Source of the DNA: Promethearchaeota archaeon
GTDB taxonomy: Archaea; Asgardarchaeota; Lokiarchaeia; Sigyniarchaeales; SOKP01
DNA length: 64,000 bases
Assembly: GCA_048940445.1 (NCBI GenBank)
Contig: JBHLON010000008.1
Span: 1-64,000, forward strand
Direction: 5' to 3'
Part shown: positions 1 to 64,000 of the stretch, piece after piece
Numbering within the stretch: position 1 is the first letter of the stretch
Layout of the letters: each line of letters starts with the position of its first letter
Position numbers and translations under genes: made by a program
Notes under the pieces: model-generated
Told to the model about the DNA's origin: nothing
Databases searched by the model: none
The model's input: the letters and a program-made list of their open reading frames with translations, nothing else

Positions 1-258
1 AACTTTTGAGAGACTAGCGATTGTTTTGGGATCAATATTTTCTTTTTCAATATAAACACTTCCTTGAGTAGGTCTTAACAATCCATTCAACATTCTTATT
101 AAAGTAGTTTTTCCTGCACCGTTTTGTCCCATTATTGCTACTAGCTCACCTTTATTGATATTCAAGGACACATTTTTTAAAGCATGAGTACCACTAGGAT
201 AAATATAATCCACATTTTTCATTGTAATTATTGGAAATGATTCTGTAATTCTGCTCAC
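1..258 (-). CDS. ecfA2: ECF/ABC transporter ATP-binding subunit (5' part; runs off the window start)
   Basis: Manual translation: ...MKNVDYIYPSGTHALKNVSLNINKGELVAIMGQNGAGKTTLIRMLNGLLRPTQG, with a Walker A motif; directly follows the other ECF ATPase gene. Confidence 0.85.
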   Translation of the reverse strand, partial: MSRITESFPIITMKNVDYIYPSGTHALKNVSLNINKGELVAIMGQNGAGKTTLIRMLNGLLRPTQGSVYIEKENIDPKTIASLSKV

Positions 259-260
259 CT

Positions 261-1100
261 TTAATTATTATTTCTCAATATTGAAACGGCTTCAGGAATC
301 GAAGTAGGTAAACTAGTTTGAATTAAATTTTCTTTTCTTAAGTGTCTAAATACTGAATAAATGAGGGGCTTATTTATGTTTAATTCTTCAAATTCTTTAC
401 TATTGATGACATCTTTTTTGTTACCATGTGCTAAAATAGTTCCATGTTTCATTAAAATAATTTCATCTACAATTGGAACAATTAAATCCATTCTATGTTC
501 ACTTATTATGATGGTGATCTCTTTTTCCTTTTGTATCTTTTTTAAAAGCATAATTATTTTTTGTGCAAAAAGGGGATCTAAATTTGCAGTAGGTTCATCT
601 AACACTATTATTTTTGGATCTAAGACTAAAATTGAGGCTATTGCGACTCTTTGTTGTTCTCCTCCACTTATCTCAAATGGAGCCTTATCAGCAATTTTAC
701 TAATTTCTGTAAGTTGCATAACATATTTCAGCTTTTCCTTTATAATTTCTTCTTGTATACCTAAATTTTCCATACCAAAAGCAATTTCATGCTCAATATT
801 CATTGCGATCAATTGGTTTTCAGGATTTTGAAATACAATACCAACCTCAGTAGATAAATCAGCGATGGGGGTAATAATTGTGTCTTTTCCTGCCACTTGA
901 ATAGATCCTTTGTAATATCCCGCATAGAACTGAGGAATTAAGCCATTCATACATCTTATTAAAGTTGTTTTTCCCGAACCGGTTTCACCCGCAAGCAATA
1001 TAAATTTATTTCTTTCTATTTTTAAGTCTATATTGTTTAAAGCATATTCTTCATTTCCTTTATAACGGAAAAAAAAATTTTTGAATTTAATTAAACACAT
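261..1100 (-). CDS. ecfA1: ECF/ABC transporter ATP-binding subunit
   Basis: Walker A GETGSGKT, Q-loop VFQNPENQ, signature ISGGEQQR, Walker B IIVLDEP, H-loop SEH. Confidence 0.92.
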   Translation of the reverse strand: MCLIKFKNFFFRYKGNEEYALNNIDLKIERNKFILLAGETGSGKTTLIRCMNGLIPQFYAGYYKGSIQVAGKDTIITPIADLSTEVGIVFQNPENQLIAMNIEHEIAFGMENLGIQEEIIKEKLKYVMQLTEISKIADKAPFEISGGEQQRVAIASILVLDPKIIVLDEPTANLDPLFAQKIIMLLKKIQKEKEITIIISEHRMDLIVPIVDEIILMKHGTILAHGNKKDVINSKEFEELNINKPLIYSVFRHLRKENLIQTSLPTSIPEAVSILRNNN

Positions 1101-1132
1101 AGTGGAAACGCTAGATCTTTTTTTTTGATTTA

Positions 1133-2140
1133 TTAAGAACTTTTGGTCATTAAAACTTTTTTAATTTCAGCAATTACTTTCTGGAGAACGATTTCTTCAT
1201 TATCTTTACAATTTAAAGAAGCTGCTCCATCATGTCCACCACCACTACCACCTTCAATATCATTCAAAATTTTTCCCAGATGTAATCCTGTTTTTAGACA
1301 AACTTCTTTTCTAGCTCTAGTAGTAATAATTGTTCCCTCTTTTTTCTTTGATAATATAATTCCAACATCGAAACCAACAGTTATTAATGCAGTAGCTACA
1401 GAAGCGCTGAAATTACTAACTCGAGATACCCCAATAAGCCAATCTCCGGCTTTTAATAATTCTACTCTTTTTATTCCTTTTATTTTGGCTATTTTTTCCG
1501 AAACATCTACATCTGATTCCATTAAACTTAAGATCTGTTGAAAAGAAATATCATTTCCTAACAAATAAGAAAAATTATGGATTGTTTGATTACTCCCATA
1601 TTTAAAAAATCCTGAATCTGCTATAATAGCACTAGCTAAAAGAATTTTGTAAGGTTGAGGGATTAAGATTTCTTTGATTCGAAATAATTCTAAAACAATT
1701 TCTGCTGTGGATGAGTAGTCTTCAAATATGATGTTTAAAGCCTCTAAATTGGCTTCATATCGTTTATTCAAATTTAAATGATGATCGATAAATATGAAGG
1801 GTGTGGATATGCCAAATTTTTCGTAATTTTCTATCTGATCGAGATTATTGGTATCGATCATAAGTATGACATCATAATTATGAGTGCTAAGCTTTTTAAG
1901 GTAAGTTAACTCAAAATTAGGAATTTGGTCTTTAAAATTATTTATAAAATCTTTTGTAAATTTTGAGAGTTCAGAAAAATACAAAGAAATTTTTTGAGAC
2001 TTCATAAAAAAATTATCTAGTAGAAACTTTAATGAAATTGAACTAATAAATCCATCTAAATCTGTTGGATGATGAGTAATAATTAATAAATTCTTCCCTT
2101 TCAGATAGGCTAAGAAGGACTCAATCCTCGATATAAGCAT
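1133..2140 (-). CDS. DHH/DHHA1 family phosphoesterase (NrnA-like)
   Basis: Motifs HHPTDLDG, IDT, IDHH, SSTAEI and GGGHDGAAS. Confidence 0.9.
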   Translation of the reverse strand: MLISRIESFLAYLKGKNLLIITHHPTDLDGFISSISLKFLLDNFFMKSQKISLYFSELSKFTKDFINNFKDQIPNFELTYLKKLSTHNYDVILMIDTNNLDQIENYEKFGISTPFIFIDHHLNLNKRYEANLEALNIIFEDYSSTAEIVLELFRIKEILIPQPYKILLASAIIADSGFFKYGSNQTIHNFSYLLGNDISFQQILSLMESDVDVSEKIAKIKGIKRVELLKAGDWLIGVSRVSNFSASVATALITVGFDVGIILSKKKEGTIITTRARKEVCLKTGLHLGKILNDIEGGSGGGHDGAASLNCKDNEEIVLQKVIAEIKKVLMTKSS

Positions 2141-2155
2141 TACTTTTACAAAGTC

Positions 2156-2512
2156 TTATTTATTTTTTAAATCTGCTTGGAGAGACTTTTGTAAACTTTC
2201 TAAACTTGTTTTTGTCCTATCTAGCTTTTGTTGCAGAGTTTTTAGTCGCATTTCAAGTGTGACTTTCAAACTTCTTTTATCATCAAGTAATTTGTCTCTC
2301 GTACTTCTTACCATTACCCCGCCAATATTTTTATAAACAACAGTTTCGGATGTTGCTTCATTTAAACTTTCGATTGCCAATTCTGTTTCTCTTAATGATG
2401 TCTCTATCTGAATTTTTTGTTGAGTAAGAAACTCTAAGCTTTGACTTAGGGCCGATAAATTTTGAATTTTTTTCTTAGTCTCTTCATCTAATTGATCATA
2501 ATTTATTGTCAT
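2156..2512 (-). CDS. pfdB: Prefoldin beta subunit
   Basis: Coiled coil - VYKNIGGVMV hairpin - coiled coil; exosome superoperon context. Confidence 0.93.
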   Translation of the reverse strand: MTINYDQLDEETKKKIQNLSALSQSLEFLTQQKIQIETSLRETELAIESLNEATSETVVYKNIGGVMVRSTRDKLLDDKRSLKVTLEMRLKTLQQKLDRTKTSLESLQKSLQADLKNK

Positions 2513-2588
2513 TTAATCTAACCAATTCTATTTTTTAGTTTTTAAAATATAGTACCTAATATGAAATTTACGAAATATTAATTATTTA

Positions 2589-2858
2589 TTAAGAACCATC
2601 AAGTACTTTTAACGTGTTATCGATAATTTTACCAAATCCTATGATTTCATTGATTGTTGCTCTAAAAGCGGTAATATCTTTACTCTCTATCTTAAACATA
2701 ATAGTAGTTTCTTTCTTTTCCATTGATAATTTTGATCTCTTTGATCTTCTTTCATTTAATTCCGGCAAGAAAGAGTTATAGGAAATTTCACATAAATCAG
2801 AATCTTTAAAACTGAATTCTATTATTGTATTTATAGCGAAATAATTATTTTTGCTCAT
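2589..2858 (-). CDS. pcc1: KEOPS complex subunit Pcc1
   Basis: 89 aa, PE...RS...IESKDITAFRATINE motif; lies between pfdB and rpl37ae. Confidence 0.88.
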   Translation of the reverse strand: MSKNNYFAINTIIEFSFKDSDLCEISYNSFLPELNERRSKRSKLSMEKKETTIMFKIESKDITAFRATINEIIGFGKIIDNTLKVLDGS

Positions 2859-3148
2859 TACTCCTCGGTTACTTCTAATTCTCTCTGTTTTCTTTTTGCT
2901 ATCCTAAAAGATTCAGAACCTCTAGGTGTTGCCATAAAGTATGCTCCACCTGTAAATCGAGCCTCACATTTTTTGCAATACCAAATTCCAGTAGAAATTC
3001 TTCGTACAGACCCTCTAGTTTCGCATCTTGGACATTTAAGTTTCTTATTGTTTTGTTGTTCCATAATCAATTTCCACTTCTTTCGTACATTAGAACCGTA
3101 ACGAGCTCCAAAAATAGCAGATACACCAGTTTTTTTAGTTTTTCCCAT
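2858..3148 (-). CDS. rpl37ae: 50S ribosomal protein L37Ae (eL43)
   Basis: FGARYG, CPRC...GIWYCKKC...FTGGAY; ATG at 3148 preferred over GTG at 3157. Confidence 0.96.
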   Translation of the reverse strand: MGKTKKTGVSAIFGARYGSNVRKKWKLIMEQQNNKKLKCPRCETRGSVRRISTGIWYCKKCEARFTGGAYFMATPRGSESFRIAKRKQRELEVTEE

Positions 3149-3323
3149 CTTTACCACAGTAAAAATTTAAATCCAGTGTTTGTATAAAAAATTCTATTAA
3201 CTATAAATTTTTCTAGATTTTCGTATATTTTAAAGCAATTTTTTATATTACTTCATGGCGTTAATTATCATAAATTGTTTTAACTAATGAAATATTTAAG
3301 AATTTAGTTTATTATGCTTTAAA

Positions 3324-3509
3324 ATGTCTATTATGAATGATAAGAGGCTTTTGTTCGTTGAGTTATCAGATTTCTCACCAGTTGATCTTGAGATTATTGG
3401 TAATAAAGCTATTTTAGTCCAATCTTTTGGAAGTTTTGAATTGGACGGAATCTCAAATGGATATTGTTCAATTGAGACTCTAAGCAGAATTAAAAATGAT
3501 GAATTATAG
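3324..3509 (+). CDS. Small hypothetical protein (61 aa)
   Basis: ATG-started ORF filling the gap between rpl37ae and rrp42, on the opposite strand; no motif recognised. Confidence 0.3.
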   Translation: MSIMNDKRLLFVELSDFSPVDLEIIGNKAILVQSFGSFELDGISNGYCSIETLSRIKNDEL

Positions 3510-3538
3510 AAATCTTAAAATAGAAAAAATAGAAAAAA

Positions 3539-4366
3539 TTAATCAATATTTACTTTATATTGCCAGAGATTTAGGCTTTCACGGATTTTTTTACCTAATT
3601 CTAAAGATTTTTTACTCAACATTCGTATTTCTTCAACTGAAAACGTAGCAGGTCCACTTTTTTGAATAGATGTAATCTTATCTTTGGTGACTGTAATTGA
3701 TATTCTTCCATCACATATTAGTTCCTCAGGTAAATTTGGATCTAAAAATACAATATCATCAATTTTTCCAAAGGTTAAGACAATCGGAAGTTCTTTTACA
3801 ATTGTTCCTCCATTAAGATATTCACCCGTCCACTCCACATGATCATCAACCCATTTTCCTTCTGGAATATGACTTGAAATTAAAGTTGTCAATGCACTTA
3901 CTCCACCTGCATCGATTAGATTTCCCGAATAGTTTATAACATACAAATCAACAAACAGAATATATACCGCTTCATTCTCTTTTATACATAATTTTTTTGT
4001 TTGAATACAATCAGCATGTCTTATCCCTCTATCGACTACTCGAGCTAGTTCTATAGATTGTTCATCAGGAGGTCCTCTTTCGAATAATGGTGATGCTAAC
4101 GGTAATAATTCTGCCATAATTGTACATACTCCTTCATTTGGAGTATCTGGAAATGGGTCTCCAATTTCATATTTTAATCCCGTTATTATTCTAGTATCTC
4201 CAAGACATACGTCAGCAGAACCTTCCGCAGAACCAATAAAATCATGCTTTATTTTCCATTCTCGATAATCCCATAAACCTCTTCCATCAATTCTCTGTTC
4301 ATTTTTCAAATTATTTACGATATAATTTCTTTCAATAGTAGAAATTACCCTCCTTACATTCATCAT
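3539..4366 (-). CDS. rrp42: Exosome complex subunit Rrp42
   Basis: RIDGR, AEGSA, PFPDTPNEG, FERGPPDE..IELARVVDRGIR; RNase PH fold. Confidence 0.96.
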   Translation of the reverse strand: MMNVRRVISTIERNYIVNNLKNEQRIDGRGLWDYREWKIKHDFIGSAEGSADVCLGDTRIITGLKYEIGDPFPDTPNEGVCTIMAELLPLASPLFERGPPDEQSIELARVVDRGIRHADCIQTKKLCIKENEAVYILFVDLYVINYSGNLIDAGGVSALTTLISSHIPEGKWVDDHVEWTGEYLNGGTIVKELPIVLTFGKIDDIVFLDPNLPEELICDGRISITVTKDKITSIQKSGPATFSVEEIRMLSKKSLELGKKIRESLNLWQYKVNID

Positions 4367-5130
4367 TTTTTTTCTTCTCCTCTACTGTATTCTTCTTGAA
4401 TAGTAACGTATTTACTTTTTAGAGTGGTTATTTGTATTTCATAGATCTTTTTTAATGCATCCATTGTTAGATTAAGGAAACTATCTAATTCATCTAAGTC
4501 CATATCTCCATCAAATTGTAATAATGAGATTTCCTCATTAAACCAAGTTATAGCACATGGTAAATCTGCTTCACCAGCTTTATCTTCGACTCCAGATAAA
4601 TCAACTACTAGTTTCCCGTCTATTTTCCCTACTGCTACAGAACTTACCAGACTTTTCATTGGAATTCCTGCATCTGCTAAAGCAAGCGCAGCAACTGTAG
4701 TACTAGCGCACCTTGTTCCACCATCAGCATCCATAACATCAATAAATACCTCAAAGGCAGTACCTGGATAAAGTTCAAGAAACAAAACTGGTTCTAAACA
4801 TTCGGTAATAATCATAGATATTTCTTTTTCTCGCCTACCAGGAGCAGGACGTTTTCTTTCAAACACAGAAAAAGTGGCCATTCTATAAAATACTCTTAGG
4901 ATTCCCCTATCTGGTTTAGCTAAATGATGAGGGTGCACTTCTCTAGGACCATATACTGCAGCAAAGATTTTATTATTTCCCCACTCTAAATAAGCTGATC
5001 CGTCAGCATTACTAATTACTCCAATTTCCATTTTGATTGGCCTTAACTCATCAATATCTCGTCCATCTAATCTTTTTCCATCTTCTCGAAATAGTTTTTC
5101 TGGATACTCATCTTTTATTAATAAAGTCAT
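4363..5130 (-). CDS. rrp41: Exosome complex exonuclease Rrp41
   Basis: RLDGR..ELRP, ADGSAYLEWG, VYGPRE, ADGGTR, DL...ED..GEAD. Confidence 0.97.
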   Translation of the reverse strand: MTLLIKDEYPEKLFREDGKRLDGRDIDELRPIKMEIGVISNADGSAYLEWGNNKIFAAVYGPREVHPHHLAKPDRGILRVFYRMATFSVFERKRPAPGRREKEISMIITECLEPVLFLELYPGTAFEVFIDVMDADGGTRCASTTVAALALADAGIPMKSLVSSVAVGKIDGKLVVDLSGVEDKAGEADLPCAITWFNEEISLLQFDGDMDLDELDSFLNLTMDALKKIYEIQITTLKSKYVTIQEEYSRGEEKK

Positions 5131-5907
5131 TTACTTTATACCTCTCTTTTTTTTTTCATTCTCAACAAATTCTGACATTCTATCAGTTAAGCCCACTGTG
5201 TGAGCTTCCTTTTCAATTTTCCTTATTGAATCAATTAACAGTTTCTCATGAGCAATATCTTCTCCTTTCAACCAAATGCGCCCATTTTGAGTCACAAAAA
5301 TATTACATTTAGTTAAATTCTTTAATAGCTTAATCATTGAACCATCTCGTCCTATTACACGTGGAATTTTTGGGGGATCTATTGAAATAACAATTCCGTT
5401 CGATTTTTTCCCTAGATATTTCCCCACCGTGGTTAATTCAGGTTTATTTAATCGGTCAGCAGAAATAACTTTTGCAACTAAAACATCTCCAATCGAATAC
5501 ATCTCTGTTGAATCATCTCCTGTGTCTCCTCCACCTCCACCTCTAAATTTTATTTTACTCCTTTTAAAAGTATTTTTTGGCTTTAAAAGTGCAAAATCCC
5601 TTGCATTGATGTCACATTTATATTTTACTGGATTTTTATCTACAACTACTGCTAATACCTTATCTCCTGGTCGAGGAGTGTAAAAACCTCTAAGAGGAAT
5701 AACGTTTATATAATTTTTCTGAATATTTTTTAAACCAATGTTTAAGGAAATAATTTTATTTTTCTCCTCATTTAAAATTGTGCCTCGTCCTGGAAGGAAA
5801 TGATCAACATCGTCAGTTAAAACTTCTCCCGGTACAACTAGATCTCTAGAGGGTTCCGAATCTTCAAAATCATCGAATTCTTTAGAATCAAATTCCTCAT
5901 TTTCCAT
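5131..5907 (-). CDS. rrp4: Exosome RNA-binding subunit Rrp4 (S1 + KH)
   Basis: VVPGE, YTPRPGDKV (S1), KIPRVIGRDGSMI (KH), QNGRIW, EAHTVGLTD. Confidence 0.95.
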   Translation of the reverse strand: MENEEFDSKEFDDFEDSEPSRDLVVPGEVLTDDVDHFLPGRGTILNEEKNKIISLNIGLKNIQKNYINVIPLRGFYTPRPGDKVLAVVVDKNPVKYKCDINARDFALLKPKNTFKRSKIKFRGGGGGDTGDDSTEMYSIGDVLVAKVISADRLNKPELTTVGKYLGKKSNGIVISIDPPKIPRVIGRDGSMIKLLKNLTKCNIFVTQNGRIWLKGEDIAHEKLLIDSIRKIEKEAHTVGLTDRMSEFVENEKKKRGIK

Positions 5908-5992
5908 ATTTAGTATCACTTACGTTTTTTTCAAATATTGAACCTAATCAATAAAAAAATAACATTAACAAAAATTAATTAAAAAATTTTAA

Positions 5993-6784
5993 TTAGGACT
6001 TCAACAATTTCGTTTGAACTCTTCCATGGGTTAACTTATTCAACTTATCAATTAGTTCCATTTGTAGTCCCGCTGGTAAGTTAACAATTGAGACCCAAGA
6101 GCCATCTGATTGCCATTCTTCTTTCTTAATATGAGCTAATTGAGCAACAATATTATAACCTTTAGCCGTAAATGCTGAAGGAATCTTTATTGCCATTTCT
6201 ACTTGTTCCATTCTAATAGGAATTATAGCTCTAATACTCTTAACAACATCATCAACTTGTTCTTCAGCACTTCTCATCAAATCAATTTTTACCTTCGCTT
6301 CCTCAATTGCTTTTTCAATTCTTTGATATGGATGAGGTTTATTATTTTGAGGATTAATCGCATTTTTAGTTATTATAGTTATGATCTGTTTCAATTTCTT
6401 ATCTCTTTCTTCTTCTCTTTGGGTTTTTGTCCAATTAATATCCCCTTCTAATAAAATATGACAGGCAATTAATCTTCCATCTGTAGTGTTAAAAATAGCT
6501 TCCATATCACCATCAGTAGCCTTCTTACCGCGACGTAAATCCTCGAATACTATAAAACTTTCAAAAATTAAGTCTACAGAAATTTTTGGATGATTTAGGA
6601 TTTCTTTAACAGTAAGTCGAGACTTTTCACTCCCTTCCTTAAAACGCTTATTAATTTCATCCCGAATAACTTTTTTTGCTTCCCAAGCTCTTTCGGGATC
6701 TAATAACATTTCAAATACTCTTCCTTCTTTCTCAATACGTCCAACAATGAAATCTCCTAAATCAATTCTAGCTCTATCGATCAT
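5993..6784 (-). CDS. sdo1: Ribosome maturation factor SBDS/Sdo1
   Basis: INPQNNKPHP..RIEKAIEEA, IPIRME, EEWQSDGSW; superoperon context. Confidence 0.95.
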   Translation of the reverse strand: MIDRARIDLGDFIVGRIEKEGRVFEMLLDPERAWEAKKVIRDEINKRFKEGSEKSRLTVKEILNHPKISVDLIFESFIVFEDLRRGKKATDGDMEAIFNTTDGRLIACHILLEGDINWTKTQREEERDKKLKQIITIITKNAINPQNNKPHPYQRIEKAIEEAKVKIDLMRSAEEQVDDVVKSIRAIIPIRMEQVEMAIKIPSAFTAKGYNIVAQLAHIKKEEWQSDGSWVSIVNLPAGLQMELIDKLNKLTHGRVQTKLLKS

Positions 6785-6876
6785 AATGTAAAGAACCTCT
6801 TCCCTATATTGAGAAATTTAGTTTTATTCGGTTTGTCTTTTCAATCTTTTTAACTTTGATGGTCAACCTTGAATTT

Positions 6877-7602
6877 CTAGGAAGTTACCAGTTTATTTAA
6901 CAATTCTTCCTTTTCTTTTAAATCTAACAATCTAAATGATACGTCGTCTTTTAAAATGAAGGCAACGTCACACGTATTTTTATTTAGATTATCTCCCATT
7001 ACTTCCTTTAACGTCCTCAAAGGAAGAAGCTTAAGTTCTTCTTCAGTGATATCTTCTTTATAATGCTCTTCAAGATAAGCTCGTGCTTCAGATGCACCCG
7101 AGCCTATTGCAAAGGCTTTGTAGCCCCATGAAGCACCACTGGGATCAGTTAAATATAGGACAGCATTACCATCGGGATCAATTCCACCAATAAGTAGACT
7201 TACACCAAAAGGTCTAACTCCCGCATTTTGGGTAAATAATTGCAAATATTCACAAATGTTTAAGGTTGAGTCTTTCACAGAAATCTTTTCATCATAATTC
7301 AAAAGGTTAACCTGAGCTTGGACACGCGCCCTATCAACTAAAACACGCGCATCTGCTGTAAGTCCAGCAATCGCCACTCCAATATGGTCATCAATCTTAA
7401 AAATTTTCTCTGAACCAATAACTTCTTGCAGCTCAGAGCTCTTTTTTTCGACGGCAAATACAACAGATTGCTTATTTCTACAACAAATAGCCGTCGTACC
7501 TCTTCGCACAGCCTCAATGGCGTATTCCACCTGAAATAGACGACCTTCTGGCGAAAATTGAGTTATAGCCATGTCATAACCTCTTCCTGCTTGCTGGAAC
7601 AT
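6877..7602 (-). CDS. psmA: Proteasome alpha subunit
   Basis: GYDMAITQFSPEGRLFQVEYA signature, RPFGVSLL, TDPSG. Confidence 0.97.
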   Translation of the reverse strand: MFQQAGRGYDMAITQFSPEGRLFQVEYAIEAVRRGTTAICCRNKQSVVFAVEKKSSELQEVIGSEKIFKIDDHIGVAIAGLTADARVLVDRARVQAQVNLLNYDEKISVKDSTLNICEYLQLFTQNAGVRPFGVSLLIGGIDPDGNAVLYLTDPSGASWGYKAFAIGSGASEARAYLEEHYKEDITEEELKLLPLRTLKEVMGDNLNKNTCDVAFILKDDVSFRLLDLKEKEELLNKLVTS

Positions 7603-7911
7603 AATAAACTCCTTTTAATTTTTTAATTTTATTTATTTACATTATTTTTTACTGATTAAATTGAATTAATAAATAATTCAATTTATATTTTTTTTTAATG
7701 TTTTAAAAATAAGACATTAGTTATTCAAATCTCGTTGATTTCAAGTAAGTATATAAAAATCTTGTAGATGTAACATTTAATCATTTTTCTTATGTGATAA
7801 AAGTAAGGCTTTTTTGATATATAATTTCGTAATATCGAATAATATCTGCACCCAACAAGGAGTTGCATAAGTACATACAATTTTAATTGGATTTATACAG
7901 ATGAAGTATAG

Positions 7912-8283
7912 TTAAGACCATGCAACCTTATTAATAAATATTGACCATTCTAATAATATCAACCCTTCGTCTCTCGTATGAGCAACGAGATAATCCCCTT
8001 CCTTTGTGATTGACCCGACAATATTTCCTTTTCCTTGACTGATATTTTTCGCTGCTAATTGAATATCATCATTTTTTAAGATTGCAAATCTAGAATTCTT
8101 AAACATAAGAGCAGGCTTTTTTTCTTTCCAAGCATTAAGAATTTCTTTAGCTTCCTCATCTGATAAAGTAAAATTTTCAGATTTGAAAAGTAGTTCACCA
8201 TTACTATTTAGTAAAAAAATCTCTTCAGTTCCCTCATATTCTCTCAAGGCTTCAGCTAACTCAAAAAATCTTTGCTCTTCCAT
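7912..8283 (-). CDS. Profilin-like protein (Asgard type)
   Basis: About 123 aa from ATG 8283. The pattern IFLLNSNGELLFKSENF...WKEKKPALMFKNSRFAILKND..LAAKNISQGKGNIVG resembles Asgard profilins. Confidence 0.75.
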   Translation of the reverse strand: MEEQRFFELAEALREYEGTEEIFLLNSNGELLFKSENFTLSDEEAKEILNAWKEKKPALMFKNSRFAILKNDDIQLAAKNISQGKGNIVGSITKEGDYLVAHTRDEGLILLEWSIFINKVAWS

Positions 8284-8434
8284 ATCTCTTATCAAATTTA
8301 TATTTATTTTTATAGTGTATTCTAACATAAATTATTTAAATTTAAATCTTCTTAGAACTAAAAATTGTAAATTATTTTACTTCGAATGTACTATTCTAAT
8401 TAACTCAATATGATCTAAGATTTCATTTTTATTC

Positions 8435-9223
8435 ATGTCGAAAAAACTAGTTCTTATAGATAAGATGGATAACCTCGCATCAAAATTAAAAATGCAAATT
8501 TTGTTTTCTAAATATCTAAAATACTTAAATAAAAAAGTAAAAGGTTTTCCAGATACAAAAGTAAGTATAAAAAAGTTAAGAACCTTTGATAAGAGATTTG
8601 AAATTGAAATTTCTGGTCCTGAGGAAATCTTTGTATATAATTTATTAAGAAAAGAATTTGGAACGATTCAGCTTTTTGAAAATGTGTCTGAAGGAGATGT
8701 TTATAAAGCTTTAATGGTAGATGTAGGAAAGGTTGGGTTTGGAATCTTTGTTGATTGTGGTGTACTAAATCCTAAAACTGATGTATTAATAACATTACAT
8801 AACATCAGAAATCAACTCTGTAACAAAAAAAAGGTTTCTTTATCGGAGGTTATTAAAAAATATGACTTTATAAATAATTTCCCAATTTATATTAAAATTG
8901 AAAAGGTTGATAATGAGAAGTTTCAAATTGAGGGAAAACTGGCAGATGTTACAATTGATTTCTATGAGAAAATAATAAAGGAGAGTATCGATGGTCTATT
9001 TGTTAGTGGAAAGACAAAAGAAAGAATAAAAAACGTACTTATTAAAACAGATCATATAAGAGATATAATATCAATAGAGAGTTATGGGTTTTTAGAAATA
9101 ATTGTCTTGCTAAAAAAAGGAACTGATGCTGCGGGGATAATAGCCGAAATAGGAAAATATTTGAAGAATTGTAAGATGAGCGCTATTAAAGCTGAAAGAA
9201 TAAAGAGTTTGTTCTATAATTAG
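8435..9223 (+). CDS. DUF2110-like archaeal protein with S1-like domain
   Basis: GPEE..VYNLLRKEFG, VDVGKVGFGIFVD, GTDAAGIIAEIG. Confidence 0.75.
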   Translation: MSKKLVLIDKMDNLASKLKMQILFSKYLKYLNKKVKGFPDTKVSIKKLRTFDKRFEIEISGPEEIFVYNLLRKEFGTIQLFENVSEGDVYKALMVDVGKVGFGIFVDCGVLNPKTDVLITLHNIRNQLCNKKKVSLSEVIKKYDFINNFPIYIKIEKVDNEKFQIEGKLADVTIDFYEKIIKESIDGLFVSGKTKERIKNVLIKTDHIRDIISIESYGFLEIIVLLKKGTDAAGIIAEIGKYLKNCKMSAIKAERIKSLFYN

Positions 9224-9296
9224 TGGGCTCGGGGAGGATTGAACTCCCGACCTTCGCGGTGTAAGCGCGACGTCATAACCACTAGACCACGGGCCC
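9224..9296 (-). tRNA. tRNA-Val(TAC), no intron
   Basis: Cloverleaf: GGGCCCG acceptor, anticodon arm TCGCG-CT TAC AC-CGCGA, T arm GGGAG-TTCAATC-CTCCC; CCA not encoded. Confidence 0.95.
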
Positions 9297-9314
9297 TTAT
9301 ATTTGCATTATAGA

Positions 9315-9417
9315 CGCTCAGGGTGGGATTCGAACCCACGAGTCCTTTGGACACCGGTTTAGCAGACCGGCGCTTTAGGCACGTTTTATACGCTCTACCA
9401 AGCTAAGCGACCTGAGC
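9315..9417 (-). tRNA. tRNA-Ser(GCT) with a 20-nt D-loop intron (about 9375-9394)
   Basis: Acceptor GCTCAGG/CCTGAGC, anticodon arm CCGGT-CT GCT AA-ACCGG, long variable arm GTCC-AAA-GGAC; extra 20 nt between D loop and D-stem 3' strand. Confidence 0.92.
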
Positions 9418-9548
9418 GTAATTTTCCTAATAGCAAATTTATCTATATTTTCTATATAAAAATCCAAAATTTTAATATTTTTTTATTAAAATAGAGTGAT
9501 TTACAGCATTAAAACCCAATAAATAAAAAAATGAAAATTTGATAGTTT

Positions 9549-10739
9549 TTAGTATGAACTCCTTTTTCTTTTTCGATATATTCGTATTTTGTATTCTATA
9601 TACCACCAGAGGACACCAAGCGGAATACAAAAAAGTAAATTAATTAGCAAGTATAAGGAGCATATTAAAGTATTTTTATCATTGATTCCAAGAAGGCTAG
9701 CACAATAGTGATCACCATAGAGAGAATAAACTATCCCAAAATAAAGGATTTGGGCTAATAATATGTGATAAGTTGATTTTCCAATAATCGCAATAGCTTT
9801 TGCAAATGGACTACCGCTTTTTTTAGGTAAGATTTTCATTGCTAGGAGAAATAAGAAGGCAGAGTAGGGAAACACAAAGAGATTATAATCCCCTCGAATG
9901 AAGGGAAAACGAAATTCAAAAAATTGATATGCAATAATATAGAGTAAACTTAAGGGAAATAAAATCCATATAAGTATATTCTGTTTAGCAAATATTTTTG
10001 GGTTCCTAGATAACCACATACCTAATCCAATGGCAGAAAGCATAAATAAAGGGCTTGTGGCAAACCATAAATATATATGTAAGTAACTATAATATGCTTC
10101 CCAAGTTGGAAATGGAATTATGTGAGTTGGAATATAAACGTAGAAGAAAAATAATAACTGAATCGCTATTTCAATTACAAAGCATGCTATTAGAGTGATT
10201 ATGCGCCAGATTAGTTTACCTGAAAAGCCTTTATATAAAAAGGGTAAGAGAAAGATAGATGCAAAGAGTACTGGTAAAAACCAGTTTCCTGGACCCCAAA
10301 ATGGTAATATTCCTATAAAAAGTTGTCCATAACCCCATTGAGGTTGAAATTGTGTTAAAGCATCAATACCATTGATAGCTATACCAATTGAAGTCGACAA
10401 AACATATAAAATCAAAAATGGAAAAATATAGCGCCAAAATTTTCGTTTAAAGTAATTCCAAGAATAAAGTTCTTTTATCTTTATTTGACCCCTTTGCCTA
10501 AATGAATGACCCGCATTAAATCCTAATATCACCAAAAATACTGGTATAGATATTCGCTCCCATAACGCAACTCCCATATAATCTTTATACATCCAAGGGA
10601 TCGTGTGATCAAAGATCACCAAAAATATCATAATAGCTTTAACTATATCGACTTGGAGGAAATTTTCTCTTTTTGAACCCCTATTTTCAATTTCAATTGA
10701 TATTTCATTCATTTCTCTCTCCTTACTTAAATTAAACAT
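9549..10739 (-). CDS. Acyltransferase family 3 (OafA-like) membrane protein
   Basis: QVDIVKAIMIFLVIFDH, IPVFLVILG, GNWFL, IGKSTYHILLAQ; about 10 TM segments. Confidence 0.85.
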   Translation of the reverse strand: MFNLSKEREMNEISIEIENRGSKRENFLQVDIVKAIMIFLVIFDHTIPWMYKDYMGVALWERISIPVFLVILGFNAGHSFRQRGQIKIKELYSWNYFKRKFWRYIFPFLILYVLSTSIGIAINGIDALTQFQPQWGYGQLFIGILPFWGPGNWFLPVLFASIFLLPFLYKGFSGKLIWRIITLIACFVIEIAIQLLFFFYVYIPTHIIPFPTWEAYYSYLHIYLWFATSPLFMLSAIGLGMWLSRNPKIFAKQNILIWILFPLSLLYIIAYQFFEFRFPFIRGDYNLFVFPYSAFLFLLAMKILPKKSGSPFAKAIAIIGKSTYHILLAQILYFGIVYSLYGDHYCASLLGINDKNTLICSLYLLINLLFCIPLGVLWWYIEYKIRIYRKRKRSSY

Positions 10740-10856
10740 AATAAAAATTACAAAACCAAAAATTTGGAAACTTTTTAAATTTACTAAATTTCTTTATATA
10801 AGTGTTAAAACTTTAAAAAGGAAGAGAAAGCCAATAGACTGTATTTTTACTATTAT

Positions 10857-11339
10857 CTATTCAGAGATTATCTCAAAAATCATTTTTTCTATTATGGGTT
10901 TCTTGGTATATCTCTTATCATAATACCAACCAACCAAATGAGGTTCTTGTTGTTTGTCTGGAACTGACGGAATAATTATTATCATAACTCCGTTGGATAA
11001 ATACTTTAATATTCTCTTATCTATACCATGAAGTTTCTCATTTCCTCCAGGATGAGAATGTCCTTGCCACACTATATCCACACCAAGCTCTTGTTTAAAT
11101 TTACGCATATTATAAATTTTTGATTTTTTGTAACGCATCCAACTTCTGGGTTTTACATGAGCTTTAGTCTTACGTAAATCGGAATTTATTATAAATTTAG
11201 TTACAATGCCAAAATTTTCTTTTCGATCAGCAAATATCCAAAAGTGGATGATATAGGGATATTCTTCAGCTGCTTTTTGAGTGATTTCATCAAAAATTCG
11301 TTGGGGTATGAGATATCGAAAATCTTTCGCTGCACTCAT
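10857..11339 (-). CDS. JAB/MPN-domain protein (divergent JAMM motif)
   Basis: I..KAAEEYP, GHSHPGG....H.ID, terminal beta strand MIIII. Confidence 0.75.
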   Translation of the reverse strand: MSAAKDFRYLIPQRIFDEITQKAAEEYPYIIHFWIFADRKENFGIVTKFIINSDLRKTKAHVKPRSWMRYKKSKIYNMRKFKQELGVDIVWQGHSHPGGNEKLHGIDKRILKYLSNGVMIIIIPSVPDKQQEPHLVGWYYDKRYTKKPIIEKMIFEIISE

Positions 11340-11516
11340 TTTTACACCATCTCAATTAGAGTTAAATATAGGGCAAAATTTATATTTTTCCGTAAATAAC
11401 GCCGAAGCTTGATGATTCTAAAGAGAAGAATGAAAAAAGATTTATTTTATCAAATATACACTACTTTAATATTAGAAGTCTGATTAGACTACTATATAAT
11501 TTAAGGTTTTTGTTAA

Positions 11517-11617
11517 GCAGACGTAGCCTAGTTGGTAAGACGCCAGCCTTGAGTAATATCTTATTCAAGTAAGCTGGTGCGCAAAAGCGCTCGAGGGTTC
11601 GAGTCCCTCCGTCTGCG
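11517..11617 (+). tRNA. tRNA-Ser(TGA) with canonical 37/38 intron (11554-11571, 18 nt)
   Basis: Acceptor GCAGACG/CGTCTGC; strict BHB ccagc-cttg-agt-aata-tct-tatt-caag-taa-gctgg; long variable arm. Confidence 0.95.
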
Positions 11618-11647
11618 CTTAAACACAGAATAAATTTCGGAATTTTA

Positions 11648-11752
11648 CGGGCTATAGGGGATTTCCAATCATTAGGGAAAACCTAATGGAATTTTGAACC
11701 CCCGACCTGCCGGTTAAGAGCCGGTTGCGCTACCTGACTGCGCCAATAGCCC
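11648..11752 (-). tRNA. tRNA-Lys(CTT) with a 31-nt T-loop intron at 59/60 (11662-11692)
   Basis: Acceptor GGGCTAT/ATAGCCC, anticodon loop CT CTT AA; removing the insert restores T loop TTCAAAT. Confidence 0.92.
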
Positions 11753-11871
11753 ATTCATAGGTATAATTGTTTAGTTAAATAAGGTATAAATAATATAAGA
11801 AATCTTCTATTTTAGAAAAATAACATTATAAACAACATGAAATAGGTTTCCTTTGGGATTCTCATAGAATT

Positions 11872-12825
11872 TTATAAATATTTAAAAATGATTTCAAAAT
11901 CAGAAAAATCGAAGGGTTTTAGGATCATACCATCAGCTTTAATTTCTTTCATATGTTTTTCAACTTCAGATCCGGGGATAGCAGTCAACACAAATACTGG
12001 AATATTCTTTAACATGGAATCTGATTTTATTATTTTACAGATTTCATACCCACTATAATCCGGTAAGATAATATCTAGTAATATTAATTTGGGAAGGTTA
12101 TTCCTTAATTCTTCGATTCCTTTAGTACCACTAACGACACCCTGGCAAGAATATCCTTTACTTTCAAAATAGCTTGTGAGGAGTCTAATAGTGGCTAAAT
12201 CATCTTCAATTAATAAAATATCATACTGACTTGATTCTGTTTTTATATTGTCAAGGATATTAATTATCCTATTCTCAAGAAGGATGGATTGATCAAATAT
12301 ATTTTGAATTGTCGTCAAAATTTTATCATCCAATTGGTCTTGATAATTTTCAAGCAATAGTTGGGAAAAACCTTTTATTGTAGTTAGGGGTTCTTTTAAT
12401 GCATGAGATAGATTAGTTAAGGCTTCAGTATCTAATTTATCAAATCCTTCAGCTAAAATACTGGACTTTTCATGAATAAAATAGTCCACGGCATCCCTAA
12501 TAAGTTTTGAAATTGTGTTGTAAGCTTCTTTATTTTGATTTATAAAATCTTGCCAATCATCTTTAGTTTCTTCAGAAACATACAGAGAAATTCGTTCTTT
12601 ATCGCGATCATATATTTTTTCTCCCTTTAACCATCGTTTAAAAGCTTCTGTAACATTTCCACGCCAGACAGCATATTTATCAGTTTCCTCTTTATACTTT
12701 TTCATGAGAGTTTTTACTTTTTGGCTCTCTAAATCAAGATTTTCAATTTCTTCATCTGTCATTAATGGAGTATTATTCTCATCCTTATCATTGTGGTTAC
12801 GGTCTTGAATTTCCTGATCAACCAT
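11872..12825 (-). CDS. RHH + HisKA(DHp)-like + receiver domain protein (paralog A)
   Basis: RISLYVSEETKDDW...TISKLIRDAV (RHH-like); SHALKEPLTTIKG (H-box-like); REC motifs IEDD, LLDIILPD, VLTA, KPF; no HATPase domain. Confidence 0.85.
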   Translation of the reverse strand: MVDQEIQDRNHNDKDENNTPLMTDEEIENLDLESQKVKTLMKKYKEETDKYAVWRGNVTEAFKRWLKGEKIYDRDKERISLYVSEETKDDWQDFINQNKEAYNTISKLIRDAVDYFIHEKSSILAEGFDKLDTEALTNLSHALKEPLTTIKGFSQLLLENYQDQLDDKILTTIQNIFDQSILLENRIINILDNIKTESSQYDILLIEDDLATIRLLTSYFESKGYSCQGVVSGTKGIEELRNNLPKLILLDIILPDYSGYEICKIIKSDSMLKNIPVFVLTAIPGSEVEKHMKEIKADGMILKPFDFSDFEIIFKYL

Positions 12826-12958
12826 GGATCTCAGTATGTATAAATTTAATCTTTGTATGTAAAAAATATTTGAAAATTAATATTAATTACCAGATTAAAT
12901 TTAGTTTTTGTAAAAATAAAAAATTTTTTTTTAGAAAAATTAAAAATGTGATTTAAAT

Positions 12959-13918
12959 TTAACCATTTTTTAAAATGTCAAAAATGACTCCAAAGTCAGA
13001 AAAGTTAAATGGTTTTAAAATATATCCATCTGCTTTTGTTTCTTTTAGGTGTTTTTCAACTTCGGAACCAGAAATAGCTGTTAAGAAGAAAGTTGGTATC
13101 TTTTTGAACTCTTTATCTGATTTAATTGTTTTGCATATATCATAACCACTCAGGTCCGGTAAAATTATATCTAGTAAGATTACTTTTGGTTGTGCTCTGC
13201 CTAATTCCTCCAATCCTTTTGATCCACTGACCACGCCTTTGCAAAGATATCCTTTACTATCAAAATAACTCGTAATTAATCGAATTGTTGCTAAATCATC
13301 TTCTATTAGAAGAATATCATAATCATGGTTTTGAATCTTAATGTTATCCAAAAAGCTTATTATTCTATTTTCAAGAATAGTACTTTGCTCTAATATATTC
13401 TTTAGTTTTTCTTGAACATCTTCGCTTAATTTTTCTTTATAACTCTCATTTTCAAATAAAAATTGAGAGTAACCTTTGATTGAGGTAAGTGGTTCCTTTA
13501 ATGCGTGAGAAATATTGGAAATTGTTTTTTGATTCAATTTTGATAATGGATTTTTTCCTAGTTTCGAATCTTCTATAAAAGTATTGACCCCTTGCCGTAT
13601 TAGCTCAGAAAAAGTGGGAAATTCCTTTTTGTTATTATTGATAAATTCTTGCCATTCATTTTTAGTTTTCTCCTCTACATAAAGGGAAATTCGTTCTTTT
13701 TCGCGACTATAAATCTTTTCTCCTTTTAACCATTTCTTAAATGCCTCAGTAACATTCCCACGCCAAACAGCATGTCGTTCTGTCTGCTCTTCATACAATT
13801 CTATAAGTTTTTTCCCCAATTGACTTTCTAAATCTAGATTTTCAATTTCTTCTTCAGTGAGTGTTGTTCTAATATCATCAAATTCACTTTCTGACTGATT
13901 TTGTCTTTCTTCCGACAT
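12959..13918 (-). CDS. RHH + HisKA(DHp)-like + receiver domain protein (paralog B)
   Basis: Same architecture and strong similarity to 11872-12825; frame stays open upstream to ATC 13987, which has an SD. Confidence 0.85.
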   Translation of the reverse strand: MSEERQNQSESEFDDIRTTLTEEEIENLDLESQLGKKLIELYEEQTERHAVWRGNVTEAFKKWLKGEKIYSREKERISLYVEEKTKNEWQEFINNNKKEFPTFSELIRQGVNTFIEDSKLGKNPLSKLNQKTISNISHALKEPLTSIKGYSQFLFENESYKEKLSEDVQEKLKNILEQSTILENRIISFLDNIKIQNHDYDILLIEDDLATIRLITSYFDSKGYLCKGVVSGSKGLEELGRAQPKVILLDIILPDLSGYDICKTIKSDKEFKKIPTFFLTAISGSEVEKHLKETKADGYILKPFNFSDFGVIFDILKNG

Positions 13919-14517
13919 ATCTTTTTTTGAATGGTCTAATTCCTGTTCTTTTTCCTTATCATTAGATTTATGAGGGGCTTTAGTGATTTAAGTTTCACCT
14001 TCATATTTGGTCAGAAATATGAATTAACGATTTGTTATCAAATCAAAAAGATAATATATTTCATATATTTAATTTTATGTAATTGAAAATTTTTGAGTTA
14101 AGAGCGTAATAAGCTGTTAAAATCGATAATAAATTTTTTTTATGCCCTTCAATTCGTGTGAAAAAATTGAAAAACAACTACATTTGAGAACATTGATGTA
14201 ATGATAAAATCATGTCTGGATATTATGTGACTTTATTAACTCCCTTTACACCAAACACTTTATAAAAAAAATTATCAATGATTTTATACTTTTAATCAAA
14301 ATTTTAATTTGTTGTAAAAAAAAAAAAAAGAAAATTAGTTAGTAAAAAGTTCATAAAAAAAATGATTTTGACCAAAATATTTAAATATTAAAAGACCTAA
14401 TTTGATCATAACAAAAAAAGTTTGTGTGTGTAAAAAGGTATATTTTTGTACTCAAAGTTCCTATGAAAAAAGCGACAAAATTTGAGTAAAATTTTTCAAG
14501 GTTGAGGGATAAAAAGT

Positions 14518-15408
14518 ATGGTTGTTGAAATAGATGAGCTGTCTAATATTTGCCCAGAATGTGGTGGGTCAACAATTATAAGTCAAGAAAGAGGAGAAAC
14601 TGTATGTAAGCAATGTGGGTTAGTTGTTGGAGAGAGGGGACTAGATATTAATCATAGTGGTATTCGAGCATATTCAAAACATGAAAAAGATAAGAAGGAA
14701 AGAACCGGCTCACCCATGTCAATACTGATGCCTGATATTGGTTTAAGTACGGTTATTGATAGAACAAAAATTAAAAATCCAGATTTAAGAAGGGCAGCAA
14801 AATGGAATACCCATTTATCTTGGGAAAAACGGAATATGCTCATGGCTATAACAGAGCTGAAGAGAATTGGAGGAAATTTAAATTTTCCTGAGAGAGTAAA
14901 GAAATCAGCAGTTCGGTTGTATAAAGAGGTTTTTAAAAGGCAATTGCTAAGGGGACGCTCTATTAATGGAATGGTTGCTGCTTGTGCTTATTATGCTTGT
15001 AAAGATGAAAGGGTACCAATTACTCTTCAAGAGATATTAGATGAGGCTTCAATTAATGATAATATTGTAAAAAAATGTTATAAAATTCTTATCAGAGAAT
15101 TAAATTTAAAGATTTCTCATATAGATCCTGTTTCTCTAATACCACGTTATTGTGCTGATTTGAATTTGGGAATTGAGGTTGAAAATGAAGCAGTTCAAGT
15201 GCTCCAGAACTATATAAAGAGAAGATCTATATCGGGAAAGGACCCTAAAGGTTTATGTGCAGGTTCCTTATACTTAATAGCAAAATTAAGAAATGTTAAG
15301 GTGAGTCAAAAAGACATTTCTCGAATAGTGGGTGTTACAGAGGTAACCCTACGTTCTCGTTATAAAGAATTGTTGAAAAATATTACGTTAAATTTTAAAG
15401 GGCATTAA
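14518..15408 (+). CDS. tfb: Transcription initiation factor B (TFB/TFIIB paralog)
   Basis: Zn ribbon CPECG...CKQCG, two cyclin repeats (LLRGRS, GKDPKGLCAG), VGVTEVTLRSRYKEL. Confidence 0.95.
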   Translation: MVVEIDELSNICPECGGSTIISQERGETVCKQCGLVVGERGLDINHSGIRAYSKHEKDKKERTGSPMSILMPDIGLSTVIDRTKIKNPDLRRAAKWNTHLSWEKRNMLMAITELKRIGGNLNFPERVKKSAVRLYKEVFKRQLLRGRSINGMVAACAYYACKDERVPITLQEILDEASINDNIVKKCYKILIRELNLKISHIDPVSLIPRYCADLNLGIEVENEAVQVLQNYIKRRSISGKDPKGLCAGSLYLIAKLRNVKVSQKDISRIVGVTEVTLRSRYKELLKNITLNFKGH

Positions 15409-15501
15409 ATTTCTTATTTTCTTTCTTCTCTATTTATTTAAATATAAATGAATTAGTTACAAAGGGATTGAATTTATTTAAGAGCGAATTTTTATTTAAA
15501 A

Positions 15502-16488
15502 ATGCGACGTTGGATTTTAATATTAATTTTTCCTATATTTGTAATTTTTAGTATCATGTTAATATATATCCTATTTGTTGATTTACATAATTTGTTTCTT
15601 GGAGTTTCTTTTTCGATTGTTTCCTTTTCCGTTAGTTTGGCTCTTTTTAAAGCGGGAATCCATCGTCTTGAAAGTCATTTTAAGAATATTTCGAAAAGCA
15701 CTGTAGACATTCAAAAGTTGGAAGTCAATTTCGATGATGGTGTTAAATCAACTGGGTTTTTTTATCGTTCAGTTTCAGAAACAAAATTAACTCCTGATGG
15801 ACGGCGATACGATAAACCAAGACCGACAGTTATATTTTTTCATGGATTTTGGACAAGAAAAGAAGTTAATGAAATTAATCTCATTAATTTAGCCCATATG
15901 GGATATGTTGCTGTCGCTTTTGATCAAAGAGGGCATGGAGAAGCGGGTGGTAATAAAGCAGAGTGGTATAAACTATACACTGATGTCGATAATATTCTCG
16001 ACCTAATCTGCTCTATTGAGGACGTCAGGAAGGGTTCTTTATGTTGTATAGGAAAATCTATGGGAGGCACTTCTGTACTGACCAAATGTTATCAAGATGA
16101 GCGTGTTGCGATGGTTATTGGAATTAGTGCATTACATGATGTCGAAATTCTGACCATGGGAAAATTTCCGTTTCTTTCTTCCGGATGGTTCGTTAAGCAC
16201 GTTATATCGAAAGTGAAGGATGATGAAACTCTAAAGTTATGCGCACATTATTTCTTGAAAAATGATCCAAAATTTAATAAAAATCGTGTTTATCTTATTC
16301 ATGGTGAACTTGATAATATTTTTCCACCCTCACTAACTTTTGAGTTAAACAAAAAGCAAGCCAGAATACCAGAAGATCATGCCATTTTATTAAAAAATTG
16401 TGGTCATAGTATGGAAGGGCAAGAATCATTAATTTTTGGGATTATTCTTAAATGGATACTTGAAAATACGGCTATGAAGCTAAACTAA
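15502..16488 (+). CDS. Membrane-anchored alpha/beta hydrolase
   Basis: Two N-terminal TM helices, FFHG, FDQRGHG, nucleophile elbow GKSMGG, HGELD, CGH. Confidence 0.9.
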   Translation: MRRWILILIFPIFVIFSIMLIYILFVDLHNLFLGVSFSIVSFSVSLALFKAGIHRLESHFKNISKSTVDIQKLEVNFDDGVKSTGFFYRSVSETKLTPDGRRYDKPRPTVIFFHGFWTRKEVNEINLINLAHMGYVAVAFDQRGHGEAGGNKAEWYKLYTDVDNILDLICSIEDVRKGSLCCIGKSMGGTSVLTKCYQDERVAMVIGISALHDVEILTMGKFPFLSSGWFVKHVISKVKDDETLKLCAHYFLKNDPKFNKNRVYLIHGELDNIFPPSLTFELNKKQARIPEDHAILLKNCGHSMEGQESLIFGIILKWILENTAMKLN

Positions 16489-16519
16489 TAAATCATATGA
16501 ATAAACCGAATGAATAAAT

Positions 16520-17248
16520 TTATTTCCTATATCCTGTTCTACGGGCTGCTATCAATCCAACTTTTCTCCCGGGTGGAGCAGTTCGAGGTGTAGTTGTAGA
16601 AATATGAGGATGCTTATGTCTTCCACCTCCAAATGGATGATCGCTCGCATTCATAGCAGATCCACGAACCACAGGCCATTTTGTTGCTTTAGATGTTAAG
16701 GAATGGAACTTGTTGCCTGCTTTTAAAAAGGGTTTATCAGTTCTACCACCACCAGCGACAACTCCAACTGTACAAAAACATTTTTCATTAAACCATTTAC
16801 TTTTTTTAGAACGGAATAATAACTGAACTTTATCTTTCGACTTGTTTTGCACAATGGCCGCAACGCCTGATGCGCGCGCAAATTTCCCGCCATCTTGAGG
16901 GGTTCCCTCAATGTTAAAAACGAGAGTACCTAAGGGAATTTTTTTTAGAGGAAGGATATTTCCAACTACGACATTCTGACCATATCCTGTTTTTGATTGA
17001 ATGAACTCTTCTCCTTCATAAATTCCTTCTGGGGGTAACCAAAATCCTTTCTGACCATCGTCATACTGTACCTTGGCTATTGGAGCCCCCCTTCCGGGTG
17101 AATGAACTAGCTCTAACACTTTAAAGGTACGAGTTTTTTCCTTCTCTTTGAATGGTCGATATCGAATACGACCTAGATGGCGATGACTTGGAGATCGTGC
17201 CCATAAGTTTCCGTGTCCCTTCCTTTGTACTAATATACGTTTTCCCAC
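16520..17248 (-). CDS. rpl2: 50S ribosomal protein L2 (uL2)
   Basis: GKRILVQRKG, HSPGRGAP, WPVVRGSAMNASDHPFGGG, PPGRKVGLIAARRTG; GTG 17248 sits 5 nt after SD-like AGTGA. Confidence 0.97.
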   Translation of the reverse strand: MGKRILVQRKGHGNLWARSPSHRHLGRIRYRPFKEKEKTRTFKVLELVHSPGRGAPIAKVQYDDGQKGFWLPPEGIYEGEEFIQSKTGYGQNVVVGNILPLKKIPLGTLVFNIEGTPQDGGKFARASGVAAIVQNKSKDKVQLLFRSKKSKWFNEKCFCTVGVVAGGGRTDKPFLKAGNKFHSLTSKATKWPVVRGSAMNASDHPFGGGRHKHPHISTTTPRTAPPGRKVGLIAARRTGYRK

Positions 17249-17409
17249 AAGTATCACTGATATTATCGAATTATTGTTGTGTAATTAAAGAAAGTTTAAA
17301 TTTTTTTTCATTTTATGAGACTTTTTAGAGATTTAACCTCTATTATCCGATTTTAGGTGTTAATTTAGAAAAGTCAAAATTTTTTTAAGAAAAAAATATA
17401 TGAATTAAG

Positions 17410-17916
17410 TTAAACATTTTCTAATTTTGAACCACAAGCGCCACAAAAATTCTCCTCACCAGTTATTGGAGCTCCACAATTTGGACAGAATTTTTTTTCC
17501 TCACTTGGGGATGATTCTGTTTCTAATTGGGGTTCTTTTGATTCCATTTCCAACGTTTTTTCTTCTTGAACACCCTTGCTTGAAACTTCATTGTAAATTG
17601 AAGTCCAAATCTTCTGGATAGGCAAGTTTTTTCCATGAGTAGGACAATACGATCTAATTAAGGTCCAAGGTCCTTTTATTTTCATATAATCTACTTTAGC
17701 TTCTTGGCCACACTTAAAACAGCGGAATATTGCATCCTTGAGATAAGGAATAAATAAATCTTTTTGCATAAGAGGAACATTATACTTTCGTCCGCCATGA
17801 ATAGGACATCTTTGCTTAATCACAATTCTGTTCCCCGCCACTTTTAAAACATAGATAGCGCCCATGGCACCACAACGTGGACAACTAAACATTTTGCTAT
17901 AATCTTGCTCTGTCAT
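17410..17916 (-). CDS. Multi-zinc-finger protein (two CxxC..CPxH repeats + C-terminal zinc ribbon)
   Basis: CPRCG...CPIHG, CFKCG...CPTHG, CPNCG...FCGACG. Confidence 0.8.
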   Translation of the reverse strand: MTEQDYSKMFSCPRCGAMGAIYVLKVAGNRIVIKQRCPIHGGRKYNVPLMQKDLFIPYLKDAIFRCFKCGQEAKVDYMKIKGPWTLIRSYCPTHGKNLPIQKIWTSIYNEVSSKGVQEEKTLEMESKEPQLETESSPSEEKKFCPNCGAPITGEENFCGACGSKLENV

Positions 17917-18029
17917 TGAATTTTCTCATCGATATTCATTTATTAAGAAAAAAAAGATACTTCTAACTTAAATTTTTTATTGTGCCAAATTTTTGAATAA
18001 ATAAAATATATGTTTATTGGAATAATAGA

Positions 18030-19388
18030 TCAGAGTTTTTTATCTTTTAGTAATTGATCAATATTGTAATTAAATGCAATTGGCAATTCTCTATCTATAA
18101 ATTCACCCGCGATATTTTTTAGTAATAATCCTTTTATCTCGTTTGGTTCATTTGTCTGCCCTAAGACCCATCCAAGCTTTATATATCCGGTTTCCGGCAG
18201 AAGATTTCGGCCAGAAATAACTCCCATATTAAGTAATTCTCGGCCTGTTGAATAAACATTCATTCCAGTAAAACCATGTAAGGTTTGGACTGTCATTAAA
18301 ACTATAATTCCCTCTTGAATTGCTCTTTCAATTGCTTTATAAATAGTATTACTTATATGACCTAGTCCTGTACCTGCTATTACTATACCTTTATATTTTT
18401 TATCAATATAGAAATCAATTAATTCACCCTCTAAACTTGGATATGAGTAAATTAAGGCTACTTTCTTTTCAAATTTAGTCAGAGCAATAACTTGCTGCTT
18501 TTTTCTCTTATGATAGTTATGTTTAAACATTTTGACCGTTCGATTTCTAACCATCCCGAGAGGGATATCATCTATGGTTCTAAAAGTATCTCTCACTGAT
18601 GAATGCATTTTTCTAGCTAGAGTACCTCTGTGAATTAATCCATAGTCATGTGATGATGATCCTAACATCATTATCACTACTTCTGCTATGTCAGATGTGG
18701 AAACTGTGGCAGCATTAATTAAGTTTAAAGCAGCATCTGAGGATGGACGATCTGAGCTCCTTTGACTGCCTGTTAAGACTACTGGAATCGATAAGTTTTT
18801 CAACATAAAAGATAATGCAGCACTTGTGAAGCTCATTGTATCAGTCCCATGACCAATAATTATTCCCTCAACACCTGAATTTGCAGCTTCCTTTATTTTT
18901 ACAGCTAACTTTTGCCAATCCTCTGGTTTCATATTCTCAGATAATTTTTCAAATACGGATTCGCACTCAAGATTACAAATTTCTGCCAATTCTGGAACAG
19001 AACTAAATAGTTCACCAGGTGTGAACGAGGGTATTACCGCACCTGTCGTGTAGTCTAACCGAGAAGCCACAGTTCCACCAGTACCTAACATTTTAATATT
19101 AGGAAGATTATCATTCTTTGGAAATTCTTTTTCAGGGATTTTATAATGAGCCTCTTTTTTACCAATTTTCTTTATTTCTTTAATATCATTAATATTTATC
19201 CCAATATTGTAATTATTTTCTAGTTTAATTTCTATTAGATTTGGAGCTGATTGCTCATATCGAGGTAGCAATATCCCTTCTAACTGGGTTCTTCTAGTTT
19301 TTAAATTAATTATATCCCAAACATTTAACTTATTTCTTTCTAGAAATTCTTTAGCTTTTCCTCTATAACCTTTTAACATATCATCCAT
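18030..19388 (-). CDS. gatD: Glu-tRNA(Gln) amidotransferase subunit D
   Basis: TGGTVASRLDY, HGTDT, GSQRSSDRPSSD, RKMHSS. Confidence 0.97.
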   Translation of the reverse strand: MDDMLKGYRGKAKEFLERNKLNVWDIINLKTRRTQLEGILLPRYEQSAPNLIEIKLENNYNIGININDIKEIKKIGKKEAHYKIPEKEFPKNDNLPNIKMLGTGGTVASRLDYTTGAVIPSFTPGELFSSVPELAEICNLECESVFEKLSENMKPEDWQKLAVKIKEAANSGVEGIIIGHGTDTMSFTSAALSFMLKNLSIPVVLTGSQRSSDRPSSDAALNLINAATVSTSDIAEVVIMMLGSSSHDYGLIHRGTLARKMHSSVRDTFRTIDDIPLGMVRNRTVKMFKHNYHKRKKQQVIALTKFEKKVALIYSYPSLEGELIDFYIDKKYKGIVIAGTGLGHISNTIYKAIERAIQEGIIVLMTVQTLHGFTGMNVYSTGRELLNMGVISGRNLLPETGYIKLGWVLGQTNEPNEIKGLLLKNIAGEFIDRELPIAFNYNIDQLLKDKKL

Positions 19389-21308
19389 TTACTTCAACTC
19401 TTTTAACATTTTCTGTATCTGATTTTTTAATTCTTTTGAGACAATAGCTCCATCGATTTTACCCCGAACATCTTTCATAATTTCTCCCATTAAAGGTCCT
19501 ATTGCCCTCATTTCTTTCTCCCTTATAATTTGAAGATTATTTTTGATAATTTTAAGTATTATATTGTTTAATTCCTCAATTGAAATACTTTTTATATTTA
19601 ATTTATCTTTAATTTGATTGATAGTTAAATTAGGATATTCTGTTTTAGCGATCATGATTTCTTCAATGGCTTCTTTTCCTATGTTTTTACTTTTTAATTC
19701 CTGAAAGATTTCGACAAAATCCTTGTCTAATAATAAATCTATCTTCTTTCCATCTCTTCTTAACGCTGTGGTTGTCTCTAAGAGAGTGGTTAATAGGAGG
19801 GTGGGATTTTCTGGATAAATTTTTATTAGTTTTTCAAACAACTCTAATTTGTCATTAAAGATTAGTTCTCTTATCATACGTTCTTCCGTATTATATTTTT
19901 CGGAATATTTTTTAATTGTTTCCCAAGGATATTCTGGCAGACTTTCTTTAATTTCTTTGATTTCTTGATCTGTGTTAATTATTGCCTTGGAATCTGTATC
20001 TGGATATAACCTTGCTCCGCCATGAAGTTCTCTTAGAAATTCTGTCTTACCATCTTCTAATGCTCTTCTTGTTTCAGGAGGTACTCCTTTGAAAGCAAAC
20101 CTTATGCGATCTACTATTATGTTTGAGGCTTTATTTATTCTTTCTTTAGTTCCCAATAACAGCACAAAACAATCATTTTGTTTGGAATCTAATAAATTCA
20201 TAAGTAATTCAACAAGTTTCTTCGTGATACCATAATTTTCGAGATTTTCATCAGAATGAATTATCCCCTTTAATCCTGCAATGGATTTTACTTTACTACT
20301 TACCTCTGTTCCAAATCTATAATCATTCATTAATTCTTTTCCGAAAATTCCCTTAAAGTTCTTAAAATTAATTCCATATAACTTCTTTCCTGATTTGAAA
20401 CCCTTCTGAATGAACTTAGATTTTACATTTTTTAGTTTTTCTGATACATCAATTAAGTTTTTAGTAATATCACTAGATCTAGCTTTCCTCTTATTTAGTT
20501 CATTTTTTATTTCAATTAAGTTAACTTGACGAGAAATTTCATTATTAATTAATTGTGGTATCCAGCTTAATTTTTGCACACCTTTAATTTCAATTCTTGT
20601 TCCTGATTTAATGCTAACATTAACATCTTGTCGAATGGAACCTATAACTTTCTTAACATTAGTTGACCAGAATAGTAATCCGATCCGTTCCGCACACTCT
20701 TTGCATTCATCAGGAGTACTGATATCTGGTTTAGTAGTTACTTCAACCAAAGGAATTCCTAACCTATCTAACCGAAAATAATTAAAATAATTCTCAGTTT
20801 TTATTTTTCTAGCAGCTTCCTCTTCCAAACTTAAAATATCTATTCTGATCTTTTTACCATTTTCTAAAGTTATATATCCATCAGTTCCAAGAATCATAGT
20901 TCTCTGAAAACCACTTGGTACACTTCCATCTAAGTAATTCTTCCTACATACATGCATTTCTTCAATAATGTTAGCATTCAAGAGTAGGGCGATTTGTAGG
21001 GCAATATTTCGAGCTTCTTTATTACAGGAAAAAGGAGGAGTATCATCTAATTCATAAGTACAAATAACATCATTATAACCCTCATAAATAATCCCTATGC
21101 CTTTTTCGTATTCAGTAAGCATTGCTTTGTCAAACGTTCCCATCTCTCCTAACACAGGCCTCATATATCTTTTGATCGTAAAATCTGGTTCTCTTGTACC
21201 TTGAAGTATGGTAGGACATCGACAAAACAGCTTTGTCTCTGTATCTAATTGTTGGTGGATTTCTAAACCACATTTAAGTCCTAGATTTTTATAATCAAAC
21301 TGCTCCAT
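19389..21308 (-). CDS. gatE: Glu-tRNA(Gln) amidotransferase subunit E
   Basis: GLEIHQQL..KLFC, DGSVPSGFQRT, LDRLGIPLVE, IRQDVNVSI, GARLYPDTD. Confidence 0.97.
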   Translation of the reverse strand: MEQFDYKNLGLKCGLEIHQQLDTETKLFCRCPTILQGTREPDFTIKRYMRPVLGEMGTFDKAMLTEYEKGIGIIYEGYNDVICTYELDDTPPFSCNKEARNIALQIALLLNANIIEEMHVCRKNYLDGSVPSGFQRTMILGTDGYITLENGKKIRIDILSLEEEAARKIKTENYFNYFRLDRLGIPLVEVTTKPDISTPDECKECAERIGLLFWSTNVKKVIGSIRQDVNVSIKSGTRIEIKGVQKLSWIPQLINNEISRQVNLIEIKNELNKRKARSSDITKNLIDVSEKLKNVKSKFIQKGFKSGKKLYGINFKNFKGIFGKELMNDYRFGTEVSSKVKSIAGLKGIIHSDENLENYGITKKLVELLMNLLDSKQNDCFVLLLGTKERINKASNIIVDRIRFAFKGVPPETRRALEDGKTEFLRELHGGARLYPDTDSKAIINTDQEIKEIKESLPEYPWETIKKYSEKYNTEERMIRELIFNDKLELFEKLIKIYPENPTLLLTTLLETTTALRRDGKKIDLLLDKDFVEIFQELKSKNIGKEAIEEIMIAKTEYPNLTINQIKDKLNIKSISIEELNNIILKIIKNNLQIIREKEMRAIGPLMGEIMKDVRGKIDGAIVSKELKNQIQKMLKELK

Positions 21309-21442
21309 TCCAAATCATTTTCTTTGAGATAAAATTATTGCTTTTCTAATATAATAAAATTCGGATAAAATATGTAATTTACTTCTTTGATAACAGAATG
21401 TTATTAGTATTCCATAAATTATGAACTCAGAATTACATAAAA

Positions 21443-22525
21443 TTATTCTAAGTAGTATTTACCATCGGATTGATTCACTTTTGAATATTTTGATATTAAG
21501 TCTAGAAATACATTTATTTCATCTTTAAACTTTTCTTCTGACAGATGAATCACAAATCTTAGTTGATCTTCGTTTTCTATCTCAATCCAATGCAATCTCT
21601 CAAAAATTTTTAAAAAGTCTAATAAAAATTCATCTTTATCATCAAATTTATTAAGATCGTTAATTATTAATTGTATCCATCTATCTCTTACCTTTTCATT
21701 ATTAAAGTTAACCATTACTCCTTTATCTTCAGCAAGTTTCATCCAGAAATAGAAATCTTCATCATTAATCACGTGTTTAAGATTTATTAAAAGATTTACA
21801 TTGTCTTGTACTAATTTAATTCTTTCTTTCTTTAAAACATCCTTTTTAAATATTAAGTCAGTGATATTAATATTAAATCTGCAATACAAATCTTTGTCTG
21901 AATATACGATATCTGTTATTTTACCTCCTAATATCCCGAATATAGCAGCGTTTAGTTTACAATTTTCCCAAAATAAATTCTGATAATTTCCAACACATTC
22001 AAAGACTACTTTAGGATATTTAGGATTTCCGTTGGTAAAAAGTTCTAACGTCATCTCCTTTACTATTTTATTTTCCAAATAGAAGTTTTTAAAAACTTCG
22101 AATCTTTCTACTAATGTCTTGTAATCGTAAGGTTCTATACCGTCTAGGTATAACTTCCTAATGGCAAAAAGAAATCTCGTTAGTTGTTTAAAGGTGATAT
22201 CTGTATATTTATGAGTTCTAACCAATTCTTCATGGAATGGAATCACAGCTCTAAATGTTAGTGCATCAAAAAAGTTTTTAGTACTACTATCCACAAATCT
22301 TTCAAAGTCATCAAGATTTTTTCCTCTCTCAAGAATTTCCATGCATTTTTCCATTATATATGTATAGAAAGAAGATATACTTTTGAATCTAGAATCATCT
22401 TGATGTTTTTTTCTCTCTACATTTACATAACGTTCAATCCAATCTTTTAATGCGGGAGATATCGATATTGTTTGATTTGCTGTTTTCTTATTTGATAAAA
22501 ATTTTTTAGAAGTCATAATTGTCAT
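21443..22525 (-). CDS. Putative RHH + V4R-like regulator (paralog A)
   Basis: N-terminal QTISISPALKDWI...SISSFY (RHH-like); paralogous to 22533-23594. Confidence 0.6.
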   Translation of the reverse strand: MTIMTSKKFLSNKKTANQTISISPALKDWIERYVNVERKKHQDDSRFKSISSFYTYIMEKCMEILERGKNLDDFERFVDSSTKNFFDALTFRAVIPFHEELVRTHKYTDITFKQLTRFLFAIRKLYLDGIEPYDYKTLVERFEVFKNFYLENKIVKEMTLELFTNGNPKYPKVVFECVGNYQNLFWENCKLNAAIFGILGGKITDIVYSDKDLYCRFNINITDLIFKKDVLKKERIKLVQDNVNLLINLKHVINDEDFYFWMKLAEDKGVMVNFNNEKVRDRWIQLIINDLNKFDDKDEFLLDFLKIFERLHWIEIENEDQLRFVIHLSEEKFKDEINVFLDLISKYSKVNQSDGKYYLE

Positions 22526-22532
22526 CCTTTCA

Positions 22533-23594
22533 TTATTCTAGGTAATACAGATCATTATATTTATTAATTTTTCCATATTTTGATATTAAATTTAAAAAAA
22601 ATTCGATTTCCTCTTTATATTTTTCTTTGGTTAGCCTTAATCGAAAGTTCCTCAGTTCTCCATTCTCAATATCAATCCAATGCAATGCTTCAAATAACTT
22701 TAATATATCAAAATGAATTTTCTCATTTTCACCATATTTTTTTATATCGTCTAAAATTAAATTTATCCATTTTTCTCTTGATTTTTTATTGTTGAAGATT
22801 AGGCCTATGTCTTTATCCTTTGCCATTTTTATCCATAAATAATAATGCTTATCCTTGATTAATTTATCATAGTTAATAAGATAGCTTAAATTATTTCGAA
22901 TTAATTCCATAGTGGCTTTTTTATCAATAGATTCCTGAAAGAATATAGAAGTTGGTTCTAATTCTAATCTACAATAATTTTCATCTAAAGAAAGAAAAAA
23001 GTTAATGATTCTTGTTCCAAAAACAGCAGAAACAGCTGTCAGTAATTTAAAATTTTCGAAGATGATATTTTTATAGCCTCCAGTTAATTCAAGTATGAGT
23101 TTCTTAAAATTTTTTGTTTTGTCATCGAAAATGATTTCATATTTAAAATCTTTAATTAACCGATTAGAAAAAACATAATTACTCATCTTCTCTATTAATA
23201 TCTTGATTGTCTTAATATCTTTAGGATTATAACCACTTTGATATGCGAATCGTTTCAATGAATATAAGAATCGAATTGTCATATCAATATCTAACTCTGA
23301 ATATCGATTCAATTCTAATGCAGGTTCAAAAATTGGTATAAATTGTCTAAAGGAAAATTGATCAAAAAAGTCTGTAAGTTCCTGATCTGCAAATTTTTCA
23401 AAATCATCCAGATTTTTTCCTTTTTCAAAGCATTTAAGAGATTCTTTCATCACAAATTCATAAAACGCGGAAGAACTCTTAAACCTCTCATCCATGGGAA
23501 AATTCTTGTGATTTTGAGTTACATATTCGTCAATTTTTTTCTTTAATTTATTCGAAATGGAAATAGTTTGTTTTATTTTTGACATAACTATCAA
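22533..23594 (-). CDS. Putative RHH + V4R-like regulator (paralog B)
   Basis: KQTISISNKLKKKI...SSSAFY; shares GKNLDDFE.F.D, ENxKL, CRxxI/L and WIxIEN with the neighbour. Confidence 0.6.
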   Translation of the reverse strand: MIVMSKIKQTISISNKLKKKIDEYVTQNHKNFPMDERFKSSSAFYEFVMKESLKCFEKGKNLDDFEKFADQELTDFFDQFSFRQFIPIFEPALELNRYSELDIDMTIRFLYSLKRFAYQSGYNPKDIKTIKILIEKMSNYVFSNRLIKDFKYEIIFDDKTKNFKKLILELTGGYKNIIFENFKLLTAVSAVFGTRIINFFLSLDENYCRLELEPTSIFFQESIDKKATMELIRNNLSYLINYDKLIKDKHYYLWIKMAKDKDIGLIFNNKKSREKWINLILDDIKKYGENEKIHFDILKLFEALHWIDIENGELRNFRLRLTKEKYKEEIEFFLNLISKYGKINKYNDLYYLE

Positions 23595-24038
23595 ATGCTA
23601 CTATAGTTAAATTTATAAAAAGGAATACTAATATTAAAGTTACGTTTAAAACTGCTAGTTATCATAATATTTGATAATACAATTCTTTCAAAAGCAAATA
23701 TTCTGTTTCATTACGACGTTATTACTTTTAAGTAGATTAGGATCTTAGTTTCTTGTCCTTTGTTTATTTTGTTTCAAACGAATTCTTATCCGATCTTTTA
23801 TTTTAAGCAGAAACGTACTTTTTGAATTATCGGAACATAATCATTTTTTGATATATTTAATAAAATAGTTCCTGTTTTCCAGGTTCTTATCTATCATATT
23901 CATTTAAATATTAGACTAAAATATTAATTTATTGTCAAAGAAATTTGACAAAATTTTTATTTTTAAGGAAGACTCCTGTCATAAAGCTAAAAGCAAGGTT
24001 TAAGGGCGAAAAACAATACAATCTTCAATAAATCGTTT

Positions 24039-25661
24039 TTAATTTAAGTTTTTGGATACGTAGGGACCATCAATTTTATATCCTAAGTCATAAAACCAAT
24101 CTCTTGCTCCAATTCCACTAATAACTGCTAACTTTTTAGCATCATATTCATCATGAGATTCTCTTTCGGCATTTAGCATTAATAATTTGCCAAAGCCACG
24201 ATGCTGAATTTGAGTATCTCTATTTGGTTTTAGATCTTTAGGTACTAATTCTCCAACAACTCTAATTTCTCTAACGATCATAGTTTTCCCATCATTTAAT
24301 TCTGATCTATGAGCAAAATCTGAAGGTTTTCTCAATCTTAGATATCCCACTAAAAAATTTTCATCCTTATTCTCATAAGATAGAAATAGCTCTTCTCCTT
24401 TTGAGGCTATATAAGCATTTCTATATAATTTTACTTTATCAAAAGACTCTTCAGTGATAAAACCTTTTCTTTTCTTAATTCCAAATTCCCGACATCTTAT
24501 ACATGAGCATTTAATGTTTAATTCATGCATTCTTTTCTGAACAAATTGTCTTAAATTACTCTTTTTACAACCTGCTTCAATTAATTGAGCTGGAATATCT
24601 CTCATAATTCTTTGGATACGAACATAAGGAGGAATATTACTTTTAATCTTAGCAATTAAGTCAATTAAATCTTCGTCAGAATAGGGTTCATACATTCCTT
24701 TTTTCCATAAATTATATAATTCAGTTCCCTTGATAACGAGACAAGGATATATCTTTAACATATCTGGCCGAAAGTCTGGGTTCGAAAATAAAATATCGAA
24801 TGCTTGAATATCTTTCGATAAATTTGATCCAACTAAATTTGGCATCATATGAGCATTTACTTTTAAGCCTGCATCTTTAGCAATCCTTATGCTATCAATT
24901 GTATCTTGGATTGTATGACCTCTATTAATCAGAGTGTAAATTTCATTATAAACAGTTTGTACACCAATTTCTACTCTTGTCGCGCCATAATTCAAAATTC
25001 GATCGATATCAATTTCTTTACAATAATCAGGTCTGGTCTCAATAGTTAAGCCTATTAATCTTCTCTCAGATTTTTCTGCAAATTTTTTCGCTTGGTCTAA
25101 CGATTTAGTCTTCCTATTAATTAAACCCTCATAGGCGCCCTTAATAAATTCTTCTTGATATTTAATATCTGTTGATAAAAATGTTCCTCCCATAATAACT
25201 AATTCAATTTTATCAACATTATGACCAATGGCTTCTAAATCATTAATTCTACTTTGAACTTGCTTAAATGAATCATAATCATTGTAGATTGATCTCATAG
25301 CTGCAGGTTCTTTCCCCGTATAAGATTGTGCAACTTTCTGCCCAGGTTGCGACTCTTGACCAGGACAATATATACAAGTTCCAGGGCAGGGAAGCGGTTT
25401 TGTCATGATTGCAATAACAGATACACCAGATAAGGTCCTGGTTGTTCTCCTTTTTAATAGTCTAGTTATAATTTTCTTCTCTTCTTCAGTTGAGTAGTCT
25501 AGGATTGTAGCATTTTTGATAACACCCTTATATTCAAATTTTTTAGCAAATCTTCCTTTAATATTAGTAATTTTTTCTTTTGGAGTCAGTGGATGTTGAA
25601 GAAGGTAATCAATAGTCGCTCTTGCTATCTTCTTTACTTTCTCAATTTTAAACGCTTCCAT
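24039..25661 (-). CDS. elp3: Elp3 tRNA U34 acetyltransferase (radical SAM + KAT)
   Basis: RTLSGV, CPGTCIYCP, SYTGKEP, MGGTF, ETRPD, QHRGFG, VISGIGAR. Confidence 0.97.
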   Translation of the reverse strand: MEAFKIEKVKKIARATIDYLLQHPLTPKEKITNIKGRFAKKFEYKGVIKNATILDYSTEEEKKIITRLLKRRTTRTLSGVSVIAIMTKPLPCPGTCIYCPGQESQPGQKVAQSYTGKEPAAMRSIYNDYDSFKQVQSRINDLEAIGHNVDKIELVIMGGTFLSTDIKYQEEFIKGAYEGLINRKTKSLDQAKKFAEKSERRLIGLTIETRPDYCKEIDIDRILNYGATRVEIGVQTVYNEIYTLINRGHTIQDTIDSIRIAKDAGLKVNAHMMPNLVGSNLSKDIQAFDILFSNPDFRPDMLKIYPCLVIKGTELYNLWKKGMYEPYSDEDLIDLIAKIKSNIPPYVRIQRIMRDIPAQLIEAGCKKSNLRQFVQKRMHELNIKCSCIRCREFGIKKRKGFITEESFDKVKLYRNAYIASKGEELFLSYENKDENFLVGYLRLRKPSDFAHRSELNDGKTMIVREIRVVGELVPKDLKPNRDTQIQHRGFGKLLMLNAERESHDEYDAKKLAVISGIGARDWFYDLGYKIDGPYVSKNLN

Positions 25662-25698
25662 TAAAATCAGACGTAATTATTAGAAAATTTAAAATCTA

Positions 25699-26550
25699 TT
25701 AGATAAATATTTTTTTTCCGGTGAAGTCTCTCTTAAATTTACCAAAATCATCTATTTCTCTTAAAATTTTCGAATTGAAAATTGGGCCGTCTTTACATAC
25801 TAATAATCCTAAGGGATCAAGAGCACACAAACCACAAAGACCACAACCACATCTCATATTTCGTTCTAAACTAGCCTCTAATTCTATGTTATATTTCTCG
25901 CAAATTTGAAATATTTTAAATAACATTATTTCAGGTCCACATGCATATACTTTTAGATTTACTAAATCAGATCTTAAACGCTTCTTAATTAGATTATTGA
26001 ATGTATCAGAAGCTAATCCTTCTAATCCGAAACTCCCATCATCAGTACAATAAAAGATTTCGGCATAATCATTATCTAATGTATTGAAATCATCAATAAA
26101 TATTACTTCTTCACCAATTTTTGCTCCCTCAATTATTATGGTTTTAAGTTTCTTTTTTGATAATTCAGAGGCAAGATATTTAAGTGGAGCAATCCCAAAG
26201 CCTCCCCCGATCAAAATTGAAAGCGTAGATCTTTCTTTTGGTAATTTGAAAGAGTTTCCGAGAGGTCCTCTGACTCCTATGAAGTCCCCTTCATTTAGAT
26301 TATGAATAGCATTAGTACATTCTCCAACATTTTTTACGGTTATAGCCCAATTCCCATTTTCATCACATCCAGATAAAGACATTGGGACTTCATCAACTCC
26401 GGGAACCCATATCATCACAAATTGACCAGCTTGTGGTCTAATATAGTTAGGAGGGGCAATATCTTTTATATTAAATTCTAAAGTTTTAATTCCTGTACAA
26501 TGTGTTTTTATTCTTTTAACTTTAACTGTTTGGATAATATTTTCACTCAA
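25699..26550 (-). CDS. pyrK: Dihydroorotate dehydrogenase electron transfer subunit
   Basis: GQFVMIW, RGPLGN, GGGFGIAP, CGPE, MRCGCGLCGLC...CKDGP. Confidence 0.95.
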   Translation of the reverse strand: MSENIIQTVKVKRIKTHCTGIKTLEFNIKDIAPPNYIRPQAGQFVMIWVPGVDEVPMSLSGCDENGNWAITVKNVGECTNAIHNLNEGDFIGVRGPLGNSFKLPKERSTLSILIGGGFGIAPLKYLASELSKKKLKTIIIEGAKIGEEVIFIDDFNTLDNDYAEIFYCTDDGSFGLEGLASDTFNNLIKKRLRSDLVNLKVYACGPEIMLFKIFQICEKYNIELEASLERNMRCGCGLCGLCALDPLGLLVCKDGPIFNSKILREIDDFGKFKRDFTGKKIFI

Positions 26551-27472
26551 GATCAGGAACCTCCTGGACTTTCCACTTATGAGCTAAACCAATTAAATTG
26601 TCGATATGACTTAAATTTTCTCTCTCCAGATACTTAATAAGATTTTGATTCATTTGAGAAATAAAGTCAAATCCTTGATATAATGCTGTTCCAATTTGAA
26701 ATGCTGATGCTCCAGCTAAAAGGAATTCTGCAGCATCTTTCCAATTATAGACTCCGCCACATGCAATTATAGGAATTTTCAATACTTTATAAAGATCATA
26801 TACAATTTTTACAGCAATTGGGTGTATGCCCTTTCCTGACATCCCTCCACTTCCATGAGAGAGAATAGGGCCTTTTACGTTAATATCAATTACCATTGCA
26901 TTTACTGTGTTAATTGCTACTACTGCATCAGCTCCGGCTTTCTCGGCTGCGAGAGCAATTTCATTAATATCAGTTACATTTGGAGTCAACTTTACAAATA
27001 TAGGAATATCAATACTTTCCTTTAACTCCGCAACTAATGAATGAGTTAAATTTTTATCAATTCCAATAGAACAAACTTCTGCATGTGGACAAGAGATATT
27101 CAACTCTAAGGCATCTGCTCCAGCCTTTTCAGCTTTTAATGCAACTTCTAAGTAAGACTCAATGGTTTCTCCAAAAATACTTACAATCAAAGGAAATCCA
27201 AGCAATTTAATTTCTTCGATCTCTCTGATGAAATTGTCAATTCCAGGATTCGCTAGCCCAACACAATTTAAAAATGTTCCAGGTGATATTTCAATAATTG
27301 ATGGATTCTTATAACCCTTTCTAGCTTTAGGACCAATAGATTTAGTTGTTATTGCTCCTATTCCAGCATTAATTACTCTCTTCATAGTAGAAAATGAAAC
27401 TCCTAAAATGCCAGAAGCCAAGATTATAGGAGTTTTTAAATTTAAATCAGAAATATTAACTTCAAGCATCAC
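26543..27472 (-). CDS. pyrD: Dihydroorotate dehydrogenase 1B catalytic subunit
   Basis: ASG, TKS, GLANPG, ELNISCPH, VKLTPN, GGMSG, QIGTA. Confidence 0.96.
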   Translation of the reverse strand: MMLEVNISDLNLKTPIILASGILGVSFSTMKRVINAGIGAITTKSIGPKARKGYKNPSIIEISPGTFLNCVGLANPGIDNFIREIEEIKLLGFPLIVSIFGETIESYLEVALKAEKAGADALELNISCPHAEVCSIGIDKNLTHSLVAELKESIDIPIFVKLTPNVTDINEIALAAEKAGADAVVAINTVNAMVIDINVKGPILSHGSGGMSGKGIHPIAVKIVYDLYKVLKIPIIACGGVYNWKDAAEFLLAGASAFQIGTALYQGFDFISQMNQNLIKYLERENLSHIDNLIGLAHKWKVQEVPDLE

Positions 27473-27536
27473 TATTATAACTTAAGGAAATATTATTATT
27501 ATTATTATTTAAGAAAATTTGTAGCAGAACACTATC

Positions 27537-28736
27537 TTGAAAATGAAATGTTTTATAATAGATACGTTTATTGGAATATTTGCTACTGATGAAACTGATA
27601 ATATCCTAAGCTATATTAATGTTAATAATGAAGATAAAACTATTGAATTTTATCAATTATTAGATAATAAGACTATTTCTAATGATTTTAAGGCGTTTAT
27701 AAAAGAATTAAAAAATTCTGGATTTAATTATTTTGTGTTTGATAATGCAAGATTGGAAGAAGTAGTAGCCCAATACTTAGATTATCAGACTTTGTTAGAT
27801 ATCGAAGCCCTTGAATTCAGAAATTTTCGTTTTAGCTTGAGTAAAAACTTAAATAAGGTTGGAATCAATATTTCTGAAAAGAATGTTCTCAATAAAGTAA
27901 AATCTATTGAAGAGCAATTAATTAAGAAGAAAGTTAGTATTCTAGGGGCTCAAAATGATATCATCATAATGCGTACTATTGATACAATAGATACTATTAA
28001 AAAATCTATTAGTTTATATTCCAATCGACTCAGAGAATGGTATGGATTACATTTCCCAGAATTAACTGATAAATTAGTTGAAGATAATATAGTTATCGCG
28101 AAATTAATTAGTACTTTAGGAGATAGAAGTAATTTTACATTTGAAAAAATAGGTACTCATTTTGAATTCGGAGACGAGCACATAAAGATGTTAGTGGATT
28201 TAACTTCAAGGTCAATGGGTTCTAAAATTGATTTAGATATTGTTCAAAGTTTTGCAGAACAAATAATACAACTTGATCGTTTTAGAGAACAATTGGAGGA
28301 ATATTTAGAGAGCTTAATGCGCTCAACCGTTCCTAATCTTAATGCTTTGGTAGGAAGTTTAGTTGGAGCTAAATTAATAGCAAAAGCAGGAAGTTTGAAA
28401 AAATTAGCATTTATGCCAGCATCTAGGATACAAATTTTAGGTGCAGAGAAAGCCCTATATCGGTTTTTAAAATCTGGTGAAAAAAGACCAAAACATGGAC
28501 TGATATATCAGTGGAATGTCATTAGAGGAAGCAAACAATATCTTAGAGGAAAAATCTCAAGATTAATTGCTGGAAAAATCGGTATTGCTAGTAAAGTTGA
28601 TTATTTTAATGGAAAGTATATCGGAGAAGAATTGGCGAAGGAAGTAGAAGAAAAAGTGAAAGAAATAGAAAAAAAATATCCTAAGAAAACTGAAACTAAA
28701 AAAAAGTCAAAAAAGGTTAAAAAAAGAAAGAGATAG
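27537..28736 (+). CDS. nop5: C/D box sRNP protein Nop5 (Nop56/58)
   Basis: REWYGLHFPEL, PASRIQILGAEKAL, PKHGLI, GKISR; Lys-rich tail. Confidence 0.96.
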   Translation: MKMKCFIIDTFIGIFATDETDNILSYINVNNEDKTIEFYQLLDNKTISNDFKAFIKELKNSGFNYFVFDNARLEEVVAQYLDYQTLLDIEALEFRNFRFSLSKNLNKVGINISEKNVLNKVKSIEEQLIKKKVSILGAQNDIIIMRTIDTIDTIKKSISLYSNRLREWYGLHFPELTDKLVEDNIVIAKLISTLGDRSNFTFEKIGTHFEFGDEHIKMLVDLTSRSMGSKIDLDIVQSFAEQIIQLDRFREQLEEYLESLMRSTVPNLNALVGSLVGAKLIAKAGSLKKLAFMPASRIQILGAEKALYRFLKSGEKRPKHGLIYQWNVIRGSKQYLRGKISRLIAGKIGIASKVDYFNGKYIGEELAKEVEEKVKEIEKKYPKKTETKKKSKKVKKRKR

Positions 28737-28755
28737 ACTCAATGGGGTAATAAGT

Positions 28756-29442
28756 GTGAGTGACATTGAAATCCGGAATCATCCAAGATTTGCTAATGTG
28801 TATATTTCTGGTCAACCTAACAGCTTGAAATTATATACTAAAAACTTAATTCCTGGTAATAGGATATATGGAGAGAGGCTAATAAGTTATAAAGGTGCTG
28901 AGTATAGAGAATGGGACCCCTTTAGAAGTAAGTTGGCAGCTTTCTTACTAGAAAATCCAAGTATTGATCTGTTTAAGAATGATCTAAAATGCTTATATTT
29001 AGGAGCATCATCTGGAACTACAATATCTCATCTATCAGACATCCTAGATAAAGGAATAGTCTTTGGGGTGGAAGTAGCCCCCAGAAGTATGAGACAACTT
29101 ATCCAAAATACTTCAAATAGGAAAAATCTTGTTCCTATTTTAGGAGATGCAAATTTTCCAGAGAAGTATGCTAAATCTATTTTTTCTGAAATTGATTTAA
29201 TCTATCAAGATGTTGCTCAACCAAATCAGGCTGAAATAGCGATTTCGAACTGTAGATATTACTTAAAAGAAGGAGGATATTTAATAATGGCGATAAAGTC
29301 CCAATCAATTAGTAGTGTACAAAAATCAGAAAAGATTTATGCAAGAGAACAAGAGATTTTAGAAAAAGCAGATTACAAAGTAATCAGTAAAGTTAATATT
29401 CATAAGTATGCTGCTAATCATATTATTTTGATTTTAAAATAG
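28756..29442 (+). CDS. flpA: Fibrillarin-like rRNA/tRNA 2'-O-methyltransferase
   Basis: YREWDPFRSKLAA, LYLGASSGTTISH, DVAQPNQ. Confidence 0.97.
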   Translation: MSDIEIRNHPRFANVYISGQPNSLKLYTKNLIPGNRIYGERLISYKGAEYREWDPFRSKLAAFLLENPSIDLFKNDLKCLYLGASSGTTISHLSDILDKGIVFGVEVAPRSMRQLIQNTSNRKNLVPILGDANFPEKYAKSIFSEIDLIYQDVAQPNQAEIAISNCRYYLKEGGYLIMAIKSQSISSVQKSEKIYAREQEILEKADYKVISKVNIHKYAANHIILILK

Positions 29443-29443
29443 A

Positions 29444-30130
29444 TCATAACAGATAATCCGTAATTTTTTTCATATAAATTGTTTCATTTAATAACTTTCT
29501 TGTAGTATCCCAAGTTTTTCGAGCAATAGAAGGGGGTTTTTTATTTTTTACTATCCACTCTCTCAGAAAATTAATAGTTTTAGTATCAGAGGGATATCCA
29601 GATCCAAAATCTCCATACTTTTCTCTTAAATTTCCAATTAAATTGTCTCTAATCTCTTTTGCAATAATGGAACTAGCCGACACAATAGGATATATGTCGT
29701 CTGCCTTATGTTTCGAGATAACTTTAGTGGGTTTAAAATCTAATAATTTTTTTATCGAATCTCCAAACCTTTTTTCATTTACATCAACTGCATCCACTAT
29801 TATTATATTTGGTTTTAATTCATTGATTATCTCAATATATTTAAGTAACTCCAATCTATTGAGAGTAAAATGACTTTTTACTCTATTATCAATTTCTTTA
29901 GCACTTATTATTTTAACTTTCAAGGAATAGCATTTTCTTTTAATAATTTGTGCAAGTTCAATTCTCTTTGAGCTAGTAAGTTTCTTAGAATCTTTTACTC
30001 CAATCTTACTTAGAATCTCTAAATCAAATGATGGAAAACATACACCACATATTACCATAGGCCCCAAGACTGGTCCTCTCCCTGCCTCGTCGATTCCACA
30101 AACTAATTTACAATTCTTGGATAACTTCAA
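29444..30130 (-). CDS. rnhB: Ribonuclease HII
   Basis: GIDEAGRGPVLGP, VKDSKKL, ASIIAK, GSGYPSD; TTG 30130 after GAGGA preferred as start. Confidence 0.96.
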   Translation of the reverse strand: MKLSKNCKLVCGIDEAGRGPVLGPMVICGVCFPSFDLEILSKIGVKDSKKLTSSKRIELAQIIKRKCYSLKVKIISAKEIDNRVKSHFTLNRLELLKYIEIINELKPNIIIVDAVDVNEKRFGDSIKKLLDFKPTKVISKHKADDIYPIVSASSIIAKEIRDNLIGNLREKYGDFGSGYPSDTKTINFLREWIVKNKKPPSIARKTWDTTRKLLNETIYMKKITDYLL

Positions 30131-31112
30131 TAAATTCCTCTTCATCATCAATTTCTTCTAATTCTTTTACCTTGATAATTGGGATCTTTTCCTTCATTAA
30201 ATCGTCAGATATTTTGATGTTATCGTTAATGATGAAAAGGGCATTTTTATGAAATAATTTTGTGAATGTACGGAGGCATTCAACAATAGATTCATTAATT
30301 TTTCTTTGATCTTCTGTTATGCCTGAAAATATGGGATAAAAATTTGATTTTTGGTTGTCTTTTGAAATTTGTGAGTATAGAGACAATTGAAAGGGGATAG
30401 GTCCTTTTTTATACCAATAAGTACAAATACCAATATCGTTAATAACCTCTTGTATATGAAACTCAAAAGGTGATAGATAACTCTCTTCTATATTTTCTTT
30501 ATTATCTAAATCATATTTGATGGGCCAATCAAAAATATTAATTCTTTTAAAGATATCATTACTTTCTAGTATATCGGATATTTTTTCAGCAATTTTTTCA
30601 GAAGGACGTAAGCTTTCATTCTCATAGGAATATATTGTCCTCTTAGCTATTCCCAGCTTCTCAGATAATTCTTTTCGACTGATAGAATGTTGTTCTCTAA
30701 ATTCTTTCATCAGAGATCCATTTAGAAAAACCACCCCTCCACCACGTTTAGCCAAAATATACGGATATCTATTCCTGTTTAAAATATTTTCCAATGTATT
30801 TGAGGTTATAAAAGGTAATCCTTCTCTAATGTAAATAGTATTATCTTCTAATTTTTGGTATCTATTTCTAACACCAATCAGTAATGGTTTAGACTTCAAC
30901 AATAGAGAGAGAGATTTTATATCATTAATAATTTCTGAGCTAATATTATCAATATTTGAAATCAATTTTACACTAAAAATTGAAGATTCTTTTTTTACTA
31001 ATATATCAAAGCAGAATTTGCTTTTTTTGTTAGAATACTCATCTAAAAATAAAGTTTCAAAATCAGCTTTTTTTAATATTTCATTTATTTTGCTCAGAAG
31101 TGTTTCAGTCAT
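30108..31112 (-). CDS. Archaeal HTH transcriptional regulator (COG1395-like)
   Basis: CFDILVK, LEDNTIYIREG, AKRGG, XRE HTH ISRKELSEKLGIAKRTIYSYE. Confidence 0.85.
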   Translation of the reverse strand: MTETLLSKINEILKKADFETLFLDEYSNKKSKFCFDILVKKESSIFSVKLISNIDNISSEIINDIKSLSLLLKSKPLLIGVRNRYQKLEDNTIYIREGLPFITSNTLENILNRNRYPYILAKRGGGVVFLNGSLMKEFREQHSISRKELSEKLGIAKRTIYSYENESLRPSEKIAEKISDILESNDIFKRINIFDWPIKYDLDNKENIEESYLSPFEFHIQEVINDIGICTYWYKKGPIPFQLSLYSQISKDNQKSNFYPIFSGITEDQRKINESIVECLRTFTKLFHKNALFIINDNIKISDDLMKEKIPIIKVKELEEIDDEEEFIEVIQEL

Positions 31113-31224
31113 TAAATCCCATTATTAAAAAATTTAGCGGCTATAAAAATCTTTATTATTATTATGTATTTGATATTAATTAATTTGATTATATAACTAA
31201 AATTTATATATAATTTTATAATTT

Positions 31225-31770
31225 TTATTTGGTTATAAGTTTAAGAACGTCAGAATCTGTAATTATTCCAACATATATATCATTTTTTTTTACAAGGATA
31301 GCAGGATAATTACTTAATAAATTTGAAATATCCTTTGCATTCCAATCAACTTCAACTTCTGGAAAAGGTAGTTCTTTTAGAAGAGAGATATCCATATTTA
31401 AGATTTCTGGTTTATCTGTGATCTCTTTTTGTATCTTTTTAGAGGTTATACTGCCAAGATTTTGCCCATTCTCTATTATTGGGAGTTGTGAAATGCTATT
31501 TTCGTACATTAATTCTATAGCTTCTTTAATTGATGATCTAGGTCTTATTGATATTATTTTCTTTGTCATAATATCCTTCGCAATCATTTCAGCTTGGGAC
31601 TTTTTCATAGTTTCCCTCTCTAAAAATTCATAAATGACTTTGAATTTCGAATAGGGAGGATCCATGCTCCCATTTTCTATTCTCGAAATTGTGGACTGGG
31701 GAATTCTTAATTTTTCTCCCAGTTCTTTTTGGCTAATATTTAGACTTTTTCTTAAATACTTAATAGTCAT
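31225..31770 (-). CDS. XRE-HTH + tandem CBS regulator (COG3620-like)
   Basis: ISQKELGEKLRIPQSTISRIENG..DP, then a CBS pair (ISQLPII, GIITDSD). Confidence 0.9.
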   Translation of the reverse strand: MTIKYLRKSLNISQKELGEKLRIPQSTISRIENGSMDPPYSKFKVIYEFLERETMKKSQAEMIAKDIMTKKIISIRPRSSIKEAIELMYENSISQLPIIENGQNLGSITSKKIQKEITDKPEILNMDISLLKELPFPEVEVDWNAKDISNLLSNYPAILVKKNDIYVGIITDSDVLKLITK

Positions 31771-31941
31771 ATAATCTGGTAAAATTGTTCTCTACCTAAT
31801 GCATAAAGTTTTTTTACTATAATTTTAAAGCATAATAAATGCTTGAGATGCATTTTTTTTTTAATAATTATTATATTTGATTATGAATTTAAATTTATAC
31901 TATATTAATTGTTAAAGTAAATTTTAATTTGGTTATGTAAT

Positions 31942-33189
31942 ATGTTGAAAGTTAATCAGCTTGATCTTAAATTTGCTGTTGAATATTCTGAATTTCCGGA
32001 GATTTGCGAAAGAAAAGGAGTTGGACATCCAGATAGTGTATGTGATGCGATTGCAGATGCTTGTTCGAGGGCATTATGCTTATATTACTTAGATAAATTT
32101 GATCGTGTTTATCATCATAATGTTGATAAAGCAGCCTTGGTTGGTGGTGTAGCTAAACCAGAATTCAATGGAGGCCAAATGATTCAACCACAATATTTTT
32201 TAATTGTGGGAAGGGCTATAAATCAAATTCTTACCGAATGTGGTCCAAATCAAAATAGGTTAGATTATATTCCAGTTGCTCCAATTTGTCTTGATACGTC
32301 GCGTAAAATTATGGGTGAAATTTTTAGAAACCTTAATTTGGATAAACATATTCAATTTGACTATGCGGTAAGACCTGGTTCAGTCGATTTAACTGGTGTT
32401 TTTGATGAATCTCATCATTCTGAAGAAGTTCCTCTTGCAAATGATACAAGTTTTGGGGTGGGTTATGCACCATATTCAGATGCAGAAAGAGTAACTCTTG
32501 AAACAGAAAAATTGATCAATTCAGATAAATTTAAAGATAAATGTAGAGCATCTGGAGAAGATATAAAAGTTATGACAGAGAGGGTTGGTAATAAAGTGGG
32601 GATTACGGTAGCTGCTGCTATGGTAAGTAAATATATCGATGATATTGATGATTATATTAATAATGTTAATCAAATTAAAGATGCTGTACTAGATCTAGCG
32701 ACTAAAGTTATTCCAGAGAGAGAAGTATCGTGTCAAATAAATGTTGCTGATATAATAGAGAAAAATTTAATCTATCTTACAATAACTGGAACATCAGCAG
32801 AATCAGGAGATGATGGGGAAGTGGGAAGAGGAAATCGTTCAAATGGATTAATTACTCCATGTAGGCCAATGAGTCTAGAGGCGGTATGCGGTAAAAATCC
32901 AATAAATCACGTTGGAAAAATATATAACGTTGCAGCGACAAATATCGCTCGAGAGATTTACAAGAGGGGTGAGGGTGATATTATTGAATGCCATGTTAAA
33001 CTTTTATCTCAAATAGGACGACCAATCACAGATCCTTGGGTAAACTCTATAACATTAATTCCTGCAAATAATGTGAACTTTTCAAGTATCGAAAAAATAG
33101 CAAAAGAAGTATCTGAAGAATTTCTATCAAAAGATTCACTGATTAAATTAAGAAAAAGATTGATTGCTGGCGAAGAACAAGTCTTTTAA
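31942..33189 (+). CDS. mat: S-adenosylmethionine synthetase (archaeal type)
   Basis: [53 protein letters not shown]. Confidence 0.96.
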
Positions 33190-33261
33190 AATACTTCGGA
33201 ATTAAATTTAATTATTTATTCTTTTTATTTAATATAAAAATTAGAAAATTGTGAAAGTTAT

Positions 33262-33540
33262 TTGAGCTTGGAAAGATGGCTAAAACCGGGAAAAAAAGGT
33301 GATAAAAGTGAAGAGAAACAGAACAAGCCCGAAGAAAAAAGTGAAAAGGATGAAAGGAATACTAATGCAACATTGAAACAAAAACACGAGTTTGAAAAGC
33401 CAGTAGCTGTAAGAATAATTAAATTTAAGCTAGAATGTCCTAAAAGCACATGCAAATATAAAAAAACAATCATTAAAAAAAATTTAGAAGACAAGGATAA
33501 GATTTGTCCTAGATGTAAAAGTAAAATGAACGTTAAATAA
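33262..33540 (+). CDS. Small zinc-ribbon protein
   Basis: N-terminal SLERWL, charged linker, CPKSTC...CPRC. Confidence 0.7.
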   Translation: MSLERWLKPGKKGDKSEEKQNKPEEKSEKDERNTNATLKQKHEFEKPVAVRIIKFKLECPKSTCKYKKTIIKKNLEDKDKICPRCKSKMNVK

Positions 33541-33548
33541 AGCATTTG

Positions 33549-33770
33549 TTAAGCTTCTATTGGTTCAAGAGTTACAAGATCAAAACGAGTCTCACAATTA
33601 GGGCAGCGATCTTTTTTTTTTAAATATTTTAATAGAAGATAAACGAAAAATCCCAGTCCACAGGTAAGAATAACCATAAAGAATAAAAGTTCATGATATA
33701 AACGATTAAAATTTTTCCTTCTTAATTGCACTTCACGTTCACATATTGGGCAATATACTTTTCTACTCGT
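33549..33770 (-). CDS. LITAF-like membrane-inserted zinc ribbon protein
   Basis: Frame extends upstream of the ORF-track start: TSRKVYCPICERE...hydrophobic segment...DRCPNC; needs a non-standard start (ACG at 33770). Confidence 0.7.
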   Translation of the reverse strand, partial: TSRKVYCPICEREVQLRRKNFNRLYHELLFFMVILTCGLGFFVYLLLKYLKKKDRCPNCETRFDLVTLEPIEA

Positions 33771-33910
33771 TTAAACTCACTTCTTTATACTCTTTTAAAT
33801 TTATAAATAAATAAAATGATTAGTGATTAATTTAACTTTTGAATATGACGGTTTTTACTGTAAAAAAATAAGTCAGTGTTTAATACATAATCAAGGAGTG
33901 TTTCTGATTT

Positions 33911-34036
33911 TCAATTTTCTTTTTTCTTTTTTGTTAAATCGGTTAATATATTCCATGTACTTTTTACGCCTAAGGTCTTCAATTTTTCTCTTTCTTCTTC
34001 TAAATCTTCTTGATTATTATTTTCTGCTTCGTTCAT
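33911..34036 (-). CDS. Small charged helical peptide (41 aa), not in ORF track
   Basis: MNEAENNNQEDLEEEKRKIEDLRRKKYMEYINRFNKKEKEN; purine-rich coding-strand bias like neighbouring genes. Confidence 0.45.
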   Translation of the reverse strand: MNEAENNNQEDLEEEREKLKTLGVKSTWNILTDLTKKKKEN

Positions 34037-34212
34037 TGCTCCAGACCAATACCTATCCTATTTTATATATTTATATGATGATTAGAATATCTTATCTATA
34101 TATATAGATAATATAACCTTGATTTAAATTTAGACTTAATATTATTAATATTGAATTTTATATCAATAATAATACCTTAAATAAAAATAAATTAAATAGC
34201 GGTAATTGATTC

Positions 34213-35181
34213 ATGCCAATATGTTATCATTGTGGACGAGAAACAAACGAATTATATCATTGTAGTAAATGTAATCAAAATTATTGTATATTCCATAAAT
34301 TACCTGTTGATCATGAATGTGATTTTTTAATAGCAAACATACAATCTTATCAAGCACCTTCAATATCTACTCAATATGTAACGACTCCACAATCTCAAGA
34401 TTTTATCTCTTCAGAGTCCCCAATAAGAGGTACAACAGATGGTACATATACATGGTATCGTCAAGAAAAGTCTATTCCTGATAATGCATTTGATGCTAAT
34501 TCAGGAATTGAATTTAAAGGTATTTTATTAGCACACAAGTCAGAGTTTTTACATTTCTTGATTGGGATTGCCCTTATATTCCTTATAGGATTTATTTCAT
34601 TTTTCGAACTTATTTATATGAATTATACTTGGGCTTTATTTATGTTAGCTACGTTTTATATGACGACTTTCCTTTTTCATGAATTAGGGCACCGTCAAGT
34701 AGCGATCCATTTCGGACTTCAAACTAAATTTAGATTACTCACATTTGGAATGCTAATAACTAGTTTTAGTATCATTATTGGATTGTACGGATTATTTACA
34801 TCCTCACCAGGATTACCCATGCTTGCTTTACCTGGAGCAGTTGTGGTTCTAGGTTTAGACAAAGTAAGCAGAAAAACAGGGTTATGCAAAGCAGCCGGTC
34901 CCTTTATCAATTTGATTTATGGGGGCATACTTCTTGTTCTGTCTTTTCTTATTCCAAAAGGATTATATCCTATAAATACTTTTATCGGATATGCGGCATA
35001 TTTCAACTTTATGTTAGGAAGTTTTAACATGTTACCATTTGGAATCTTAGATGGTCAAAATATTTGGAAATGGAATAAAAAGATTTATATTCTCCTAATA
35101 ATGCCACTCCTCATACTCTTAATAATTACACTTTGGAGTATTTTTGCTCCATATGATGTTAATCCATATATACAGCGATAA
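34213..35181 (+). CDS. AN1-type zinc finger + site-2 protease (M50)
   Basis: CYHC...CSKC...YCIFHKLP..HEC; HELGH; AGP..N; FNMLPFGILDG. Confidence 0.9.
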   Translation: MPICYHCGRETNELYHCSKCNQNYCIFHKLPVDHECDFLIANIQSYQAPSISTQYVTTPQSQDFISSESPIRGTTDGTYTWYRQEKSIPDNAFDANSGIEFKGILLAHKSEFLHFLIGIALIFLIGFISFFELIYMNYTWALFMLATFYMTTFLFHELGHRQVAIHFGLQTKFRLLTFGMLITSFSIIIGLYGLFTSSPGLPMLALPGAVVVLGLDKVSRKTGLCKAAGPFINLIYGGILLVLSFLIPKGLYPINTFIGYAAYFNFMLGSFNMLPFGILDGQNIWKWNKKIYILLIMPLLILLIITLWSIFAPYDVNPYIQR

Positions 35182-35284
35182 TTAAATGGAAATATTAAAA
35201 AACAATCAAAAGAATTATGAAGTAAAAAGTTTTTTATTAAGTATAATATGTGTAATTTTTTTTCAAATTAATAAGTGAGTGGAA

Positions 35285-36214
35285 TTGGCTTTCTGTGAAT
35301 ACTGCGGAGAAAAAATTGGCTATTTACCATTTAAATGTAAATACTGTGGAGGAATATTCTGTAAGAAGCATAGATTACCTGAAAATCATCAGTGTTCTTT
35401 TGAGCTTAAGCACGTTCCTTTAGTTCCTGTAGATGCCAAAGAGATTCCTATGTATAACACCAAAGAAGCTAAAGTAACTGTACAAGAAGACTCATTTAAA
35501 GCTCCAAAAGCATTGAAAAAGTATTTAAAACGCCAAGAAAGAGAAGTTAAATTAATAAGAAAACGCACTCACCCCTCTATTTGGGGACGATCTCACATTA
35601 AAGGCACATGGATTCTAATGGTGTTGATTTTAGGATTTTCGATTACAGGTTTTATTCTTTTATCTTATGGTATTGGTAGTTATATTTACTTTGATTTACA
35701 TATCCTAATCTATGATTATCTATTCCAAACTATTCTTACTAGCCTGTTTATATACCCAGTTTTCGGTGCTTTTGGATTTATTTTCTTCATTATGATGATA
35801 TTTTTCTTATTTTTTATCTCTCGAAGTATTGAATTAGGTTTTGGAACATCCTTTTTAATTAAACTTTTTTTACTTAGCTCTGCAACCTCTCTGTTAATTT
35901 TTATATTACTGAGATTAGTTTTTATCGGTTTATTCCCATTAGAATCGACAGTTATTTATTCTGGTTTTGCTTGGGGAGGAATTTATGGATTATTTTCATA
36001 TATGATATTCCCGAATGCAAATAGGGAAATCACTGCATTTCTTTACTTTTTCCCCATTAGATTGAAAGGAAGAACATTTCTCATAATAATAGTCTTAATT
36101 AACTTATTACCAGTAATATTTTATGGATCTATAGCTCTTTTAATTTATATTCCAGCACTTGGAGGAATATTGTTTTCATATTTAGTTTATAAGTTTAATT
36201 GGAATTTATCTTAA
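35285..36214 (+). CDS. AN1-type zinc finger + rhomboid-superfamily membrane domain (probable pseudoprotease)
   Basis: CEYC...CKYC..FCKKHRLPENHQC; about 6 TM; GFAWGG in place of GxSG and PALGG in place of AHLGG. Confidence 0.75.
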   Translation: MAFCEYCGEKIGYLPFKCKYCGGIFCKKHRLPENHQCSFELKHVPLVPVDAKEIPMYNTKEAKVTVQEDSFKAPKALKKYLKRQEREVKLIRKRTHPSIWGRSHIKGTWILMVLILGFSITGFILLSYGIGSYIYFDLHILIYDYLFQTILTSLFIYPVFGAFGFIFFIMMIFFLFFISRSIELGFGTSFLIKLFLLSSATSLLIFILLRLVFIGLFPLESTVIYSGFAWGGIYGLFSYMIFPNANREITAFLYFFPIRLKGRTFLIIIVLINLLPVIFYGSIALLIYIPALGGILFSYLVYKFNWNLS

Positions 36215-36288
36215 GAGTTTGAATTTCAAAAAAAATTATATCAATGATCTTTAATTAGTTCTTTTAACCTTATAAATAGTTGGATTTT

Positions 36289-36948
36289 ATGCCAAAGGAA
36301 GAAATTTCAAAAATTATTGAATTAAATGAAGATTTAATAAAGAATAATGATGAATTAGCTCTCCAAAACTCAGAACATTTCAAAAAGTATAAAATTCGCT
36401 GTTTTGAAATCGTTGGAGCAATTGGAGCAGGTAAAACAGCCTTAATTGAAGCATTAGTCAAAAAATTATCTAATGAACTACAGATTCTTGTGATTAATGG
36501 TGACGTTACGACACGAGTGGATGCGAATCGGATTGAAAAGCACGGAGTTAAAACAATTCAAATTAATACTGGTACTGAATGTGCGTTAAATTCCTATCAT
36601 ATCTCTCAAGTAGTTAAAAATTATGATATGAGTAAATACAATGTAATTTTTATCGAAAATGTTGGAAATCTAATTTGCCCCTCTGATTTTATTTTAGGAG
36701 CTGAAAAAAGGATATGCGTAGTATCTATTACTGAAGGTGAATGGGTCATAGAGAAACATCCTATGCTTTTTAAGATGTCTGATTTAGCTGTAATTAATAA
36801 AATCGATTTATTAGATGTTATGGTTGTCAATGTTGATAAGATGATAGATGATGCTAAGGGGATTAATCCTCACGTTAAAATAATAAAATCTAGTGCAGTA
36901 ACAGGAGAGGGCATACCAGAGTTGATAGAAACGCTGTTTCAAAAGTAG
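36289..36948 (+). CDS. hypB: Hydrogenase nickel incorporation GTPase HypB
   Basis: GAIGAGKT, QINTG.EC, IENVGNLICP, NKID, SAVTGEG. Confidence 0.93.
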   Translation: MPKEEISKIIELNEDLIKNNDELALQNSEHFKKYKIRCFEIVGAIGAGKTALIEALVKKLSNELQILVINGDVTTRVDANRIEKHGVKTIQINTGTECALNSYHISQVVKNYDMSKYNVIFIENVGNLICPSDFILGAEKRICVVSITEGEWVIEKHPMLFKMSDLAVINKIDLLDVMVVNVDKMIDDAKGINPHVKIIKSSAVTGEGIPELIETLFQK

Positions 36949-37019
36949 TATATTTTTAAATTAAGAATAAATGTAAGAAAACATATTAATAATAATAATA
37001 CTAAAAATATTGAACCATA

Positions 37020-37448
37020 ATGTCCTTAAGACAGTATAATACAGAATTACAATCATTAATAGATAAAATTGTAAAGGTATATTTAGATAAAGATAAATTC
37101 TTCGTAGGATTATTGAAAGGAGTCAGTGAAGATTCTAATATAATTCTTGAAAATGCAAAAAATGAGAAAAATAAAGACTTTCCTAAAGTCTTAATAAGAA
37201 GTACTTACTACTTTTTTATCACTGTTGAAGAAGAGCCCTTTCCTATGCAGGCTTTAGCAGATCGTATTGCTACTATCTTCTCAAAAGGTCATGTGAATTA
37301 CATTGGAGATCAAAATATAATTTCAATTTTAAATGGTAAAATTATTGTTGATGAAAATGGTGTGAGGGGTTCAGGTCCATCTGCAGAACGAGTAAAAAAG
37401 ATATATGAACAATTTATATTAGATATTGAAAATCCTTCAAAGGAATAA
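37020..37448 (+). CDS. Sm-like archaeal protein with C-terminal domain (SmAP3-like)
   Basis: Sm1/Sm2 pattern V.VYL....F.GLL.G...D.NIILENA...VLIR; C-terminal domain ending GV.GSGP.AERV. Confidence 0.85.
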   Translation: MSLRQYNTELQSLIDKIVKVYLDKDKFFVGLLKGVSEDSNIILENAKNEKNKDFPKVLIRSTYYFFITVEEEPFPMQALADRIATIFSKGHVNYIGDQNIISILNGKIIVDENGVRGSGPSAERVKKIYEQFILDIENPSKE

Positions 37449-37472
37449 TTTTTTTTAATATTTTAAATTTAA

Positions 37473-37952
37473 TTACTTCGAAAAAAGATCTAATAGATTT
37501 TTTAAATTTAAGGTTTGAATTATATTTTTCATTAACGCTTTCCCTTGAGGTGTCACTAATAAAACATTTGAATCTTCTGTTTTTCTTAAATAATCCTCTT
37601 TAATTAAAAATTCAATGTCGGATTCCCACACTTCGGAAAAGATCTCTTTTATATCTTCAATATTCAAATTATCATCAATTTCTTTACTTATAGCAAGAAT
37701 TAATGCCAAAGTGCCATATTGAGAAGCTGAAATTTTATCATCCTTTCCTTCAGCGGTTAGAATATAGAATGTTTCATTAAGAAATTTCGATTTAACAAAT
37801 TCAAAACCAATATTTTTTAGCTTGAGATAGATTTCACCAATGACTTTATCAAAATCATATTCCTTGCACAAATTCTTGAGATCTTCTTCCCTAATCATAT
37901 TTTGAGGTTGTGTTAAGATCGTTTTTGTCAATAATTTAACAAGTTCTTCCAT
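37473..37952 (-). CDS. Tandem winged-helix KITE-like protein (Nse1/Nse3-MAGE/ScpB-like)
   Basis: FDKVIGEIYLKLKNIGFEFV...FYILT; GTLALIL; IEFLIKEDYLRK....LLVTPQG; directly downstream of the SMC-like gene. Confidence 0.6.
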   Translation of the reverse strand: MEELVKLLTKTILTQPQNMIREEDLKNLCKEYDFDKVIGEIYLKLKNIGFEFVKSKFLNETFYILTAEGKDDKISASQYGTLALILAISKEIDDNLNIEDIKEIFSEVWESDIEFLIKEDYLRKTEDSNVLLVTPQGKALMKNIIQTLNLKNLLDLFSK

Positions 37953-37962
37953 GATAATTACT

Positions 37963-39645
37963 TCAATTTTCTTTAATTTCAAATATTTTTACATACTCAA
38001 TTTCCTTTTTAATTTCTATATTTGAAAGGATTAGAATTAAATTAAAATTACTTAAAAAATCAATTCTTTTAAATATAGGTATAATTTTTCTGAATGTTCT
38101 TAAAATAGAACCAGTCTTATTATAATCACTTGGAATAAATAAGTTTGAAAAGATAATATATTTCTCTTTTAAAACAATACAAATTGATAAATATAAGGTT
38201 ATAATAAAGTACACTCTTTCTGGAGTCGTTAATTCTTTAAATTTATATTCAACATTATCATTTTTCGTAAAAGAAGTACTTATGAAAAATTCAGTAGCAA
38301 GTTCATTAATTGTGATTTTAAAATGACTTGTTAATTTAATCTCTGGTAAAAAATAATTTACTATCCTTTCAATTTCATTTAGTGTCGACTCAAATTTTCT
38401 ATAACTATGAAGGGCTTCCAAGAAAGCCTTCTTATTATTGTTTATAGTTAAAGTACCACCTTTTTTTGAAATAGTATCGGAAATATTTTTTAATTTTTCC
38501 TTCAATGATAATAAGTCTTGATCTTTCTCATCCTCAATTGACATTTTAGACTTTAATATTTCATTTAATTGTGAATCTACTTTCTTTATATCATCATTGA
38601 TTTGTCTTAATGGTCTTAAAATGTTTACATTAACTAAATCTCCGTGCTTTAGATTATCATCATGTTCTATTAATTTATCTTTCAATTCAGATTGTAATTC
38701 TTTAGCTTTCTTATCATCCTGCTCAATATTAAATAAAATTTTTTCGTAATCATTTTTATAAATTTCATATTTCGGATAAATTGCATTTAGCTTTCTGATC
38801 AGATCTTCTTTCTGGGACTTTAATTGCTTAATACTATATGAGAGTTCTTTTGCTTTTAATTGAAGTATACGGATTTTCTCCGAATTTGGAAGATTAACAC
38901 CAATTCCTAAACCTTTTAAAGCTTCTTTATTTCCAGAAACATTTTCAGTTAATCTTGAAATTTGATTAATTTGGGAGAAGTACATCTTCTTTTCAGATTC
39001 TAATTCGTTTATTTTTAAATTATAATCATTAATATTATTCTCTATTTGATCAATTTGATTCTTCTGTATATAATAGTCTTTCTCTAAATATGATGCCTTC
39101 TTCCTATTATCTTCTATAGATTTTCTTATTTTTTTTAATAAATCTGAGAATGCATATAAATCTCGAGAACTTTTATAGGTTTTGGCAATTTCAAATTCAT
39201 TATTTAGGGTTTCCTTTTTTCTCTCTAATGTATTTAACTCTAAATTCAAGAGTAATAATTCCAAAATGTGAATATATTGAGAGACAATTTCAAAATTTTT
39301 GTTTATGACTTTATTTTGGTTATTTAAAATTTTTAAAAGTCTAGAGGTTTTTTCTAATTCATTTTTTTTTTTGATACCATTCAAAGTATTAAGAATTATT
39401 TCAAGTGGAATAATCTCTAAATGATTGCATAATTCTGCAAAATTATTAATTTTGTATTGCTCTATAGAGTCGATTTTAAATTTACCTTTTATTAAAGTGA
39501 ATTTATCTTCTATTTTTATTGCCTTAGAGCCAACATTAATAGCAAAATGATCTTTCTGAATTATAAAATCACTCCAATTTTTAAGTATCTTCAAAATGCT
39601 TCTTAAATTTCTTATATTCTTCTTCTTTCTTATTTTTTCTTTCAC
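37963..39645 (-). CDS. SMC/Rad50-like coiled-coil protein with degenerate ABC-ATPase head
   Basis: Long heptad coiled coil; C-terminal FKELTTPER.YF...LYLSI...YIIFSNL...NLILILSN maps onto signature/Walker B/H-loop positions; no Walker A. Confidence 0.6.
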   Translation of the reverse strand: MKEKIRKKKNIRNLRSILKILKNWSDFIIQKDHFAINVGSKAIKIEDKFTLIKGKFKIDSIEQYKINNFAELCNHLEIIPLEIILNTLNGIKKKNELEKTSRLLKILNNQNKVINKNFEIVSQYIHILELLLLNLELNTLERKKETLNNEFEIAKTYKSSRDLYAFSDLLKKIRKSIEDNRKKASYLEKDYYIQKNQIDQIENNINDYNLKINELESEKKMYFSQINQISRLTENVSGNKEALKGLGIGVNLPNSEKIRILQLKAKELSYSIKQLKSQKEDLIRKLNAIYPKYEIYKNDYEKILFNIEQDDKKAKELQSELKDKLIEHDDNLKHGDLVNVNILRPLRQINDDIKKVDSQLNEILKSKMSIEDEKDQDLLSLKEKLKNISDTISKKGGTLTINNNKKAFLEALHSYRKFESTLNEIERIVNYFLPEIKLTSHFKITINELATEFFISTSFTKNDNVEYKFKELTTPERVYFIITLYLSICIVLKEKYIIFSNLFIPSDYNKTGSILRTFRKIIPIFKRIDFLSNFNLILILSNIEIKKEIEYVKIFEIKEN

Positions 39646-40621
39646 GAATTAATTCTAAAGGGTCTTTATCTTCGCTCTCTTCAAAAGAGTTCTTATTCTC
39701 GAATGAGTCTTCGAATTGGGATTTAAATTCTTCTATTTTCTTCGAAATATTTTCTGGAATTTCAATTCTATCTTCACTTTTGCGTTTAATAGAAACTTCT
39801 TTTAATTTTTGTCGTTTCTTTCTACGTCTTAACCTTTCAAATTCTCCTTTAGATAAGTGTAAATAATTTTCATAAGTCTCTTGTTGTTCTTGCTGTTTTT
39901 TTTTTAATTTTTCAATCTCTTCATTTTCTCTGATCTTCTTTATAAAGTCCTCTTTTATTTGTAATTCTTCAGTGGTAAAGTTATGCTTTTTATCTTGAAT
40001 AAACTGAAAAAAAGTTAAATTTGGATTCTTACGAAATTTTTGTTTGTATTCATCTCTTAAATCATCATCGACATCTTGAGGAATTCCATCTAAACCCCTT
40101 TCAAGTTTCTCTTGAATTAATAGATTATAAAATTTAGATAATTTCCTTATAGTGTTTAAAAAGATTGAGTATTCTTTCAATGAACTAATTATATCTGACC
40201 ATTGGTTTAAGTCAATAGAAGGAGTATAGGTTATTCTATCAATTACTTTAGAGACATCTTTATTTTCTATTAAATCTAATCCGATTTTTTTTGTAAAATC
40301 TTTATCAATTTTTACTGCTTTTAATTTTTGTTTAACATTTTCTTTAAATTTCTTTACTAAGTTATCTTTATAAAAGTACAGTTGATTTAGGTTTTCTTTT
40401 AAAATCTCAATCATTCTATTGTTTAAATTATTAAAAATAGCCATTATTTCTTCATATTGATTAACAACAGTATTATCATTATATAATACTTCTGTTAAAG
40501 AATTCTTCTTTTCAGTCATGATCTTCTTAATTTCATTCAATTTATTTAGTTGAATTTGAAGATCATAAATTGGAGAACTTAATTCTTTAATTTTTTCGAG
40601 GTTAAATAATGAAAAATTCAT
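39581..40621 (-). CDS. Hypothetical coiled-coil protein with charged C-terminus
   Basis: 346-aa ORF in operon; K/E/R-rich helical tail. Confidence 0.7.
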   Translation of the reverse strand: MNFSLFNLEKIKELSSPIYDLQIQLNKLNEIKKIMTEKKNSLTEVLYNDNTVVNQYEEIMAIFNNLNNRMIEILKENLNQLYFYKDNLVKKFKENVKQKLKAVKIDKDFTKKIGLDLIENKDVSKVIDRITYTPSIDLNQWSDIISSLKEYSIFLNTIRKLSKFYNLLIQEKLERGLDGIPQDVDDDLRDEYKQKFRKNPNLTFFQFIQDKKHNFTTEELQIKEDFIKKIRENEEIEKLKKKQQEQQETYENYLHLSKGEFERLRRRKKRQKLKEVSIKRKSEDRIEIPENISKKIEEFKSQFEDSFENKNSFEESEDKDPLELIRERKNKKEEEYKKFKKHFEDT

Positions 40622-40667
40622 ATATTTGAGGTCAATAGGATTTGTAATTATAATTTAATATAGTTGA

Positions 40668-41774
40668 TTAAATTTCTGGTGGACCTTCCATTTTGTCTGA
40701 TCTATTTTCAATTGTTTTTTGAGAAGATTTTTTTATACTGCTTAAGATATCTTGACGTTCAACATGAATTGCAGTTCCCCCAACCAGCTTTAAAGCTTGG
40801 TAAAACATGTCATAAGTTAATATTTCTCTATTCATAGCTTTCAATAATGCAACTTTGGTGCCTCGTTCAATATCAGAACCTGAATAACCATGAGTCAATT
40901 TTAAAATTCCCTCAATTTTACTCTTTTTTTGGATTTCTCTCCAGAGTGTATTATCTTCAAATTCGGATATTTTTTCTCCAATTTTACGCTTTAAATCTTT
41001 TTCCAAACTCTGTAACTCTTCATACTCTTTATCTAGGCTTGCAAATAGGTATTCATCAACACCTATTTTAGCGTTTTTTATTTTTTGTAAAAAAGAATAA
41101 ATTATTTTCTTTCTTAGATGAAAATCAGGGAAATCAAATTGAAGATGAAAAGTAAATCTTCTCCAAATTGCAGAATCTAATTGATTTTGATGATTTGTCG
41201 CCCCAAAAATTGCTAATGGAACACCTTCATAGTTAATTCTATCAATAACTTGCAAAAATGAGATCACTGCCCTTTTAATTTCTCCTACTTCATGAATATT
41301 TGATCTTTCAGAGCCAATAGCATCTATTTCATCAAAAAATAAAATAAAAGCAGATCTTTCTCGAGCAATTTCAGCAGCTAAATCTACAACACGTCTTATC
41401 TGTTTAATAGTATCTCCTAAAAGGGGGGAAACTAATCTATCAGTTTCTACTACGCATATGGGAATTGCAAATTTCTTCGCAAATCCTCTCGTTAATGAAG
41501 TTTTACCGGTGCCTGGTGGTCCATATAAAAGAACTGTTAAACTCGGATTTAATTTAGTTTCTTTTAACCGTTCAGTATAATCTTCATATTTATTTAGGGC
41601 ATCAAAGAAATCGTTTAAAATTTCTTTTTTAACTTCATTTCCTAGGATGTCTTCAACAGTTTCTTTTATTTCATATGGGAAGTATACAGCTCCATATTTA
41701 CCCATTCTATCTTTAATGATATCATCAGTGTATATGATTTTTTTTTCACTTTCTTTATTACTAATAAATCTCAT
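40668..41774 (-). CDS. AAA+ ATPase (classic AAA clade, no N-domain)
   Basis: GPPGTGKT, ILFFDEID, second region of homology ATNHQNQLDSAIWRRF, GYSGSDI. Confidence 0.93.
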   Translation of the reverse strand: MRFISNKESEKKIIYTDDIIKDRMGKYGAVYFPYEIKETVEDILGNEVKKEILNDFFDALNKYEDYTERLKETKLNPSLTVLLYGPPGTGKTSLTRGFAKKFAIPICVVETDRLVSPLLGDTIKQIRRVVDLAAEIARERSAFILFFDEIDAIGSERSNIHEVGEIKRAVISFLQVIDRINYEGVPLAIFGATNHQNQLDSAIWRRFTFHLQFDFPDFHLRKKIIYSFLQKIKNAKIGVDEYLFASLDKEYEELQSLEKDLKRKIGEKISEFEDNTLWREIQKKSKIEGILKLTHGYSGSDIERGTKVALLKAMNREILTYDMFYQALKLVGGTAIHVERQDILSSIKKSSQKTIENRSDKMEGPPEI

Positions 41775-41789
41775 CTCTTTTTTTGTAAT

Positions 41790-43106
41790 TTAATTATTTT
41801 TTCTTTCTTTTTCAAATTTTTCACAAAATTCTGCAATCTCAGAAATTAGGATTTTCAGATTATCTATTTCAGCCCCCATAAAGTTAAAAATTTCCTTTCT
41901 GTATTGAGGTGAGTCTCTAATTTTCATTTTATCTAAACCTAAATAATTTGGAAAGCAAATTAACTTCATAAGATATGGGAGGATCTTCTCATTTGTTTGT
42001 AAATCTTTAAAAATAGGGTAAAAAATATTCTCATCAGACAATTTCCACTTCAAAATACCCATATAAATTAGAAAAGCAAAATTCATTGAAATCCAATTTA
42101 TTAATTCTTTTGATAAAAACCCACGTCTTTGAGAAGCAAAAGCTAAGTAGTAGAGGAATAGTGTCTCATTACTAAACTGGGGATATAACCTGATAGTCCC
42201 ATCAGATTGTTTATTTTCACGTAAAAAATTATTAGCTATTAATATGTTTACAAAATCTTCATGAAGCGTTAAAAAGATCTCATCTATTAATCTAAGACCT
42301 ATTCTTTCAGAAATAGATTGTACAGCTTGTTCTTCAGCATTAGCAATTGAATCAATATAAGGTAGAAAAACATCAGTCTTTAATATCATTGGAATTTCAT
42401 AATTTTCTTTTTCTGGATATTTTCCAAAATTTGGATCAAGATTAAAAAGTGATGTGATATTATTGATAAGTTGAGTCACTTTAGGGGATAAGGATGGTAC
42501 TTCAAAAGTATCAGGAGTCTCTATTTTTTCACGATAATATGTGTGGGATTGTAAAATGTGTCTTTGACATTCAAAAAAATGCTGAGCATTTTTTAATAAT
42601 TTTTCATATATAAATTTCAAATTTACTCCCCTAGGAAAAACTACTGCCTCGATATACTTTACTAAATTATATAAATATGTATCTTCTAGATTAATTTCAT
42701 CTGGATTTGTGATATGTCTTAATACATTTAAAGCATCTATTGATTCATGAAGGAAATCTACAATGTAATCTTTTATATCAATTAGAGGTATTTTTTCTCT
42801 ATATTTAATAATAAAATCCTTAATAATCTCGTAAATATTTGATCTATACATAGCTGAGAATTCTGATAAAGCTCTTACTTTTCTAATATTTCTTTTTTCT
42901 TCCTCTTGTCGGATTTTATCTAAGACTTCTGTATCAAATAAAAGATCTGCATCTAAATCGATAATAATTCTTCGGGTTTCTCTAAGAATTGGCCTCATAT
43001 GGCTAATAAATGTTAAATATCTAGGAAGTATTTCTGTCCATTTCTCTCTTTTTCTTCCTGATTTAATTGTTGTTATTGATTTCTTTTTATAGCTTATTTC
43101 AATCAC
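41790..43106 (-). CDS. Hypothetical protein (438 aa)
   Basis: Long ORF, tightly packed in operon; mostly helical. Confidence 0.75.
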   Translation of the reverse strand: MIEISYKKKSITTIKSGRKREKWTEILPRYLTFISHMRPILRETRRIIIDLDADLLFDTEVLDKIRQEEEKRNIRKVRALSEFSAMYRSNIYEIIKDFIIKYREKIPLIDIKDYIVDFLHESIDALNVLRHITNPDEINLEDTYLYNLVKYIEAVVFPRGVNLKFIYEKLLKNAQHFFECQRHILQSHTYYREKIETPDTFEVPSLSPKVTQLINNITSLFNLDPNFGKYPEKENYEIPMILKTDVFLPYIDSIANAEEQAVQSISERIGLRLIDEIFLTLHEDFVNILIANNFLRENKQSDGTIRLYPQFSNETLFLYYLAFASQRRGFLSKELINWISMNFAFLIYMGILKWKLSDENIFYPIFKDLQTNEKILPYLMKLICFPNYLGLDKMKIRDSPQYRKEIFNFMGAEIDNLKILISEIAEFCEKFEKERKNN

Positions 43107-43122
43107 CCAATTTCATGAAATT

Positions 43123-44262
43123 CTATTCTTCTTTATATCCAACTAACACTTCAGTTAAGATATTACCTATACTGACAAAAATGGGTATTTCTACTCTAAC
43201 CAACTGCCCTAAAATCCATTTATTAACATCTTTTAATAAAAATCGTATTTGATTTACAATTCTTTTATTAACTTCAGAATCTATTATCTCGGAAATCCAC
43301 AAACCTCCTCCTAGTCTGTAGGCAACTATTTTAATAAGAGGGTCAAATAAATTTTCTAATACCTGCTTCATCATCCAAGATTTTGGAACAATACTCATTT
43401 TAGTATCATCATAATTAGGATCATTTAAGATTGGACTTGTTTCATCAACTGAAATTTTTGGCAAAAAACTTAACAATAAAATTACAGAGAATATTGCTGA
43501 AATCCCATTAATAGTATAAGTTCCTCCAATTTTTTCTAGATCGTCCCTATTTATAGCAATATTTGCTAAGAACATACAAATAAAGACATTTCGGTCAAAC
43601 TCCTCTGAAACATATGCATATCCTAACTCCTCATCAATTACTAAATATTTCTCTTCAAGAATTTTAATGATATCCTCTGGAAAGGTATAAAAAGTATATT
43701 TTTTTTGGCTGCTAGTCCTCACATCTTTTTCTACAACAAGCTCTTTTGATATTAATCCAAACATATTTATAAGTTGTTCAAGCTGCTTTTTCACATAATG
43801 CTTAGGTTTATTAGGATCTCCAAACATTGCAAAGAATTGGTGATCTACAATATGAAAGTCATTTCTTTTACTAAAGGCTTCAACCATCCTATCAATTATT
43901 GGACCTTGAGTTCCTATTACAATTGCTTTTGCTTTGGAGGTGACAAATCCATTTAACAATTCATTAATTATAAAATCTTGTTCATGAGTGCGTGATTTTA
44001 AAATTTTTTCAAATGCTAGAGAAAAATCCTTAGTGTTAGGAAAAAATGTGTTTTGTATCTTATCATTTATAGATTTAATGAAAATTTCCCCGTTGTTTTT
44101 AGGAAAAATTAATTTCATATCATTTAATCGTTGTATCAAAGCCTGTTTAGCACCTGGAATATTCTCAATGTCTCTGTTTTCAAGTCGTTCTATTGCATTC
44201 TCTAAACCCTTTTCAAAATCTAAAATTAATTTATTCCAATCTGGATCTAAAATTTCAGCCAT
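43123..44262 (-). CDS. Hypothetical protein with possible central winged helix (379 aa)
   Basis: Long ORF; YVKKQLEQLINMFGLISKE...YTFY resembles a wHTH recognition helix plus wing. Confidence 0.7.
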   Translation of the reverse strand: MAEILDPDWNKLILDFEKGLENAIERLENRDIENIPGAKQALIQRLNDMKLIFPKNNGEIFIKSINDKIQNTFFPNTKDFSLAFEKILKSRTHEQDFIINELLNGFVTSKAKAIVIGTQGPIIDRMVEAFSKRNDFHIVDHQFFAMFGDPNKPKHYVKKQLEQLINMFGLISKELVVEKDVRTSSQKKYTFYTFPEDIIKILEEKYLVIDEELGYAYVSEEFDRNVFICMFLANIAINRDDLEKIGGTYTINGISAIFSVILLLSFLPKISVDETSPILNDPNYDDTKMSIVPKSWMMKQVLENLFDPLIKIVAYRLGGGLWISEIIDSEVNKRIVNQIRFLLKDVNKWILGQLVRVEIPIFVSIGNILTEVLVGYKEE

Positions 44263-44280
44263 TTTATTTACAACTTTTTT

Positions 44281-45240
44281 TTAATCAATATTCCAATTCA
44301 TTTCGATAGATATTTTTTTTAATGCATTTATCAGAGGTTTTATTAACTTCTTATCAAAAATATTTGGAGAGGCGATACCTTTTTGGGCTTTCCAACCCAT
44401 TTGAACGCCATTTCCTATTTCTCTTTTACCAAATTTAATGAAATTAGTTAAATCTCGAACCCACCAGTAGAATCTTAACCATTTCTTATTGGGGTTATCC
44501 TTAGAATAGATAATTACTATAGCTTTCCATTCACCTACTAACCATTTTACTGTAATTCCACTTAACGGCATGTAATAATTAATTGGGAAATTACTGTGAA
44601 AAGATAAATCAAGATCGGAGGGGGAGATACTAAAAATTGGTTGATTATATCCTTCTAATATTACAATTTCTGAACAATGCTGACAAATATAATGGGATTT
44701 TTTTTTTTCCATTTTGTTCTGGCAATTTGGACATGTTCGATTTTCAATGATTCGAGCTTTAATAATCTCTAACTTTCTTTCTTTTGCTAATACTTCTTCT
44801 GATTTTGGTTTAGATTTACCATATATTCCTTTCCAATTCCAAAAATCATCAAAAGATTCTTCAATTTTTTCCAAAACTTTTATAGTATTTTTTAGTACTG
44901 CATTATCGTAAATTTTGAATAGTCCTGCGTGTTGATAATTTTTCCACCATGATAATCTTACATATCTTTCTTTATAGGAGCTTTCACAGATTAAAACTGC
45001 CATAACATAATTGGTAGTTTTATTTACAATTATTCCTTTTTCACAAATTTCATAAGTCTTATTTAAACTAAGATTTTTATGGAAATATTCCCCCTCCTGA
45101 AATTCACCTTCCTTAATAACATCTTTTTGCTCTTTTACAATTTTTTCTTCCGATTGTTTTAAGATTTTTCTACACTGCGGACATTGAAATATACCCGCAA
45201 CTAATGATTCCATTTCTATATTACAAGAAGGACATTTCAA
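44281..45240 (-). CDS. Duplicated zinc ribbon + PC4/PUR-like domain protein
   Basis: Internal duplication: CPSC..CPQC...YVRLSWW...LKNTIKVLEKI and CPNC..CQHC...WLRFYWW...IKPLINALKKI. Confidence 0.65.
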   Translation of the reverse strand: MKCPSCNIEMESLVAGIFQCPQCRKILKQSEEKIVKEQKDVIKEGEFQEGEYFHKNLSLNKTYEICEKGIIVNKTTNYVMAVLICESSYKERYVRLSWWKNYQHAGLFKIYDNAVLKNTIKVLEKIEESFDDFWNWKGIYGKSKPKSEEVLAKERKLEIIKARIIENRTCPNCQNKMEKKKSHYICQHCSEIVILEGYNQPIFSISPSDLDLSFHSNFPINYYMPLSGITVKWLVGEWKAIVIIYSKDNPNKKWLRFYWWVRDLTNFIKFGKREIGNGVQMGWKAQKGIASPNIFDKKLIKPLINALKKISIEMNWNID

Positions 45241-45242
45241 AG

Positions 45243-46343
45243 TTATTCATCACTACCAACTATTATAGCTCTTTCATAATCCAAATTTAATAGCTTTACT
45301 TCTTTTTTAGAATATTTAGAAATTTTATTATTAATTTTCACCAATTTTCCTCGGAGCTTTAATAGAGTATCTTGAATTTTATCGACAATTTTTTCCTCAT
45401 TAAACGATACTTTTTCTATAAATGTAAGATAACCGCACTTTTTATCCCTACCAGAATACAATCTCTTATTATCCAAAAGTTTCTTCTCAATGTTATTTAA
45501 TTTTAAGCTTATATTGAGCAAATCAATTAATTTTGACTTCCACTGTAGAAAAATTTTGTTTTTTGTATTTATCTTTTCAAATTTAAATTTCTCAGGAAGT
45601 TCAATTTTATTTTCATTAAGGAAATTAAAAATGTCCTTATTTTCTTCTATTGCTTTATAGATCTTATTTAACACAGGTTTGGTATTTAAACTTGGTTCAA
45701 ATATACTTATAAATTCATTAGTTTTACCTTTAATTTCTTTGAATCTTTGAAAAAAACCCTCTATTGTAATCTCAATTTTTATAGTCTGATAAATATTGCC
45801 ATACTGATCTAATATATAGTATAGATCATCAGATAAAGTATAATCATGATCGCTAATTTCAAATATTAAAGAATGAATAATATTACTAGATTCACACCTT
45901 ACCCCTTTTAATTTTGTGAGAGCTAAATTAAAATTTCTTCTTGACAAAGATTTAAACTTTTTATTTATGATTAGAAAAAGTGTATCATCGGGTACAGAAA
46001 TCACGTTATTATCCAATGTTACTGTTTCCATACCTAATTTTATAATAAAATCATCTTTCTTTTGTTCAAATTCTTTTATACTCCGAATATTTTTGAATAA
46101 TCCAAGATCGATTGCTGTCTCAGTAAATTCTCTTGGCCAAAATTTTATAATATTACTTTTATAAATATCATCTAATACTAAAACTCTCTCGTATGATTCT
46201 ATAATACTTTGATCGCTTAAATCTTTAAATAAATCATTCCTGATGATGTAGAGAAATAATATGATATATCTCATGTCTATATCGTCAAGGATTTTATCAA
46301 TTAGATTCTTATCATAATCCATTGACAAATTTTTGTGTTCCAT
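45243..46343 (-). CDS. Hypothetical protein: possible winged helix followed by coiled coil (first gene of operon)
   Basis: LSRRNFNLALTKL...DYTLSD wHTH-like segment, then heptad-rich C-terminal half. Confidence 0.7.
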   Translation of the reverse strand: MEHKNLSMDYDKNLIDKILDDIDMRYIILFLYIIRNDLFKDLSDQSIIESYERVLVLDDIYKSNIIKFWPREFTETAIDLGLFKNIRSIKEFEQKKDDFIIKLGMETVTLDNNVISVPDDTLFLIINKKFKSLSRRNFNLALTKLKGVRCESSNIIHSLIFEISDHDYTLSDDLYYILDQYGNIYQTIKIEITIEGFFQRFKEIKGKTNEFISIFEPSLNTKPVLNKIYKAIEENKDIFNFLNENKIELPEKFKFEKINTKNKIFLQWKSKLIDLLNISLKLNNIEKKLLDNKRLYSGRDKKCGYLTFIEKVSFNEEKIVDKIQDTLLKLRGKLVKINNKISKYSKKEVKLLNLDYERAIIVGSDE

Positions 46344-46529
46344 ACCTAAAATCCACTAGTTTATAATTAAATCTATTTCGATTAAAAAGAGTGAGTAATG
46401 TAATTAAGCATTCCTAAAAAGTTTTACGATTTCCTCTTACTTGTTAATTAAAAAGCGAAAATTTTTTAGATTTGATTTCTAGATACTTTGTGAATTAGAT
46501 TAAGAAAAATTAAATAAACTTGATTTTAA

Positions 46530-47111
46530 ATGGGAAGAAGAAAAAGAAAGCAACAGACATATAAAAGAGTTAAGAAAGTACCAAAAATATTTACTTGTCC
46601 TTCATGTGGAGAAAAGTCAGTTAAGGTAGAAGGGCTTAGAAAAGGATTAATAGCGACAGTTAAATGTGGGTATTGTGGTTTGACAAAAGAGGTATTAGTC
46701 AATTCGATCTCAGAACCTGTTGATGCCTTTGGTGACTTTATTGATATCTATTATGCTGATCAAGAAATGCAACGATTAGAAAGAAGAGTTGAAAAGTTGA
46801 AAGAAGATAATGAATGGGGTGAATTGGCTCTATGTTACTCAATTTTGTCCGATTTAAGTAAAGTAAAAGCCGCAGAGTTATTAGAAGATGAGGAAAATGC
46901 AAATATAGATGAAATAAATAGTTGGAAGTTGAGAGCAGAAGAATTTAAGAGAAAAGAAAAAGATGCACTAAATCAATTGGATCTCCATGAGATGGAAAAA
47001 GGAATAAAGACTGATGAAGAATCCTTATTTTCTGAACATGACGAAAGTAGTATAAAAAAGGAAAAAAAAATTGAAGATATATTTGATGATCCTGGATTTC
47101 TGGAATTTTAA
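46530..47111 (+). CDS. elf1: Transcription elongation factor Elf1 with C-terminal extension
   Basis: MGRRKRK, FTCPSCG, CGYCG, SEPVDAFGDFID. Confidence 0.92.
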   Translation: MGRRKRKQQTYKRVKKVPKIFTCPSCGEKSVKVEGLRKGLIATVKCGYCGLTKEVLVNSISEPVDAFGDFIDIYYADQEMQRLERRVEKLKEDNEWGELALCYSILSDLSKVKAAELLEDEENANIDEINSWKLRAEEFKRKEKDALNQLDLHEMEKGIKTDEESLFSEHDESSIKKEKKIEDIFDDPGFLEF

Positions 47112-47129
47112 AACATAGATTATTAAAAA

Positions 47130-48839
47130 TTATACTTTCAAGATTTTTGATTTTATATTCTGAGGAATATATTTCCAAATAGGAAGTTTTAAAATAAACT
47201 CAAAAAATCTTTTTCTACTAAGCTTATTTCGTAAAATAAAATACCCCCAGTTATAAAAAGCTAACCTATTGAAAAGGTGCATTAGATTTACACCAAACGG
47301 ATTATAACGTGAAGCTAAAAAGCTAGCAATGTAAGCACCAAATCTTTTTGTATGAGGCACTGCCTCTGGATAAATAGTTTCAGACAAGGGCCTATTGAAT
47401 ATTTCATATATTGAAAATATTGGTATTAGCTCATCCAACATTTTTTTTACTTTTAGATTATAATCTTTCTCATCAATAGAACACTTGGAGAGTTGATTTA
47501 ATTCATTTAGTGCATATATAAAATGATGATCTCTGAATGCTAACCACATTTCTGACATATCGTCTTTTAATTCATTTATCTTATTAAGTATATTTTCATC
47601 TTCGAAATCAAATTTGTATTTATTTTCGTAGTATTTCAAACATAATAAGAAGATTGAATCAATTGGCTTGTTCTTTAAATTCATATTATGACTCTTTTCT
47701 TTAATACAAAATTTGATTTCTTCATTTGTTAAAAAATGTAAAGTGTGAGTATATAGAGGAGTTGTCCAGAGTAATTCTAACATTCTTTCCATGATATAAA
47801 TATAAAGGTTACATTTCTCAATTTCAAAAATATTTTTAGAATATTCAAGGAGAGATTTATTAAATCTTGTTGATCGATTGAAAAATAGTTTTAACTTTTT
47901 TTTCCGACTTAATTTGATCTTAAGTTTTCTTTTTTCAGCTTTATATGTTATGATTTTAGTTATTAATATTTTTTTAAATGAGAGAAGTTTTAAGGTATAA
48001 GCATAAAAGTTGATGTCATATTTCTCTTTCACGTTATGATTAGAAATTAAAGGTACATTTAGAATCCTTTTGGGAGGATCTAATTCAATGCTCATTGAAT
48101 GATCTCCAATAGAATAGGAAAAGTAAGTATTTTGAAGAACGTGATTCAAAGATTTAAAATTTCCGAGATTCTTTGGTTCTTTAGTGAAATATCCATGTAA
48201 AAGAGTATCAATGCCTTTATAGATACTATTATTATATTCAGAGATAATAATTGACTCAAACTCCCCAGGATGATGCCTTTTAATATTATATCGATTTGCT
48301 ACTAAAAAGATTGCTTGATTTGCCCTATGACATACAGTATGGCTCCATTTCAATATTGGTTCTAATATCTTACCGTAAGTTAATATATATCCGTAAAATT
48401 CTGGGCCAAAATATATTGGAAATCCAAATCCACGGGATGTGGCAAATATAAACTGAAAAAGATGCCTTACTTTTTCATTTTTTAAAAATCCTGGAAATTT
48501 ATAATGTAAAGTAAGCATAGGATATAATGCATTAATACCCAAAGTCATCCAAGCTTCGAATAAAGTGATACTGTCGGGAAATATAGATGAATCTTTTCTG
48601 TCTATTAAATTATTACTTAACTTACTTAAAGTGAATAGTCTCCAATTTGACTTAAATTTCAATATTTCTTTATTATCATTTAGAAGTAGTCGTTTATTTT
48701 GATTTGTGGACTGCATTTTTTTAAAGTAATATCGATTCATCACTCTTATTAATGATGGTATCTCTAAAATCTGCCTTTTAAGATCATTGATAACTTTAAC
48801 AGATGATTCTTCAGTAATTTCGTTATAGACTTGTTCCAA
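47130..48839 (-). CDS. Hypothetical protein (569 aa)
   Basis: Long ORF rich in aromatic residues; no motif recognised. Confidence 0.7.
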   Translation of the reverse strand: MEQVYNEITEESSVKVINDLKRQILEIPSLIRVMNRYYFKKMQSTNQNKRLLLNDNKEILKFKSNWRLFTLSKLSNNLIDRKDSSIFPDSITLFEAWMTLGINALYPMLTLHYKFPGFLKNEKVRHLFQFIFATSRGFGFPIYFGPEFYGYILTYGKILEPILKWSHTVCHRANQAIFLVANRYNIKRHHPGEFESIIISEYNNSIYKGIDTLLHGYFTKEPKNLGNFKSLNHVLQNTYFSYSIGDHSMSIELDPPKRILNVPLISNHNVKEKYDINFYAYTLKLLSFKKILITKIITYKAEKRKLKIKLSRKKKLKLFFNRSTRFNKSLLEYSKNIFEIEKCNLYIYIMERMLELLWTTPLYTHTLHFLTNEEIKFCIKEKSHNMNLKNKPIDSIFLLCLKYYENKYKFDFEDENILNKINELKDDMSEMWLAFRDHHFIYALNELNQLSKCSIDEKDYNLKVKKMLDELIPIFSIYEIFNRPLSETIYPEAVPHTKRFGAYIASFLASRYNPFGVNLMHLFNRLAFYNWGYFILRNKLSRKRFFEFILKLPIWKYIPQNIKSKILKV

Positions 48840-48975
48840 TTAACTTAACCATTGTTTAATTTTATCTTTTTTTAATCTAAAATATAATTGTTCGATTAAA
48901 ATTTTAATTAAAATTTGAATAAAGATGTATGAATAACCCAAATATAAAAAGATAGTGTATTTAATAGATGCAAAA

Positions 48976-49440
48976 CTAACTTTGAGTTTTACGTTTATCA
49001 AATAGTTGTTTAAGTTCACTCATTATGGCACCTCTCAAACTTATGGGACTAGCTGGGCGGGGTTGTCCCGGAGCTCCTGGTGGGCCCCCAGGCGGTGGAG
49101 GTGGGCCTCCAGGGGGTGGGCGTGGACCTGCACCTGGAGATGTGGTAGGGGGTCCTCCAGGGGGAGGTGGGGCACTGCTAGGGGCTTTTGGGGCAGATAC
49201 AATTGGTGAGACTCCCCCTCCTGTAGATCTAACAGTTGCTAGATCATTATTTAAAGTGTTAACTCGTGTTTCCAAGGTTGATATTTTTTGATTTATTGAT
49301 GATAACGATTGATCTAATAAATCAGGAATTCTAAGAAGCATGGACATCATTCTTTCAACAATATCTCCGAAAGCATTCAACTTTTCTTCGAGAGGCGCCT
49401 TTCTAGTTTCTTGCATGAAATTTGCGAATTCTTCTGCCAT
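48976..49440 (-). CDS. Coiled-coil + polyproline + WH2-like helix protein (WAVE/WASH-like architecture)
   Basis: N-terminal heptads, PPPPGGPP repeats, C-terminal SLRGAIMSELKQ. Confidence 0.75.
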   Translation of the reverse strand: MAEEFANFMQETRKAPLEEKLNAFGDIVERMMSMLLRIPDLLDQSLSSINQKISTLETRVNTLNNDLATVRSTGGGVSPIVSAPKAPSSAPPPPGGPPTTSPGAGPRPPPGGPPPPPGGPPGAPGQPRPASPISLRGAIMSELKQLFDKRKTQS

Positions 49441-49581
49441 TTTTTATCTCAATTTTTATTTTTAAAGAATTATCCAATATTTTTACTAATAATTATATAT
49501 CTGAATTATTTAATAAATTTAAGTTCGTAAGAGTTAAAACTATTTCAAGTAAGGTTATAAAAAATTTTAAAAAAAATTAAA

Positions 49582-50205
49582 TTAACTTGATTTAGAGATC
49601 GAATTTTTCAAGATCAGCCATAATTCGTCGAGTTCTTTTCTAACCTCTAAAAATTGATGAATTTTTTTCAATAATACATCTCTAGCTATATCAAAATCTC
49701 GTTGATAATCTTCGAATTCAGCATCTAGAATTTTAAGTTTTTCACCCTCAATCAACTTGTTTTTCATCTTTTCTACATTTAAAGCCTTCTTAATTACTGC
49801 ACTTCTTTTACTGGCAAGTTCATTAAGAGCATCTGCAAATTCATTTTTTTTTTCAATGAAATATTCCTTCTTTAAGGCAAGATTCTTAATTGCATCTATA
49901 TATTTATTATTAGTATCAATATATTCATCATTTTTATGAATAATATCTTGATATAATCTTATCTCTTCTTCTTGTATATTTGATTTTTTTTCTCTGACTA
50001 AAGTTTGCATCTGTTTGATTACATCTCTAAAAGTTCTATTTAACATTTCTCTGGCGAGGTTTGCTTTAGTAAGATTTTCTGCGTACTTTTTTTGAGAGTT
50101 AATGAGATCGCTTTGGGCTTTAGCTAATTTTTTTATCTGATTAACTAACTCCTTTTCTGTTCTTGCTAATTCAAGTTCATCCTCATGTGTGATAATAGGA
50201 CTCAT
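49582..50205 (-). CDS. All-helical coiled-coil protein, BAR/IMD-like size
   Basis: 207 aa, almost free of Pro/Gly, three long amphipathic helices predicted by eye. Confidence 0.6.
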   Translation of the reverse strand: MSPIITHEDELELARTEKELVNQIKKLAKAQSDLINSQKKYAENLTKANLAREMLNRTFRDVIKQMQTLVREKKSNIQEEEIRLYQDIIHKNDEYIDTNNKYIDAIKNLALKKEYFIEKKNEFADALNELASKRSAVIKKALNVEKMKNKLIEGEKLKILDAEFEDYQRDFDIARDVLLKKIHQFLEVRKELDELWLILKNSISKSS

Positions 50206-50304
50206 TTTAATCAGCTTCTATTAAAAATTAATTATATTTATTTAGTGTATGTTTATTATGCTAATACATAATTATATATTTTAGTTTTTTAAATTTAATT
50301 ATAA

Positions 50305-51354
50305 TCATGCAGGAAATAAAGCTGTTAATATATTATCTTTAAAGTTTATCTTTATTATTTCTGCTTTAATTTTTTTATTTAACATTTCTTCGGAAAATAC
50401 GAAAGGTTTTTTCAATAGAACTTTTATTCCATAATTATCATCAAATTTTCCAATACATTCATAATCCCAACGTCCTCTGGACACTATCTCTAATTCAATT
50501 AAGTCATGTTTTTTTAAATTAATGCTTGAAATAGGCGAGGTCTTATGAATTCCAAAATCATTTGGTCCAAGTTTTAATTTGATATTATACTTCTTTTCTA
50601 GAGATGTTAACTGGTTATAGAAATAATCCCATGATTTTGGTCGAATTTTTTTTAATTTCCTTCCTGTTTTATATATGAGGTATTTCTGAATGCCGATTTG
50701 GACTTTTTGATTAGAATAACCTTTATTTCGTAATTGAATAACAAATTTTATTATTTCTTCAATATCTTTGTCATTTTGATTTGGAAACCATACAGGGGCA
50801 ATTAAAATATCGATATTTGTATCCAGTAGCAAATTAATATTTTTAATAAGTCCTTGAAGATTGTATTGCTTGCAATCACATAAATAATTTGCTTTTCTTT
50901 CATCTAAAGTATTTAAACTGATATTTATACGTGTAAGATTTAATTCATTTAGCACTTTAATAGTCTCTTTCGATAATAATAAGCCATTACTTTGCATCGA
51001 TATAATTTTTATACCTTGAACTTCCCAAAGTTGACGTATCAAACTATATAGTTCGGGATATAATAAAATTTCACCATAAGGTGCTATATGAATTTCAATA
51101 TCTGAACATGTTTTTATATCAACAGCTTTTTTTACTTCAGCAATTAAATAATCTGCACTCACTAAAAAATTGGTATTATAATTACCTGCATTTACAAAAC
51201 AATATTTACATTTCAAATTACACAAAGTCAGGGGCTTTATTTCAAGCACATTTGTACCACGATCTATTATTCCAATAAAGTCAACTCCCATTAGAGGGAT
51301 GTTTGATTTTTTATCTATATATAAATTAGTATTAGTCATTAGTCTTGAAGTCAT
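50305..51354 (-). CDS. Radical SAM protein with C-terminal TRAM-like domain (COG2100-like)
   Basis: IPLMG...GIIDRGTN.LEIKP...CNLKCKYC, GE, QSNG. Confidence 0.9.
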   Translation of the reverse strand: MTSRLMTNTNLYIDKKSNIPLMGVDFIGIIDRGTNVLEIKPLTLCNLKCKYCFVNAGNYNTNFLVSADYLIAEVKKAVDIKTCSDIEIHIAPYGEILLYPELYSLIRQLWEVQGIKIISMQSNGLLLSKETIKVLNELNLTRINISLNTLDERKANYLCDCKQYNLQGLIKNINLLLDTNIDILIAPVWFPNQNDKDIEEIIKFVIQLRNKGYSNQKVQIGIQKYLIYKTGRKLKKIRPKSWDYFYNQLTSLEKKYNIKLKLGPNDFGIHKTSPISSINLKKHDLIELEIVSRGRWDYECIGKFDDNYGIKVLLKKPFVFSEEMLNKKIKAEIIKINFKDNILTALFPA

Positions 51355-51367
51355 TTACCTAATTTAT

Positions 51368-52441
51368 TTAAGGTTTATATCTCAAAATGGCTACAATATC
51401 TCCTAAATCAATTATCTGCTGACCAGTGGGTTGTTCACTACTTAAGATGTGATATTTTCCTCCAGAATTTTCAATATCTGTCAAAACTTCTTCAATTTCA
51501 AGCTTTTTTTCTTTTGAGGTCCCTCTTATTAAAACATCTGCAATAAACAATTCTTCAATTACTCCATTCTTCGATAAATTAGCGATTTCTTTCATTCCAA
51601 TAGCGATTTTATCTGGATCAGTTGCTAAAATAGTAAGAATGTCCTCAATCTTTTCTGTTTCTTGTATCACTTTTACTTTTTCTTTCAAATCTTTTAACTG
51701 GGGAGATTTTAATATCTCAAATATCGCACTCTCGGTACCAGAACTAGCATGAATTGTAGTGATTTTTGAAAGATAATCTGGTTGTTTCTTTTCTTTAATA
51801 TAATTTAAAAATTTATCTTTTATATTTCCAGGACCACATAAAACAATTAAATTAATATTTATATTTTTTATATTCTCATCTAATAATTCATAGATATCAT
51901 TAAAAAATTCTTCATAAGCTTTGTTACGATGGATTTGTTCATACCTTTTTCCAGGAATTGTTTTTTTAATCGTAGCTATTTTTGTATGACTGAAGTTAGT
52001 AATCAGTACAGAATTCGCTAAACCAGTTTCGATAGCTATTATAAGTATAACAAAATTTGTTTCAAATTTTGAAGATTCTTTTAACCTTCTTATCTCGCTT
52101 TTTAACCAAGTGTCCTTTACAATATTTATGGTATTACCCACTTCAACATTGAAAGTATGATAGGCTCCAAATCTCACAAAATCTTCGGGTCCTTCATTGA
52201 TTGTACCTTTAATCCTTAATCTATTTGAAAATTCATGGAATGAAATAGATTCTACCTTTAATTTTATCCACATATTTTTTCTTTCTCCTTTAGTACCTTC
52301 CCTTAATACAACTCTCCTAGAAGTACGCATAGAAACATAATCATCCTTAGAAATAAGATTATAAAGTGTCCATAAATCATTTAATGTTTCAGTTTTAACA
52401 ACGACTTCTTGATTTTTTTTATCTATTTCAAGAACCTTCAA
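51368..52441 (-). CDS. pelA: Pelota (Dom34) ribosome rescue factor
   Basis: ETLNDLWTL, FHEFSNRLRIKG, GAYHT, IPGK, GPG, AILRY. Confidence 0.96.
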   Translation of the reverse strand: MKVLEIDKKNQEVVVKTETLNDLWTLYNLISKDDYVSMRTSRRVVLREGTKGERKNMWIKLKVESISFHEFSNRLRIKGTINEGPEDFVRFGAYHTFNVEVGNTINIVKDTWLKSEIRRLKESSKFETNFVILIIAIETGLANSVLITNFSHTKIATIKKTIPGKRYEQIHRNKAYEEFFNDIYELLDENIKNININLIVLCGPGNIKDKFLNYIKEKKQPDYLSKITTIHASSGTESAIFEILKSPQLKDLKEKVKVIQETEKIEDILTILATDPDKIAIGMKEIANLSKNGVIEELFIADVLIRGTSKEKKLEIEEVLTDIENSGGKYHILSSEQPTGQQIIDLGDIVAILRYKP

Positions 52442-52572
52442 ATATTAAGTCATCTTTCCTAAATTGAGTATTCCTAATTTAAATAAAGAATAAATATTTG
52501 AAAAGCTTACTTTTTTAAAGCTTATTTTAAACAATAAATAAAAAAAGGAAAATGAATCATAAATAAAGTGAA

Positions 52573-52725
52573 TTATTCTTTTTCTCCTAAGGCTTTTTTT
52601 ATTTTTTCAAGTTCTTCCATTCTTTTCTTCTTTTCTTCTTCCCTCTTTCTCAGTTCATCCACACTAACCTTTTGAAGAGTGACTCCTTTCTTAATCTCAT
52701 CTTGCAACTCTTTATCAATTGGCAT
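52573..52725 (-). CDS. 50-aa WH2/actobindin-like peptide, not in ORF track
   Basis: MPIDKELQDEIKKGVTLQKVSVDELRKREEEKKKRMEELEKIKKALGEKE; AAGGAG SD upstream; stands alone in the intergenic gap. Confidence 0.75.
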   Translation of the reverse strand: MPIDKELQDEIKKGVTLQKVSVDELRKREEEKKKRMEELEKIKKALGEKE

Positions 52726-52850
52726 TTTTCCACAACTCCTTTTGAATTGATAATTTCTGAGAAGAAATTATAATCTTAAATTTACAGATATTATAACAAT
52801 TTTTATTTATAAGTTTTAGTTTATAGAAAAATATTAAAATTGAAAGAAAA

Positions 52851-53297
52851 TTAAAGAATCAATTCCATCAAATAAGCATTTTCATGATTACTATAATAAT
52901 TCTCAATTTCTTGCACTATCTGGAATTCAAAGTTTTGATAAAGTCTTATTGCGATCTTATTATTTGTTTTTACATTTAAAATAACTTTATGGATATCTTG
53001 GTTCTTTTTTATCAATTCTAAGGTTGTTTGTAATAAGTAAGAGCCATAACCCATACTTTGATACTCTTGTTTTATTGAAAGATTTATTATATTAATAGTG
53101 TGTCTATTATCATGGATTGCGATTATATATCCTATTGTTTTAGATACTTTTTGGTTTTCTACCAACTTTAAGAATAAAGAATTACTTAGAATCAATTTTG
53201 TGATTGTTTGTTTTGAGAAAGATTCTGATTTGAAAACACTTTTCTCAATTTTCATAATTGTTTTTAGATCTTCTAAATTAACTCTCATTATTTGCAT
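52851..53297 (-). CDS. rimI: RimI/Ard1-type GNAT N-acetyltransferase
   Basis: YQSMGYG, LNVKTNNKIAIRLY, NYY...ENAYLM. Confidence 0.88.
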   Translation of the reverse strand: MQIMRVNLEDLKTIMKIEKSVFKSESFSKQTITKLILSNSLFLKLVENQKVSKTIGYIIAIHDNRHTINIINLSIKQEYQSMGYGSYLLQTTLELIKKNQDIHKVILNVKTNNKIAIRLYQNFEFQIVQEIENYYSNHENAYLMELIL

Positions 53298-53298
53298 T

Positions 53299-54438
53299 TT
53301 ATTCCATCTCTTCTTTAAACACCTTTATTGGAGTTTTTTCTGTTATTTGAGCATATTGCTCTTCTCTAAATGGAGTAGTTTCTATAATAAATCCATTTAA
53401 TTTATAATCATCTAGTATTTCAATAAATTTTTCTTCTAAAGTGAAAATAACTGGTACCTTTATCTTTTGCTTGTCATAAAAAATATAACTTTGTGGCATT
53501 TTTATTTTAAACAATAAATTTTCTATAAGTTTATCTAAGTTTTGCTTACTTCCTTCAATCTGAGCATATAGTAATAATCCATCTTCTGTAATTTGTTCAA
53601 ATGGCATTTTAATTGATTTTGCTCGGCGCAAATATCGTTCTTTTAGTTGCCAATAATCTTTAGCATTTATAGTACAAAAATGAATCTTTAGAGAGACTTT
53701 ATGTAAAAGCTCTTGTAATAAAGCTAGGGCCATTTCTTTACTGTGTTCTACAGCAGCAATTGAGCCCTTTTTTAATTTAAAGCCTCTTTCTATTAAGTAT
53801 TGGCTGTTTGGAAAAGAAAATTCAAATTCATTCAAATTTATAAAGTGGGCTCCAACTTTATCAAGAAATAATATAAATTCTCTGAGTTGCTTTATATATT
53901 CATTATTCGGAATTAACGGAACCTCTGCTCCAACCTTAATTCCTTTTTGTAATGCTAATGGGATTGAATTCCACTTTTCTTTTGGAGGATTAAATCTAAT
54001 TTCATCTAGTCCTACTTCAGCTAATGTGTCGGATATTTGTTTATTAAAACTTAATCCATTGGTATATAAATGAATGTGGAATTTCTTTCCCTTCTTTTCC
54101 TTAACATATTTTATTAAATCTATTGTTTTTTGAAAATTAGTTTCACTAAGGGGCTCTCCTCCGGTTACACTCATCCCTTTTGCCTTAGTTTTATTAATTT
54201 CATCAAGTATTTCTTCGTTGGTAAATACTCTAATTTCATTTGCATAAGTAAAATCTTTTCCTTTTCTTTCAGTAGAAATTGGACAATACCAATAACAATG
54301 CATGGGATTTTGACATTTTCCATTAAGAAATAAAACAGTTTTTGCTCCAATTAAACACAACTGGCATCCTTTTGGAATTCCTTTTCCTTTAATAAAAAAA
54401 GTTTGTGCTCTTGATTTTTTTATTCTTCTTCTTTTCAT
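53299..54438 (-). CDS. Radical SAM protein (COG2108-like)
   Basis: PKGCQLC..GAK.VLF, CYWYCPIS, TGGEP, HIHLYT, GLDEIRF. Confidence 0.9.
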   Translation of the reverse strand: MKRRRIKKSRAQTFFIKGKGIPKGCQLCLIGAKTVLFLNGKCQNPMHCYWYCPISTERKGKDFTYANEIRVFTNEEILDEINKTKAKGMSVTGGEPLSETNFQKTIDLIKYVKEKKGKKFHIHLYTNGLSFNKQISDTLAEVGLDEIRFNPPKEKWNSIPLALQKGIKVGAEVPLIPNNEYIKQLREFILFLDKVGAHFINLNEFEFSFPNSQYLIERGFKLKKGSIAAVEHSKEMALALLQELLHKVSLKIHFCTINAKDYWQLKERYLRRAKSIKMPFEQITEDGLLLYAQIEGSKQNLDKLIENLLFKIKMPQSYIFYDKQKIKVPVIFTLEEKFIEILDDYKLNGFIIETTPFREEQYAQITEKTPIKVFKEEME

Positions 54439-55142
54439 TTTTTATAGAGTTTTTTTCTTACGATAGGTTTTTTATTTGATAATCTTTTTAATACCTCTTC
54501 TGTACTTTCTTGAAAAGCGATTGCTTTTTTTAAGAAGACTCCTGTTTTTCCATGTTTTTCTCTTTTTAGTAAAACACTAATTCTTTCATTTACGGTATTT
54601 AAACTTATTTTTAACTCTTTTGCTGCTTTAAGTTCATTTCCAATGATAGAGTATTCTTCATGTCCTTCATGATTTGGTTTAATCATTACTAGTCGTTTAT
54701 CAACTCCTGGTATTCTAAGATGATTTTTCAAATCATTAAGACTTAGCTTACCTCCAAAATCATAAAATTCTAGTGAAGTGGTATCCATTTTTGAAAGTGG
54801 TATAGTTATACTTTCTAATTCACTTAAATATATGTATAATTTTAACGAATCATTAGGTGTTGCCATAATTATTTCTCGAAAGTAAGAAGTAATTCCGTTT
54901 TTATTCAAAAGATACTCAATTTGAAAAGGGGAAATTAATTGCAGAAAAATAAGATCAATATCACTGTCTTCATGCACATCCCCACGTGCAATACTTCCAT
55001 AAATATAGGGAGCAATTCCTGCTTTAGTAAATATTTCTAATAATTCAATAGCTCTTTTTCTTTTTGTTTCAAGAAGTTCCATTTGTTTTTCGGAGTAGAC
55101 GCATAATTGATAATGTTCTCTTAATATTTTTTCCTTATTCAT
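54435..55142 (-). CDS. Nucleotidyltransferase domain protein (COG2413-like)
   Basis: YGSIARGDVHEDSDIDL, EFYDFGG, RIPGVDKRL, GKTGVF. Confidence 0.9.
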   Translation of the reverse strand: MNKEKILREHYQLCVYSEKQMELLETKRKRAIELLEIFTKAGIAPYIYGSIARGDVHEDSDIDLIFLQLISPFQIEYLLNKNGITSYFREIIMATPNDSLKLYIYLSELESITIPLSKMDTTSLEFYDFGGKLSLNDLKNHLRIPGVDKRLVMIKPNHEGHEEYSIIGNELKAAKELKISLNTVNERISVLLKREKHGKTGVFLKKAIAFQESTEEVLKRLSNKKPIVRKKLYKK

Positions 55143-55161
55143 AGATTTAGCTTATTAGAAT

Positions 55162-55971
55162 TTATTTATTTTCTATAATCTTTATTATAGATCCGAAAAG
55201 TAATGTCTCATAGTACTTGAATGCATTGGAAGCTTTTCCAAAAATATTAATACCTTTTTTAATGCTTCCATAAAAATCAAGTTCTTCAATAAACCCTTTT
55301 AGAGACACTTTTTTAAGGATTCGATTTATTTTACCACTAAAAATTATGGATAACTTTGAGTTTAAGTTATTCGATTTAAACACGGAGTTTAAAAGAGTTT
55401 TATTAAAATTATTTAATTTTGGATTGATTAAAATAAGTTTATCATTATTGATATCATAAATAAATGAATTATACATAAGTTTAGTGCGTACAAAATTTAT
55501 GACATCATAATTTTTATTTAAATGAATTCTGTTTTGTTTAAAAAATTCAAATAAAGATTGGATTAACTTCATGAGTTCTTTTTGACTTTCTATCTTGATA
55601 CTTTCTTTGGTTGGTTTTTTAAGATTTTTAAATTGTAATATAATTACATCAACACTATAACTGCTTATAGCTTCAGCTAAAGCGTTAATTAATTTTCTTT
55701 TTTTTGATGTCTTAAGAATCATTATTAATGGATTATTTTTTTCAGAGCTATCCTTTATTAGTGATAATCTTTTTAGAGAATAATTTTTATTTATAACACT
55801 TAGAACAGATCCTTTGAAACTAATTTTTATTAATCGTTCATTAGAGATTAAAGTTCTCCATCTATTTAAACGTTTGAAAACTTTAACAGCTATCAGTATT
55901 AGGAGTAAAAAAATAATTATAATAGAATCTACTAAGATCCAGTTTATGTGAAATATATCAAAAGCCATCAA
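55162..55971 (-). CDS. Hypothetical membrane-anchored protein (possibly degenerate alpha/beta hydrolase fold)
   Basis: N-terminal TM helix; alternating beta/alpha pattern without GxSxG. Confidence 0.6.
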   Translation of the reverse strand: MMAFDIFHINWILVDSIIIIFLLLILIAVKVFKRLNRWRTLISNERLIKISFKGSVLSVINKNYSLKRLSLIKDSSEKNNPLIMILKTSKKRKLINALAEAISSYSVDVIILQFKNLKKPTKESIKIESQKELMKLIQSLFEFFKQNRIHLNKNYDVINFVRTKLMYNSFIYDINNDKLILINPKLNNFNKTLLNSVFKSNNLNSKLSIIFSGKINRILKKVSLKGFIEELDFYGSIKKGINIFGKASNAFKYYETLLFGSIIKIIENK

Positions 55972-55989
55972 TGGTCATTAAGGAATTAG

Positions 55990-56304
55990 TTATTTTATAC
56001 TTTCATTTATCCAATTTAAATATTTTTTAGATCCTTTATCAATTTCGATTCCTATACATTCTGGTGTATCATAGCTATGGATCTCATTAATTTTTTCAAT
56101 TAATTGGTTAGATTTTTTGTCATTTGTCTTAATCAGAAGTAAATATTCATTATTTTCTTCTATATTTCCTTTCCATCTATAAATAGATAGAATATCTTGA
56201 ATTATATTTACACACGCTACAATTCTACTCTCTACCAATATTTTTGCTAATTTTTTACCTTCTTCAAGATTAGGAACAGTAACAAAAAAGAGATAATTAG
56301 GCAT
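55990..56304 (-). CDS. cutA: Divalent-cation tolerance protein CutA
   Basis: ACVNI, SIYRWKG, E..LLIKT, HSYDTPE, YLNW. Confidence 0.96.
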   Translation of the reverse strand: MPNYLFFVTVPNLEEGKKLAKILVESRIVACVNIIQDILSIYRWKGNIEENNEYLLLIKTNDKKSNQLIEKINEIHSYDTPECIGIEIDKGSKKYLNWINESIK

Positions 56305-56425
56305 ACTAATTAATTGCTTTAATTCCGTTTTTCTATTACTATAATACTGATCTACAAATCATTTAAGATTTTCTGTATCTTAAAAAATTAGTGTAAAATA
56401 ATAACTTAGATTTATAGTATGGTTA

Positions 56426-56716
56426 ATGGATAATAATCATGATGATTGGTGGTACAATAAGATTATTAAAGGATATATTAAAGCACGAAATAATAGGTAT
56501 GAAATGCTATGGTTATGTAAAATACTCAAAAAGTTAATGTTCCTCTTAAATGTAGCACAAGATACGACATTAGTAAGGAATAGTTTAATTATACTCTTGA
56601 GTCTTATAGAAGATCTTCCTTTAGATAGATTTGCAAAAATAGGTAAAGATTTAAAATACCTATCTCTTAAAGAAAAAAGAGAACTAAAACAACTTTTAAA
56701 AGATGCATTAGTATAA
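56426..56716 (+). CDS. Hypothetical protein (96 aa)
   Basis: ATG-started helical ORF in gene-sized gap. Confidence 0.6.
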   Translation: MDNNHDDWWYNKIIKGYIKARNNRYEMLWLCKILKKLMFLLNVAQDTTLVRNSLIILLSLIEDLPLDRFAKIGKDLKYLSLKEKRELKQLLKDALV

Positions 56717-56781
56717 AGGGTATATTATTTAGATACTATTTTAGATTAAATAAACAAATTTTAATTAATATAAAGAAAAAT

Positions 56782-56970
56782 ATGGAGCTTAAAGATCAAT
56801 ATATCAATAATATAACAAAACACACTGGATTGTCTCAAAGAGAAATTGAATTTCTTATCGCTAAAAAGAAAGAAGAACTTGCTGAAATTTCTAAAATAAA
56901 TGTATTATATGTGATTTGTAAAGAACTTGCAGTTGATGTTAAAAGTATATACGATTCGTATCAAATTTAA
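56782..56970 (+). CDS. Small helical protein resembling the N-terminal domain of archaeal RPA/DUF2240-like proteins
   Basis: I...TGLSQREIE..I..KKEEL.......L..I.KEL.V pattern. Confidence 0.55.
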   Translation: MELKDQYINNITKHTGLSQREIEFLIAKKKEELAEISKINVLYVICKELAVDVKSIYDSYQI

Positions 56971-57155
56971 GTCTTAGAGATAATTTCTCTGTTGACGTAA
57001 AGTAAGCTAATTTTTTAATAGTTAAATTGGTAAGAATGACTATTTTTTTATGTAAGAGTCATAGATTCGTGTACTTTTTACAATTTTTCTTTATATACAT
57101 TTGCACTATAAGGGTAATTAAAATAATTATATAAAAAAATAAATTTAAAAATTGA

Positions 57156-59447
57156 ATGATTATGAACAATAAGTCCTTTAAATCTTATTCTTCAAAAAAA
57201 GATGTAAAAGAAAACATCGTCAACCCTTCCTATTATGATCCTAATACCTCAAAACGTAAAATTGAAGCATCAAAATTCACAAACATAAATGATAAACCGA
57301 AAAATGTAATCAAAGCTCCAAAAGTTGAACATTTCTCTACCTCCAAAAATAAAATTAACTCTCCACATCTCGATTCCAAGCCAGAATCATTAAATAGAAT
57401 CGAATCACCTACAATGGCAATAATCAGTCCAATCAAAAATGAAACCCAACTACCACAAACTCAAGAATCCATCGATGTAGTGAAAAAATCAAGCACGTAT
57501 AGTTCCCAAAAAAGTTGGAAATTTATGAATTATGACCAAAACGGCAAAACTTTTTCTCGAGAACAAAAATTAAAAGTTGCAGAAAAATATTTCAATTCCA
57601 AGATCTTACCAAAATTAAAATTAGATACTAAAATTAAAGAAAAATTAAAATCAGGAAAGGGAATAGGTGTCCGAGACCTTAATACACATGGATTTAGTAT
57701 GTTCTATCACAGTCTTACGAATTATGGAATTAAGGTTAAGTGGAATGAATTTAAAGCATTTGTAGGGTATAAAATTAGTATCGACCAAGATAAATACCGA
57801 TTCCTAAATTTCAATAAAGATGGAAACCGCTTAACCAAGCAAGAAAAAATGAGTATTGCCAAAAAGCATTTCAAAAATACAATCTTACATGATTTAGCAA
57901 AGATACCTGAAATCAAAGAAAAGTTAAGCATGGGAAAACCACCTACATATGCAGATTTACATCGTTATGGTCATTCAGGATTTATTGGTCCTCTTAGTCA
58001 AAAAAAACCTAAAATACGATACAATGAATTATTGAGAAGTTTTGATTTTAGACCAAATGTTATTAGAGGAAAGTATAAGTTCCTAAATTACGATAAAAAT
58101 GGAAATCTATTATCCTCCAGGGAGAAATTAAATATTGCAGTAAAACAGCTCAAGGGACATATTATCCCTACTCTTTTAGAAAAAGGAAAATATAAAGAAA
58201 GCCAACCTATTACAAGAAAGCTTCTTGATCAACATGGTTTCCAACACTTTACACATGCATTTGCTAATGAAGGTCCAAAAATTAACTTTAACGCATTATT
58301 AACTAAAGCTGGATATGAAATTAATATTGATCATAAAAAATGGGTTTTTTTAAAATATAATAAAAATGGTAAAATTCTATCCGTTAAAGAGAAACTAGAG
58401 AAAGCTGTGGATTATTTTCAGAATAAAATCTATCCGGGCTTGGTCCAAAAAGGAGTAGTAATCAAAGGTGAAGCTCCTACAACATTAGATTTAATTAAAA
58501 ATGAATTTACAGATTATTTAAATGCTATTATTCAAAAAAAACCTAAAATTTCTTTTAATCAAGTCATAAAGAAAGCAGGATTTGAACCAAAATCTTCTCA
58601 AGACCACGATAAGTGGAAGATTTTCTATGATGAAAATATGAAACCATTCTCTAGAGATGGAATTTTAAAGGTTGCAGCAAAATATTTTAAGGAGAGTGTA
58701 ATTCCAGATTTAATTAAAAAAAAAGCCATTGTAAAGGGTCAAAATCCAAGTGTGCATATATTAAAGAAATATGGACATTATGATTTTTTCAAGGCTATTG
58801 GAAGAAGAGGTTTGAATTATAATGAAATTCTTGTTGAAGTAGGTTATGACCCAAATTTTGCTAATAAGATGTCTGAAATCGGAGTAAACTTTCATTGGAA
58901 TGCTGAAAGAATCTTTTTAGAGCATACAAGAAATCTGAAATGTAATTCATTTTATGAAGTGAAAGGTAATGCTGATAATTCGATAATTGTTAACGAGAAT
59001 TTTAAACAACTATCACTTCTTTCAAATACTTTTACTCAAAAGCATCCTGAGATTAAAATTATTAATTTTGATTATTATTTAAGCGCAGCGAAAGAAAAGG
59101 TCTTAGAACACGGCGTAAGAGGTTATCAAGGAGAAGATAAAGCATTAATTCTTGTTCCAATCAATGCAAAAAAACCCCAAAAAATAGAATATGATTTGCC
59201 TTTTAGTTCTAACATTTTAGTGCTTAATCCCAAAACTTTTATTAATTTTATGGGTTATAAGAGCAAGATTCGGGAAGAATTCATAGAGATTATTGAACTA
59301 GCAAGAAAAGCGCCTTTTACACAGATTTGTGAACAATTACTTCGACAAAAAGCTTTAAAGAGTGTAAAATCAATTAAATTGGTTAAAAATGATCTAAATT
59401 ATTCTACTAATGAATATAGAATTTACATAAAAGAGAAAAAGGATTAA
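57156..59447 (+). CDS. Repeat-containing protein with putative C-terminal PD-(D/E)xK-like nuclease domain
   Basis: Low-complexity N-terminus, five repeats of about 90 aa, then G.NFH...E...YE...ADNSI...INFDY. Confidence 0.75.
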   Translation: MIMNNKSFKSYSSKKDVKENIVNPSYYDPNTSKRKIEASKFTNINDKPKNVIKAPKVEHFSTSKNKINSPHLDSKPESLNRIESPTMAIISPIKNETQLPQTQESIDVVKKSSTYSSQKSWKFMNYDQNGKTFSREQKLKVAEKYFNSKILPKLKLDTKIKEKLKSGKGIGVRDLNTHGFSMFYHSLTNYGIKVKWNEFKAFVGYKISIDQDKYRFLNFNKDGNRLTKQEKMSIAKKHFKNTILHDLAKIPEIKEKLSMGKPPTYADLHRYGHSGFIGPLSQKKPKIRYNELLRSFDFRPNVIRGKYKFLNYDKNGNLLSSREKLNIAVKQLKGHIIPTLLEKGKYKESQPITRKLLDQHGFQHFTHAFANEGPKINFNALLTKAGYEINIDHKKWVFLKYNKNGKILSVKEKLEKAVDYFQNKIYPGLVQKGVVIKGEAPTTLDLIKNEFTDYLNAIIQKKPKISFNQVIKKAGFEPKSSQDHDKWKIFYDENMKPFSRDGILKVAAKYFKESVIPDLIKKKAIVKGQNPSVHILKKYGHYDFFKAIGRRGLNYNEILVEVGYDPNFANKMSEIGVNFHWNAERIFLEHTRNLKCNSFYEVKGNADNSIIVNENFKQLSLLSNTFTQKHPEIKIINFDYYLSAAKEKVLEHGVRGYQGEDKALILVPINAKKPQKIEYDLPFSSNILVLNPKTFINFMGYKSKIREEFIEIIELARKAPFTQICEQLLRQKALKSVKSIKLVKNDLNYSTNEYRIYIKEKKD
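57516..58870 (+). repeat. Five tandem protein-level repeats of about 90 aa
   Basis: Each unit starts W/Y-x-F-L-N-Y-D/N-K-N-G, continues EKL..A..YF...I.P.L and G..PT..DL...G...F, and ends (F/W/Y)N..L...G(F/Y). Confidence 0.85.
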
Positions 59448-59616
59448 ATTATTTTTTTGAAAGTAATTAATGGCTCTTGAAAAAGAAATTATAAATATTG
59501 AGAATATTATTATTAATAAAATAAAAAATAGAGCTATTATTATCTCAAATAAAAATAAGGTAATGAAAATGTGTTGGCTTAATAGGACAATAAGCTTAAG
59601 AGGTGAACCATAAAAA

Positions 59617-60406
59617 GTGCTCCATAATTTTTATTTAATAGATCAGTATACAGGTAAAAAATAAAAGGATTTTTTTCTTATTTTCCTGAATTTGTCTGAT
59701 CCATAGGAAATATGGAACCATTGAGTTTAATCAAGATTTAGTTTCAGGTTTTCTAACTGCCCTTAAAGACTTTAGTGTTGAGTTCTCAAAAGGAAGTGGT
59801 GAACTCAAAATTATAGATTGTGGATAGAGTATATTCATAAATAAAAATATGCAGATTTTTTATCTGTTGTTGGTCTTTAAGGAGGGTGTATTATGTACTG
59901 CTGCAGCTGACAAAAATGATGATGCTAAAATTACCCATAAAGCGTTGAGCGATATTATTGACAAATTTATTGAAGTTCATGGTGAAACAATTAAAAATTG
60001 GGGAGGTGATGTTCGTCTTTTTAGAGATTTTGAACCAATTATAGATACAATTCTACAGGGAGGAAGGATAGCAGAAGTCCAAATGAAGATACCAATACTA
60101 AAGATTTATGAAAAAGATTTCCTTAAGTCCCGTAAGCAGATTACAAAAAAAGGTTTGATAATTTCTGAAGAAGATTTGCGAAAGTCTCAAAACCAAAAGC
60201 CTGAATGGACTTCAAAGAGATTACCAACACAAATAATAACTCAAGGTTTTTTGGATGAACAAATGTATAAGATAGCACACTTAGCAGATGGTTTTCATAC
60301 AATTTCAGATATTGCAGAAGAAAGTGGTAAACCTGAAAGTGAAATCGAAGTAATGATTGATGATTTGGATGATTTAGGGCTTTTAAAATTTATTGAGCTT
60401 AAGTAA
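59617..60406 (+). CDS. Intron-containing longin-domain + winged-helix protein: join(59617..59656,59691..59816,59847..60406), 241 aa
   Basis: GAGGTGA SD at 59600-59606. Spliced product MLHNFYLIDQYTGICLIHRKYGTIEFNQDLVSGFLTALKDFSVEFSKGSGELKIIDMQIFYLLLVFKEGVLCTAAADK... reads as a longin fold; C-terminal ADGFHTISDIAEESG..ESEIEVMIDDLDDLGLL is wHTH-like. Confidence 0.8.
59657..59690 (+). other. BHB-type intron 1 (34 nt) in protein-coding gene
   Basis: Central helix CAGG/CCTG, bulges TAA and AAT, inner stem AAAATAA/TTATTTT, outer GATCAG/CTGATC; contains an in-frame TAA and shifts the frame. Confidence 0.8.
59817..59846 (+). other. BHB-type (relaxed) intron 2 (30 nt) in protein-coding gene
   Basis: Central helix TTAT/ATAA, bulges AGA and AAA, 9-bp inner stem TTGTGGATA/TATTCATAA; contains an in-frame TAG. 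Confidence 0.78.
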
Positions 60407-60538
60407 AAATTTTAATATAAAGTTATAAACATTGATTTTCAATACTTTTTATATTTAATAAAAATAGGTCTCTTTCCTAATTTTCTTCCTTATAAAAATA
60501 AAAAAATTTATGAAAATTCTTCTATTTATTAATGTATT

Positions 60539-62005
60539 ATGAATATGAATAAAATTGATGACAATATATACGAAATACCACCAACAACGCTAATGGCACG
60601 AGTGGAAGGGAGAATTGAGAAATTTCAAATGAAGGTACCCGTCCATATTTATGCTAATGAGTATATTCTTGAAAAAATCAAACAAGATAAAACTCTTGAC
60701 CAAATTGCTAATGTAGCTTGTTTAAAGGGAGTTGAAAAGCATGTTATAGCCCTCTCAGATGCTCATCAAGGCTACGGTTTTTGTATAGGAGGTGTTGCTG
60801 GGACAGATGCAGAAACAGGGATGATATCACCTGGAGGAGTTGGTTATGATATTAACTGTGGGGTAAGATTATTAAGGACAAATTTGATGATTCAAGACAT
60901 AGATAACACGTTACCAAGTTTATTGAATACCATTTTTAAAAATATACCATCTGGTTTGGGTTCCAAAGGGAAACTAAATATTAATTTTTCAGATTTAGAT
61001 GATGTATTGAATACTGGAATGAATTGGACATTAGAAAATAATTATGCTATTGATGAAGATCTTAAACATTGCGAAGAAAAAGGTTGTTTGAAAGATGCTG
61101 ATGCTAATTTAGTTTCCAAAAAAGCTAAGGAAAGGGGATTCAAACAACTTGGATCACTAGGGAGTGGAAATCACTTTCTTGAGATACAGAAAGTTGATGA
61201 GATTTTTAATGAATTAACGGCAAAAAAGTTAGGGATATATGAGAAAGACCAAATCACGATTATGGTTCATACAGGATCTCGGGCGCTTGGACATCAAGTT
61301 TGTACCGATTCGTTACGAAGTGTAGAAAGAGCAATGAAGAAATACAACATAAAAGTACCAGATCGTGAATTAGCATGCGTTCCTGCAGACACTCCTGAAG
61401 CTCAAAATTATCTAAGTCAAATGGCTTGTGCGGCAAATTTTGGATTTGCTAATCGTCAGTTGATTACTCATTGGTTACGAGAATCTTTTCAACAACATTT
61501 CAAAGGGGAGGATTTAGATTTGCAATTGGTATATGGAGTATGTCACAATATTCTGAAGATTGAAGAGCATGAAATAAATGGGAAAAAAGTGAATTTAAAT
61601 GTACATCGTAAGGGTGCTACTAGGGCTTTTCCCCCTGGGCATCCAGTACTTCCTCAAGAGTATAGAGATATAGGACAACCAGTATTAATTCCGGGTACCA
61701 TGGGTAGCGCTTCATATCTTTGTGTAGGGAAGCCCAAATCAATGGAACTTTCTTTTGGGTCTACTGCTCATGGATCGGGAAGAATTATGTCTAGATCTAA
61801 AGCGATTTCAAAATATAGGGGGTCTATAGTAAGAGAAGATCTCAATAATCGAGGTATTTTAATTAAAGCAGCATCAATGAAAGTAATTGCCGAAGAAGCC
61901 CCAGGTGCTTATAAAGATATCGATCAAGTTGTTCAAGTAAGTCATGATTTAGACATTGTTGAAAAGATTGTAAGATTAGTCCCGATTGGTGTTGTAAAAG
62001 GTTAG
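60539..62005 (+). CDS. rtcB: tRNA-splicing ligase RtcB
   Basis: DAHQGYGF, GYDINCG, GSGNHF, HTGSR, HN, HRKGAT, STAHGSGR, EEAP.AYK; no intein. Confidence 0.97.
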   Translation: MNMNKIDDNIYEIPPTTLMARVEGRIEKFQMKVPVHIYANEYILEKIKQDKTLDQIANVACLKGVEKHVIALSDAHQGYGFCIGGVAGTDAETGMISPGGVGYDINCGVRLLRTNLMIQDIDNTLPSLLNTIFKNIPSGLGSKGKLNINFSDLDDVLNTGMNWTLENNYAIDEDLKHCEEKGCLKDADANLVSKKAKERGFKQLGSLGSGNHFLEIQKVDEIFNELTAKKLGIYEKDQITIMVHTGSRALGHQVCTDSLRSVERAMKKYNIKVPDRELACVPADTPEAQNYLSQMACAANFGFANRQLITHWLRESFQQHFKGEDLDLQLVYGVCHNILKIEEHEINGKKVNLNVHRKGATRAFPPGHPVLPQEYRDIGQPVLIPGTMGSASYLCVGKPKSMELSFGSTAHGSGRIMSRSKAISKYRGSIVREDLNNRGILIKAASMKVIAEEAPGAYKDIDQVVQVSHDLDIVEKIVRLVPIGVVKG

Positions 62006-62012
62006 TTTACAT

Positions 62013-62450
62013 TTAGATATCGAATATAATCTCGATTTCAAATTTATCTTTTTTTTCTTGTATATTCATATATGAATAAGTAACCGCTTTTACTTCAGTC
62101 CCAATTTCATGTTTATTTTTATCAAATTTCTCTCCTTTAACAATAGATTTTAGATAATAGTCATTATTTGTTATCGTTATCAAATCAACTATAATATCGC
62201 TAAAAATTAATCCTTCTACGTCAAAAAAATATAGAAATTCAGAGAGATAGTCAAATAATAAAGAATATATATCTTCTGATGTTACTTCAATATTCTTTTC
62301 AATAAATGGTGATACTTTTTTTAAATCTGGAGACATTATAGCCATTAAACTTAAAGCTGTTTGTGTAAATGCTTCTTCTAAAGTTGTTCCCCAACTTCTC
62401 ACTTTAATGTCTGCAGTATGTTCTTTAAATTCAAATCCTGCTTTCTTCAT
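62013..62450 (-). CDS. Archease (RtcB cofactor)
   Basis: EHTADI, GTEVKAVTY, C-terminal FDI. Confidence 0.95.
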   Translation of the reverse strand: MKKAGFEFKEHTADIKVRSWGTTLEEAFTQTALSLMAIMSPDLKKVSPFIEKNIEVTSEDIYSLLFDYLSEFLYFFDVEGLIFSDIIVDLITITNNDYYLKSIVKGEKFDKNKHEIGTEVKAVTYSYMNIQEKKDKFEIEIIFDI

Positions 62451-62502
62451 TGTTATAACTAATTCTAAAAGATAATTAGTATTTTTTAAATTTTTATATC
62501 AT

Positions 62503-63093
62503 TTGAATTTTTTTAGGACTTTAAATCTCTTTTTAAAAAGATTCTTTTGTATGTTTTATACGAACTTAGATGATTTGATCTTTTATCAGTGTTTAAAATT
62601 CATTAGAAAATATTCCAATTTTGAACTTAAATTATTTCATTATTTTTATAACAAAACCAAGATTTATCCGAAGAATATCATAATCATCAATCATATTATT
62701 TTCTTTTTTGTTAATAATGAAGACTATTTTGAAGCAAAATCTTATTTACATGCTTTAAGACTTAATTTATGCAAAAAAGTAGCATTAATTCGTTCAGAAA
62801 ATGTATTAATCAATTTAATTCATAGTTTTTTTCCAGATATTTATATTCATGATATAAGAGTTGAATATAATATTTATTCTCATAAGCGAGAAATAACCGT
62901 TAATCTTCTCACATTTGAAGAAAGAGGAATTGCGGTAGGAAAAAATGGAGATTATATAAAGGCTATTAATGAATTAATCGAAAAATATATAGAATTTCAA
63001 AAATTTGGGAAACCCCTAAAAATAACATGTAAAGTTACTAGGTTATTTACCACGGAACGCCCTTTAAACCAGTTAGATACGCTACTGTATTAG
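62503..63093 (+). CDS. Divergent archaeal NusA-like KH-domain protein
   Basis: Second KH motif RGIAVGKNGDYIK intact; first KH lacks GxxG; true start uncertain. Confidence 0.65.
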   Translation: MNFFRTLNLFLKRFFCMFYTNLDDLIFYQCLKFIRKYSNFELKLFHYFYNKTKIYPKNIIIINHIIFFFVNNEDYFEAKSYLHALRLNLCKKVALIRSENVLINLIHSFFPDIYIHDIRVEYNIYSHKREITVNLLTFEERGIAVGKNGDYIKAINELIEKYIEFQKFGKPLKITCKVTRLFTTERPLNQLDTLLY

Positions 63094-63841
63094 CAATAAT
63101 GCTCACCGAGGGTGTTAAAATCAATAGAAAAGTAATGATTAAGATATCAGGGGCTAAATATAATCCAGGGAAAATTAAAGCAGGTATTGACGCAAAAAGA
63201 ATTGCAAATAATACAAAATCTAATTGATCAATTATCCAAAAAGGATCCCCACTCTGAATATTCAATCTTCTTTTAAAAAAAGAGCCAACTAAATCCCCAA
63301 ATGCAGCTCCATAGGAGCATAAAATTATTCTTAATAGTATCATTAGGATCCCTACTGGGAAAGGCCCTCCAATAAAATAATATTGATAATAAATTAAATT
63401 TGAATAGACTTTATATATTCCATTTGTTATTCCAGAAAGTGGTATAACTTCAATAGCTGGCCACAGTGCTAGAAATAAAAGAAATATTCCAAAAGAAATT
63501 GGTAGACCTAGATAAAGTGGACCAAAAATAAATCCACGCCAGGTTTTATGATTACCAAATATCCTTCGGCCATCTTTTAAAACTTTTCCCCGATCTATCG
63601 GGGAAAGGTTGCCTCCACCAAATCGTGGATGAGTTACCACCACCATACCTGCATTTGCTATATAGCCTGGGGCGATAAATAATAAACTAAAAATGAGAAG
63701 AGCAACCCAATCAGTCCACGAAAACACGAGAGAAATAATCAAAAAATTCATAATAAGTAAGCATGTGAAGCTTATAGCTAAAATCTTTGCAATGTTAATA
63801 TTTCTCTTCTTAAAAGAATCAGTATTATCATTTTGAGACAT
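63047..63841 (-). CDS. carS: CDP-archaeol synthase
   Basis: PGYIANA, PIDRG..LKDGRRIFGNHKTWRG, GDLVGSFFKRR, DQLD, GLKGVPW. Confidence 0.94.
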   Translation of the reverse strand: MSQNDNTDSFKKRNINIAKILAISFTCLLIMNFLIISLVFSWTDWVALLIFSLLFIAPGYIANAGMVVVTHPRFGGGNLSPIDRGKVLKDGRRIFGNHKTWRGFIFGPLYLGLPISFGIFLLFLALWPAIEVIPLSGITNGIYKVYSNLIYYQYYFIGGPFPVGILMILLRIILCSYGAAFGDLVGSFFKRRLNIQSGDPFWIIDQLDFVLFAILFASIPALIFPGLYLAPDILIITFLLILTPSVSIIANTVAYLTGLKGVPW

Positions 63842-64000
63842 TTTTCTGGAACAAATTGTGAGAAAACTTAGTTAAATTAATTATTTATTAAAGTTAAATA
63901 TTAGTAAAAATAAATTAGGGTAATAAATCATTAATAATATTGTTGTATAAATAACGATCTTTTAAAAGTGAAACTGTGATATAAAAAATACAGAAAAGAT

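Follow-up and report, generated by a model that had tools for sequence, protein, structure and literature searches.

The question raised by this locus is whether a 50-codon open reading frame (ORF) on the minus strand of a 64 000 nt stretch of DNA from a Promethearchaeota archaeon (the window) encodes a peptide that acts on actin. An earlier note, made from the letters alone, had read its product as an unannotated G-actin-sequestering peptide resembling WH2 domains, beta-thymosins and actobindin. The ORF and its translation were confirmed as first read, and the product, here called P0001 (Table 1), is probably a regulator of archaeal actin that has so far gone undescribed.

A conserved and translated gene

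The P0001 gene lies on contig C94 of a 3.6 Mb genome that is 93% complete. The good Shine–Dalgarno (SD) sequence noticed earlier was found as AAGGAG, 10 nt upstream of the ATG, and the start, the stop, the SD and the T-tract 3′ of the stop are all conserved at 30 orthologous loci. This is a real gene that evolves under purifying selection: among the 30 orthologues, per-codon-position differences come to 0.13/0.07/0.38, with a pN/pS of 0.12. The gene order radical SAM–GNAT–peptide–pelota is kept in 30/30 orthologous loci, and a neighbourhood comparison showed that the linkage to pelota is absent in Promethearchaeum syntrophicum MK-D1 and in Ca. L. ossiferum Loki-B35 (B35). The most conserved intergenic block, across 30 loci from two genera, is a BRE-TATA-like element approximately 80 nt 5′ of the gene. 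Read from archaeal promoter anatomy, it is a putative promoter and, as this element is the best-conserved intergenic block, the gene is probably transcribed on its own. A sigma-70 promoter scan was set aside as the host is an archaeon. Elsewhere in the window, a 207-aa all-helical protein that belongs to no Pfam family is encoded between the radical SAM gene and a gene for a polyproline protein, and is syntenic with the peptide locus in L035, L045 and L046. A further gene encodes a 193-aa protein with an Elf1-type zinc ribbon and a long acidic C-terminal extension.

Table 1. Positions of the P0001 gene, its signals and neighbours, and of related or accompanying proteins (positions without a prefix are in the window)
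Feature	Position	Strand	Basis or remark
50-aa microprotein gene, P0001	52573..52725	-	ORF, homologues, codon-level selection; orthologue seen by mass spectrometry
WH2-like half, residues 5–20: amphipathic helix 5–13 (L7, I11), G14, L17-Q-K-V20	52666..52713	-	
C-terminal charged 28-residue helix, residues 22–49	52579..52662	-	near-invariant K34, R35, E38, L39; hydrophobic 42/46
Shine–Dalgarno AAGGAG	52736..52741	-	AAGGAG/AAGGTG-type motif at 30 orthologous loci
Putative own promoter: purine-rich BRE, then TTATAAATA TATA box	52804..52822	-	conservation, 30 loci
Oligo-T tract, putative archaeal terminator	52540..52553	-	3′ of stop in orthologous loci; function inferred
Upstream neighbour, GNAT (RimI-like) acetyltransferase	52851..53297	-	Pfam; syntenic in 30/30 loci; context only
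Downstream neighbour, pelota/eRF1-family gene	51368..52441	-	Pfam; syntenic in 30/30 loci; context only
207-aa all-helical protein	49582-50205	-	
154-aa polyproline protein	48976-49440	-	
193-aa Elf1-type zinc-ribbon protein	46530-47111	+	
Ten-repeat protein, Loki-B35	L033:2864-4327	-	56.41 kDa
Ten-repeat protein, MK-D1	L032:2812-4248	-	
Asgard profilin domain + 1–4 C-terminal units	L040:725-1531	+	also P0191, P0178, P0219
RHH domain + unit variant, own genome	C59:1265-1648; L048:1274-1645	+	also L041, P0207, P0212
Stand-alone peptide GNAMCCOK_02436	L053:1495-1659	+	
Helical protein with embedded WH2-register stretch	L089:1180-1980	+	also L097

A protein search returned 203 homologues of similar length, 49–51 aa for the 120 matches listed. 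Of the 161 genomes of the class, 142 carried the family in six-frame searches, almost without exception as a single copy; among the high-quality genomes the count was 37/40. Within the class, a profile search placed all of these genomes in one order, all four families of which are covered, and found the family in 0/7 genomes of other orders. Among 239 other Asgard genomes there was one doubtful match to the profile. The family is thus limited to one order and does not extend across the Asgard archaea. Orthologues in the cultured organisms are DSAG12_00453 (MK-D1) and WP_371806818 (B35), both already called as hypothetical proteins. The description ‘unannotated’ thus stands for the function and fails for the gene, and the expectation that gene callers would easily miss it was wrong, as P0001 itself is also in the annotations as a hypothetical protein. 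In a literature search, mostly of sources other than subscription journals, we found no description of the family and no paper naming either accession.

Translation could be followed in the published B35 proteome which, with a formaldehyde-cross-linked Lokiactin co-immunoprecipitation (co-IP), was taken from the supplement of 10.1101/2025.11.30.690169. The Prokka tags used there were mapped by gene order and exact mass, which reproduced anchors of 270.50, 31.95, 12.98, 7.37 and 36.60 kDa. The stand-alone B35 orthologue is GNAMCCOK_02436, with neighbours that fit, and it was detected in 16/16 proteomes; an orthologue of P0001 is translated. Its Prokka start (GTG, 8.24 kDa) is apparently 14 codons early, and RefSeq and the orthologues favour a 55-aa form. 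Another small co-IP-enriched protein, GNAMCCOK_03900 (6.54 kDa), was considered as the B35 peptide and rejected; its likeliest identity is that of a zinc-ribbon protein of 57 aa encoded elsewhere. That the ORF is spurious or untranslated, as its shortness might suggest, is extremely improbable given the pN/pS value, the conserved start, stop, SD and promoter, the presence of the family in 142 genomes and the detected orthologue peptides, and this reading is refuted at the family level.

The peptide and its likeness to known actin-binding families

The AlphaFold2 model of P0001 (pLDDT 91, pTM 0.49) predicts a short amphipathic helix (residues 5–13; pLDDT ~90, hydrophobic moment 0.62), an extended segment containing LxKV (residues 14–21) and a long helix (residues 22–49), without a globular fold. 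Hydrophobic residues occupy positions 7, 11, 17 and 20 in 90–100% of 69 diverse members (position 7 in 90% and position 11 in 100%), G14 and K19 are each found in 88%, position 8 is polar (Q in P0001; K in 49% and Q in 30% of the family) and the intervening positions of the N-terminal half vary. Conservation is strongest in the C-terminal helix (K34 97%, R35 98%, E38 100%, L39 98%). The charged helix described in the earlier note is thus present, but as the most conserved part of the peptide it is not filler. The box is LQKV in 78 and LKKV in 13 of 137 parsed members, and at the first basic position of LKKT most of the family carries Q, A or E. A five-residue, WH2-length linker joins helix to box in P0001 and in 123/137 parsed members, and a seven-residue linker is found in only 11/137, including MK-D1 and B35. 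As the linkers of the MK-D1, B35 and Harpocratesius orthologues are two residues longer (EIEEHDKSK-MAKV in MK-D1), one orthologous family spans both spacings. The longer linker is reminiscent of thymosin beta-4.

WH2 is defined by L36, L37 and I40 of WIP and its L46KKT box (PMC7407642). The N-terminal half of P0001 is in the same register: a helix of the 9–10-residue amphipathic type (residues 5–13) precedes the box, L7, I11, L17, K19 and V20 are conserved in the manner of WIP L36…I40…L46KKT, and the L17-Q-K-V20 box lies six residues past the Ile, the spacing of I40 to L46. The hydrophobic triad L36/L37/I40 is incomplete, with L7 and I11 present and Q at position 8. The WH2-like reading therefore held for the register of the N-terminal half but not for the curated model. 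P0001 falls below the Pfam WH2 (PF02205) gathering score of 23.1 bits, scans of its own genome with the Pfam WH2 and Thymosin models missed the ORF, 4/69 aligned members reach the WH2 model, weakly, and a six-frame WH2 search of 400 Asgard genomes gave no match above the cut-off. One full-length member that is 57% identical to P0001 over 42 aa (P0174, from a 797-bp contig with no taxon assigned) passes it, with 23.7 versus 23.1 bits.

When the family profile was used to query the PDB, the best match was an N-WASP WH2 construct (3M3N), aligned in register with an E-value of 3e-4 (profile A1), a score that is inflated by summed repeats and equalled by that of a de novo TIM barrel. With the wider profile A3 its E-value was 0.014. 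Further matches were 2VCP and MIM (2D1K). Searched against 1.84 billion proteins, the family profile retrieved multi-WH2 proteins (Pfam WH2 E-values of 3e-23 and 1.5e-10). A WH2-spaced pattern, which was written after P0001 had been seen and is not an unbiased test, matched P0001 alone out of the genome’s 38 404 small six-frame ORFs. The long ORFs (1.04 M residues) contained no match, and shuffled versions of P0001 matched at a frequency of 4e-5. Queried singly against the PDB, P0001 and the Harpocratesius orthologue returned generic helices only. Foldseek found no match and VIA-align returned generic helices with Z ≤ 4.2; for a peptide of two helices, neither outcome is informative. Matches to DUF3006, DUF7067 and DUF3921 were sub-threshold and helical, a match to the histidine kinase P0202 was a low-complexity false hit, and all were discarded.

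With the WH2 domains of N-WASP, WAVE, WIP and MIM, P0001 shares an amphipathic helix in which L and I are spaced by four residues, a Gly and an L-x-K-V six residues past the Ile, and the family shares profile alignments in register with N-WASP and MIM as well as one member above the curated cut-off. P0001 differs from them in standing alone, in the polar residue in place of the second Leu, in a box that usually has one basic residue, in continuing directly into a conserved 28-residue helix with an invariant Arg and in its sub-threshold Pfam score; its actin binding is, moreover, a prediction. Like the beta-thymosins, it is a highly charged, non-globular, stand-alone chain of approximately 45–50 aa in which a helix, an LKKT-like box and a second helix follow one another, and both groups have single and tandem forms, the multi-repeat thymosins being ciboulot, tetrathymosin and actobindin. 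The nearest named ESM Atlas clusters are Thymosin (0.85–0.86), which is a lead only. Unlike in beta-thymosins, the linker of P0001 is short, and the second helix starts right after the box, is much longer and carries an invariant Arg that thymosins lack. The LKKTET/NPLP segment of thymosins is absent from P0001, and the longer EIExxDKSx linker of the MK-D1 and B35 orthologues resembles thymosin beta-4. Pfam Thymosin (PF01290) matched neither P0001 nor those two orthologues, and Thymosin is not among the 25 commonest Pfam families of the 69 members. Actobindin consists of two tandem thymosin-like repeats, and P0001 is one unit.

An LKKT-type box (LRRV, LKHV or LVDV) is also present in Asgard two-domain (2DGel) gelsolins, where it contacts actin (PMC9433394, 10.1101/2025.11.30.690169). 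In these it consists of four residues between gelsolin domains, whereas the 50-aa P0001 has no such flanking domains and is a full helix-plus-box module, of a type that is found free, repeated or fused to profilin. That four-residue box is all of the WH2 motif that has been described in Asgards so far. As several defining features of WH2 and beta-thymosins were tested and are absent from P0001, we file it in neither; it is a new family whose mode of action is probably similar to theirs. With the family restricted to one order, either homology or convergence could account for the likeness to WH2.

Tandem and fused units, and the Lokiactin co-IP

About ten units, approximately 46 aa apart, make up a protein of approximately 480 aa that is found in three genera (8 genomes), including MK-D1 and B35, and is absent from this genome and its family. 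In its model, helices are broken at each LxK[VI] box, the C-terminal helix of each unit continues into the N-terminal helix of the next, and there is no compact fold (pTM 0.17). All 8 of the B35 repeats that were checked in correct register carry an Arg 18 residues past the motif Leu. The profile of this protein retrieved only generic helices from the PDB. Spire, Cobl and VopL are tandem-WH2 nucleators. Like them, the ten-repeat paralogue strings WH2-like units together, and it co-purifies with actin, but its units are joined by continuous helices, and the comparison applies to the paralogue only. We regard the ten-repeat protein as the leading candidate for a tandem-WH2 nucleator or a binder of filaments.

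Units are also fused to other domains. The profilin domain in the profilin–unit proteins matches Asgard profilin structures (5ZZB/5YED/5ZZA), and at least one of these fusions is from Promethearchaeota. Unit variants follow RHH domains and also LRR domains, neither of which has a known link to actin. Speculatively, the RHH fusions could be G-actin-responsive DNA-binding proteins.

The B35 ten-repeat protein is GNAMCCOK_04085 (56.41 kDa). It was enriched in the Lokiactin co-IP (log2 4.53, adjusted p 0.0021, 44 peptides, 366 spectra), ranking fourth among the non-contaminants and just above Lokiactin (4.44) and 2DGel1 (3.97), and its iBAQ was similar to that of 2DGel1. It is not among the regulators named by the authors (10.1101/2025.11.30.690169), and shares no word of more than three residues with either published antibody epitope. 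The background of the co-IP is broad, and the repeat protein is outranked by a probable GTP cyclohydrolase I. For the stand-alone orthologue, enrichment did not reach significance (log2 0.57, adjusted p 0.105; 5 peptides, quantified in 3/3 versus 1/3), and its mean in the proteomes was 18.4 versus 21.7 for Lokiactin, approximately 3 log2 units lower. Both known anti-Lokiactin epitopes, residues 22–36 and 96–110, overlap the surface contacted by LKKT and, if either antibody was used, this could have hidden a 1:1 peptide–actin complex.

Proposed function and place in Lokiactin regulation

This genome encodes a Lokiactin (C72) that keeps the equivalents of D24/D25, Y143, T148, E167, E334, I345, L346, L349, F352 and M355, and departs at E99 (Ser) and Y169 (Phe), in actin residue numbering. 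In the explanation that we prefer, P0001 would be a single-copy actin-monomer-binding peptide of WH2/beta-thymosin-like type that buffers the G-Lokiactin pool. Its helix 5–13 (L7, I11) would pack into the barbed-end cleft, L17-x-K19-V20 would dock by the acidic D24/D25 patch and helix 22–49 (R35, E38, L39, I42, L46) would extend in the direction of the pointed face, so that a single peptide, like thymosin beta-4, would block a monomer at both ends. Tandem units in the ten-repeat protein would line up several actin subunits, and a profilin-fused unit would add a second grip on actin. The WH2 register, the profilin fusions and the co-IP of the repeat protein point to actin as the likely partner, and we consider it fairly probable that P0001 binds Lokiactin in some way. 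That it serves mainly as a monomer buffer or sequesterer has somewhat less than an even chance. The abundance of the B35 orthologue is low for a bulk buffer, and the sub-threshold Pfam scores, the polar residue at the second Leu, the non-significant co-IP enrichment of that orthologue and the RHH and LRR fusions also speak against the monomer-binding reading.

One alternative keeps the WH2 mode of binding and drops sequestration, making the peptide a profilin-like barbed-end shuttle or a binder of filament ends or sides. The 46-residue tandem period suggests that the long helix may instead mediate dimerisation or extend to the next subunit. WASP-type WH2 domains and ciboulot, which favour barbed-end growth (PMC2879411), provide a precedent, and the WH2-length rather than thymosin-length linker in 123/137 parsed members, the run of each tandem C-terminal helix into the next N-terminal helix with no compact fold, and the low abundance of the stand-alone orthologue relative to Lokiactin are consistent with it. 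A single unit followed by a strongly conserved second helix is, however, the beta-thymosin layout (PMC7407642), the linker is two residues longer in MK-D1, B35 and Harpocratesius, and residues 22–35 have no clear heptad pattern; we regard this alternative as a minority possibility, on the unlikely side. It is more doubtful still that the partner is not actin, with P0001 a generic helix–linker–helix tether whose C-terminal helix binds another protein, for example one of the translation machinery in view of the neighbouring RimI-like and pelota genes, and whose likeness to WH2 is coincidental. The translation-related adjoining genes, the C-terminal helix being the best conserved part, the RHH and LRR fusions, the non-significant co-IP of the stand-alone orthologue and the failure of Pfam models to find P0001 would all suit such a tether. 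Set against these are the profilin fusions, the co-IP of a protein made entirely of repeats, the passage of P0174 over the WH2 cut-off, conservation at exactly the WH2 contact positions, the peptide gene’s own putative promoter and terminator, and the loss of pelota linkage in MK-D1 and B35.

Asgard actin regulation has been described as mainly the work of gelsolins and profilins (10.1101/2025.11.30.690169). If the monomer-binding reading is right, Asgard archaea would have a third class of regulator in the WH2/thymosin-like peptide, which occurs free, in tandem and fused to profilin. In cells that crawl by means of Lokiactin we know of no formins or Ena/VASP proteins, and the ten-repeat protein is a candidate nucleator for them. 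A broader proposal, which we think improbable, is that the unit and eukaryotic WH2/beta-thymosin are homologues, and that a so far unrecognised Loki actin toolkit reuses the unit as its actin-monomer module. Such a toolkit would comprise P0001 as free buffer, the ten-repeat protein as nucleator or filament ruler, the profilin fusions, RHH fusions as possible G-actin sensors in transcription and, encoded 3 kb away, a polyproline protein with a related terminal helix, and homology would make WH2-based actin control older than eukaryotes. Against it, the family is confined to one order with one doubtful match in 239 other Asgard genomes, and a motif of approximately 16 residues can converge. When WH2 modules arose is testable with a 50-mer peptide and the two cultured organisms, MK-D1 and B35.

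The 154-aa polyproline protein has a coiled coil, a polyproline segment and a C-terminal helix, SLRGAIMSEL, that is kept in its B35, MK-D1 and Harpocratesius orthologues, and its layout resembles the WASP/VASP type. In the LRR and RHH fusions, the same SLRxxIMxEL helix stands at the head of the WH2-like unit. In two genomes from one genus of another Asgard class, a helical protein with a 267–315-aa frame contains an embedded ELKASILSGVSLKK[VT] in perfect WH2 register, which may be an independent Asgard WH2 or a chance occurrence.

What the first reader, a model, noticed from the sequence alone, without database searches (positions are those of the whole stretch)
59617..60406. Protein-coding gene split by two tRNA-type (BHB) introns: candidate mRNA splicing in an Asgard archaeon
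Seen: the 185-aa ORF at 59849 is only the tail of a gene that starts at GTG 59617 behind a GAGGTGA SD. Two short inserts interrupt it and both fold like splicing-endonuclease substrates. Insert 1: 4-bp helix CAGG(59651-54)/CCTG(59685-88), bulges TAA and AAT, 7-bp inner stem. Insert 2: 4-bp helix TTAT(59811-14)/ATAA(59841-44), bulges AGA and AAA, 9-bp inner stem, weak outer helix. Established: archaeal EndA cuts after the second nucleotide of each 3-nt bulge. Applying that rule removes 59657-59690 (34 nt) and 59817-59846 (30 nt), giving ACA GGT A|TT TGT (TGIC) and ATA G|AT ATG (IDM). This removes both stops, fixes the frameshift and yields a continuous 241-aa longin + wHTH protein. Two independent in-frame repairs at the rule-defined positions are hard to explain as decay or sequencing error. 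Archaeal mRNA introns are rare (cbf5 of Crenarchaeota is the classic case); I know of no two-intron example in a eukaryotic-signature gene.
Basis: partly seen in the sequence, partly recalled or inferred. Interest (0 to 1): 0.96.

Follow-up and report, generated by a model that had tools for sequence, protein, structure and literature searches.

The report
Two tRNA-type introns in Asgard mRNA
A conserved gene beside the RNA-ligase gene rtcB in a Loki-type Asgard archaeon is broken by two ~30-base hairpins shaped like tRNA introns, so its messenger RNA very probably has to be cut and rejoined by the tRNA-splicing enzymes, which the papers I could search report inside an archaeal coding sequence for only one gene (cbf5).

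Summary
Observation confirmed. Removing 59657-59690 (34 nt) and 59817-59846 (30 nt) at the bulge-helix-bulge (BHB) cut points gives a 241-aa longin + winged-helix protein that aligns without a gap to intron-less orthologues (closest 92.5%). Intron 2 sits at the same base in 18 genomes of 5 genera (29-30 nt, always with a stop, compensatory pairing); intron 1 is in 5 genomes (28-37 nt); 6 genomes have a third site 6 nt upstream. Exons 1-2 stay under purifying selection, and synonymous exon bases follow the pairing only in carriers. The genome encodes two EndA subunits; rtcB and archease follow the gene. It is not an isolated case: I verified at least 9 more BHB inserts in this genome's protein genes (uL11 twice, dnaG, UvrA, a Rab-like GTPase), and the only rtcB found in five relatives is frameshifted by one. 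Best reading (0.92): real EndA/RtcB-spliced mRNA introns of a mobile ~30-nt class, gained and lost on short DNA tracts. A dedicated feedback loop on ligase capacity is possible (about 0.15). No spliced RNA was seen. The scan found this gene and this class before on other DNA.

The parts
59600..59606 (+). Shine-Dalgarno-like motif, 10 nt before the start codon
   Evidence: Sequence; similar motif before the same codon in orthologues
59617..59656 (+). Exon 1 (codons 1-13 plus 1 nt; GTG start; longin strand 1)
   Evidence: Aligns to residues 1-13 of intron-less orthologues
59641..59646 (+). 5' strand of the exon-exon outer helix of BHB 1 (pairs with 59696-59701)
   Evidence: 5-bp pairing kept in 5 of 5 intron-1 carriers against 2 of 56 others, with compensatory synonymous changes
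59651..59691 (+). BHB motif 1: central helix 59651-54/59685-88, bulges 59655-57 and 59689-91
   Evidence: z -2.2
59657..59690 (+). Intron 1, 34 nt, in codon 14 phase 1; shifts the frame and carries TAA 59662-64
   Evidence: Same site in G018, G026, G065, G097 with 33, 37, 29, 28 nt
59691..59816 (+). Exon 2 (126 nt, codons 14-56)
   Evidence: Nearly invariant protein; pN/pS 0.015-0.12 over codons 2-55 between carriers
59811..59847 (+). BHB motif 2: central helix 59811-14/59841-44, bulges 59815-17 and 59845-47, 9-bp inner stem
   Evidence: 92.4% of cells paired and 6 pairs with two-sided change in 16 genomes; slid controls 32-56%
59817..59846 (+). Intron 2, 30 nt, in the invariant Asp56 codon, phase 1; in-frame TAG 59825-27
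   Evidence: Same site and phase in 18 genomes of 5 genera, 29-30 nt, all with a stop
59847..60406 (+). Exon 3 (rest of the longin domain, linker, C-terminal winged helix); ATG 59849 is internal Met57
60539..62005 (+). rtcB, RNA-splicing ligase (intact here; conserved neighbour)
   Evidence: Pfam RtcB E 5e-168; adjacent in most loci of the family and divergently arranged in three other families
62013..62450 (-). Archease, activator of RtcB
   Evidence: Pfam Archease E 8e-43; same cluster in four families

Best explanation
The gene is intact and is read from a spliced mRNA. Each insert folds with its flanking exon bases into a bulge-helix-bulge; the cell's two-subunit tRNA-splicing endonuclease (EndA) cuts after the second base of each bulge, RtcB (helped by archease) joins the exons, and the product is a 241-aa longin + winged-helix protein. 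Unspliced or half-spliced RNA gives only 15- or 58-aa peptides. The introns are two members of a class of ~30-nt BHB introns that this Lokiarchaeia family carries in tRNA genes and in many unrelated protein genes. They are tolerated passengers that are gained and lost on short DNA tracts exchanged between lineages. Shown: sequence, frame repair, conservation, covariation, selection on exons, presence of the enzymes. Inferred: cleavage and ligation in the cell, exact junctions, tract exchange.
For: Gap-free alignment to intron-less orthologues. Same-site inserts of different sequence and length in 20 of about 125 family genomes, including lengths that shift the frame. Central helix 4 of 4 paired in all 18 intron-2 carriers; covariation above all 500 shuffles and far above slid controls (kinship inflates this test). 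Exon bases that build the motif are kept only in carriers: 7 of 7 against 3 of 54 for the last six bases of exon 2, 5 of 5 against 2 of 56 for the outer helix of intron 1 (not independent samples). 17 synonymous against 1 non-synonymous difference in codons 2-55 between two-intron genomes G000 and G065. Two EndA paralogues, one with the catalytic motif. Motif-free census against 2.37 Mb of G019: 8 of 15 ORF-breaking inserts reach a full BHB score against 0 of 36 in-frame open inserts. Same-site BHB inserts in an AIR-synthase-family gene (6 genomes read) and UvrA (4 genomes). The one uL11 locus found in this genome is broken by two BHB inserts and dnaG by one. The only rtcB found in five relatives, two of them 98-100% complete, is frameshifted by a 29-nt BHB insert inside its active-site motif. 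Precedent: cbf5 (PMC2738675).
Against: No spliced transcript or cleavage assay was seen. Intron 2 has a weak outer helix and its central helix is outside the minimum-energy fold; several carriers of intron 1 have one mismatch in the central helix. About five of six orthologues have no intron, so it is dispensable. All genomes are metagenome assemblies.
Confidence: 0.92

Rival explanations
1. Splicing is real and is also a selected control point: the longin-winged-helix protein regulates or partners rtcB/archease, and its introns make its synthesis report how much cutting and joining capacity the cell has (a loop like HAC1/XBP1 splicing). This adds to the best explanation rather than replacing it.
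For: Gene, rtcB and archease stay together in four families and through rearrangements; the gene is divergent from rtcB in three families. Three distinct intron sites in this one gene, and a fourth in rtcB itself. All 18 copies of intron 2 keep an in-frame stop. A regulatory role was proposed for the cbf5 intron (PMC2738675).
Against: About 105 of 125 genomes lack the introns. Carriers are scattered on the gene tree with no clustering (16 changes for 18 carriers, shuffled mean 16.3; carriers were over-sampled outside the genus). Unrelated genes carry introns at similar rates: AIR-synthase family 8 of 37, UvrA 4 of 28. The fold matches trafficking longins and, weakly over the full length, GATOR1/SEA subunits, so the winged helix need not bind DNA.
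Confidence: 0.15
2. The gene is a pseudogene, or makes only the 185-aa tail, and the inserts are inert hairpins from replication slippage or tiny inverted-repeat elements.
For: Hairpins are common in this AT-rich genome. The 5' arm of intron 2 resembles a copy of its own target site (8-9 of 9 bases in four genomes).
Against: Exons 1-2 are under strong purifying selection in carriers; inserts have diverged by compensatory changes and so are old; pairing lies exactly in BHB register; the tail lacks two strands and a helix of the longin fold and shows no SD-like motif; rtcB and uL11 carry the same kind of insert.
Confidence: 0.03
3. The ribosome hops over the inserts (translational bypass or recoding) without RNA cleavage.
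For: Each insert has an early stop near a hairpin, as in T4 gene 60 (own knowledge).
Against: I saw no matched take-off and landing codons; both inserts split a codon (phase 1), and other inserts of the class fall in all three phases; the conserved pairing includes exon-intron central helices and 3-nt bulges that a hop does not need; inserts of the same size and shape lie in tRNA genes.
Confidence: 0.02
4. The inserts are removed from the DNA in part of the population (programmed excision or mixed alleles), not from RNA.
For: Close relatives lack the inserts precisely; no reads were available to look for two DNA forms.
Against: Intron-less relatives differ from their carrier sisters across 100-200 nt of exon (G018 against G029: 18 of 50 synonymous sites alike in codons 2-56, 115 of 128 after codon 100), which is tract replacement, not clean excision. 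No consistent flanking direct repeats. The geometry matches an RNA enzyme.
Confidence: 0.02

Closest known systems
cbf5 pre-mRNA intron of Crenarchaeota (Desulfurococcales, Sulfolobales; Watanabe 2002; Yokobori 2009, PMC2738675)
   Same: Short (16-44 nt there, 28-37 nt here) non-coding intron inside a coding sequence; BHB or relaxed BHB at the borders; hetero-oligomeric EndA in the host; lineage-specific absence; spliced cDNA shown for cbf5.
   Different: One intron in one gene of another phylum. Here two introns in one gene, three sites in the family, a longin (eukaryotic-signature) protein, scattered presence, and at least ten further genes with such inserts; splicing not yet observed.
Non-canonical tRNA introns of Asgard archaea (bioRxiv 10.64898/2026.10.13.758758; Valentin-Alvarado 2024 as cited there)
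   Same: Same motif and enzyme; repeated gains; several per gene; in this genus tRNA inserts are also 30-31 nt.
   Different: That work covers tRNA genes (the word mRNA does not occur in its main text), focuses on other families, and says none has been shown spliced in a cell and that the route of arrival is open.
BHB intron in the 5' UTR of Haloferax HVO_1309 (Schwarz 2020, PMC7714728)
   Same: EndA acts on a messenger RNA; excised intron seen as a circle.
   Different: Untranslated region, 46 nt, no effect on the reading frame.
IRE1/RtcB splicing of XBP1 and HAC1 mRNA (eukaryotes; own knowledge, reviewed in PMC13149111)
   Same: A short, non-spliceosomal intron removed from an mRNA by an endonuclease and a tRNA-type ligase restores the frame.
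   Different: Different nuclease and recognition motif; signal-controlled. No evidence of control here; resemblance only.
NPRL2-like longin proteins of Asgard archaea (Liu 2020, bioRxiv 10.1101/2020.10.19.343400) - for the protein
   Same: N-terminal longin domain with a small C-terminal domain; weak full-length fold hits to GATOR1/SEA chains.
   Different: Best hits are Sec22b, VAMP7 and AP sigma/mu longins; full-length hits have rmsd 12-15 A; no sequence match; membership not established.

Membership tests
Archaeal BHB (EndA/RtcB) intron | 4-bp central helix between two 3-nt bulges on opposite strands, with flanking helices | tested here: met
   Both introns 4 of 4 pairs with inner stems of 7 and 9 bp; outer helix clear for intron 1 (after an internal loop), one pair for intron 2
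Archaeal BHB (EndA/RtcB) intron | Cuts after the second bulge base restore the uninterrupted molecule | tested here: met
   241-aa product colinear with intron-less orthologues; BHB register is among the 4 and 2 registers that keep the conserved residues
Archaeal BHB (EndA/RtcB) intron | Structure, not sequence, conserved across carriers | tested here: met
   6 pairs with two-sided change, 92.4% paired, slid controls 32-56%; lengths 28-37 nt at site 1
Archaeal BHB (EndA/RtcB) intron | Host encodes EndA and the ligase | tested here: met
   Two EndA paralogues (C3, C62), RtcB and archease in the window
Archaeal BHB (EndA/RtcB) intron | Spliced RNA or excised intron seen in cells | not testable with these tools
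   No run could be listed for this stretch, so no reads were laid
Archaeal BHB (EndA/RtcB) intron | Cleavage by the cognate EndA in vitro | not testable with these tools
   Bench experiment
cbf5 intron family | Host gene is cbf5 and the intron splits its catalytic codon | tested here: not met
   Host is a longin + winged-helix gene; works like the cbf5 intron but is not homologous
Group I / group II / homing-endonuclease introns | Ribozyme core or intron-encoded ORF | tested here: not met
   Inserts are 30-34 nt single hairpins; Rfam finds only three tRNAs in the window
Longin domain proteins | Five-stranded sheet with one helix on one face and two on the other, about 130 residues | tested here: met
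   Model residues 1-135 match Sec22b longin at Z 12.3, rmsd 2.7 A over 118 residues; weak Pfam Longin hit in 27 of 29 orthologues; residues 36-59 poorly modelled
NPRL2/NPRL3 (GATOR1) | Longin followed by NPRL2-type C-terminal domain; GAP motif | tested here: inconclusive
   Full-length Foldseek hits to SEA/GATOR1 chains at E 5e-4 to 4e-3 but rmsd 14-15 A; no sequence hit in the PDB search; GAP motif not examined

The most novel reading that the evidence does not exclude
The rtcB-linked longin-winged-helix gene is a splicing-gated regulator: its two BHB introns make its synthesis depend on EndA and RtcB activity and it feeds back on rtcB/archease, an archaeal counterpart of HAC1/XBP1-type regulated mRNA splicing, sitting inside a genome-wide, spliceosome-free mRNA intron system in close relatives of eukaryotes.
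Probability: 0.15. Interest if true: 0.92.

Novelty: new variant of a known kind. Interest (0 to 1): 0.8.

Why it matters
Published work that I could search knows one archaeal coding-sequence intron (cbf5). Here multi-intron mRNAs and a genome-wide class of ~30-nt protein-spliced introns appear in Asgard archaea, the relatives of eukaryotes, in longin, Rab-like GTPase, uL11, dnaG and rtcB genes. If confirmed by RNA, (1) mRNA splicing without a spliceosome is routine in this lineage, which bears on how eukaryotic ancestors came to tolerate introns and on the origin of RtcB-dependent mRNA splicing; (2) Asgard gene catalogues are missing or truncating real genes scored as frameshifted; (3) coding-sequence introns, with synonymous sites as markers, make the open question of how BHB introns arrive testable: here they move on 100-200-nt tracts, and two sites look like a local duplication folded back on itself.

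Tried and rejected
RNA evidence: no RNA holder was listed for 59500-62450, so no reads were laid; this is neither for nor against. De novo BHB scan with frame-joining and codon-bias filters: no excess over a mirror-image control, and the two real introns scored low on codon bias; dropped in favour of a motif-free comparison. Complex prediction of the protein with RtcB: no answer, score 0.00; not used either way. Target-duplication test: clear for intron 2 and the AIR-synthase-family intron, not for 13 other sites including intron 1, so not a general origin. Sequence search of the PDB: only weak winged-helix hits; NCBIfam none. Bacterial promoter/terminator scan: at chance level and not suited to archaea. 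Link between the upstream 763-aa nuclease-like gene and intron presence: none (present in carriers and non-carriers). Six literature searches found no paper on introns in Asgard protein-coding genes; subscription journals are largely missing from the library. Assembly artefact rejected (20 independent assemblies).

Full report
Observation. A GTG at 59617, ten bases after an SD-like motif, opens a frame that stops after 15 codons. Two inserts form bulge-helix-bulge (BHB) motifs: central helices 59651-54/59685-88 and 59811-14/59841-44, each four Watson-Crick pairs, each followed on both strands by a 3-nt bulge, with inner stems of 7 and 9 pairs. Cutting after the second base of each bulge (the established EndA rule) removes 34 and 30 nt and leaves 726 nt, a 241-aa protein. 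Shuffling each insert reaches the same score with p about 0.003. Shape alone is weak evidence in this genome: a scan for BHB motifs that join frames gave as many hits as a mirror-image control. The case rests on relatives.

Relatives. The genome belongs to a Lokiarchaeia (Promethearchaeota) genus of 42 species; named relatives are Promethearchaeota MAGs. Most orthologues are uninterrupted and align to the spliced product over residues 1-241 with exactly 723 nt (720 in a few with a one-codon deletion in exon 3); the closest is 92.5% identical. Across about 125 genomes of the family, 20 in five genera carry inserts. Intron 2 lies in the invariant Asp56 codon, phase 1, in 18 genomes: 30 nt in 16 and 29 nt in two, always with an in-frame stop, always with four of four central pairs. 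Intron 1 (codon 14, phase 1) is in five genomes with 34, 33, 37, 29 and 28 nt. Six genomes of another genus have a different first intron at codon 12, with its own BHB. Nine genomes have two introns. On the 16 intron-2 copies of 30 nt, 92.4% of cells pair and six pairs show two-sided changes; sliding the partner strand drops pairing to 32-56% (kinship inflates the shuffle test).

Selection. If the RNA were not spliced, codons 1-55 would be dead sequence. Between carriers they show pN/pS of 0.015-0.12; G000 and G065, both with two introns, differ at 17 synonymous and 1 non-synonymous position. Synonymous exon bases that build the motifs are kept in carriers only: the last six bases of exon 2 in 7 of 7 against 3 of 54, and a 5-bp exon-exon helix around intron 1 in 5 of 5 against 2 of 56, with a Gln codon and a Leu codon changing together. 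This is selection on an RNA structure that spans the exon-intron borders.

Machinery and neighbourhood. The genome has two EndA paralogues; one has the motif with the catalytic Tyr, His and Lys by my reading, the other lacks the His, which fits the two-subunit type that accepts relaxed motifs (PMC2738675; bioRxiv 10.64898/2026.10.13.758758). rtcB follows 132 nt downstream and archease converges on it. The three genes stay together across the family and in three other families, where the gene is transcribed divergently from rtcB.

The protein. A model built from intron-less orthologues (mean pLDDT 71) has a longin domain at residues 1-135 (Sec22b longin Z 12.3, rmsd 2.7 A, 118 residues) and a C-terminal winged helix (weak Pfam HTH hits in all 29 orthologues). 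Weak full-length hits go to GATOR1/SEA chains; NPRL2-like longins are described from Asgard archaea (bioRxiv 10.1101/2020.10.19.343400), but membership is not shown. Both introns fall in the longin domain; the annotated 185-aa ORF starts at internal Met57 and lacks the first two strands and the first helix.

A class, not a single case. A motif-free comparison with 2.37 Mb of the closest intron-less genome found 15 ORF-breaking inserts in well-aligned frames (two probably not real genes); 8 reach a full BHB score, against 0 of 36 in-frame open inserts. In this genome they lie in a Rab-like GTPase, UvrA, an AIR-synthase-family gene, an LMW phosphatase (weaker, 21 nt) and a small unknown gene; in the other genome in two GTPases, a hydrogenase small subunit, an AMP/thymidine phosphorylase, an Fe-S protein and a zinc-finger protein (the last six named from motifs by eye; three have relaxed motifs). 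The AIR-synthase and UvrA inserts recur at the same base in other genomes with compensatory changes; the GTPase insert was found only here among 42 genomes. Following leads from the scan's notes I checked uL11 (one locus, two BHB inserts of 38 and 29 nt, spliced product about 165 aa), dnaG (37 nt) and a GH38 gene (30 nt) in this genome. With the two introns of the finding that is at least 11 mRNA inserts. tRNA genes of both genomes gain and lose 30-31-nt BHB inserts too. The strongest argument came from neighbours: in five relatives the only rtcB found is frameshifted by a 29-nt perfect BHB insert inside the GGVGY-DINC active-site motif, two of them 98-100% complete. Cells with intron-bearing tRNAs need this ligase (established knowledge), so it is unlikely to be a pseudogene.

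Gain and loss. Carriers of intron 2 are scattered on a tree of the 3' part of the gene (16 changes for 18 carriers, as in shuffles; at least 5 forced by strong branches; carriers over-sampled outside the genus). Sister genomes that differ in intron content differ sharply in the first 60 codons but not later (G018 against G029: 18 of 50 synonymous sites alike in codons 2-56, 115 of 128 after codon 100), while distant carriers are more alike near intron 2 than elsewhere. Nine of eleven genomes with a first intron also have intron 2. I infer exchange of short 5' tracts by recombination between lineages, plus constraint from the RNA structure; precise loss through a cDNA of the cell's own mRNA would not leave this pattern. 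The 5' arm of intron 2 repeats the joined target site (up to 9 of 9 bases), as does the AIR-synthase intron; 13 other sites do not. This hints at birth by local duplication and fold-back for some introns only.

Mechanism and rivals. Most likely (0.92): EndA cuts both motifs, RtcB with archease joins the exons, and the introns are tolerated passengers. A selected feedback loop on splicing capacity is possible (0.15): the link to rtcB and three intron sites in one gene favour it, but five of six orthologues lack introns and unrelated genes carry them at similar rates. Pseudogene (0.03), ribosome hopping (0.02) and DNA excision (0.02) fit poorly. What is missing is direct RNA evidence.

Known and new. 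The closest case is the cbf5 intron of Crenarchaeota (PMC2738675), called the only such case in 2020 beside a 5' UTR intron in Haloferax (PMC7714728). A preprint of October 2026 on Asgard introns covers tRNA genes only. My searches found no paper on introns in Asgard coding sequences. It works like the cbf5 intron and meets every BHB-intron feature I could test, but it is not homologous to it, and differs in number per gene, host lineage and genome-wide spread: a new variant of a known kind. The scan noted this gene, the rtcB intron and the class before on other DNA; those notes are not counted as evidence here.

Noticed in passing
L292-L296 (G001, G093, G015, G095, G086), rtcB codon 103: The only rtcB found in five relatives is frameshifted by a 29-nt perfect BHB insert inside the active-site motif, so making ligase would need ligase.
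   Followed up: yes
G000 contig C61:46028-46065 and 46116-46144 (L297); C67:4642-4678; C78 near 67400: uL11 has two BHB inserts (38, 29 nt), dnaG one (37 nt) and a GH38 gene one (30 nt) in this genome; leads from the scan's notes, checked by script.
   Followed up: yes
G000 C72:22765(-), C63:31236(-), C61:8911(+), C134:109550(+), C84:60595(-): BHB inserts of 30, 31, 30, 30 and 21 nt in a Rab-like GTPase, UvrA, an AIR-synthase-family gene, a small unknown gene and an LMW phosphatase.
   Followed up: partly
G019 loci L163:6026, L123:15320, L140:1577, L094:14413, L070:15021, L147:16087: 29-31-nt ORF-breaking hairpin inserts absent from G000, in a hydrogenase small subunit, two GTPases, an AMP/thymidine phosphorylase, a zinc-finger and an Fe-S protein (named by eye).
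   Followed up: partly
L275-L279, L281 (genus g28): A third, independent intron site in the same gene, at codon 12, six bases upstream of intron 1, 30-31 nt.
   Followed up: yes
L291 (G076 paralogue, 40% identical): A distant paralogue has a 30-nt stop-bearing insert at the position of intron 2, with a relaxed motif.
   Followed up: partly
Orthologue starts, L003-L030 and L173-L221: Codon 1 of the orthologues is mostly not ATG/GTG: ATC 16, TTG 15, ATT 13, GTT 5, ATG 5, GTG 4, ATA 2, ACG 2 of 62, usually behind an SD-like motif; suggests frequent near-cognate initiation. In-frame starts a few codons upstream were not excluded.
   Followed up: no
window 57156-59447 (+): 763-aa protein of ~90-residue repeats with a C-terminal PD-(D/E)xK-like domain (Atlas scores under 0.9, lead only); present directly upstream of the gene in only some genomes, like mobile cargo between cutA and the gene.
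   Followed up: partly
window 9223-11754; whole genome: ARAGORN finds only 13 tRNAs in a 93%-complete genome, and 30-31-nt BHB inserts differ between G000 and G019 in tRNA T-loops; most tRNA genes are probably hidden by non-canonical introns.
   Followed up: partly
L031, L034, L038, L043, L176: In the G018/G065/G063/G012/G021 group 1.5-4 kb of extra DNA separates the gene from rtcB; contents not examined.
   Followed up: no
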